DNA of 64,000 nt from Oculina patagonica (GCF_052425735.1 NC_135761.1:9052001-9116000); one strand, 5' to 3'. Positions 1 through 64,000 are shown, counted from the first letter of the stretch. The notes: generated by a model from the sequence alone, not told the origin. Translations and numbers: made by a program.

Positions 1-3000
1 CTAAAGAGGGAATCGGGTATTGAAGTAGTAGAGACGAACAGTATAGACGACTAGCTTACTGTTTTTTTTCCATCGCACAAAGTCTGCCGGCTTGGTCTCG
101 ACTTCAAAACTACTAGTCCAGCGACCAAGATAAATGACTTTTAAGGCTTTCATTTCCATCAACATTGATATTTTGGATTTATATCTTGATGTTGTGTTTC
201 TGTTTTTTTTTGGTCGCTATTTATTCAGACGTCTTACGCGAGAATCACTGAGAATAGCCAAAGTCCATTCACGCATTCCTTTCACGGGTTGAAGGATTAT
301 TTGCTCAGTAAAATAAAACTTTAGATTCGTCTTAGCCCAATATGGGAAAATATGTTAGTCTCCACTTTTTATATTTGACTTTAATGAGAATGTTAATGAC
401 GCCGGAAAGATTAAACTAGAAATACCACTTGACATATAGTTTAAAATCCTGCTCGGATATTTGAGCTTAGAAGTTTGGAATTCAATTATGTATCTCATGT
501 TATTAAGAAAATATTCAAAATTAGCAGATAAATAGGGTTACTTTTATTTTGTTCAAACCCAGTTGCTTAGCTCTTTAAGATATCATCATCTCAGATTACC
601 ACGAAATCGCATATGTACATGTAACTTAGTAAATTTGACTTTTAGTTCATTGACTGAATTTTCTAATTAATTGGAGAGTCAACGTGAAGGTATTCAGTGG
701 AATTAAAAATTAAGAAAGTCAACAATGTCGCGAATAAATACTTAACCAGTCATTTTCTGCCAGCGTAGGGCTTTGGGACTCCATGGCAGACGGCGTTACC
801 TCCACCCACCCACCCACCCCCCCCCCCCCCCACTTCCTCACCAAAAACTTGCTCCAGGCCCCAAGGTACACCTTCTAAAGCAAAATAATATAAATCCCCA
901 CGCAGAAAATTCATGGGGCCCCGGGATGTACAGCGAAATTATTTGGGCTTCTGAGCGCCATTTATAGCCACCTAACATAAGTAGATCGTATTTGATTTTT
1001 GTAACTATCTATTTCAAATCTTAGTCCTTCCTAATTCCTGACATTTTTAAATATCTAAGTTTAGAATTAAGCCATTATTTTGCATTTTCATTAGTAAGTG
1101 ACATGTCACTCGATAAAAAAAATCGCTGTATCGCTGGGCCAGACAATAAGCCTTTTACCGGCCTTTACAAGAGGTCCGGTATCGATGTCTGCTCTCATTA
1201 AGTAATATTGGGCTTAGTTTTAATTTGAAGTCCACTTTAAATAACACAAAAGGTCCTCCCAGTTAGACACCGCACAAGTTACCAATAAAACAAATGTTTA
1301 CAGAATTCACTGCAACAGATGTTTTCTAATTTTTTTCTTGCCTTGTAAGCGAAACGCGGGAAAGGAACTTGAGGTCAATTCTTTATCGATCGAAGAAGTA
1401 TGGTGAGAAATATTTCAAGATTTTAGAGATCGAATACAGTAGAGAAATAACACAACTTTTTGACCTCTTCGATGGCCCCCAGGCCATAAATAACTGCACT
1501 GAATTGTTTTCATGACAGAGTGATTTTTCTAGAAGTAATTGTATTCTAGATTTATAGCCGCTCAAATGCAGCAACAGCTAAGCACCATCTTGTCCGCCGA
1601 TGACGCGGAGTTAGTTTGGAGCGCTTTCACATCCACAAAGGTATGTAGAGAACACTTTTTGGGTGGAAAAACTATTTTATGATAAAACTTTTCACATGAA
1701 AATATCAGATTGTTTTTATCGCCCAGAGCGCACCTGCCAGCTTCGGAAACTATGTTTATTACGCGCGCCTGCGTAATTTTTGCCACATAACAGCCTTGTT
1801 TCATACGATTTTCTTGCTCTTTGATCGAAGCCCTTCGTGTCCAGAAAAAAAATCGAATAGTTTCAAGCTGTTTATCCGGTACAACTTTTGAAAGTTTTCC
1901 GGCAACATTACGACCATGAATACAACCACTCATGGCATATACACAAGAATGAAATCTCCCGCTGAAAAAACTTTTGTCCTTTTGTGCACTCGAGTAAATT
2001 ACCTCACCCTTCCATACCTCCACAGCAGAAACCCATATGCTTGTAACTTTATAGATAATCTTCGTAAAGTATCCACAAAAATTTAAAGACGCACAATATA
2101 ATTAAGTAACGGATATATTTCTTCCAAAAGTATGCACAAAGTAGCAACTTAAGTACCGTAAATTGACATGTGCAAACTGAGGATGTTAATTTGCGCTTTT
2201 CACGAAAACATGGCGTGACATTTATGTTACTCTTTCCCGCTTCACTGTCACGCTTTAAGTTTAAAAGTATTTTCTATTTATTTTTCAAATCCATACTTAA
2301 TAAATCTTTCTGGATAATTGGCTTATTTTAATATGATTTTACTTAAGTGATCAGACGCTTTTTTCTCGTCATTCATACTTGCGACTTTATGTCAAACTTC
2401 GTTCGGTCACCCAGCTAGGGGCTTCACACAATAAAGAAACCCCCGACTTTGTGGACCTCATTAGAAACAAAACCAACCGTAGAATTAATGAAACATAAAG
2501 TGAACTTTCCAGTCAATTTTCTTTATTCTGTCCACCTGTTATGTTAAAGAAATTTTAAAAGGAGGGGGTCGCTTTTCAGTGCTACATGTATTCTCTCTTG
2601 TCTCTTAGAGGTTTTACGGAATCTAAAATCGCCGTCCTAGGTTTATAATGTAAGATCATGTAAGGGGTTATGAAATTTTAAGAATGTTTGGATTATTTAT
2701 AAGACCTGAAGGAGACGAAAGAAAGGGGGATAAGCGAATTTGCCATAAGAAGTTAAAAATGAAAATTTAAAATTAGAATATTTAGTGTGGTAATAATTGA
2801 TATATGATAGAAGGAGACCAAAATGGGCTAGCCTTAACCCAAAGTCGTTAAGTTTATTTGGTACAATTTCCCCGACTTTAGTCCTTTCTTGACTTGCATC
2901 CAATTTCAAATGAAAATTGACTACTTCAAATCATATATATTCATTTCCTTTAATCAGCTGGAATTTTCTTATGATTATGACCTTTACTGTGAGATTAAAA

Positions 3001-4033
3001 TCACTTGCAAATCTCTCATTGTCTTGATCCTAGAGTGCATTACTTTTCGTTTTCAATGTGCCTGATTATTTTCTTGTTTGAGTTGATAATTTGTTACTGT
3101 ATGGACGCTCCACTAAACATACACACAAACAAACAAAAAAAAACAGTAAAAGCTCACTTTAGAAAAAGAAGATAATTACGTCCTCAAAAATAGAGTCGAG
3201 TCGAGTACGAGGCTTGTGAGGAGGACATTTTGCACCTCCCCCTCCCCTCCCCCATCTCGCCTTTCCCAGGGGTATGTTGTTGTTAGTAACAAAAGGGTCC
3301 CATGCTGTGAAAGGGTAAGTCGCAACCTTGGCATTGGTGTCACTTCGGCTATCAGTGATTGGTCAAAACATTACTTACACTAAAACACAGTTCCGAGGTA
3401 AAGGACTGCTCTGCTCGCACTGCAGAAATATATACAAAGAGAGGTGTCATGTGCATTTTTGTGATCGGGTACTTAACTAACAGCACAAAGAAGACACAAT
3501 TAATTGGGGTGACAATGCAAAAATCTTGTACCGGATGGAATAAGTATTTAATGCGTCTACAGCCAGTCACGCCAAAAATTAACGACATTTCCTGTTTATA
3601 AAACTCTGACGTCAATGGTCTTTAGTCATTTAAATTTGCGCGCCCACTTAACATGTACAGCGATTAAAAATAAACGAAAAGGAAAACATTAAACATCAGG
3701 TATTGTTAACTTCCAAATTCTTTTTGTTTTATTAATTGACTCAAGTTTGTGAAGATCATAGCACATTGCGTATTTAAATCGGTTTAGACTTATGTTTTGG
3801 AGCCTAACTGATCCTATTTGACAGATATGTGTTAATAAACCCACTGCAAAATACATCCGGAATGCGACCACTAACTACCACGATTTTGTATGCATTTCGA
3901 AACTATCCTGAATGCTAGTTGGTTTTCTTTTGTTCTTCATTCCTTTTTATTCTTTTTTTATGCTCGGTCATTTCCTCATTTAATTTTCAGTGAAGGATCT
4001 TTCAGGGATGTGACTCTGGAAATCATGTAGTAA

Positions 4034-4265
4034 GGGACTGGCCATTATTTTTTTGGAGGGGGGGGGGGTGAAAAATATTGAAAAAAATTGTTTGCAGGGC
4101 CTGGAAAGACAAAATAAATTGTTTGCAAACACGATATGTATAACAAAATATAGTAAGAATTTCGAAAAAAAAATGTTTGCAGAGGTGCATAAACTAAAAA
4201 AAAAAGTTTGCAGAGGAAAATGTTTCATCCCCCCCCCCCCCTCCAAGAAAATAATGGTCCGTCCC
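4034..4265. mobile_element. MITE with TAA target duplication (PIF/Harbinger-like)
   Basis: TAA|GGGACTGGCCATTATTTT...GGAGGGGG and CCCCCTCC...AAAATAATGGTCCGTCCC|TAA. Confidence 0.7.
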
Positions 4266-7200
4266 TAAAGAGCAAATAGGGAAGCCGCCACATTATGACG
4301 ACCGAGATGGGGAATTCGCTCTCCCCTCCCACAAGTTTTGTGGGTACAGCGGAGGGTTCATGTTTGAGTCCTTGACTTTTCTCAAAGTCCTCCAAGTTGA
4401 AATTTGCGAAATTTTAAGAATATTTTAGAATAAACCGGAGGCTGAGATTAAAAATTATATATAATTTTGTGTGTTGAAAATGTCAAAATTAAAATACAAC
4501 ACAGTTATATGTTTCTAAACAAACCGTATAAAATTCTACCTTTCTTAACAGCAAAATTAGCCACTGATAAAATTATAAAACCCTGCACTAGCAAAATGTT
4601 CAATGCTAATGACAGTTCGATGAATGGTACATGTAATACATATGTATGGTATACAGCACAAACGGAAATGTCATTCGCTATAATCTAAGAATATTCACAA
4701 GAATATTTTCAGACAAAAAAAAATGAATATTCAGCCTGGGCCGGAAAACCAATATTCTTATAGAAAAAAGAGTTTATCAGGCACTTGAGACCCTCCCCAC
4801 TTGAGTCGTTAAATCATGACCACGACTTTCTTAAACCAAAACCGTCAACCACAAATATGCAACAAAAGATATTCTTATGCGCATCATGACAATGTTTTTA
4901 TTTGACCATTTTCTATATTCTCATTACCTGTCTACTTGATAAAGTATTAATCCTGAAAGGAGAAAATTATTTGTCGACCGGTCCTAGGAAGTAAGGGTTA
5001 ACTACTCTGACCGTTTCGTGCCGTGTTATGTTTGTGTTGGTAGCTGTCATTGTAGTACGACATCTTTTTTCAATTAAATTTTCACCGTCACTGAATACCT
5101 CGCGTGTTTGCGTGCAGTGCGGCCGGAGTCTCTTCTCGTCAGCGTTTTCGCGGTGTCTATGAACTGGGTTCCAGCCCTCACGCATCCTTCCGAAACTAAC
5201 GTGCTTTTCTAGAAACGTCCGATTTCATAACAGCGGTGATAAAGACTCCTTCCCCCATATTTCCCCCGGAGTTCCTCTACGTAAAAAGTGATATTTTTCG
5301 ATATTTTTGACAGAGATTAACCAACGCCTCGCACTTCTGTGTGTGTTACGTGTCCAATACCACTCACGCTATGGCTGATTTCATCTCATTGTTATTTTCA
5401 CTGTCACAATGTTTTTTCAATCGGTCGTCACGATGAACTATTAAAATAGTTTGTCTTCCGATTAAAGTGCAAACATGAAACTGATTTGTTCCAGTGTAAA
5501 CAAATCTTGCACGTAAAATCACGATTATAATATGGCTGTTTTTACCTAGCTGATTTTCGCTGTCATGTTTAATGTAACTGAGCTTATGCAAAGTAAATTC
5601 AGTTTTAATCTCGAAATTTCAATTTAAGCTGTTTTCACTCTTCAAAGATTACACATTTGACTTTTTATTTTTAAAAGACACGCTTCTTAACCTTTCGTTC
5701 CGGCTGTCTGTATGCGACCTCTTTGTCTGCGGAAAAGAATTGCATGAATGCGAGCAATCTGGGTAGCTGCCTTCCGGTAGTAGCGCAAATATATTTAACC
5801 TAAATATAACATAGTGATTTAGACATCTAGTACACGTGCGTGTCTGGTTTTAACAGCTTATTTGGATAAAAAAAAAGACATACATTGATAAAGAATATTT
5901 GGATATTGTTCTTAATCAATCATGTTGATGATGTAACGTGGTATCTTTCACTGACGTGACTAGCGCAGATCACACAAGTTAGATAACACGCCGCAATGTT
6001 GACTTGCGCGACAAAAAAAGAAAATTACAAGTGACTGGAAAGGAAATTGTAGGAAGCCGGCGCGATTTAAGATTTGTGTTTTAGGATCAGTCCTATAATA
6101 GTTATCAGGAATTTAAGAGGATCTACGTAATAAGGTCATGCGGTGTGATCCGGGCAGTTCATAACCCCTCCTTCATTCGATCGCAGTAAACATTCAAGTA
6201 TTTTATATCAAGTACACGTACGAACAGTAACAAATCAAGGGGCTCTGTGTCTAACGAAGACCTACATCGCTAAAGAATTCAGCTGCAACTACAGAATTTA
6301 ACAAGCAGGCACATAAGGTATTTATTGTATTATACTTTAATCGAGAGGGACGCTTGATGCATTTAAATCGAAAGGCGGCGCGCGTCGGGGAATCAAATGT
6401 CCCGCGGAATGTTTGATGAAGAGAGCGCACTTTCGTTTTTATACAAACTTTGCATAATTTGTATTGTCTTCTCCTTTGGTCGTCCTTTAAGTTCTTATAT
6501 CACTAAGTGTTACAGCAGTAGTGCCTCGTTTGCAACTCGGCTCGCTCGTTCATCAACGTTACCCTGTTTTCGACTTTATATCACTCATTCTGTATTATCT
6601 TATTAGCCTAACACAGAAGCAGGCAAACTTTAGAGGTCACGCGGGTTTGGTTAATTTCTCGTAACACTGTTTTAATATTGCGTGTTACCCTGCTAAATAT
6701 CGCTTCCTGTATATATTCAACAGCACTTCTTGTCCAATATGCTATTTTTATTCTTTTTGGAGCTAACTCGGCTAACAGTTTCTTAAAAATCGCCTTAACT
6801 TGCCTTATTAGAATTGTTGTACGTTCGATCGTTTTATCCCTCGACTGTCTGTCTGCACCATGAAGTTTCTTGAGGTCAAAAGGTGCAGAATGACAAAAAC
6901 ATTTTGCGTATTTTTTTATTATTTTAATTGACTCACACAATTTTTTATCCATGCTGAAATCTTTGCTTTCCTTTCAAGTTTATAATGATACAAAGAACAT
7001 GTCCCTACATCAAATGTGTTTCTTTTTATCGCAAGAAAGCAGTTGCGGCTTATGTGTGATAAAAATAATGCTGTAATCGCAAGTAGTAAATCGGTTTACC
7101 TTTTACGGACATTGAGAAATGTCCTTTTATCAAACAAGTCTGTTAACACTAAACTTTTGTTCCCGCTTGTTTATGTTACCTCTATGTTAGTTTGTACTTG

Positions 7201-9814
7201 ATTTAAAAGCAACAAGCTGAACAAGTATCATATTCGATTCACCTACCAGAATTTAATAATTCCATAACCTTGTTTTTCATTGCTATGCTGAAGTTAATCG
7301 CTACACCACTAACAAGATATAATTGTAACAATAAATGACATTTCAATCCTAGGTAGTCTTTAAGTAGTTTGGCTATCGGAATAGTTTGAAAATTAGGAGA
7401 AAAGAAAAATCGATAAAGAACGGCGATTCGAACCCAGGCCCCACTTAGGCGAAAGTCGCCAGCTAGCACTTTATAAAAGTATGCTTTCCTTGCATTATTT
7501 TTTAAAGCAAACTCTTATTTTCTTTCACTGTTTGCGGTGTCACCGCGCCGTACAGTAAAAAGCTTAATGTCAGTCTAATAATCGTCACACGGTCTAAGCC
7601 CTTTGTCTCGTGTACGCAAATTATCCTTGCTGAACTCCAGCACTGATTTTGTTATGTCAATCCAATTGAAGTTAAAAAAATTGAGTTAATTATCGTATAG
7701 TTGCCGTTTGACCTGCACTATCGTTTATGTATTGATAGTGAGTGATTTGAGTATATATTTGGTTGTTCTTACAAAACTACGCATGATTGAAAACCAGACC
7801 TATCCAAATATGACATCATATGTTCAAAAAGTTTTGCTATCGATATGAATGGCTAAAAATAAATTAAGTTAGTTATTTATTTACATATCTTTTTCTCATT
7901 CCTTTGTTTAAAAGAGGATTCCCAAAATTTGACATCTTTTTCAACAAACGGAGGTTTTCAAAGTAAACAGATTGGACTGTAGCCGTGGTTTTATTTGTTT
8001 TCATTTTTCCTCTCAATAACTTTGAGTTAAACCTATTTTTACTCACACTGACAAATATCCGCTTAAACTAACATAATTATCGGCATCCTTGGGGAAAACA
8101 GTGCTGAATATTTCATTATAATGTAACTGGTACAATATATACTAGACAGGAAGTCCTTTCCGCTGCGGTTCAGGTGTTTAATACTAGCTTCGAGTCAAGA
8201 CAGTCAAGGACCACCTCGACGCTTCTTCGGCTCTTGATATTTTTTTTTTTTTCAGTTGAAAGTCCATGGGCCTTGTTAAAGAAAGGCCACGTATTCTATA
8301 TATAGGATTTAAAGTCTTTCCTAAACCTGACATATTATGAATTGAAGATTCAGTGAAGATATAACTCTGTAACTCTGTAACCTTGACGATTTAAACAGAT
8401 GTTTGCATATATTCACGTATGACAGTAAACAATTTCTTGTATGCCTCTTCTGACAAAAATCTAATTCTTTTTAAAAAGTTATATCACTCTGAAATTTTTA
8501 AATTCTATTAATTTTGGGCGTTCTTTCCAGAACTTTCGATCGTTATTTTTCTCTTCAAGCGGGAATATCAAGACACGAAAACTTCGGGGTGGTCTTTTTC
8601 AATAACAGAATAAAAAAACTCCATAAAGCATATATCGTTTTGTTGTTGCCGACCCTAATGCTAAACCAATTCACTCAAAATCCTCGCAATTGTGACCTTT
8701 CTTTCGGCGGAAAATTGAGTGAGTAGAAATTTCTTTATTTTCTTGTTGCTTGCCATGGTCATTAGCCTGCGTTGCAGCCGGACGTGACACTGAAATCCTC
8801 AACTATACCCCCGGGATTATACCAGTGTTTAGTTCGTCTGCTACACAGGCTACATGGACATAAATTTCTCTAGTCTATCCGCTTTGAAGTTAATTCATGT
8901 TGATGATAATTATCCCTGTCCGAGAAGACGTTTTCCAAACTTTGTCTTCTTTAATTTAAACTGAACGTAGCGCCACAAATCCCGAAAACGATTCACGAAG
9001 CGACTGCTTTTTGCCAGTGTTTTGGAACACAATCTTGCTTAAGTTTATAAGAATTTGAAATCTCTAGGAGCATAGTAATTAAAATCAACATGGCTACCAG
9101 AATTGTCAAGATTGTTCGACATCTTATTTACCATCATATTATAAATTGCAAAACAGTATGTATTTAATCCTGAGCTCTTTGGGGCAAACCGCGGCCCACG
9201 ACAAGATCTGGGACGAGTGGAAAAATTACGCGACGCGCGTGTAAGCTCATCCTGCTTCGCGCTCTCCAAATCGCGAGAAAAACGAGAGGAAAAAGAAAAA
9301 GACTGTTTTGCAGTTCACTCACAATATTTAAGCAAAGTCCTAGCAAGGAGATTTTTTAAAGATATTTAATTAAAGAACTGATTATCATCAAAAAATACAG
9401 TTTTCCAGTTGACCAGTTTCACGAGTGTTTAACTTCTAGACAGACCATTTTTGGTAAGTTCATCGAAGGGGGCAGGGGATGTCCTTTCTCCACCCTGGTG
9501 TATTTTTGTAGTGCTGTTGTCTGTTTATCTGGAGTTCATGGCGAGTATCAAAATTTCACCAGGTCAGCTTAAAAATAAATGAAAAGGTGCAACATTATGA
9601 TAGACAACTCTTATTGTAGTTGAACTTAAGTCAAGTATTCTTCTGGTAAACCACAAACGAGACATTCGGGACAAAAAAAGGCCAAAATGTCTTGTTTACG
9701 TTTGTGTTTTCGCGTTAACTGCATAATAACTCCTTGCGCCAGGTAAATATTTCATATTAGAAGCAAATCACTTGGTCGTACATTTCCTAATTAAGCTGTG
9801 CTCCTTTCTTCAAG

Positions 9815-12800
9815 GTATTCTCCAAGACGTGGGGAGGAAACACATACGAAAACGTATTTGAAGGATCAAGTTTGGTTGACAGATTGGTAGAAAAATCGCC
9901 AGAAAGGTATTCCACTCGAGAAAAGGCGACAGAGGTTCTTCAGGGTGTCCTCAAAGAAGGATTCATCAAAAGCATTGGCAGATCTCGAGTGTTCGAGGAC
10001 GGTGCGCAGTTGTTTTATTGGACAGAAAATTCCCCATCATCAAACAATATGGCGACAACCGTTAATTCAAGAACACAGGTAAAATCTTTTTATAACGCAG
10101 GCGGTTCTGATCCGCCTTCTCCCTCCCACCCCCTTGAAATCCAGATACTCGAGATAATCCAGGATATGTGTCATCGTTCGTTGTATTTTTATTTCGAGTC
10201 ATGACTTTTGCCTAATCTCGAACTGTGGCTTATCTCAACTTTAAATCCTGGGCAGTTAAAAATGCAACACGAAAAGAGGATTAGGTTGAACAATTGGCTT
10301 GTAGCCTGGAACTTTGTGGTTGTGTGCGTAAGTGACGGCCTGTGGCAAACGACAACAGGGTGAAATCCGAGGATTTCAATCGCATGGAACTTAGTAGCCT
10401 GCGTAGTTTTTGAGCGCGCGTTTGGGAAACGCGAAAGGCGCGAGACGGCCACGCGAGGGGAAAAGTATTATTTTTCCCTCGCGTGGCCGTCTCTCTTCTT
10501 TTGTGTTTTCCAAATACGCGCAAAAACTACACAGGCGCCTGCTAAGCAGGCTAGGAAAAGAATCTGCACGAAACTTTTCCCCCCCCCCCCCCCCCCCCCG
10601 TTTTTCCCCCTTAGAAATAATGAAAAGTTACTTCACACCTGAGCGTGACAACAGTTGCATGCTGCCTGACGTGACACATTTTGGCTTATAATAGCAACTT
10701 TCGTGGCACTCAATCTTTAATACCTCGAAAGTAATTTTTTTTTTTTTATTACGGGTGTCCCAAGACAGACGTACCTAATGTACATCAAGGCAATGTATGC
10801 TGTAAGGCTAATGAATTATTACTTATGTTATTCTTTCAGCGCTTCAATAAGCCCCAACAAGAGGAATCTAAACCGGCCTGGACAACGCCTAACTTGAAGA
10901 AAACTGGCAGGCCGGGAGCAGCATCGCTTAAACGGATGGAAACTAACACTTCTTCACGGGCAACGCAAAATGCAGTCTCCAAAGAAACAGACAATGACAA
11001 GAAAGTGAACGCGACTAAATCTCTCTCCAGGGGGTTGGCAGCGCTGCTTGAAAAGGATCAAGCATTTAGTTCTCAAAATGTTCAAGACAATAAGGATGAC
11101 GAGAAGAATGAAGAGAAGGGAGAAACAAATGGTCATCCCAACATGCTCAACGGTCAAGGAAAAACCAGTAACGATGAAGCTACACCAGAAAATTCCAAAA
11201 CCGATTCCAAGCCGCAATCCTCCACTCAGCGATCAGTGCACAAGACTCCGCAGGTAAAACTGGTTCAAACCGGTTCTGTGACTGACGATTCCAAGCAGTG
11301 CTCTACTCAGCGATTTGTGCACAAGGCTCCACAGGTTCAACAGGCGCAAACCGGTTTTGTGGCTGACGTAGTAAAACCGATCGCCCATCAAAATGGGGAA
11401 GTTGTTCCCTTGAAAAAAGCCGTACAAGAAGGAAAAGTCGCCCAAGTGAAACCTGCCACACAAACATACGTAGCCAAGGCTCCCGTGATTGTGCAGGGAA
11501 AGAAAATTGGTCCCGAGGGCGTTCCCGAGACAGCTAAAGAGGAGGAAAGTACGAACAAGAAGGCTGACATAGTTACGTCATCTATTAAAACATCGCCGTT
11601 TATCAACCAAAAAGAAGTCAAGGAAAGCGCTGCTTCAAAGGTGATAAAGAGCTCGCCTATCAAAATGGTCAATGGCGTTCATGAAGAGAAGAAAAGTGAA
11701 GTGGTTACAGCAAAAGAGTCGTCTACAAACGTGAACCAACTCACGACAGTAGAATCTGACAAAGAGACTGTTGATTTCCTTAAAAAAGAAATTGAACGAA
11801 TGAAGGCTGAACATGAAAGGGAGTTAGCGAAATACGAAGAAAAAATAAACGAGATGAAACACCAAATTGAACAGGCGACTTCTGAAGGTACAACTTCTGA
11901 AGCGTCGTCGGATCTCTCTAGATCAAGCTCCGTGTCCAGTTTACCGCCTCCAGCGCCACCTCCACCCCCACCTCCATCAGGGCCCCCTGCCCCACCACCA
12001 CCACCACCCCCTGGGTCAGCGAGTCCTCCACCACCACCTCCCCCTGTTCCCGGTGCGGGGCCTCCTCCTCCACCTCCTCCGATGGGTCCAGGTGCTCGTC
12101 GCCTCGGAGGACGAGTCCAGCCGAAGAAAGCCGCCATCAAGCCAGATGTGGAAATGAAACCGCTGTTTTGGACGAGAATCTTAATATCAGGTTGGTTTTA
12201 ATAATATTTTGTCTTGTACCGTCCTGCCTGAGAGCCAAACAACAAAGTTACCTGCTAGCAGGCTCTATTTTAGCCTCCTACGCAGCCGTTCCGAGGCTAG
12301 CTCCATTTTCATTTAGCTTAAAAATTGAAAAGCCCCGAAGTTGCAGATCTAACATCTGAGCGACTCGTATGAGAGCATAAAACTTGTATTTAAGGATTAA
12401 CAAAAAGCATCATGTTGACATTTCTGTTTGTGTTCTTGTTTCAGATGAAACAGATGGTGACGACTTAAACAACAACAAACCCAAGAACTCCATTTGGAAA
12501 CACGTGACGGAGATGGATTTTAACAGAAAAGAATTTCAAAAGTACGTCGTTTCTGTTACTCCTTTCATTTTCCCCGTAATTTAAAGGCAACAAGGAAAGC
12601 TCACATTCCCCATATGGAGAGCAAAAGAAGAAAGAATATGAACAAATGTTTTTTTTTCTCCGCAGGTTGTTTGGTCGCAAAACCAGCAAGAAGTCTAAGT
12701 GTGATCGGCGGAGCACCCTTAAAGATGACGACCACTTTTCACATTCTAAAGGCCAACATGTAAGTGTTAATCGTCGTTAGCCAGAGCTATATTTTTTCTT

Positions 12801-15800
12801 GAAATATGCACCATGAACAATTACTTGACTGTGGCCGGTGCGGTGGCCCAATGGTTAGAGCGCTGGACTCCGGATCAAGCGTTCCGCGTTCGAGCCCTGG
12901 TCAGGGCCACTGCGTTGTGTTTTGGAGCAAGACAGGTCTATGAATGGATATTAAATAATAAAGATGGTAAATTTTAAGCTCGGTAATAAATAATGAAGAT
13001 GAAGTATTCAACATACTGCTAGGAGCTTAAAATTTACCATCTTTATTATTTACTACAAACTTGATGAATTCGACATTCTGATCCTAGCAGTATGCAGGAC
13101 GCGTGTCACTTATCAACCTAGTAAAATGGCCCAGCTCACAACGAGTCTCTCATAGCTCAGTTGGTTAGAGCGCCCAACCGGTATCTGGGAGGCAATGAGT
13201 TCGATTCCCGTCGGGGACTCAGAATTTTTCTTTGTCCCATGCTCGTGTCATGTTGAATACTTCACCTTCATTAAATGGATATTGCTGAGGGAGGGGGGTG
13301 GGGGGTATCCTAAGACGGGCTAGCATCCTATCCAGGGGGAAGACCGATGCAAACTTGACCTTTTTTACCAATCCCTTGAAACATTTTAGGTGTTATGATT
13401 CTCATTTTAAATTTTTCATTATCAGGCTGCCAAGCTGCTTGATAATAGCAGATCTCAGACCATTGGAATCATCATGAGTAGTCTGAGCTGTCAGCTGGAG
13501 GATATCAGAAACGCAATCTACAAAATGGACACCTCTGTTCTTGACATGGACGGGTAAGATTACAAACAAAACGTACCACATTCCCACAAAATTTACACCT
13601 TCATTTTCCGGAGCCGATTCTCTATAAAGAACTAAAAGGAACCCTTGTCGTATAAAGTTGAAAAAAATGTTTGTTACCGATAAGGATATTCCGTCTCAAA
13701 TTTTTACAGCAGTGCTGCAAATTAAAGTACCAAGACAAATTGGTTTTGTGTTTTGGCATTTTTCAAGCATATTTTATTCTCTTCATTCACAGATTGAAAG
13801 CGTTGTACGACATTCGCCCAAGAGCAGATGAGATCGAACTGATTACAAAATATCAACAAGAGAACCCAAACGGTAAGACTTGGTAAATTGCATTTCTTTT
13901 TTCTGCTTAAGCCTGCGTACAGCCGGTAAAATGTTTATAGCAGATAATAGTTTTGGAACAGTGAAGCTGCTAAGTGGCAATTCTCTGCCTCATCCCCAGG
14001 TGTCCTCCCGCTTGGTCGTCCTGGTGGGTTGTGGGCGACCCCCTCGCTCACCTAACCATCACCCCCCCCCCCCCCTTTTCCCCCCCCCCCCCCCCGGGCC
14101 GGGTAAGTGATTTACTAGTAGCTAACCTTTGTGTCCATATAGTAAGCTCAATTTTTTTTGTATTCTGTGTTTGGTCTCGTTTCAGTTCTCCTTGACAAGC
14201 CAGAGGAATTCTTACTTCAAATACATAAAATGGATCACTTTGCCGAACGACTGGAATGTTGGTTATACAGGAATAAATTCACAGAAACCTCAACCGCCAT
14301 TGGTAAGGCCAAGTCTGTTTAAGTGTAGTCTATGTTCGGGGGAGAGAAGGGAAAGGGAGGGAGGTTTAATCCTTACCCCTGGGTGTATATGTGTTTGCGG
14401 ATACTTTGGCCTGAGACTTACGCTAATTATTTTTTCACTAAATAATCATCATTTTATATCTCTTTTTCTCATTTTCTGCATTTTAGTTTGTAAACCTTGT
14501 TTTTAATTGAACCCTTGCCCCAACAATGCAAGATCAATTGTCTTTGCTAGTAGCGGGGGCAAGCAAACTTGTAACCATATTTATAAAAAAAAGAAACAAA
14601 TATCGTTCACGTTCATGTCCAAGTTAATGTAGAGTTCTGGTCGCGAAAGAAATTTTTTTTGTAGGATCCTTCAATTCTTCTCCTTTATAAAAATCAACAC
14701 TTCTAGGTAACTTAAATACAACTTGTACTGCCTGTTTTATTAACTGCGAACGCTGTCGAATGCAAAGTGACGAGTTGTATGTAATCAACTAACTTTTTTG
14801 CTTTTCTTTTCTTTAGATAGAAGATTATCTGCAATATGCGAGGCCTGTAGTCTGCTTCGCACAAAGTAAGTACACACGGGGACTAGAGCAGTTTTCACTT
14901 GAGTGTCGAAAGTAAATTGCGTTTGCTTTGGTTTTGCATTACTACGCTCAGTGATTGGCTTAAAAATCTCGCGCCACTTTCTCAGCCAATCAGAACTAAA
15001 ACCAAAACCAATCGTGACTCGCTCGCGCACGTTTTCCCGCGCTTCATGCCAGCTACATGTATTTGCTTCGAGTTTTGATTGGTTCACTGGATTGTCTGTG
15101 TCCTTTGTGATTGGCCGGATTAATAACTTTGGTTTTGGTTTTACGACACTTAATTGAAAACTGCTCTAACAAAGGAAACATAGCCAAGTGTCTTTTAAAA
15201 GACTTTTGATATACCAACGCAGCCAATACTTTTATTTACTGAGAGTTTTATTTATGTTTCAGCGAGGACGTGTCGTTTGTTCTGTCGATAGTCCTAACAC
15301 TGGGGAACTTCATGAATGGAGGAACGAACAGAGGACAGGCAGATGGCTTTCAATTGAGCGTTCTAAATAAAATCAAAGACGTTAAAACACAGGTAGGTAA
15401 AGAGCAGTTTCAGTTCACATACAACTGACGCTTTAACTTTCATAACCAATGTTGGATTTTCCCCTTTAAGTAGGGTTGACGTTGAAAACTGCTTAAAAAC
15501 AGGCGGAAAATAAAAAAAAATTCTCTAGCAGCCATAGGAATGTTTTGCAGTGAACATAAAGATTGGAAGTGGGAAAGTTGTCCTCGGGCGGCGAAAATCG
15601 CCTGTCATCTGCAGAAAAGAAAAACCCTGGACTGTGATCGGAATCAAATGCATAAACGCTCCCCTTCTTATGTAACAAGTAGAAATCAGAATGTCAGATC
15701 ACGTATTTTAATGCATTGTTAAATTTGTTTTAGGACAATGAAACGAACCTTATGAAATACATTGTGCAAGTCTACTGCGACAAAAGACATGGAGGCGAAA

Positions 15801-18800
15801 GAGGAGACTTCAATTTACCAGACCCCTACTCCATCCTCGCTGCTGCTCAGGTAAATTGACTTGTTTGTACGTTAACAGTGAGATCCCTTTCATAAGCTTG
15901 AATGATTCTACTGGTCCTCAAGTGTAGCAGTTGCTATTGATTTTGGGCTAGCGACATTATTACTACTGCTTGTTCTATTGTTCTCTCGAAAGGTAGCGAG
16001 CCATTAAATTGAGACCTTCTCGGAGAGCTGCTTCCCGAACCCAAAGAAACCTCACTTCATTTTGCGTCATAGACCCTGCTACGCCTTTCTGTTATAAATT
16101 AACGCTATTTTCGTTATACCAGGCCCTGGTCAGGCTGCCCAAATCCCAATTCACTTTAAGAAGAAGTGAAATTCTTAGCTAGTACAAAGATATTAACACA
16201 ATTCCCTGTTTTACAGGTTTCCTTTAAGGATATCAAAGCAGGTAAATTTGCTTTTTTAATGTGTTATGTTTGTTTTTATTTTTCCTCCTTCAATGCAAAT
16301 TAAGGTTGTGTTTATCTTTTTGATTAAAAATTTCACGATTAATGATTTTCTCTTTTGATTTCAGAACTCGCAGAAGCTAAGATATCATTAGCAACCTGCA
16401 AAGCAAAGGTAAGTCGTTTATAACTAACTTATTTTTCCTTTTGTTTTTTGGGGTGTGGTCTACTGTGCTTGCCAATCTGAAATGGAGGAACCGTAATGCC
16501 CCCCACCCCACCCCCGGGCCGTAATGATCCGCTTTAGTGAAATGAGGCTTTAGCAACACTTCGGAATCAAATATTTGATGAAGAGATTTTTTTCTGTTTG
16601 CAGTCCGAGATGGTACTTGGAGATGATAATTCACAACAACGGGAGCCGTTTGGAAGTTTTGTGAACGAATATTTGCAAACTGGTAAGAAAATAAACTATT
16701 TTTGTGCGAGAGGCTCGACCTTGGTTCAAACCTGTATTTTTGTTGCTGAAATTCAAAATGTTTCAACAACAAAGACTCTGCAACCCTAGGCAATAAAATA
16801 ACCTAAGTGGTTTCTTACTAATCTGTTCGCCCTTAGATGAAATCACCTTTGAATTTTAATGTATTAACTTACTTTCAGGGGAAAGGGAAGTTGCTCGCTT
16901 GGAGAAAAAGGTTCAAGGAACGGTGGAAGATTTCAAGGAAGTAGTTGATTATTATCAGTACACGGGAGAAGGAGAAGAGGTAATTTTGTTTTTCCTGGAC
17001 CATTACGTGTAAACGCGGGGAAGATTACGTGTAAACGCGCGGACCATTACGTGTGAACGCGCAGACCATTGCGTGTGAACGTGCGACCGTTACAGTTGAA
17101 CGCACAGACCTTAGTGTGAAAGCGCGCGCTTTCACAAACCTCATCTTGTTGTTGTTGTTATAATCGTGTGATTTTTTTCTTATTCAGGTAACCCCGCCAC
17201 TGTTTTTTGGTATCTGGGGAAACTTCTTGGAAGCTTTCAAGAATTTTTGGAAGGTATGCAATCTTAGGTTTAATATGTTTGGTTTCTTAACTTGTAGATA
17301 TTGTTTGAGCCGAGTTTAATTCAAATTAATTATATTTAATTACATGATGCAAATATAAAATCTGACAGCTAAGATAGAATACGTGATTTATAATCCTCTC
17401 TCTTCCTAAGTGCGCATCATCAAAACGATTTTATTTCTTTTTCTTTTGAAACAGATAAAAATTATTTAGTTGTCTAACTGCACTAACACCACTTATCTCT
17501 CCTTATAGTACTTCTCTCCAGCTTTGAGTTCTACGGTCGCGTGCTTGTCGCGTGCTTTTGTCGTGCTTGTCACTTTCTCGCGCTACGTTCGTTGGTCACG
17601 TGACCACTCTCTGCACTCTTTATACAGTCACGTGCTCAGTTTCCAAGCTGTAACACTCATCAACTCATTCAACCACATGTTTAATTCTATTGCTTCATCT
17701 AACATTGGACTAATGTCTCAATTAACATTGGACTAACATTGCTCTTATCCTTAGCCTGATACGGGAGAGACTTTGGATGCTAATGAGAAACTGTTGTTGA
17801 TAACTAAGGTAGCTCAAATAAACACACTAACTGGGAATAACTGACCTAACGTAACTAACTAAATAAATCAAATCTAAGATCATTTGTCGTTTAAATATAT
17901 ACTTTCACAATCTATCTTGACAGTTATTTCCCTACTTAACATCAATTAGATCAATGTTCCTTATAAAAACGTATATAAATACTCACAGAGTTGCATTGGT
18001 TGACCTTTTTTTATAAAAGAAAAATGAAAGTAATAAAATACAGTGTATTTGTCAAGGTCTCTTATGCATGATGTTACAACAATTGATCTTAAGCAAACTG
18101 AGAGAACAATAAGCGACATGTAAAAGATGTCAACAAGTGACTCTTTATAACCATTAATCCCTAAACTAAAAGACGCGGAATATCAAAAACTACTGAAAAT
18201 TTTTCAAAATTTGAAAACGCCTTTAATCCTAAATGTGTGAAATATTGATAAAAACGGATCGGTGAAACTTGCAACTCAGCAGTGTTTCAAATAAAAATTA
18301 ATAAAACGAATGCATCCTTATCGTTTGACATAACAGGGAGTTTGAAATAAAATTTTCATGGTAAATGCGTGTAACAAGCATGAACAAGTCAAAACCACCT
18401 TTTACTTGTAACTATTATAAAAGACTGAATACGAACTCTTTTTTTAATTTTAATCAGCTCCCTGTGGACACGTTTAATCAAACAATTTTGTTGTTATTTA
18501 TTAAGTTCTTTTATTGTTTTTAGGCCGAACAGATTAACTTAGCCAAACGGACATTTTGTAATACAGAGCATCTCAAACAGGTCTGTTGCGCTTCTGTTAC
18601 CTAACATTCGTTATCATGATAGGCGACTTGCTTTTAACTGCGGTCTGATTGGTTAACAAACAGTGCCAACTGAAAGTCCACAGACTTAAGGTAGACCTTT
18701 CAATATAAGAAGCATTACCGTATGCCACTACTGCTTGGTAGTTCTCACTTCATTCACAGATAGTATTAATAAACCACCTTGTACAGCATAAATCAATAAA

Positions 18801-19071
18801 CGGTACCACATAAAAGTACTACTCAATAGCTTTTATTTAATGGTCACACACTAGGGTTTGATCAACAGACTTAAAAGTTGGAACCACCTTGTGCAAAAGT
18901 TATGGCTGTGACCTGTTTTCATGGATCAAGCCGTCGTCATTTAAGGCAGTTTTTACATTCTTATCAATTCTGTTCTCTTTTCCCCAGATACGGGCGACAG
19001 CTACCAAGTTTAAGAAACGCCGAACCAGTAACACAGAAGATCCAAACAGGAGTCGAACAAAGACGTCATAA
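9815..19071 (+). CDS. Formin of the FMN/Cappuccino subfamily: DEP domain, long disordered region, coiled coil, FH1, FH2. 960 aa from these exons; true start is upstream and uncertain.
   Basis: In-frame GT-AG exons: 9815-10078, 10840-12190, 12445-12541, 12666-12759, 13426-13553, 13793-13872, 14186-14302, 14817-14865, 15263-15392, 15734-15850, 16217-16241, 16365-16408, 16604-16682, 16879-16979, 17188-17253, 18524-18580, 18988-19071 (TAA). Poly-Pro FH1. FH2 motifs [52 protein letters not shown] and FFGIW resemble FMN1/FMN2. Tentative 5' exons 9538-9562 and 9620-9645 would add MASIKISPVELKSSILL in frame. Confidence 0.9.
12832..13340 (+). mobile_element. tRNA-derived SINE interrupted by a nested insertion (12953-13273)
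   Basis: A box TGGCCCAATGG and B box GTTCGAGCC. The body resumes after a duplicated AATGGATATT with GGGCTAGCATCCTATCCAGGGGGA. A related copy is at about 47990-48180. Confidence 0.75.
12953..13273 (+). mobile_element. Non-autonomous retroelement with an internal tRNA-like cassette (13143-13221) and an inverted 5' segment; 10-bp target duplication
   Basis: AATGGATATT at 12943-12952 and 13274-13283. A box TAGCTCAGTTGG, B box GTTCGATTCC, T5 run after the cassette. 12953-12981 is the reverse complement of 13023-13051. Confidence 0.75.
14884..15168. mobile_element. MITE with TAGAGCAGTTTTCA termini; further copies at 20910-21858 (split by an insertion) and about 31225-31395 (partial)
   Basis: TAGAGCAGTTTTCAcTTGAGTGTCG ... 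CGACACTTAATTGAAAACTGCTCTA; internal sequence is shared among the copies. Confidence 0.8.
16998..17128 (+). repeat. Degenerate ~23-bp minisatellite (GACCATTACGTGTGAACGCGC) in a formin intron
   Basis: About six tandem units are visible directly. Confidence 0.75.
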
Positions 19072-19570
19072 AAGGTTGTCGACTTAGTCACGTGTCTCAC
19101 ATAACTGAAGTCGTGAAACGTGAAGAAATCATCTATTTGTATTTTTTAGATTAGGCTTAGTTTTGTGAATAAGGAAAAACAAAAATAATTTAAAATTAAA
19201 GTAGCGGTAGTTTTTCTTAGAGAGATCTTTTACCAAGAAGCTAGCATTTGACAGGCAGAAAATTCGTTAATATAAGTAACAAAAAATTAAAGAAGTGAAG
19301 AGATCAATAATTTATGTATAGATAGAGCTCTTTTCTAATGATTTCACTAGATAAACAGTTGTGTACTTTGGTTTCCATTGTTCGCTGATCTCTAAAGCTA
19401 CAGTAGTATAGTTTGAATTCGTGTGACGTGCTCTGACCAATGAGAGCGAAGATGTTCTCTTTTTGGCCAATCAGATACAAAACTCAAACCAAACTTGGTT
19501 TCTCTCATGATTGCATGCCTTCCCGCGCTTGCAACCGGCTTCAAGCCTGGCGCTATGAGCTTTTGATTGC

Positions 19571-19653
19571 CAACCTCGTTCCCAGGGCTTTTCCCTTGGT
19601 AATTTGGAACGGGCGGGAAAATTACCAAGGGAAAAGCCCTGGGAACGAGGTTG
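19571..19653. repeat. Short palindromic MITE-like element
   Basis: CAACCTCGTTCCCAGGGCTTTTCCCTTGGTAATTT ... AAATTACCAAGGGAAAAGCCCTGGGAACGAGGTTG, 35-bp perfect arms. Confidence 0.8.
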
Positions 19654-20964
19654 TATTATCGCTTCGATACGCTGAATTTATCGCTAAATTCAATTGCTGC
19701 CAATTATAACTCTGTAAATATTTTGGTGTTTGGTTTTCTTTTTTCAGCGAAAATAAACTTTCACTCGTGTAAATAGTTAACAATTATCCTGCGAATCGGG
19801 ATTCGCCTGATACTTAGCCGACGAGGCCGTAGGCGGTTGCTAATCAGACGATATTCCGCAAGATTGAGCAGGATAATTGTTTTATTATTCAACAAATTGT
19901 CAACGAAACACATTTCTCACATGGAAAAACTGTAATTGTGCCGCGCTACAAGATTCGGACGAATCTCGCAACCTACGAATATCGCAGGATATCTGTTATG
20001 TACGGATGACAGATATCGCTAACATTTTGACCATATATGGGCAGCGCGCGCATCGTTGAATAATAATCTTAAATATTAGTAGTACAAGTTATTTACATTT
20101 GCGCGTGATGGCAGGTGTGTAGTCACTGTAAATACATGAATAGTTTTACGTTCATTTTCATGCGAAGGATTAGAGGAATTTGACGTTTTAATTATGATTA
20201 TTATTATTATTGATTATGTGTAATTATAGAAATGATATTAGATAGGTAGGATAGCCTATTTGATGATCCCGTTGGTATTTCCCAATAGACATTTCTCCAT
20301 TTTTTTGGCCATCTTGAATCTTTTAGCGAGGGAGACTAGTAACGGACGGAAGTGCGTCTCTTAGGCGGGGGGGGGGGGGGGGGGGGGCTTGGAAACTAGC
20401 GATAGTGATCTCCACTTTTTCTCGTCCCTAGAGACGCTTTTCCCTCTTAGCCGGCTGAATTAAAATTATCTTTGTTAAAAATCCAGCGAATCAAAACATT
20501 TGTTTCCAGAGCCACTTGTTCCTAGTGCCCCAGGCTCCACCGGCTAAGAAGGATAAGCGGGTCTGGGGACGAGAATGACCTCTACTTCGCTACAAATTCA
20601 AGATGGCCGCAGCTTAAGTAGGCAAGAAACATTTCGACTTGTTCGTGGTTTATAGTAGGTGTAGCTCATTTTTACTAGTAATATGTTGAAGAATAATTTA
20701 TTAGGATTAAGACTTTGTTTTTAATTGTTAAGCCTTGAGTACTAGGAGTGATACAAGGCGCTATGGTGACAAGTTTCCTAACTTTCTTAAGATACGCAAA
20801 AATAAATTGTTTTGCATTCAGTTGATATGTTGAATTGCTAGTTGTTTGCATTCGGGGAAACTCGTGCTTGGAAAACTGCGCCCTAATTCACTGATTGGGA
20901 GATAACGCATAGAGCGATTTTCAATTGAGTGTCGTAAAACCAAAACCAAAGTAATCACTGTGAC

Positions 20965-21619
20965 CAGTGGGGGGGGGGGGGGGGAAAGAAAGTCGGCACT
21001 TTTCTTTGGAGACATAGCAGTGCCTGGAAACGGTGCGAGTCTATATCAATCAAGCCGTTGCTAAGAAAGACGTCAAACCAAAGTTTTGTTTTCTTAGAAA
21101 GATTTAAATATCAATGACTGCGTGCGTGTGAAATGCAAATAGTGGCGGTGTTTACGTTTGATGATTTACGCCGCCGAGATGTTTTTGGCATTCTCAGCCA
21201 GATTTCTCACCTAATGTCTCACATCACTGAGCATGTTTTGGCGGCGTGGAATAACAAGCGAAAAAATTTGTCACGGTTGAAATTTAACAACCAAAAAAAT
21301 GGGAAATAATTTCAGAACCACTGGAGTTATTTTTACTTAGTATAACTCACAAGCTCTACTTTTGCCAGACTGGACACCGTTATCACTGTCTGTTGTTTTG
21401 ATATCCGGCAAAAGGAGCAATCAAAATGCAAATAGCTATTGTGTTTTGTGCACGGCCAAGACCAAATTATGCAAACTAAACAATGAACTTTGTCAAGCTA
21501 TTCACTACGCCCTTAGCAACCATTCGATAGCTGCTGCGCATTCTCGGTTGCCCGGCACCGCTATGTCCCCTTTTTGAGTCGCGTAACAAAGGAAGTTTCT
21601 TCCCCCCCCCCCCCCCCTG
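20965..21619. mobile_element. Non-autonomous hAT-type element nested in a MITE
   Basis: 8-bp duplication ACTGTGAC at 20957-20964 and 21620-21627. Termini CAGTG(G)n ... (C)nCTG. The host MITE sequence resumes exactly afterwards. Confidence 0.8.
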
Positions 21620-24600
21620 ACTGTGACCAATCACAGAGGACACAGGCAATCCAGTGAACCAATCAAAACTCGAAATAAATACAGGTAGCCGGCGCAAAGA
21701 GCAGGAAAACGTGTGTGAGCGAGTCGCGATTGGTTTTGGTTTTATACGTTTGATTGGTTGAGAAAGTGGCGCGAGAGTTTAAAGCCAAACACAAAGCATT
21801 GTAATGCAAAACCAAAGCAAATGCGAATTACTTCCGACACTCAAATGAAAATGGCTCTCAACTACTGCGCGAAAACTTAGCATACGCTCTCTCGTTCCCA
21901 GGCGTCACGTTTTTATTAAACTCTTTGATATGTTTCTGTTAACAAAATCATTCACTTAGTGCAGTTTGTCACGCGTGCGTCTACTTGGATTTCCTTTGCA
22001 ACATGGAATTTCTTTTGCAACCCTGCTGAACAACAGGCAATAAATTAAAGTAGAATTTGAAACAAAATGTTTTCCATGATAAATTTAACTGGTGGTTTTC
22101 ACCGAGGTTACAAAAACTGTTTGGTTTCTTGAACAGCACCAGAATTACTAATTAACAATTGGTCGCTCTCAATTTCTATGTAACAATTAGACGGCGAGCT
22201 CGAGGTTTCTATCGGCTGATAGTTGGCAAGGGGCGAAGCCCCGAGCCAGCTAACAAAGGCGATAGAAACCGAGAGCTATCTATTATACTCAGAATATCGC
22301 TAGAATTGATTTATTGAAGGTTTTGATTGATAAAATTAAGCGAAAACCAAGCGCGCGCTCCGAGAGCCGTCTACCGATCAATAGACGGCACCTGTGTAGC
22401 CAATCAGATTGCGCGATTACCAATCGGACGGTCAGTGTGGTTATGCTAAGAAGTATTAGATAGTTGTTGAGGGCGAAGGCCTTGTCAACTATTAACCCAT
22501 AGAAATCGAAAACGAATAGTCTATTAAATTGTTTTAGTAGAATTCTAACTAAAGAGCCAAGTTCCAAATAGTATAAAGCTTCACCCTTTAGCGAAATCGC
22601 GCGCGGACTAAGCCTGAATTATCTTTTGAAACCTACAGCTGTGCACACGGGCTCATCAATTCATTCATCAATTCAATTGCGAGTTTTAAAGTTGCGTAAC
22701 GGTGAATGATTTTCTTTTATTCTTTTATTCCCTTCGGGAATTGAATTATCCAGTAATATTTTAAAATCTTCCTCCAAACTTGGAGGAACGAGAAAACTTC
22801 ACCATTTTGTATTCGTTTTGTGACACTGATTTAGATGACCGGGACGTTAAAGATTTAAAAACGCTCAGTTTTATTTTTGAAACGAAGTACAGAATCGATA
22901 CGTTTTTTATGTCAAGAATATGTGAAAAGAACAGCTTTGCAAGACTAACAGTTTAAATTTAAGAATTTTAATGACGTTACTTATAAAAACCACCCAAATA
23001 TCTATTGTCTTTGTTGGCAAAATAGCTACAATATAATGGCCATACAAAATATATGGTAATTGTATTTTCACCGCAAAACTTCAAATTGCCAGGCGCCACT
23101 TAAACTCCCAAGGATGTTTATAAAAAGTATGCTTTATTTCAATAAGTGTACCTCTGATTTTACATTTCTTCTTTTGACAGAATGACAGAGAGTTAATACC
23201 TTATACGCAAGAGGAAATCCCTGATTTCCGAGAACGTTTAGCATATGCGTACACTCCATGATAGCAAATAGTTGTTATTTTAATTCTTAATTTTTACATG
23301 TAAACCCTTTCAATGTCTCCTCTTAAATCAAGACAGATAATGTTACATAATAGTCGAACGCGATGCGCCTTATTTAAATAGGATTTCGTATTTATTTAAT
23401 TTTGCTCGTGTTATTTTTTGTAGTCGTTGGAAAATAAAGCGCGCGTTGAAGTGAAGTCAAAATATGTAGTTGTAACTTGGTCTTTTACATGGCTGAAACT
23501 ATGTACAGCAAACATTTTTCCAAGGAAAACGCTAATTGCTAGAAATATTATTTTCAAATGCAAAAGCTTATCGATGGCAGCAGGTGTATGCATGCACTTG
23601 TCATCAAAAACCACAACCTTCGATTAAATCGCTGACGATCTTGATAACAAAAAGTTGCTAATGCCACAATTATATTAACGAAACGACTCTGAAAAACAGC
23701 TTTTTATAAAGCAAAGGTAACCAGAAAGTGAGACGATTCGAGACAAAGAGAAATTGATCATATTAATGTTAATATATACATTCACACAGCAAATGTATTC
23801 TTGCTACCTGAGCAAGAGCTCGCATCGTGACTAAATTTCAAAACCTTTGAAAATAAGATTTAAAAGCCGCCGCCGAAGCTAATTTCTTGCTACCTTGGAA
23901 AGTTACGTATGATAGGGCTGGAAATTGCCTTAAAAACTACTTTCCAATTGTTTTGACCGGCGAAACTGCTCGTTTGTTCTTTCGCTCTTTATGCGGATGA
24001 AACATATTTTTTATTCTATTTCGTAAATGTACCCACAACAAAAGAAAGAATTATCGAAAAACGCATCGTTAGCTAGTTTAATCGACGTTGATGGCAAAAG
24101 CAATTTGAAAGATGTATATTGAACTAATGTTTTAGCAAAAAACGCAATCAGCAAATTTCCGCGCCGCACGAATTTCCAAATGTTTTCAAGTACGAAGGAA
24201 ATAGCTAAAACATACATCGTTTCCAGTGGCGCTAGATACACGTAAATTGACGATTATCAGGTAAAAGCCATTTGCAATGTAAACGACATACTGTAGTTTA
24301 ATGTTTCCGAAAGGCTACACCGCACATTACGGAAAACAACCCGACTTTATACGTGCGAGTGCATAATAATATCGCGAATGCAAAGGGTTTCAATTTCAGG
24401 TTAAAAATGAATCCACTTACAGCTTCATGTAGTTGGTTTTTCAGCGACTTCTTTACGGCTTTGAAAGCGTACATATACATTTATATGTTTTTGTTGTCGC
24501 TGTTGTTGTTTCTTTTTTTCAGTAAAACTCGCAACTGCGTCTGGCAAAATGAGCAACTGAAAATGTCGAATCAAGTGTCGCGCGGGAATCGTTTGCGGTC

Positions 24601-24723
24601 GCTCGTTCCACAAACAGCTAATTTTACCACCCCTAACTTTGTCTCTCGCTTATTGGTTGTTTCTATAAATATCGTTTATGACAGCTCATAACGCGAAATA
24701 TTAAAGCGAATAGAAACTATTGC

Positions 24724-25581
24724 TCACTCGTCAATATTTTCCGACAGCACGATTTCTTGATTTGCAGTTTCTTTTCCCGACTCGCTTATGTTTCTTGTAA
24801 AAACGGCTTGATTTGTCTCTGAGTTTTGATTCACTCCACTTTCTTCCATTCCCTTTGCCTTATTACCAGCAGATTCTGACCAGGCGAATGTCACATCTTT
24901 CGCTTCATCGTTTCTAGCCATCAAATCCTCGTCATTTATTTCGCCGACTTCATTTGGTTCTTCAATTGTTTGATTTTGTTGTGTTGCTACCACAGCAACA
25001 GAAGCAGCAGCATTTTCCACGTTAGGCGGCTCGGAATTATTTTCCACCTCACCGAAATTGTCCTTTAATTCGCTTTCTTCCTGAAGTCCGCCTGAGTTTT
25101 GTTTGTAACTGTAAACTTCAACAGTCACAGAATGTGCATTTGGCGATTCGGGCGCTTCTGTTTGCATCACTTCATTGTCGCAAACTTTCCCGCTCGTGCC
25201 ACTGTGAACTTCGTCTACAACATCCCTCTGATCCTCGTCTCGAACGACTTCCATTCTAAACCGAACATTTTCTTGCTCGCTTGCAAGACTTGATGATCCA
25301 GCCGATTGAAAATCGTCTGCTGTATTTAGCCGTTCTCGCCGTGCGCTGCGAAGCTGGGGGTGAAATAACAGAGGATTTTGAAGCTGGTCTTGCGCGCCGC
25401 GAAATCTTTCAACCGCGGTCTCAGGATTTCGTTCGTCGACGTGATATACCCGCAACTCTCCAACGTCTTGTAAAAGACACAAGGTTGATTCGGAAACCAT
25501 GTAGATTCTCGGTTGCAAACATATCGTTTCTTGTGTTGGCGACTGATTTATAATAACCGCATGAGAAGGGCTACAACCCAT
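24724..25581 (-). CDS. Single-exon 285-aa acidic, low-complexity protein with predicted N-myristoylation/palmitoylation (MGCSPS); function unknown
   Basis: 858-bp open frame in AT-rich DNA, good start context (GCAGAAATGG), Gly2-Cys3-Ser6 motif, Glu/Asn/Ser-rich composition. No domain recognised. Confidence 0.7.
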   Translation of the reverse strand: MGCSPSHAVIINQSPTQETICLQPRIYMVSESTLCLLQDVGELRVYHVDERNPETAVERFRGAQDQLQNPLLFHPQLRSARRERLNTADDFQSAGSSSLASEQENVRFRMEVVRDEDQRDVVDEVHSGTSGKVCDNEVMQTEAPESPNAHSVTVEVYSYKQNSGGLQEESELKDNFGEVENNSEPPNVENAAASVAVVATQQNQTIEEPNEVGEINDEDLMARNDEAKDVTFAWSESAGNKAKGMEESGVNQNSETNQAVFTRNISESGKETANQEIVLSENIDE

Positions 25582-28500
25582 TTCTGCCCCGTGAAAAAAG
25601 CCGACGTCTTGATCGAAACATGTATTTTTCGCACGTTGCCAAATTGTAATTTCACAAATTGAAGTAGCTTTTAAAAAAGCCAGCTTACTTCAAGTTCTGC
25701 CAATCAAAAGCGTCCTAACAAAACAAAGCTATTTTCCTTGTCTTGTCTATCTATTCAAATCGTCATCCGGCGCAAACAGCCTAGGACCAGCTGTCCCCAC
25801 TTTGGCAACACAAAATTAGTTTTTGCTTCTATTCTTACGCTTGTTTTGTACGATCGGTTTAATTGGACGACAGCATAGATCATAAAACAGCAGCACGCTT
25901 AATAAAATCGATTCTTAGTGAAAATGTAGATCAGAAAGATAAACAACAGTCAATAAAATAGGGAGAAAACTAAATCTTCAAAAAATTATAGAATAATGGT
26001 CCAATAGCAGCAGATTTCATAGTGAGGACATATTCATTTTGTGTCGTTTCCACCAAGCGGGAACAATCTCCTTTTATATATACACATATTCATTTTCATT
26101 AAACAAATAGAAATGATTTTAAGCCTTCCAAAACGCTAAACAATATCTAGGCACATGCAATTGTACTATACAAAATTTACGGGGAATAAAATGTCATTCT
26201 CCATTGGTAAGAATAAGTGAACGTTTTATTATTTCAGGGTTTAATAAACGTTGCTTCAAACTGAATAAAAAAATTAACAAAAGAACTTAATATCGTGGTG
26301 TCAAAAACCTTCAAGCTCAAATTAAAAAGTGATAAAGCAATTTTTTTCTATTGTAATACCCCTCCTCGTAATTTTTTGGTTCAACTCTTAGCTCCACATC
26401 ACACGTACGTAGTTCGAATGGGTCCTTCATGCTCGGGGTTTCCGATTTATTATGTTTTTGTATTTACAGCTGCAAGCACTGTTTACAGCTTAATCCCGTT
26501 TTACTTATCCTCTCCAGTTACGCCTTGTGTGGGGCATTAATTTTGGATCCGCTCATTCACAGCATCAAACGATTACGGTCTAGGAAAATGTCGATTTGCA
26601 TTTAGATTTGTTTTAATGTAGCCTGTTCCAGGCGTTCAGTTAGTTGAGAAGCAGCGTGAAAAAAAAAAAGAGATTTAATAGCGCAAAGAAGGGTGGAAAA
26701 AATGGCTTGGGGCTTGTTTCTTTTCAATCCGCCGTTCTTCGCTAACCAAACGCCAGGAACAGGCTGGTTTTAATTTTGATTCTGATGCACATTTCCAGGC
26801 CGTGGAGAGAATAACTTCCGAAATTAATACAGCACGTTTATCAATTTCATGTTTTTCATCAAATTGTCAAGATAAAGTCAAGATAGCAGACAGAACCAGA
26901 AAATAATTTACCCCGCCAGGCAAACTTTAAACCGCAATTAAACGAGAACTAACATCTTTGCTTGATAACCATAAAAACGTGTCATTATTCATTCTGAAGG
27001 CTGACTAGAATATTAAAACAGTGACGTCAAAAGGTCTATTCTTAGCACTATCGCTCAAACGACAAAATTCACGACTGGAGTCTAAAACGTTCGGTGTTTT
27101 TTATTGTACAAATTTCAGGGTTTTTAAAACGGCAGAGTATCTTAAAAGCATATCAGTGGAAAATTATTGTTTCTAGTCGAAAACGATTTATTAGATTTGC
27201 TATTTTCACTTACAAATTTCTGGTTTCATAAGCCTGTTTTATAAAGTGCTCTGTTTTTAGAGGGGAAAAAGAAAATGCTCGTTATGAATGAATCGAATAC
27301 ATGGAAACAAAAATTATTTCAAGCGTTTATTTAATAACAAAATAGAATACTTTCCTGGATCTGGGGCAAAGCGAGAAAATTACGTGTAAGATTGGCGAGA
27401 GACACAAGCTTATCGGCGCTTCATTCCCGCGCGACGAATCGATCGACCTAAATTTCAGAAAAACGAGCGGTGAAAAATTAACTACTTTGTAGTCTCCTCC
27501 TTATAGAAAACCTTGAGAAAGAAGCTGCTTTCAGTCCAGTCGTGTTACCTCTATGGAATCACACGATTTAATCTTTTTATTAGCGACCACTCAATACAGA
27601 TAAGGAATGCTTTATACATCTAGAAACATAACATTCTTTTTCCGTTCTCTGTGTTTTTTCATACACATCAGAGATGTTTTTTAGTTGTTTTATACACTTT
27701 GATTATTGTTCACCGCTTTAGCCGTCAGGATCAGTTTGTCGTCTATATTTTCTGTTTTTTCATTATCGAGATGTCTTCTTTAGAAATTGAATGTCTAACC
27801 AAAGGCCTGGCTAAACTAGGGAACATTGTTGCGGAAAAATTTTTCCTTGTCATGTTTCCTAGGTGGCTAAATTTGCGGGAAGCAAGGAAACTGTTTTGCT
27901 GCCTGAGTGGCTAAACACAATCTCGTTCCCAGAGCCTGCGTTCCCCTTGACCAGCGATCGGGAAAAATCAACGGCTGACGAATCCAAACCGGAAATCCTG
28001 GTTCCGGTTTGATTGTGCGCGTGCGCCGGAGATTGTGGTGAAACGAACAAGTTTTTAACAGTCAATCAGATTCAGACGCCTTTGTGGCGGCTTTTCAGAA
28101 TAGCTCAGAGGTCCCGATCCCTGGCGCAGACCTGAGGCAGAAACAGTTTGTCTCCGTGAAGCCAAATTTGTTTCCAAAACATGTTTTCCACGTAGCTAAA
28201 CTGGGAAACATTTGCCTCAACACACTGAATATTGATCTAAGGATTCGCGAGATTCTTCGGTTTCAGAAGCATAAGATGGTTTTCAATTGAGTGATGTAAA
28301 ATATAAATATATAAATATATGTTTTAAACGACATTGTCCTCGCATCACCGTCGTGGTTACGTCAACTCCGTTATACCACCCTAACGAAGTCAGGAAAAAA
28401 CACAAGAAATAAAAATTCATATTTATTTCACGAATTTTATAATTTACATCACTATTTTACTTCACTTTGCGTATCAATTTAAAAAAAATCACTAAATTCG

Positions 28501-28962
28501 TCTGAAAGCGATATAATGAACATGCGACTACAACAATAAATGAGCTATTACAAACCTATTTTGTTGACAGTAAAGGTGTTAAAGGTGTTAGAGGAATAAA
28601 AAAACATCTCAACTTCAATTGAATGTTCCTCGCCAAAAATTCTTAGCAAGAGGACTTCTGAACAATGAGTCATTCAAAAGTTCGACATGCCGCAATTTTT
28701 CAGTCAAACTATGAAAAAAATTCACAACAATGAATAACAGAAAGGTCTTTTCTTGGGCCTCAGACCCCTCCCGAGGGGGACAAGAATAAGCCTTGTGCAT
28801 GAAAACGTCAGTTGTTCCAAATTCACCTCCAAGCCTCGTTTACAGGGAATGCCTTTAAAATGCACTCTTTTCACGTGGGTATTCTTTTCACCTTTCTGCT
28901 TTAGGAATTCGTTTTATGACAAACTGCTTTAGCAATTCGTTTATGTTCACGACAATTTGCAC

Positions 28963-29189
28963 TAGCCTCCTCCGCAGGCGTCTCAAATTGAAAAGAACGA
29001 AGAAAACGAGAGAAACGCGAAAATACTGTCTTGGGCTTCCTGTGTTATGCAAACCGGAAGCGCGAGAAACAAATTTCCGGTTTCTCGCGCTTCCGGTTCA
29101 CATAACACAGGAAGCCCGAGCTCATTATGTTCGCGTTACTCTCGTTTTCTTCGGTTCTTTTCAATTTGAGACGCCTGCGGAGGAGGCTA
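28963..29189. mobile_element. Fold-back (palindromic) MITE with a 9-bp target duplication
   Basis: TAGCCTCCTCCGCAGGCGTCTCAAATTGAAAAGAAC and its inverse. AATTTGCAC flanks both sides (28954-28962, 29190-29198). Confidence 0.85.
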
Positions 29190-30377
29190 AATTTGCACAT
29201 TTGTACTTCGAAAACGAGCCTTGGAGTGACGTAAATATGCATAAGGGCTATTGCGCGCGCGAACACAGACCGTTACCTAGGCCAATGGGTCTTTCAGGCA
29301 ATGAAATGAGTTCTCAGCACCTGAAACAGCCTGGAAACGAGCATAGAGGAAGTCTGAAATGTGTTCTCAAACCTGTAAGAGCCTGGAAACGAGCAAAAAG
29401 GAAGCCTCTTTACCCAGGCTAAAATCAATCTGCACTGCTAGCCGTATTAAAAAAAAAAAACTTAATACATCGACCATACAGTGCAAATCCAATACATTGA
29501 CGCAAATACTGTAATTATATTAAATTCCCTCCCTTTTTTCGCCAAAGGAGACCAAATTCATAATGTATAAAGAAACGTGCCTCTAATGTGACTACTTATA
29601 AAGAACCAAGTGTAACACAACTTCTCCTTACGTTTTTCATAGAATTTATATCACTCCGCTTGGGAGAATTTGTTCCAATGTCAAGGCGCGTTGATCAGGT
29701 GCTTCATTCTCATAACCTATCACATTGGATCCGATAACAATATGTAAGGAGAAGTTACGAGTTCAACACTGCTTGGTGTTGGATAAAGGTTAACAGAGAA
29801 TGGTACTTCATCCGTTATTCTTGTTAAAAAAAACTGACTAGAGCTATGCAAATGTATGCTGCAAACTGCTGCTGCTACTTTGGTTTCGATGTTGTTGTTG
29901 TTGTTTTGTGGTTTTGCTTTGTTGCTAAAACCAACATTTTTTACACTGTTCTACTGCAATGAAGCCTACTAACGTAAAAAGGTAAAGGACACTGGTTTCC
30001 TTACTACCTTTTTACATTTCAGTAAGCAATATTTCACAACTTCCCTAAATTCGGAAGTGACGATATATATTTAGATTTTCTGCTTTTCTAAACTACTTGT
30101 AATTCTTAGTGATTTCTTTGATTTGGCCTTTCTTAGAGCTAGAATCTCACTCATAAAATGGAAACGTCGTTGCTTCGGAGAAATCCAAGAAATGATTATT
30201 CAACAAGCTAGTTTTTCTTCAATTCACTTTCTTGCACGCGACCATCACCAAAAGCGACTACAATTTTTACCTTATCTCTGCTAATCCTCTCAGCCTGGCT
30301 GGCGAGAAAATTTTTTTTAATACTTTTACACAATTCACTACTATTAACTCTGATAATTATCTACCGGGCAATATATC

Positions 30378-43595
<13,218 letters not shown>

Positions 43596-43981
43596 CTTCG
43601 CTCACTTTCTGTGATCTTTCCTGAACATGCAAGGAAGTAGCACGTGACCATCGGTGCTGACTGGGACACCTCCTAGCGCTCAGACCTCTCCCGAGTGATA
43701 ACGAAAATTCAACGAACATTTGCCGGCAAAATGACGAAGACGCGAACGTTATCCGATTCACTCACGACAACGTGTAAACAGCTGAGTGTTGCGTGCGTTA
43801 GCCACTTACAACAGTTCACTGATTTATAGCTCGTTTAGATTCCGTTTACTATCCGTAGATTTAGTACACCTATCGCGGAGTATTTTGCAAGACTCGTATT
43901 TTAAAAGCGACACAATTCAACAGACAGTGCTATCTTTTTGTTACCGGTGTACCGCGAAGAGGGGTTTCAAGATCTTTCAAA
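43596..43981. promoter_or_regulatory. Probable bidirectional promoter shared by VPS35 and the ABCB9-like gene, with an E-box/CLEAR-like GTCACGTG
   Basis: Divergent ATGs are 386 bp apart, the interval is CpG-rich, and CACGTGAC lies at 43641-43648. Confidence 0.65.
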
Positions 43982-46447
43982 ATGGCGCGTTGCTTTCGTT
44001 GCCGCGGTTTGGTAAAACCACTCTTTATCTGCATATCAGGAGCACTTTTGGACGTCTTACTATCTGGCGTGTTACTTATTCATGGCAAGAACATCTCCTC
44101 TTTCACTGAACATTCACAAGTGGAAGACTTCAAATTTTGCTCGTCTGTTTTTGATTTGTGGATTTTATCGTTGATACGTTCATGTGCATTATTGGGTGCC
44201 ACTTTTGGACTATTGTTTGCTAAACGCAAGATGGACGCTGTTTCCAGAATTATTCAATTCAAGAAGCCTTGGCTTTATTATAGCATTGGCGTCGTGGTCT
44301 TCGTTGTAGTAAAGTTTCTGCTCAGTACAGAATGCAGCTTGGACAAAAACTCCAAGATTTGGCAGTGGTGTTTTATGGGATGGACTGTGGGAAGTACATT
44401 CATGGCAAATGGTCTCTGGTACTTGCTTTCTAAAATTAAAGTACTGGGCATGTCTACAGAACAGGAAATTGGCTCAATACAAGAACGAGAGAGTCTCCTT
44501 GATGTTGGTGATTTTAATTATTCAGATGGCAGTGCCCCTAGTGACGAAAACCAGACCAAAAAGGAGGACGAAAGTACCATTTCTGCTTGGAGACTTATGT
44601 CATATTGTAAACCGGATATTCCTCACATTTCATTGGCATCTTTGTTCCTTTTGCTAGCAGCAACTGGTGAAATCTTCATTCCCTATTATACTGGGCAAGT
44701 TATAGACAGCATCGCAATTGAGAAGGACAAGGCTAAATTTATGACTTCCATTCTCATAATGACACTGATTTCGCTGGGTACAGCTATTGCTGCTGGTTTG
44801 CGAGGTGGTATGTTTACTTTAATTGCTGCAAGGTTTACCAAAAGAATCAACAACCTTTTATTTGGCTCAATTGTAAAGCAAGAAATTGGATTTTTCGACA
44901 GCACAAAAACTGGTGATATAGTCTCACGTCTGACCTCTGACACAACAAAAATGTCTGATCAAGTTGGATTGAACATTAATGTATTCCTTCGTAATTGCGT
45001 CCAATCCATTGGAACATGTGTCTTTATGTTTAAACTCTCATGGAAGTTAACCATTGTTACTTTGATTGGTCTTCCTCTTGTCGCATTTATTTCGGACATT
45101 TATGGAGAATACTACAAGAAACTGTCAACACAGGTGCAAGAAGCAACTGCCAAAGCAAACGAAATTGCTGCAGAAGTTGTCTCTTCCATGAAGACTGTTC
45201 GCAGCTTTGCAAATGAAGATGGTGAATACAAGCGTTATGAGAACAAACAAGAAGCTATATATAAACTCAGAATCAAGGAATCATTTCTCTACGGAGGCTA
45301 CAGATGGTGTACAGAAATCCTTGCTCTTACCCTCGACGTTGTAGTCCTTCTTTATGGTGGTCATTTAGTACTTGAAGGAGAGCTCAGTGGAGGCTACCTA
45401 GTTTCCTTTATATTGTACCAGTTGCAACTTAGTTTCTACATTGATGAAGTTGGTGAGATTTACACAGGTCTTATGGAAGCTGTGGGTGCTTCTCAGAAGG
45501 TATTTGAGCTTATTGATCGCAAGCCTAAAATCCAGGACAATGGTATTGTCACACCTGGTGAAGTTTCAGGTGAAATCAGGTTTCAGAATGTCTCATTTGC
45601 ATACCCCACAAGGCCAGATATTTCAGTTTTAGACAATGTGTCTTTTAGTGTGACGCCAGGAGAAGTGATTGCACTTGTCGGTCCAAGTGGCGGCGGAAAA
45701 AGCACTTGCATAAGTCTTCTAGAACACTTCTATGAACCAACAACTGGGGAAGTTCTGATTGATTCTATTCCAGTAAAGAATTTTGAACACAAATATTTGC
45801 ACAGCAAAGTAGCGCTGGTTGGTCAAGAACCTGTTCTTTTCGCCAGATCGGTCAAGGAGAACATTGCGTATGGCCTTGACAGTGATGGCGAGATTGATCA
45901 AAGTTTGGTAGAAGATGTGTCCCGACTTGCCAATGCACACTCTTTCATCAGTGACATGCCAGAGGGTTATGACACCGAAACTGGAGAGAAGGGCTTACAG
46001 TTATCAGGTGGACAAAAGCAAAGAGTTGCCATTGCTAGAGCGCTGGTGCGAAATCCAAGAATACTCCTCCTCGATGAAGCGAATAGTGCTCTAGATGCCG
46101 AAAGTGAGCATCTCGTCCAGGATGCAATTTACAAGAATTTAACTGGCCATACAGTTTTGATAATAGCCCATCGCTTGAGTACTATAGAGAAAGCTGACAA
46201 GATCGTGGTTATTGACCAAGGTAAAGTCATTGCCCAAGGGAAGCACAGAGAACTTGTGGAACAGAATGGACTGTATGCAAAACTTGTTAAACGTCAAATG
46301 TTAGGGCTTGAAAAGAAGAATTCTGTGACTGACAATGCACAGCATTCAGGACATGGTCACAGGGATCATGCTGATTCAGAAAGTAGTGACAGTGGCAGCT
46401 CTAATCTTTCTTCTAGCCCACGCATTTCAGCTTTGTCAAAAATGTGA
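43982..46447 (+). CDS. ABCB9: ABC subfamily B half transporter, ABCB9/TAP-like (TAPL) peptide transporter, intronless, 821 aa
   Basis: Extra N-terminal hydrophobic TMD0. Core TMD with GEIFIPYYTG, GLRGGMF, QEIGFFD, SRLTSDTT, SWKLT, MKTVRSFANE. NBD with Walker A GPSGGGKST, Q-loop VGQEPVLF, signature LSGGQKQ, Walker B LLLDE, H-loop IAHRL. Confidence 0.9.
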   Translation: MARCFRCRGLVKPLFICISGALLDVLLSGVLLIHGKNISSFTEHSQVEDFKFCSSVFDLWILSLIRSCALLGATFGLLFAKRKMDAVSRIIQFKKPWLYYSIGVVVFVVVKFLLSTECSLDKNSKIWQWCFMGWTVGSTFMANGLWYLLSKIKVLGMSTEQEIGSIQERESLLDVGDFNYSDGSAPSDENQTKKEDESTISAWRLMSYCKPDIPHISLASLFLLLAATGEIFIPYYTGQVIDSIAIEKDKAKFMTSILIMTLISLGTAIAAGLRGGMFTLIAARFTKRINNLLFGSIVKQEIGFFDSTKTGDIVSRLTSDTTKMSDQVGLNINVFLRNCVQSIGTCVFMFKLSWKLTIVTLIGLPLVAFISDIYGEYYKKLSTQVQEATAKANEIAAEVVSSMKTVRSFANEDGEYKRYENKQEAIYKLRIKESFLYGGYRWCTEILALTLDVVVLLYGGHLVLEGELSGGYLVSFILYQLQLSFYIDEVGEIYTGLMEAVGASQKVFELIDRKPKIQDNGIVTPGEVSGEIRFQNVSFAYPTRPDISVLDNVSFSVTPGEVIALVGPSGGGKSTCISLLEHFYEPTTGEVLIDSIPVKNFEHKYLHSKVALVGQEPVLFARSVKENIAYGLDSDGEIDQSLVEDVSRLANAHSFISDMPEGYDTETGEKGLQLSGGQKQRVAIARALVRNPRILLLDEANSALDAESEHLVQDAIYKNLTGHTVLIIAHRLSTIEKADKIVVIDQGKVIAQGKHRELVEQNGLYAKLVKRQMLGLEKKNSVTDNAQHSGHGHRDHADSESSDSGSSNLSSSPRISALSKM

Positions 46448-46889
46448 TCAAACTTACAGTAGCTAATTACTGACTTAAGGTTCCAGGTGAAACCAAAGAC
46501 ACAATGACAATGCTGCGCAACATGGCATTTAACATTTTAAATTTGAAAAGAACAAAATTAAAAGGGCTAAGGGAAAAGTATTTTAGGTAATTTTATTTTT
46601 TTTTCGTTGAGTAAGAGCTCTAAACTTCAAATTGGCCGAGCAAAAGTCTTTTTATCTGGCAAAATCCAGGCCACAAAACAAACAAGGATGATCTTCAAAC
46701 ATTGTAAATAACACTTTCATACAAATTGAGATAAACTTGAAAAAAGTTGGGCTGACATTTTTCAAGTTTACCTGAATGCAATCTGTTTTAATCTTCTCAC
46801 ATTTTGCCCAACCAAGCCCATTTCTGGCCTTTCTGTGTTCCTTTTGAGTTCTTCTACAGTTTTAAGCCAACGTTTAGTGATATTTAAGT

Positions 46890-47380
46890 TACCGAATTTA
46901 CTCGAATAAGCGCCGCTTCCGAATAAGCGCCGCCCTCAAATAAGCAATGCATTTGGAACAAAAAATAATAATAAGTGTCGCCCCCAAATAAGCGTCGCAG
47001 TTCGAATGCGGCACTTATTCAAGGAATTCCGTTTAACTAAAAACAACACAACAAAGCAACTCTTAAACAACTTGGACATATCTTTCCATTAAAAGCGATG
47101 TTTTGCAGTTCAAAGTGATTGTTTAACCGCCCGCCCATTAGTTTTTCTATTCAACATTTTTACAATTCTTAGTTCCGTTTATGTTGCGAAGGCCGCAATC
47201 TTTGCCAGGACAGCTAGCGCCAGTTCTCTCTTTAAAAAAAGATGGTTACTGACAATCAAAAGATGCTATTTTCAATTACTGTTAAAGATAAGATTCTTTG
47301 TGGATTCCAAATTTTAAATAAGTGCTGCACTCGAGGCACGAAAAATTAAATGAGCGGTGCTTATTCAAGTAAACAGGGTA
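46890..47380. mobile_element. Tc1/mariner-pogo-type MITE (TA-flanked) with AATAAGCGCC sub-terminal repeats
   Basis: TACCGAATTTACTCGAATAAGCGCCGC ... GCGGTGCTTATTCAAGTAAACAGGGTA. Confidence 0.75.
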
Positions 47381-47989
47381 ATTCTATGACCAGTTGGTCA
47401 GTGCCAAAACTGCCTACAATTGCGTGACATAGCCCCTTAAGGCCACAAGGCAAATTGTTGTCACAATTTCCCACTTTATTTGTAGCCAAAAGGTAATTAT
47501 ATTTAAAAATATTTGTACAAGTCTCAGCTCTTTTGCAGTATTTAATATGTATTTGTTATTAAAACAACTGATTGGTCAGGTACTGCTTATGGAAAGCATA
47601 AAATTGTACCCACCTCTATGTGTAAATTCATTTCCTACGCTACCCCTAGAACATTTTGAAACCATCACATTGAGAGCTGCCCAACTTGACTGCTTTGCAA
47701 TTTTTCATTCTAATAGGGTTAGCTAGAGGCCTGAGATACCTTATAGTGTATTTTGATGTTAAAATACATGCCCAACATTCTGGCATGGTTTGCAAGGACA
47801 TTTACAGTTAAATGATGTAAATGAAGAACATTTTGATTTTACTGTATTTTTTTGTTACTAAGTTATTGGGCAAACACTGATTCTTCACTCGTGGAGAATT
47901 AACAAAATTTGGGATCACAAATGTGTTACCATCTTTCAAAATATCAATAAAAGAGCCAAAGGCTTGGTTGTATTTAAAATTTCTTTGTT

Positions 47990-48180
47990 TGGCCTGATGA
48001 TTAGGTTACTAGACTCCAGATTTAGCAGTCTGGATTTGAGTTCGGCCAGTGTCATTGCCATGTCATGTTCTTGGTAAAGACACTTTACTCTCAAATATCG
48101 TCTCTCTAGCATCAAGGGGAGTATAAACGGGTTCCAGCAAGCTGTACAGGCAACCTAAAAAAAAATGCTGGGCTGGGGGA
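47990..48180 (+). mobile_element. Degenerate tRNA-derived SINE, same family as the 12832 copy
   Basis: GACTCCAGAT...TGTTCTTGGTAAAGACACTTTACTCTC...GTATAAACGGGT. Confidence 0.6.
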
Positions 48181-48464
48181 GGTGGTACTCAAATCTTGCC
48201 CAAGGTCCAAAGCCTTACCCTTTTGTATACCATTTAATTTTTGATTAGAAAAAACTCTTGAATACCTTCAATAGAATATGTTACCCATTAAGGTATTTTG
48301 AGGTCTGCTGTTTCTGGCAAGGTGGAAACATGTTTACAGTGTCTAACATAAGATGGGACTGATATGTACAGCGATGTCTGCAGTGTATTCCTTATTACCT
48401 TTTGTTCTAATCTTTCCTTTATTTTAACTTAACTGTTACTCATCATTTTGTTTTGCGGGGTTGG

Positions 48465-48869
48465 CCCGGGGGCTCTACTCAAAAAAGTTTTATACGGGGA
48501 GGCTCCGCCCCAAGTTCTAACCCCTTACCCTTTTATATACCATTTTTCACAGAAATTGTACCCCTTTCGTATACCTTTAACTGAAAAAAGGTACCCCTTT
48601 CATATACCTGAGAGACATGGCGTGGACTTGAAATAGGACGTTTTCTTGTCATTTTTATGTAGCGCTTATAAATTAAAATAATACAACCGTAAATTGCGTC
48701 CGTTCGAAATATTTTAATTAAAGGCCCTTTTAAATAGCCAAATGACAGATTTCCATACCCTTCCGTATACTTAACCTCGTGTAATCCCTACCCTTTTATA
48801 TACCTGAAGCCTGAAAAAGGTACCCCTTTCGGGCGGAGCCTCCCCGTATAGGGAGGTACCCCCCCCGGG
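48465..48869. mobile_element. MITE with CCCGGGGG termini
   Basis: Inverted sub-termini TATACGGGGAGGCTCCGCCC / GGGCGGAGCCTCCCCGTATA and internal TACCCCTTT repeats. Confidence 0.7.
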
Positions 48870-49049
48870 GGTTGGATGGACTTGGATGGTTTGGAGATGT
48901 GGGGGTGGGGGCTGCCTGCCATAAGCAAGGTGTGATAAATAGATTTTTGAGGGGATCAAGCAATGAAAGTTTCTTAGTATTTTTTTTTTAGTTCTCTAGG
49001 GCTGGGTGACCACAAACGACTCTGACTGTTCACAGCAATGTCATTTTGT

Positions 49050-49297
49050 GATTTTTCAAAATACGGTTCGCGCGCGGGGTGTCATTTCAAATCACGAGAT
49101 CACGCTATATAAACGCCGTTGAAGACTGGGGCGGAATTTCTAAAGTATCACGTGACAGGCTAAGCCTCCGGGCGCTCAGTTTCAAATCGATCGTCCTTTT
49201 GAACGGTTCGAACTTGGACTTTACAAAGCAAAATTTTCACAAAAGACTGCATATCCAACGACAAAGCCGTCCTTATGAGATAAAGTTGCAGACGAAA
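49050..49297 (+). promoter_or_regulatory. Anillin proximal promoter with clustered CHR-like (TTTGAA) motifs, an E-box and a TATA-like element
   Basis: TTCAAA at 49055, 49086 and 49181, TTTGAA at 49198, TCACGTGAC at 49148, TATATAAA near 49106, CpG-rich. Confidence 0.5.
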
Positions 49298-52200
49298 ATG
49301 GATCCCTTCACCCAGGTATTTGTTTTTCTATATATTTCGTTGCGTCTTTGAGAAGAACTTGCGAATGAAGAAACTCGAGCGCAAGAGTTGTCGTTTGAAA
49401 TCGATCGATGCGCTGTTGGAGTTTTCGATAACTGCAATGTTTTGTTTTGGTGAATGAAAAAATACACTTTTCGTTGATAGTTTGAAGCTTGAATAAGACT
49501 TCTAAATCGAGATCAGAGATTCTTTTTCCTGAAAAACGCGAACAGATGCTAAGAAATGAACATCGACACGTTCTTGTGAGCACTGTTCTGTGAACACCTT
49601 TGTGCACTTGAGTTTTAGAGTATCAAATTTATGCTCTGTAGTGTTGAAAATGCTTTATCACTTCTTCAGCATACCGTTTGTGTTTTCAAACATTGGATTA
49701 CAATTGAAAACGGGGTATTTTGCAGTAGTATTTCACCGCAAGTCATGTGAAAACACGAGGACATACATTCCTTTCGTTCCAGTGTGTTCAAAAATAACCG
49801 ACCCTTCTCGAAAATGTAACTGTCAAACAGGAATTTTGAGGAATAATATATTAAAGTTTGAATGTTGTATTTTTTCCTGTTTTGAAATATTTAAATGTAC
49901 ATGTGTGAACTAAAATTTAAAAACGTGATTGTAACTTTATCTTATTTATAATTAAAACCCAGTCATTGTTGTTTTCATTCGTTGTACAATTTATCGGATT
50001 TTTGAGAATAAAGCTCAAGCTAGCTAAATGCCTTTATTTCTCTTTTTGCCAATCTTTTTTCATAAAACAGGCAGCCTATGTATGCTAAAGGTTGCAAAGT
50101 TCTGTCCTTTTTCCAAAGCAAAAAATAATAATAATAATTTTTAGGGCAGCTTTAAACACTGGTAATTTTTGTCACGAATCTTCTGCAGAAACTATTAGCA
50201 AGAACTCAAGCAAGGAAAAACCAGCTTGTTAAAAAGCGTGAGGAGCTAGAAGCATGCAGGGCCAAGAGAAATTCACCCATCCAAGATCGATCACGACGTC
50301 CACTGTCAGAAGACAACACCGATAGTGGCTCTGGAGAAGTTGACACTGATAACATCAAACGATGCAGAATTGGCAGTGATGATAGTGGCAAGAGCACTAT
50401 TCTGAAGAATTCCAAAGATATTGATGTAAACAGCCCATCTGTTCAGGTACCAATCACACATCAAAAACAAAATCAGTTTTCTTGTGACATACCTGTAACT
50501 GAGCACATGACAGTTAAAATTACAGACACAATTCTAAGGGGACAGACCATGTACGTAATGGTGCTCCCGAAAATATCTAATTGCTGTAACTGTTCATCAG
50601 TATGATGCCTAAAATGTGTGCAATTCTGCAATAGCCCAATTTCAATATTTTAATATTCAGCCTAATATTAAAGTAAAAACTTAACAATAGACATCTACGA
50701 GGCTTTGGGGAATAAACCCCACAAACTCTATAGTTTAGTCCCCAAAGCCTCTTACTGAGGTCTATTGTTTTAGGCTGAATTGTAATATATCAAAATTGGG
50801 ATATTGGTTTTGGCTCTATTAAATCCTACAAATAAAATCATACTTTGCTGCTACTGAGCCTGCAACCTGGTAACTGTCTGTTTGGCATTTTGACTGGTGA
50901 AACGTAAATCTAAAGGCTAGAGCAGAAGCAACTTCTAGTCAGTTACATTTGAATTTAATCAAGGCACGAGAGAGAGGGAATTTGTCTAACCAGACTGACT
51001 TCTTGTCAAGTCAGTATTGCTGAAGAACTGACAAAATGACCTGCTCAGAAAAGAGAATAATTTTAGGCCGCTTTACAACAAACATGAAAACATAAACAAG
51101 GCCAAGCGTTGGTGAATAATTTTAAACTTGATAACTATTTGATTTTCAGGCACGAAAAGAGCGGCTTATGAAAATGCAACAGCAAGATCAAGAAAACGGT
51201 GTGACACCAAAGAAACACTGGAAAGCATTAACTCAAGGAACCACAGTTAACAGTTCCAGTACTAACAGTCCAAGTGTAGCATCAAGATCTGCAGCATTTG
51301 AAAATAATGCAAAAGATGAGCAAAAGGTGAAGAACACTGTACTTAAAAATATTTCAAATAAAAATGATTCGACAAACCAACCTTCTTTGGCTTACCACAC
51401 AGTCTTTTCTCATCTGCATGCGAGGAACTGTTGTGTGACAGCCAAAAGAATTGGTAGATGTGAACATACACACTTAATTCCAGTTAATTTATGTTATTTC
51501 AAATACATGTATGTGATTATTGTTTGACTGTAACTTGTGTTTACAGGAGAATGCCAAGGATAAGAAACCTTGTGAGCTCAAGATGCCACATGCTCCTGGT
51601 AAACTAGCTGAGGCACGAAGTGTGTTTGAGAATGGTGCATCAGAAAAAAATGATGTCAGCTGCAATAAAAAAGAAAAACTGTTCCCACCGCCTAAGCCCC
51701 CAAGGGTGGCGGCCACAGAAGACAACTCTGAGGAGAGACCCGTGGAACAACAGCAGACAACTAAGAGAAAAGCTCCCTCTCCCCCAAAGGAGACAAAAGA
51801 AAACAGTAATGCAAAAGCTGTGGAACATAATACGACTGTAATTAAGAGGAAAGCTCCAGAGCCACCTACCTCTAATCAGGAAGAAAGCAAGGTTCACCCT
51901 GACAAGAGCAGCAAGACTACTGTGAAGATCAGTGAGGTGGAATGTGAGCAGAAAAACGCCAAAGCAAGAGATAATCAGTCACGAAGTTCATCAGTTGATG
52001 AAGAGGGTGATGGAAGCTGTACCCCTGTTCCAGCGAAGAGAGAAAGGAAAGGCAGTGTGGACAGTTTAGATGGTATCGACAAAACTGAAGGTGATCAACC
52101 TACTCCAAAACCCAGAAGAAAAGTACAAAACTCCAGCGAAGCAGTGCCAGCACAGGACAACATTGGCAGCAAAGAAAGAAGAGGTAAAGAGAAAAAGGTA

Positions 52201-55200
52201 CAAGAGTCAAAGCCAAAGAAAGTGCTCGATAACACAGTGACAATTGTAGCAACTCCAGTTGATGAGCAAAAATCGATAACAGATCATTCAAAGAAGAAGC
52301 CACAAGAACAACCATGCATTATCCAGGCCTGTGTGGTTGAAGAGAATGCTCCAGTGGTTGTTGCAAAGAGTGAAAGCAGTGAAAAGCCCATTACAGTCAA
52401 GGCAGTTTCTTCCAACAGCTCAGAAGTGAAAGCTAGAACACGCAGAGGTGAGAAAACTAAAGTGACCAGTGTAGAAAAAACTGAGCAGCATTCCAGAAAA
52501 GCAAATGTAGCTGAAAAGGTGTCCAATGTCATCCCAGCTGTTGCCATGGAAAAGAACCCCCCAAGCTCTTCAAGGAAGACAAGAGAATCGACTAAGAAAG
52601 ATGATTTTGCATTCAAGGTTCCAAGAAGGCCTACCAAAGAGTGTCAGTTTGATCCAAATGAAACTGTCAATCTCAATGATGTTAACATCCATGAAATAAC
52701 GTTCAGCTTTGACTTTGGTCAGTTTGATCAAGAGCTGGAAAAAGAGAGAGATAGTATGTTTAAAATGAGCTACGAAGAAAAGTGTAAACAGGTAGGGCCC
52801 ATTTTTTTTATTAATTTTTTGTTTCTCATGCATTTCACATGAACCTTTTATACAAATTTAATTCCCATCATTGTTGGTATACACTAGTCTCCTTTGCAAC
52901 CATTGATTGAGCTCTGATGAGCAAAAATAGTTGCTGCAAAGGAGACTAGAGATAAACTGTACACGTAAATCTACTGATTTCCATAATTTATCATCAAACA
53001 TGCAATAATCAATCAGCACTCTTTCAACAACTGATAAGTAATAAAATTAATATAATGTTACATCACATAATTATCTCTGTGGCCTAATTCTGCATGCATT
53101 ACTTGCCTGTGTTGCTTTATCAGAAAAATCAACAAAAATTTTGAATTCAAACTTCGGTTAGAAAAGGGTAAAAAATCATATTGGCTTGAAAGCTTACCCA
53201 AATTTTCCTGACAAAAAAATTTTGCGCATTTGATAGTTTTCATGCCTTGTTCTTCCACATCGACTTCTAACAGTGTATTCATTGAAGAATTCTGGTATTT
53301 AACAAAAGTTGAAGATGCTTTAAATCATATCTCACATGGGCTTGAAAGCTTACCCAAATTTTCCTGACAATAATTGCGCATTTGATGACAAATATAAATA
53401 GTTTTCATGCCATGTTCTTCCACATCTACTTCTAACAGTGTATTTATAGAAGAATTCCGATATGTTAACAATAGTTGAAGATGCTTTTAAATCATATCTC
53501 ACATGCAGTTGGAGAAAGAACAAAAAAGAGAAGAAAAGAAGAGAAAGGATAGCGCTTCAGCCAACACTTCTGCTGACGCTGAAAGAGAAGAGAGAGGCAC
53601 CTACCAGTCTGGGTACAATAACCAGTCAAGTGAACAGTATGCCACCAAGACAACACATAAACCTAAACCAGCTGTTCCACAGAGACCGAAAAGAACACAG
53701 GATGTGATCAAAGTAAGCTAATTTTATTAAAGATTAGCACATGTGATTAACCACCTGTATGTAGTTTGAACACATATATAATGGAAAAACATGTTCTTAC
53801 CGCTAAATTATAAAATAAACATTGCATGATTCATCATCAAACTTCAAAGTTTGAAAGGGTGTTAGACAATGTTTTGCATGGATGATCATAAAGTTGAACT
53901 GATGATAAATAAATTAAATTTAATTCTGCAGTCAAAACACTTATTATTTACTATGGTGCAGACTATTTTCATCAAGCTGTAAATGTACGACATAGCCTGG
54001 CTTTGTCTCAAACCTTTCACTAATCCTTACATCAAAGTCCACTGATGATGATTTGTGGCAAAGATGTAAAAGACTTTGTGACAAAAGCACTTACCGGTAT
54101 TACACCTACTGGAAAAACGTTTTCTCTGTATTACAGTACTACAGTCCTGCTTTTAGGGGCAGATCAAGTTTTGGTGATCTACACTCATGCATGTAGTTTG
54201 AAGCTTGTGGGTAGAAAATAGTACATGTTTAACCAAAATTTCCTTGTCTATAGACCCTGCTGGAAGAAGCTGCATACCAACAGAACATTGTTCTTCAGGC
54301 AAGCCAAGCACTTAATCTGTGCGTCGCAAATGACATCACCTTCAGGGGCTCACAAGAAGAAATTGAAGCAGAAAGAGTTCTTTTACTTGCAAGTAAGTGG
54401 AGAATATTATTTGAAAAAGAAGTGTTTTTGTGTTGTAATAACTTAACAAAAGCTTGCTTGAATGTGTTACAGTGTATTAAATGATAATGTCAAATTGATG
54501 AAAAGTTGCAGTCATTCCAGATAAAGAATAATTTTGCTCTACAAATGTAAGCTAAAAGTTCTTTATAATACTATCAGCTGAACACAGGACTGCATGCCTA
54601 GACGAAGTCCAGAAATTGAAAACTGGAGCAGCTGCTGAAGGAGAGAGCACAGGTTCTGCAACACCAGCCTGCATGGCAACCCTGTCTCTATCAGGTGAGT
54701 TATTTGTTTTCATCCTACAATCCCCTAATAATACAAAGTCATGTATTAGTAACAATGGCATTAAGCTGTTATAAAGTCACAACTTTGTCTTGTCAGAAAT
54801 GTCAACTTGCAATTTTAGATGACCAGAAACTATACAGAAACAAACATTTTTCAAGAGGAGTTTATGTTTTATTTCAGATGTCAAAATTACCCTTCGGCAA
54901 GATTTTATGGACGTGTTAAGAGTGGGAATCAGACATGGTGAGTAAACAAGTTTTAGTTCTCGTTGATTTGTTGCATAATATAATCTGATGACTGATTCTC
55001 AGATTGAGATTTATTGTCTTATTTTGTTGTCTTTTCAGATCTTGGTGTGTTCCATTTTGTCTGTATCATTCAACATGGTCCACACAAGTTCTACTGTTCA
55101 AGAGTCTTGTCAACAAATGACGCCACTGAAGGGAATTTCTTGATCTTCCCTGACAAATTCACTTTGTAAGTAAAGGTTTTTGCCACAGAACATGTCACTG

Positions 55201-58200
55201 TAACAATTTTGGTCTGTGAAGTTTTTTCATGACCTGTACTGACTGCTATTTTAATATCATGTCTGGATAATGCATATTAAGTAAATTTTTCTTCTCCTCT
55301 TTTTTATAGAAAGGACATTAAACCTGATTTTAATGTGGCCATTAAGGTTTTCTGCATGGTGAGTGTCAGCACTTTAAGAACAAAGGTCTGCTTGTTTCTC
55401 CATCTGATCAAGGCTTCATTCTTGTCCCCAGAACCACTTGTCCCTCTTACTGTAGCCTGGGGCACAAGCGCCAGTAAGTTGAGACGAAACTCGCCGTACA
55501 CGAAGAACACTTTATTAACTGAGGGCGAACGAGAAATGACAAAGACACTGAACTAAGCGGTTTCCTAAGTAACCAGTCTCTTCGGGGGCGTGGGTTCGTA
55601 TCCCACCGCTGCCACCACGCCAGTAAGTTGAGACGAAACTCCGTACACGAAGAACACTTTATTAAACGAGGGCGAACGAGAAATGACAAAGACGCTGAAC
55701 TAAGCGGTTTTCTAAGGAACGACCTAATTATGCTCGGCGAGGGAATTACAACAATGGCAGAGCGATTAGCAGAGCGAAGCTATGCGAGCTATGGCGAAGC
55801 AACAAGTGGCTCTGGGACACACAATTTGATTGGCCAGATTTTTAACAAAAGGAAATTTAAATCTAGCCAATGAAATCAACTATTTTAAAATCCCTTACAA
55901 CAAAATGATTTAAAAATGGTTGATCTGATTAGCTAGATTCAAATTTCCTTTGTTAAAAATCTAGCCAATCAAATCATGTGTTCACCAGAGCCAACTTGTT
56001 TCTCGTGCACAGGCACCCCTTGCTAAAAGATACAAGCAGCTCTGGGGACAAGAATGACCAAGGCTTGAGTCTGGGTGTACAAATAAGAGATATGCCTTAG
56101 GGATTTTTTCTTCAAAGAATAATTGTGCTCATGTATATATCTTATTAACCACGCACGAGGGCCGTACTGGGCAAAAATAAAGTAATCTGATTGGCTGATT
56201 TAGTTATTGGCCCTCGGACCGCCTTAGTCGTGTAATAATTGTTAATAGTGAGCATTTTTTGTCACAAATACGTCAGTCAATTGTTTATTTTTCAGAATGT
56301 TAAAAAGACTGTTGTAGCCACCCCAGCCACACCAACCAAGCACAAGATCTTCCAGTCACCAAAAGTTGTTAAAGGAATTCTAGTAAGGATAAGAATTTTA
56401 TTCAAAATAGCTGAAAATTATTGTTCTGTTGGGCATGTTGTTCAGTCTCGTACTTTTTACTTATGTATATTGTTCAAATGTTTGTTGTTCACAGCGAAGA
56501 GGATCAGATACCCCTTCTCCAGGTGTGTACCCCTTTTATTTTGAATTTTTAAGGGTTCGTTGACTGTGTTTATTAAACAGTGTATAGTAGAAGCCCGATT
56601 TCTTGTTCGGCTCCCAATCAATAGCTTGGACGAAATTCCTTTCCGGTTTTGTGCTTTACTCAGTTGTACACTGCAACGTTGTCAATATTTCATAAATTGC
56701 TTGAACCCATTTTCCTTTACCCATGGTGATTCAGGAAAATCAGAATTCCATTGTAGGTCATCGTTTTTGTTCCTGAATCTTTGTTCCCCAGGTTATTGGG
56801 TTACGAGGCTTTCTTTGCATGCTGAACTATCAGTAGTACATAATTAACCTGATAGCTATTATTACTGGTATGAATCATTTGCAATATTGTTTGTGTTTTT
56901 TTTTTTTTTTAATTTGCTTTCTTTTTAATTAGCACCTCAAGTTGCTGCATCGCCACACACAGTGTTCAGAACCAGCAGCTTCTCTCTTGTTGGAGTGACA
57001 CATGTCAATCTGCCGATCATCAAATCAAAGCGATTCTCCCTTGATAAGGTGGGTTAGAACTTGCCAATTTTGTCAACTACAATCTTATGTATAAAGGCTA
57101 ATGATACTTGTCGTGTTCTTGATCACATTTTGTTATTCTCTCTTCAGGTGCCTGATAGCTGTCCTTTGAGTAACTTCATAGAAATGAGAGCTGAATGTTC
57201 CCCTCAATACAGCAACCGTGTGAATGGTTTTCTGGTAAGAGCACACGTGCATACATACTCAGACAAGACTGTTTAATATTTACAGTAGGCACATTTTAGG
57301 TACAGTGCACTTCAGTCCACCGCAGCTCAGAGTAGCACTCACTTGGACCCAGAAAGGCAAACACCAAAGTGGCAGGTCTTAGGTTGGGTTTGGTTTCAAG
57401 GACTGGTATATGCTAATGTCGCTTGGGTTTGTGCCAAAGACCCAGAAACGATAAGAGAGATTTCCCAGTTTAGGGAAGAGGAAAAGATGATGATGTTGAT
57501 AATGATGCACCTCAAACTGTTTGTAGTACATGAATGTATTGTCTGTCTTTCTTTTCCTTCAGACAATCCTAGAAGACATTGGTGGGTATGGTGCATGGCA
57601 GAGAAGATGGTGTGTGTTACAAGGTGCTGTCATGTGCTACTGGAGATACCCTGGAGATGAGAGTATTAAGGTACTACAAGTAACTTAACTGAAGTGTGTG
57701 AAGACACATTTGATGGTTCAAGCTATGTCTTTATGCAAGATAATTCACTCCACAACAGGGCTGCTAAAAAAATCTAGTCCAATCATCTGGTGACCCTAAT
57801 CGGCGGAAAGATGAAATGTCACTAGATTGCTTGTGGTTAGCTTTTACTCCGGTTTGTTTGCGGTTAACTTTTATTTGTTGGTTAGGGCAATATACTATCG
57901 CCATTCTGTCATTCCACCATTCCGCCGAATAGGGTCACCCCAATCATCTGGGACAAGAAGATTTTCCAGTTAGGAAATTAACTTTTCGTGCTTATTGATC
58001 CAATGGGCAAGGGCCCAGGCAAGTCATACCATATTTACTTGAATAAGCGCCGCGGCACTTATTTAATTTTTCGCGCCTCAAGTGTGGTGCTTATTCGAGG
58101 GCGGCGCTTCTTTAAAATTTGGACGCCGCAAAAAATCTAATCTAAACAAAACTTCTACAGTAACTAAACGAAGGGTCTTTTGATTGTCAGTATTCGTCTC

Positions 58201-59992
58201 TTACAGAAGAGAGTAGTTGCGCTTGCTGTCTCGACAAAGCTCACGGCCTTCACAACATTAAAAGAACTGCGTATTGTTAGAATTTTGGATAGAAAGAAAT
58301 AATAGCAAAGATATCATTGACGTCACCTATTGTAATTAATGTGCCAACCACAAAACTATTGGCTAGTGAAACAAAGAGTTCTTTTGTTTAACTTGTTGGA
58401 CATTTAATTAACAAAAACAATGTTTGTAAACAAATATCTTCTCTATAGGCGAGCGGTAAAACATAATAACTTTCAAATTTGAAACGTCGCTTTTGATGAA
58501 AGAAATTTCCAAGGCTGTTTTGGAGTTTCTTTGTAGTGCTATTTTTGGTTATACGGAATTCCTCAAATAAGCGCCACATCGGGACTGCCGCGCTTATTCG
58601 GGGGCGGCGCTTATTAATTTTTTTGTCCCGAATGCGGCGCTTATTTGAGGGCTGCGCTTATTCAAGTAAATACGGTAATTAAAACTAAAATCATTAGCCT
58701 ACTATTTTCAATAGTGATCATAATCTAACAGTGATGTTTGCTTTTATTAGCCCCCAATGGGATGCATCAATTTAGCAGAGTGTATAAGCGAGGAGGTAAC
58801 AAGAGTTGCTCGGGATTTGTGTGCTCGCCCAAACACCATGGAATTAAAGCTGAAGAGGTCGTGTGGCACTGAAGTCAAGTAAGTCATCACTAAATTACTG
58901 TCAACTTAAATGACATCCACTAGCTGACAGTAAGAATCGATCCAACTGGAAAGTAACAGGTTCAGACACAACCAAGCCCAAGTTGTCCAATGGATAGAAA
59001 ACACTATCTATTTGGTGGATGGCACAGTATGTTTTGTCAACGCTTATCCAAGTGGATAGGCATTTATCTGGTAGAAAGTGTTATCCAGCCTTTGTACAAT
59101 TCTGCCCAGCCTAAGAAGTAACCTCCTACACAGACAATCTTTAGGTTCATGTTGGAGGAATGCATGGCAAGTCCAAAGAGTGTCTGCATAGCAGACTACC
59201 TAAGAAGATTGGAGTACAGGATGTTACAGTTTGAAAGTAGTACTTGGTCGGCCACTGCTCATCCGAGGTGGCCCCATGTCCATCTGTTCTCTCATTTTTC
59301 TTTTGAAAGAAGCAATAAATTTGATCCCTCCCCCAACCACCACCATGCCCACATCAGATCTCACAGGGAAGACATTGGAAATCTTAAAAAAATACATGAA
59401 GACTAGATGGTGGCTATCACTTCCTAGATCTCCTGACCTGACTTGGCTAAATTCAAGTCTATATTTTTGAGGGGCATTCAAGGAATATTGTTATTATTAG
59501 TGATAAACAGCTGTGAAGGAACAGGGTTCGTACTGGTCCTGGAATTTTATTGTGCTAATTTTCAGGACTGGGAAGTCCTGGAAAAGTCAAGTTCTGGAAA
59601 TCTGTTAAAATCAAGTAACAACTGAATTCTCAGAACTAACTTTAAAAGGAATGTATGGCAGACATGCCCAGTAAGGAAAAATAATATTGAAATCTTGGAG
59701 GTGAAAGGGTTAATGTGAATTTTGGAGTACTGGAAAATTGTTTACAAGTGAAAAAGGGTACGAACCCTGAAGAAAATAGCAACCTACAAGCTGATTGTGT
59801 ATTGTTTCACTAATTATCAGGTACCTTCTGGCAGCTGATACCAAGGCTGACCGTGCGACATGGATTGACAGTCTAAATGAAGCCCTCAGAGATGGTCGTG
59901 CATGGTCAGTGGATGAGAAGAAACCGCTCTATCCTGACTTGAGCCGCATGCACAATCAAGATGTCTATATGTGTTCTAAGGTTGATGTGTAG
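49298..59992 (+). CDS. ANLN: Anillin, actin-binding cytokinesis scaffold with anillin-homology and PH domains (1039 aa, 17 exons)
   Basis: Exons: 49298-49315, 50189-50446, 51150-51326, 51547-52791, 53509-53712, 54254-54392, 54578-54694, 54878-54937, 55039-55165, 55310-55358, 56296-56382, 56495-56522, 56933-57048, 57148-57234, 57563-57670, 58751-58878, 59821-59992; total 3120 nt. N-terminus [18 protein letters not shown] region [15 protein letters not shown]...EAERVLLLA and [11 protein letters not shown] region [22 protein letters not shown]...YWRYP, CARPNT, LAADTK. Confidence 0.93.
53182..53505 (+). repeat. ~160-bp tandem duplication at the 3' end of anillin intron 4
   Basis: Two copies, each beginning GGCTTGAAAGCTTACCCAAATTTTCCTGACAA and ending AATCATATCTCACATG. 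Confidence 0.85.
55416..56057. mobile_element. Palindromic MITE hosting the 55469-55801 insertion
   Basis: TCATTCTTGTCCCCAGA ... TCTGGGGACAAGAATGA, flanked by (T/C)CAAGGCT on both sides. Internal inverted repeat at 55807-55995. Confidence 0.7.
55469..55801 (-). mobile_element. LTR-like insertion containing a reverse-transcribed tRNA-Leu 3' half between ~103-bp direct repeats
   Basis: ACAAG duplicated at 55464-55468 and 55802-55806. Repeats at 55469-55573 and 55618-55720. tRNA-Leu 3' half plus CCA at 55572-55617. Confidence 0.8.
58027..58677. mobile_element. Tc1/mariner-pogo-type MITE related to 46890-47380, in opposite orientation
   Basis: TACCATATTTACTTGAATAAGCGCCGC ... GCGCTTATTCAAGTAAATACGGTA. 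Confidence 0.75.
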
Positions 59993-61230
59993 ACTTACTA
60001 TTTAACAGGCAGCTGTTGGTTTGGGAAGCCTGTGGCACTTGGGGACAGATTTGAATGCATCCATAATGGATGTCGTTCGTGGTGAATTGAGCTTCTGTCT
60101 ATGCACTTTCTACACGTGAATGTTGTAGAGCAAGTTCAACTAGCAATTCAAATGCAGTAGTTGGTGATGAAAATGTAATATTATTGCTTAAATCCATTTT
60201 GTAGCCTGAGTTACATTTACAACAACATAAATATATTGAACACAAATTCCACAGAATTTTATAAGTAGTATGGAGTATGACTTTGTATAGATTAAGTAAG
60301 CAGCTTTATTTTTAAATTGGAAAGTGTCATTTCAGTGGCTTGCATCACTGTAGGGAAACAATCTAATTCAGAGCTCTGAGAAATGTCAAGAGATATAAGC
60401 TATCAGAAACATTGTAAATTCTGTAATTCTGCTGGTACTAAAGGAATAACAAAATTTCTACAAAATTAAGTGACCATGCAGAAGTGGCATTTGTCATGCC
60501 AAAATTGGGGCAAGCAAATTACTGAAAACAGTGAGTTCAAAGCTGCAATGACACTTGCTTGTTTGGCGCTCATACCAACAAAACTGACAATTTGCACAGG
60601 ACTTTTTTCACCATTGACATCTGGAGGGGTAAAAATAGTTGTATGACAAGAAAATTGTTATCAGAGAAGAAAGGAAAAGGGTTATCAACGCGAGACCAGT
60701 AATTATGTTTGGTGGTTACTATTCACCCAATCAGTTCTGCCTGGTTTAAACTCTTTAGGGCATTAATTTTAAAGCTATATTAAATAAAAATTCAATACAC
60801 CTGCAAATTTTAAATTAAATATCTTGGTTTTCTTAATAAAGTTAATTAGTTTTTAAACTTTTGCTTGTATACAGTTGTTACATTGGACAGCAATGGGTTG
60901 GTGGTGACAGTTTCTCCATTGCATGTCTACTCACAAACACTCGCACAGTCACTCACTCACACTCAGCAGATTTTCCCTTCCCTTATGGAAGACTAGAGAG
61001 CCATGGGGATCAGTCTAGCCTAATTCAGGTGTTAGGTCAGTTGTGGAGCCGCGTGCAGCACAAGTGAAAAAAGACAAGTTAGACACTCACCTGAAACCTC
61101 TTGCCAATTTTTCTCACTAGCCATTCTTCAACTAACTGAATGCCTGGAACAGGCTGGTTTTGATTACCAGAGGTCCAAGAAGAATTAAGACTGGCCAAAG
61201 ACTAATTAGAGAAAGGTTACAAAACTCAAA

Positions 61231-61530
61231 TATAATTCCAATTATAAGCCCTGGGCTTATACAACTTCGTAAGAGGTTTTGGAGGGGCTTATAAGCACAA
61301 TAAAAAAAATGTTTCGAACCGAGCCATGACAGTATTGATCGAAATACATTTTTAAGTTAAAAAGTTGTAATAAAGAAACATTTGGCCCTGTTCAGGAGTG
61401 TCATCCAGCAGAGCGGGGCTTATATCTGGGGGTGGGGTGGTATAATCGATATTTTTTTGTTTCCAGATAGATGGGGCTATAACCTGGGGGGCTTAAAAGT
61501 GTAGGGGCTTATAACTGGAATTTTAGGGTA
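61231..61530. mobile_element. Degenerate MITE with GGGCTTATA sub-terminal repeats
   Basis: AATTCCCAATTATAAGCCC ... GGGCTTATAACTGGAATTTTAGGGTA. Confidence 0.55.
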
Positions 61531-61722
61531 TAATTTCACAGGGATGTTGCTAACAGCCAGCTGACGGTTAATTTGACTGGCTGTAAAAGAACTTAAATCC
61601 AGCTGAAATTTCACATGAATACAAACTTTTTAGAGCTGCCAAAACCAATTAAGCCAGCTGGGCTTGCCAAAGAGCCGCCTCAGTGTTTCCTTAGCTACAT
61701 CCCTGTATTCAGAAGCTATTAA

Positions 61723-62236
61723 GGTGGCTGGTAACGGTTTCCAGCACTTTCCAGCTCTTATACTTTGACGGGTCATTACTACAAATCTTTATCAGTTGAT
61801 GCTACAATAATGGTATGAAATTAATGCCCAATGATTGGTGAATATGTTGTGGTTATTTTCATGACGTCAGTGGTTACTATAGCAACAGTATAACCTGTTA
61901 AAAACACCTTTAATTTTGTCTTTAAGTGCTTATAACTCAAAAACGAGCTATCTATCTATGTATCTTAACATGCTGATCAATGTTCAATAATAAAAAATGG
62001 GGGTCACCGAGCTCGTTTTGAAGTTATAAGCACTTAAAGCCAAAATTTAGGGTGTTTTTAACAGGTTATACTGTTGCTATAGTAACCACTGACGTCCTGA
62101 AAATAATCACAACATATTCACCAATCATTGGGCATTAATTTCATACCATTATTGTAGCATCAACTGATAAAGATTTGTAGTAATGACCCGTCAAAGTATA
62201 AGAGCTGAAAAGTGCTGGAAACCGTTACGAGCCACC
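61723..62236. mobile_element. 514-bp near-perfect fold-back element with TTAA duplication (Kolobok-like)
   Basis: TTAA|GGTGGCTGGTAACGGTTTCCAGCACTTT ... AAAGTGCTGGAAACCGTTACGAGCCACC|TTAA; arms about 225 bp. Confidence 0.85.
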
Positions 62237-63697
62237 TTAAGTGTCTCCCAGAAAAATAATAACAATTATTAAAGCACGTTTTAACACAAAATTAGCATTT
62301 TATTTTGCCCTCTAAAAATACAAACAGTTTGATGTCAACTTTTAAAACACATGTACAATCCATAAAAAATAACAGGTTACACCAATTAACCCAAACCCAG
62401 TCGGCCCGCAAAGTATCAGTCAGAGCATTAAACATGCAGAATTCTGTACAGCAAAATATAGCCTGCTGAATATTTATAAAATAACCAGTGTTGTTTCACA
62501 AAAAATTCATACTGCCCCACCCCCACTCTGCAAATTCCAATGACCATCCCGTTGGGGTTGGTATAGACATTTCTGGAACAGGACAATGTCAAAATCAGCT
62601 GTAATAAATAATTTTGTTTTGATCAAATTATATAACATAATTTACAATATATTTTCCATAACGTTTTAGACACCTCTTCACTGCAAATTCCCAATCATTT
62701 CTGAAAAACAAAATCATCATTAGATAGTAGGTAGTTCTTTTAGTTCCTTTCAAAAGTGCTTGTTGACACATTCTGTATATTATTTTATAAATACTTAGAA
62801 TGATTTATCCACTACAATGGTAACAGAGTATCTATACTCTTTGTGCCAAAAGTTGATCTGTAGTGAGAGAAATAATTATTATTGCATGAACCAATTCCCA
62901 AAACTTGCTATACGGCATATTTGGGTATTAATATCATTTATTTTATACCTCTACTTAATAAATACTAAAACCATAATTATGTACAATTTTTTCCCTTTTC
63001 CTTGCCTGTTATACGGCAGTGTTATTGGCCTTAATGTACACATTAGCATGCCCAGATTTTGGTGGCTGTCTAAACAGCATTCTACTGCAGTGTTGATTAA
63101 TTAGCTTAGTCACAATAAATAAATCTTTAGTTCAAAATAATACGGAAAAAGACTTTTTTCCAATATGGCAATATTTTTTTACAAAATTAATTATATTAAG
63201 GGTATGTTTTCTTCTTTTAGCAGTTTACTGGCCTTAGGAGAGAAAAAAGTTTCTACTCCCAAAATCAGAGCAATACACTAATAAGAAGCTGTGCTAATGA
63301 GGTCATCTTATAAATTAATTAAAGTACAAAATCTGACTCAACATTGCCCATCATCAAAATGCAATATTAAAGACTGAACTGTCTCATTGTTTTCATCGCA
63401 CAGCGCTTTTCCTATAAGCAACACAGGAATCATTTGCATCCTCTTTGACATTTTTACATCCTCTTTTCAATATAAAGTTAATTACACAACCTGGTCTAAC
63501 CATGTCTGTCAATCAAGTTATGCCTAATTCACATGACCTGTCATTATTGTCATAACTTTTCTATTTACATGCAAAGGAAAATAATACTGCATATATATTA
63601 CTTTTATACTCCACTCTTCAATTTTACATATAACTGTACATTTTAAGTTTTTTTTAAGTTCCATTCACAAAATTTTCCCTTCACAGCAGCTCATAAT

Positions 63698-63920
63698 TTA
63701 CTTCCAGTTCCACGGAATGCTGATATGTCCATCTTCATTAACGTGATAATATTTGGATACTATGAGAGTTGCATTGTTCAGGTCAGGGTAATCTTGCTTG
63801 CTTAATCTCTCACAACAATCACTCATTTGAAGCGGAGACACTGAGCTATCTTTAGATAGCAAAGACAACTTAAATTTATCTTTGCAGGCCTGAACTGCTT
63901 TGTCTTCTGTTACCATGTTC
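63698..63920 (-). CDS. TCAIM: Terminal coding exon of a TCAIM-like gene (T-cell activation inhibitor, mitochondrial); the rest lies beyond the window
   Basis: Acceptor TTTTTTAG at 63922-63921. C-terminal peptide LSKDSSVSPLQMSDCCERL...YYHVNEDGHISIPWNWK resembles the TCAIM C-terminus (DG.xIPWNWK), recognised from memory. Confidence 0.75.
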
Positions 63921-64000
63921 CTAAAAAAAGGAATAAATTCAAGTCAATAAAAGTTTCATTTACTGTAATTTACAATTTTGAGCAGGTTCCCTAAGGGGGG

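Follow-up and report, generated by a model that had tools for sequence, protein, structure and literature searches.

A copy of mature tRNA-Leu between LTR sequences in a coral genome, the probable product of aberrant reverse transcription in a Ty3/gypsy element

The window analysed here is a stretch of 64,000 nucleotides of genomic DNA from the coral Oculina patagonica, in which a host MITE-like repeat is interrupted by an insert of 328 bp (55469-55796). The insert is known from one assembly and the element that it represents lies on the minus strand. Read in the sense of the element, a full 179-bp LTR is followed by the complement of mature tRNA-Leu from position 39/41 to position 76 with its CCA, and this in turn by LTR positions 77-179. 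The preliminary description had already noticed the direct repeats at 55469-55573 and 55618-55720, of which the second extends as far as about 55800, and the minus-strand order of LTR, tRNA complement and partial LTR. All of this was seen again on re-reading the window, with AATAAA in both LTR copies. The features are as follows, with the evidence for each in brackets.

55416..56057, no strand assigned: host MITE-like repeat, apparently intronic (terminal inverted repeat arms at 55416-55449 and 56024-56057)
55466..55468, no strand assigned: left copy of the target-site duplication, aag on the + strand, 3 bp (LTR ends from nine other copies)
55469..55571, minus strand: partial LTR, positions 79-179, comprising the 3' part up to the U5 end and including AATAAA (LTR alignment)
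55572..55573, minus strand: junction microhomology 'ac', common to tRNA 39-40 and LTR 77-78 (window compared with tRNA-Leu genes, and LTR alignment)
55574..55617, minus strand: DNA copy of mature tRNA-Leu positions 41-76 (matches host tRNA-Leu genes except at position 58)
55618..55796, minus strand: complete 179-bp LTR, CGCCATAGC...ACTGGCG in element sense (88-96% identity to about 10 genomic copies)
55797..55799, no strand assigned: right copy of the target-site duplication, aag, 3 bp (window, LTR ends and MITE empty site)

The tRNA sense of the copied segment is on the + strand, its complement being in the sense of the element, and the partial LTR lies downstream of it in that sense. The junction between the two reads, in element sense, from the tRNA complement ...GACTGG through the common microhomology GT into TACTTAGG... 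of the LTR from position 79. Microhomology at the end of the tRNA copy had been proposed before; it is present, and its extent has to be corrected to 2 nt (ac, 55572-55573).

The boundaries of the insert are defined by the host repeat and by the LTR ends. At least 40 related copies of the MITE in the genome align over the uninterrupted insertion site, where they read GGGGCACAAGGAACAAGTGG; across the site 29 paralogous copies have ...GGGGCACAAGGAACAAGTGGCTCTGGGG.... The empty site expected under a 3-bp duplication is GGGGCACAAGCAACAAGTGG. Excision of 55469-55796 together with one aag restores the MITE family sequence at equal length and with a single substitution, and the insert is thus 328 bp long with the duplication aag at 55466-55468 and 55797-55799. 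Previously the insert had been given as 333 bp between two ACAAG motifs taken as a 5-bp duplication. The LTR ends in nine other copies set the length at 328 bp, and both ACAAG motifs already exist in the MITE paralogues, the second one being native to the repeat. Two ACAAG in other MITE copies had been named in advance as an observation that would speak against the whole structure: it does away with the 5-bp duplication, while the insertion itself stands. Nor does the LTR-like unit start with TG, as had been stated, since the TGCTT in question consists of MITE bases outside the LTR.

A target-site duplication of 3 bp was found in all six insertions of the family with both flanks available (CTT, AAG, CTG, CTG, CTC and TTG), CTT being that of the window, aag on the + strand. 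Every LTR copy of the family ends ACTTACTGGCG, which gives 5-nt inverted termini CGCCA...TGGCG. A 3-bp duplication and termini of this kind in place of TG...CA are unusual. They are the norm for the LTR family of the window and for a related family, and the earlier caveat that the unit ends in TGGCG is settled by the 6/6 insertions of the family.

The LTR of the window belongs to a Ty3/gypsy family with a tRNA-Leu primer site. A genome search with 55618-55801 returned about 10 copies at 88-96% identity plus fragments, about 18 LTR matches overall, and nine other LTR copies all start CGCCATAGC and end ACTGGCG. There is a complete sibling element at C2:11996985-12000739 (L019) with two LTRs 3.6 kb apart that differ at 4 of 179 sites; in element sense its 5' LTR is followed by the primer site TGGTGGCAGCG and then CTACGGTTCC, and the polypurine tract AGAAGGAAGAAGAAG lies ahead of its 3' LTR. 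In a longer, 5'-truncated copy on C1 (L053) the domains RVT_1, RT_RNaseH_2 and Integrase_H2C2 occur in that order, with RVT_1 and integrase matches under the Pfam cut-off, the copies being degraded. Four of the family's approximately 10 copies are solo LTRs. The LTR-tRNA-LTR layout occurs in the window only, among the roughly 18 genomic LTR matches, and the window is also the sole case in the genome search of two LTR matches 150 bp apart.

Comparison of the two LTR parts of the window shows 5 substitutions in 101 positions and a 2-bp indel, with private changes in each part. They also share one derived base that is absent from all other copies of the family. The per-column majority of the other LTR copies served here only to polarise the eight differing columns. 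Together, the shared derived base and the private changes are consistent with an old insertion that stems from one source molecule. One of these columns bears on a change from G to T at 55570 that had been proposed as a mark of m1G37: T is the state of the nine other LTR copies, and G in the full LTR of the window is a private change of that copy, so that an m1G37 signature at 55570 is rejected. Elsewhere in the window no internal sequence of the element was found, and the insert contains neither a polypurine tract nor a tRNA 5' half with A box. The second LTR of the insert starts at position 77 of 179 and the structure is therefore not a two-LTR circle junction, which would need the start of U3.

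The middle segment is derived from tRNA-Leu. The tRNA complement comprises 44 unambiguous nucleotides and a further 2 nt (ac) common to the LTR, i.e. 44-46 nt, with a non-encoded CCA at 55615-55617. The earlier identification of a tRNA-Leu 3' part with CCA between the repeats is borne out, the 44-46 nt being identical to the tRNA with the exception of position 58. A pattern search of the genome gave 17 tRNA-Leu(AAG/TAG) genes, all with GTTCGAATCC (A58). None of the 17 is followed by CCA and none has T58; a host gene encoding either had been named in the preliminary description as grounds for abandoning its proposal. The TAG gene at C6:23707294 has the GGGGG variable arm of the insert, from which it differs only in having A where the insert has T at position 58. 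This T lies at 55599, as described earlier, and is the base just past the canonical 18-nt primer site. In the sibling 5' LTRs on C2, C12 and C6, 11 nt of tRNA match are followed by unrelated sequence (CTACGG...). Since siblings have only this 11-nt Leu primer site, the 44-46 nt of the window were copied from a mature tRNA, and the same comparison, together with the absence of CCA from 17/17 host genes, upholds the earlier view of the template. The last copied base is 39-41, which counts against a block at m1G37 in so far as it falls 2-4 nt short of the end that such a block would predict, the last base then being 38. We take m1A58, m1G37 and inosine-34 to be present in tRNA-Leu of this coral on the basis of their general conservation in eukaryotes.

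ARAGORN calls no tRNA in the region of the insert, and Rfam gives only a sub-threshold match of the tmRNA clan over the T arm and otherwise chance-level microRNA-like matches to the MITE hairpin. A tRNA-derived SINE was considered and rejected: only tRNA 39/41-76 is present, with no 5' head carrying A and B boxes in sense.

The window is not the only place in the genome where such a copy is found. The 25-mer of T arm and acceptor end with CCA occurs at three further non-gene sites, making four with the window, all in different contexts, and a fourth further case was found among the siblings of one of these three sites. Every tRNA copy lies directly 3' of the U5 end of an LTR. These are four more independent tRNA-Leu read-through products, in three gypsy families. 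Their landing sites, placed relative to sibling elements, are listed with position 58, the tRNA position reached and the sequence at the landing junction.

C12:29425543 (L054): T at 58 and no other change; copy reaches 38-43; internal segment inverted; microhomology TGGTG
C6:21789046 (L055): G at 58 and no other change; copy ends in the variable loop; lands about 1.2 kb downstream of the primer site; 1 nt
C9:13683586 (L056): A at 58; copy reaches 37 or about 44; lands about 1 kb downstream; TGC, or two untemplated G
C4:51945973 (L087): 2-nt deletion of 57-58; copy reaches 29-31; lands 340 nt downstream, inside gag; microhomology CC

With a reach of 37 the C9 copy has an apparent 2-nt deletion. 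The C4 copy passes position 37 with a mismatch and has other changes as well, in tRNA sense G37>C, A39>G, A34>G and A64>T, while the C6 copy ends before position 37, in the variable loop. A34-to-I34 editing is established for eukaryotic tRNA-Leu(AAG). The G34 of the C4 copy would fit inosine-34 read as G, and a GAG anticodon is absent from all tRNA-Leu genes of this type found. Each landing junction of the read-through products has microhomology of 1-5 nt. Regular siblings of the four elements have primer sites of 11-18 nt without extension, the aberrant products being one-offs. On C6, C4 and C12 the aberrant element still has both LTRs and is flanked by a duplication (CTA, ATTAC and GGAAC), which indicates that these products were completed and integrated normally.

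Substitutions in the copies of the window, C12, C6 and C9 occur only at position 58, where they are T, T and G, with A kept in C9. Over all five copies position 58 thus shows T twice, G once, one deletion and one unchanged base, and no C. There is one substitution each in 46 nt (window), 48 nt (C12) and 36 nt (C6), and the joint chance of all three falling at 58 at random is about 1e-5. Reverse transcription signatures of m1A followed by A show T and G mismatches and low C (PMC4787781), and the spectrum at position 58, which lacks C, matches this signature. We infer that m1A58 caused the mismatch; m1G37 may have caused the stop. Either error-free bypass is possible, or the tRNA was unmodified at this position, in the C9 copy that keeps A58.

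We think it likely that the insert is a one-off defective reverse-transcription product of a coral Ty3/gypsy element primed by tRNA-Leu. It is best read, with similar confidence, as over-extended plus-strand strong-stop DNA that owed its rescue to an aberrant strand transfer and was integrated afterwards. An integrated strong-stop product with read-through of the primer and template switching had been put forward before, and the contrast between the 11-nt primer site of the siblings and the 44-46 nt of the window speaks for it. Normal plus-strand strong-stop DNA, consisting of the LTR and the primer site, would end after 18 nt of tRNA, before m1A58. In the insert the reverse transcriptase would have passed m1A58 with incorporation of a wrong base, leading to T on the tRNA-sense strand, and proceeded to about tRNA 39-41, just 3' of m1G37. 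Such an over-extended 3' end could not pair at the primer site; it would instead anneal to minus-strand DNA by a 2-nt microhomology within the LTR, at position 77, and be extended to the U5 end. The resulting product of LTR, 44-46 nt of tRNA complement and LTR 77-179 would keep both normal LTR ends, and the integrase of the element could insert it with the 3-bp duplication usual for the family. Landing inside the LTR would mean that the whole internal region is lost and both LTR termini are kept. We infer that this loss occurred in the same step rather than later, because one step needs a single event and parallels the four other loci. A microhomology of 2 nt is weak and a later deletion could give the same junction.

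An origin in two steps is the most serious alternative, although we consider it the less probable one. A full read-through element would have integrated first, either with a composite 5' end ahead of primer site, internal region and 3' LTR or in the order LTR, tRNA copy, internal region and LTR, and would later have been reduced in the chromosome by recombination of the type that yields solo LTRs or by deletion at a microhomology. The frequency of solo LTRs, 4 of the approximately 10 copies, shows that LTR-LTR recombination is common in the family, and at least three of the four further read-through products still have internal sequence and a 3' LTR. Against this, a simple chromosomal deletion would need a breakpoint precisely where the tRNA copy ends, and the route through a composite 5' end requires that the primer tRNA, or a second one, is copied again. 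Landing within the LTR in a single step is moreover the process seen at the four other loci, except that the landing site in the window is more distant. Taken by itself the sequence would be compatible with both routes.

Whether the copied molecule was a whole tRNA is a separate question. The template or primer could have been a 3' tRNA half produced by cleavage within the anticodon loop, the reverse transcriptase running off its 5' end at about 38-39 and then jumping instead of stalling at m1G37. Run-off ends are known to favour template jumping by reverse transcriptases, and three of the five copies end at 38-43, where stress-induced tRNA halves start. We regard this as rather improbable. 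The C4 product runs through the anticodon to 29-31 and the C6 copy stops in the variable loop, and these end points indicate that, in some cases at least, a full-length tRNA was copied. Arrest of synthesis on a full-length primer at its modified position 37 has also been documented in HIV-1 (PMC13191261).

An assembly artefact, i.e. a chimeric join of LTR-containing reads, would be conceivable for a structure that is based on one assembly, in repeats that are prone to error. It is very improbable in view of the substitutions, indel and private changes that separate the two LTR parts, the clean empty site of the MITE with the 3-bp duplication typical of the family, and the four analogous loci on other contigs. 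Least credible of all is a miniature non-autonomous family, TRIM-like or SINE-like, with a tRNA half between terminal repeats that transposes as a unit; a miniature family carrying a tRNA half had also been suggested in the preliminary description. LTR ends and a target-site duplication would in principle permit re-mobilisation, but the genome search with the LTR finds one such layout among about 18 matches, that of the window, the exact tRNA-with-CCA 25-mer stands in a different context at each of its four non-gene sites, and the insert has none of the polypurine tract or of the tRNA 5' half with A box, so that with a single copy in the genome this candidate was rejected.

The step at which over-extension of this kind takes place is known from retroviruses. 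In HIV-1 the plus-strand strong-stop DNA normally stops before m1A58, and minor retroviral over-extension products end at 55, 54 and the position-37 modification, those of greater length being considered incapable of completing strand transfer or of integration (PMC13191261; PMC8599865, the latter with evidence based on TRMT6 mutant cells). The coral products resemble them in the step concerned and would share the landmarks, a normal stop before m1A58 with occasional bypass and possibly a next stop at position 37. They differ in that the HIV-1 products are known in vitro and in infected cells, whereas the coral products would have been completed via microhomology, integrated in the germ line and kept. 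A lentivirus primed by tRNA-Lys3 is moreover replaced here by a Ty3/gypsy element of a coral, with tRNA-Leu. In work reportedly done by Colicelli and Goff (J Virol 1986), a circular DNA of murine leukaemia virus was cloned in which tRNA sequence lies between the two LTRs. There, too, the primer tRNA was copied past the primer site, and this copy adjoins the U5 end and is followed by LTR sequence, but that circle was unintegrated and its second LTR starts from the U3 end, while the second LTR of the coral insert starts from 77 and the insert is integrated with a target-site duplication.

Sequence complementary to a tRNA and colinear with it, past a short primer site, is also found in Ty1, whose boxes are complementary to both the T and the D arm of tRNA-iMet, and in Ty3 with its bipartite primer site (PMC5371799). 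These motifs are conserved, functional and present in every copy, in contrast to the 44-46 nt of the window, which are private, perfect and absent from the siblings. Ohshima and Okada are said to have proposed in the 1990s a model in which tRNA-derived SINEs arose from strong-stop DNA. Helenus LTR elements have tRNA-like LTRs (PMC10886601). In these cases, as in the coral, reverse transcription joins tRNA sequence to LTR-element sequence. A tRNA-like Pol III promoter, corresponding to the 5' half, is present in SINEs and in Helenus, both of which exist in many copies, whereas the coral insert contains the 3' part of the tRNA in antisense and is single-copy. In the literature searched we found no report of integrated germ-line copies with modification signatures or of rescue by microhomology, and no exact match to the tRNA-LTR junction was found in a scan of metagenome contigs.

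Some regular leaders also resemble tRNA. In the family of the C6 product the regular leader (L091) has about 27 nt past the 18-nt primer site that resemble the tRNA 3' half (shuffle p ~0.007), which is reminiscent of the lentiviral primer over-extension sequence, and another Leu-primed element (L100) contains GAAGCGACTGGTG (p ~0.002). In the leader of the window family the match is limited to 8 nt, GAACCCAC, and its offset is nearly colinear; with a shuffle p of ~0.06 it is not significant and a tRNA relic in the family's own leader was rejected. The resemblances in the other leaders may be old, fixed read-throughs or selected sequences of the lentivirus-like over-extension type.

The underlying reaction is known from retrovirus biochemistry and the element itself is ordinary; the interesting part is the fossil record of over-extension. 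The coral loci can be seen as natural, integrated descendants of products considered a dead end. They point to bypass of m1A58 in vivo among LTR elements of a distant branch, and to rescue of over-extended products by microhomology-guided transfer after which they are still integrated, with deletions, an inversion and a mini-element as the outcome. Each copy is a cDNA of a mature tRNA and would therefore keep the reverse transcription signature of tRNA modifications from an ancient animal cell. The same process may explain the build-up of tRNA-like sequence beside primer sites. We suggest tentatively, short of an even balance of confidence, that over-extension followed by microhomology transfer is recurrent and sometimes heritable, seeding tRNA sequence by the primer site and leaving copies that serve as a fossil record of modification. 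If this is true, it would account for the origin of leaders of the over-extension type and possibly of tRNA-related non-autonomous elements, and the copies would record m1A58, m1G37 and inosine-34 from millions of years ago.

Two of the read-through products, elements whose reverse transcriptase copied past its normal stop into the mature tRNA-Leu primer, are described here by locus in the coral genome assembly (G000).
G000:C4:51945900-51946420 (L087 with L103), fifth read-through product, template tRNA-Leu(AAG)
G000:C12:29425243-29428230 (L054), read-through product with an inverted internal segment

The tRNA copy of the C4 product extends through the anticodon, lacks positions 57-58 (2-nt deletion) and carries three substitutions: an inosine-like A34>G, G37>C and A39>G. 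Its junction with gag lies 340 nt downstream; the element's duplication, ATTAC, is 5 bp long. In the C12 product TGGTG lies at the junction between the tRNA copy and an internal segment that is inverted relative to regular elements of the same family. This product is still bounded by LTRs and has the duplication GGAAC.

Target duplications of LTR elements are usually 4-6 bp. The window gypsy family and the related C6 family, counted together, differ in having shorter, 3-bp duplications in 7/7 insertions, and their LTRs end in CGCCA...TGGCG rather than TG...CA (loci L019, L004-L007 and L055 with L104, on contigs C2, C10, C1, C8, C13 and C6).

A long hairpin inside the host MITE (window 55814-55984, arms 44-53 nt) gives sub-threshold matches to several microRNA precursor models of plants and animals, which probably reflect mere MITE-hairpin resemblance. 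Elsewhere in the window ARAGORN calls a tRNA-Thr(GGT) at 13145-13220 (+); since this anticodon is unusual among eukaryotic nuclear genes, the call may stand for a pseudogene or for the head of a tRNA-derived repeat.

Additional tRNA complement was found in the following Leu primer sites and leaders.
G000:C7:2378215-2378249 (L096), Leu primer site slightly longer than 18 nt
G000:C2:6716028-6716062 (L097), Leu primer site slightly longer than 18 nt
G000:C11:10440090-10440330 (L091), regular leader, Leu-primed family
G000:C9:1433710-1433920 (L100), regular leader, Leu-primed family

One of the two primer sites extends to position 53 and lacks one A of the pair A58/A59; the other, mismatched at T54, runs to about position 52. 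Beyond the primer site both leaders contain a degenerate, roughly colinear complement of the tRNA-Leu 3' half (shuffle p about 0.007 in L091 and about 0.002 in L100). Such stretches could stem from ancient read-through that became fixed, or be over-extension sequences.
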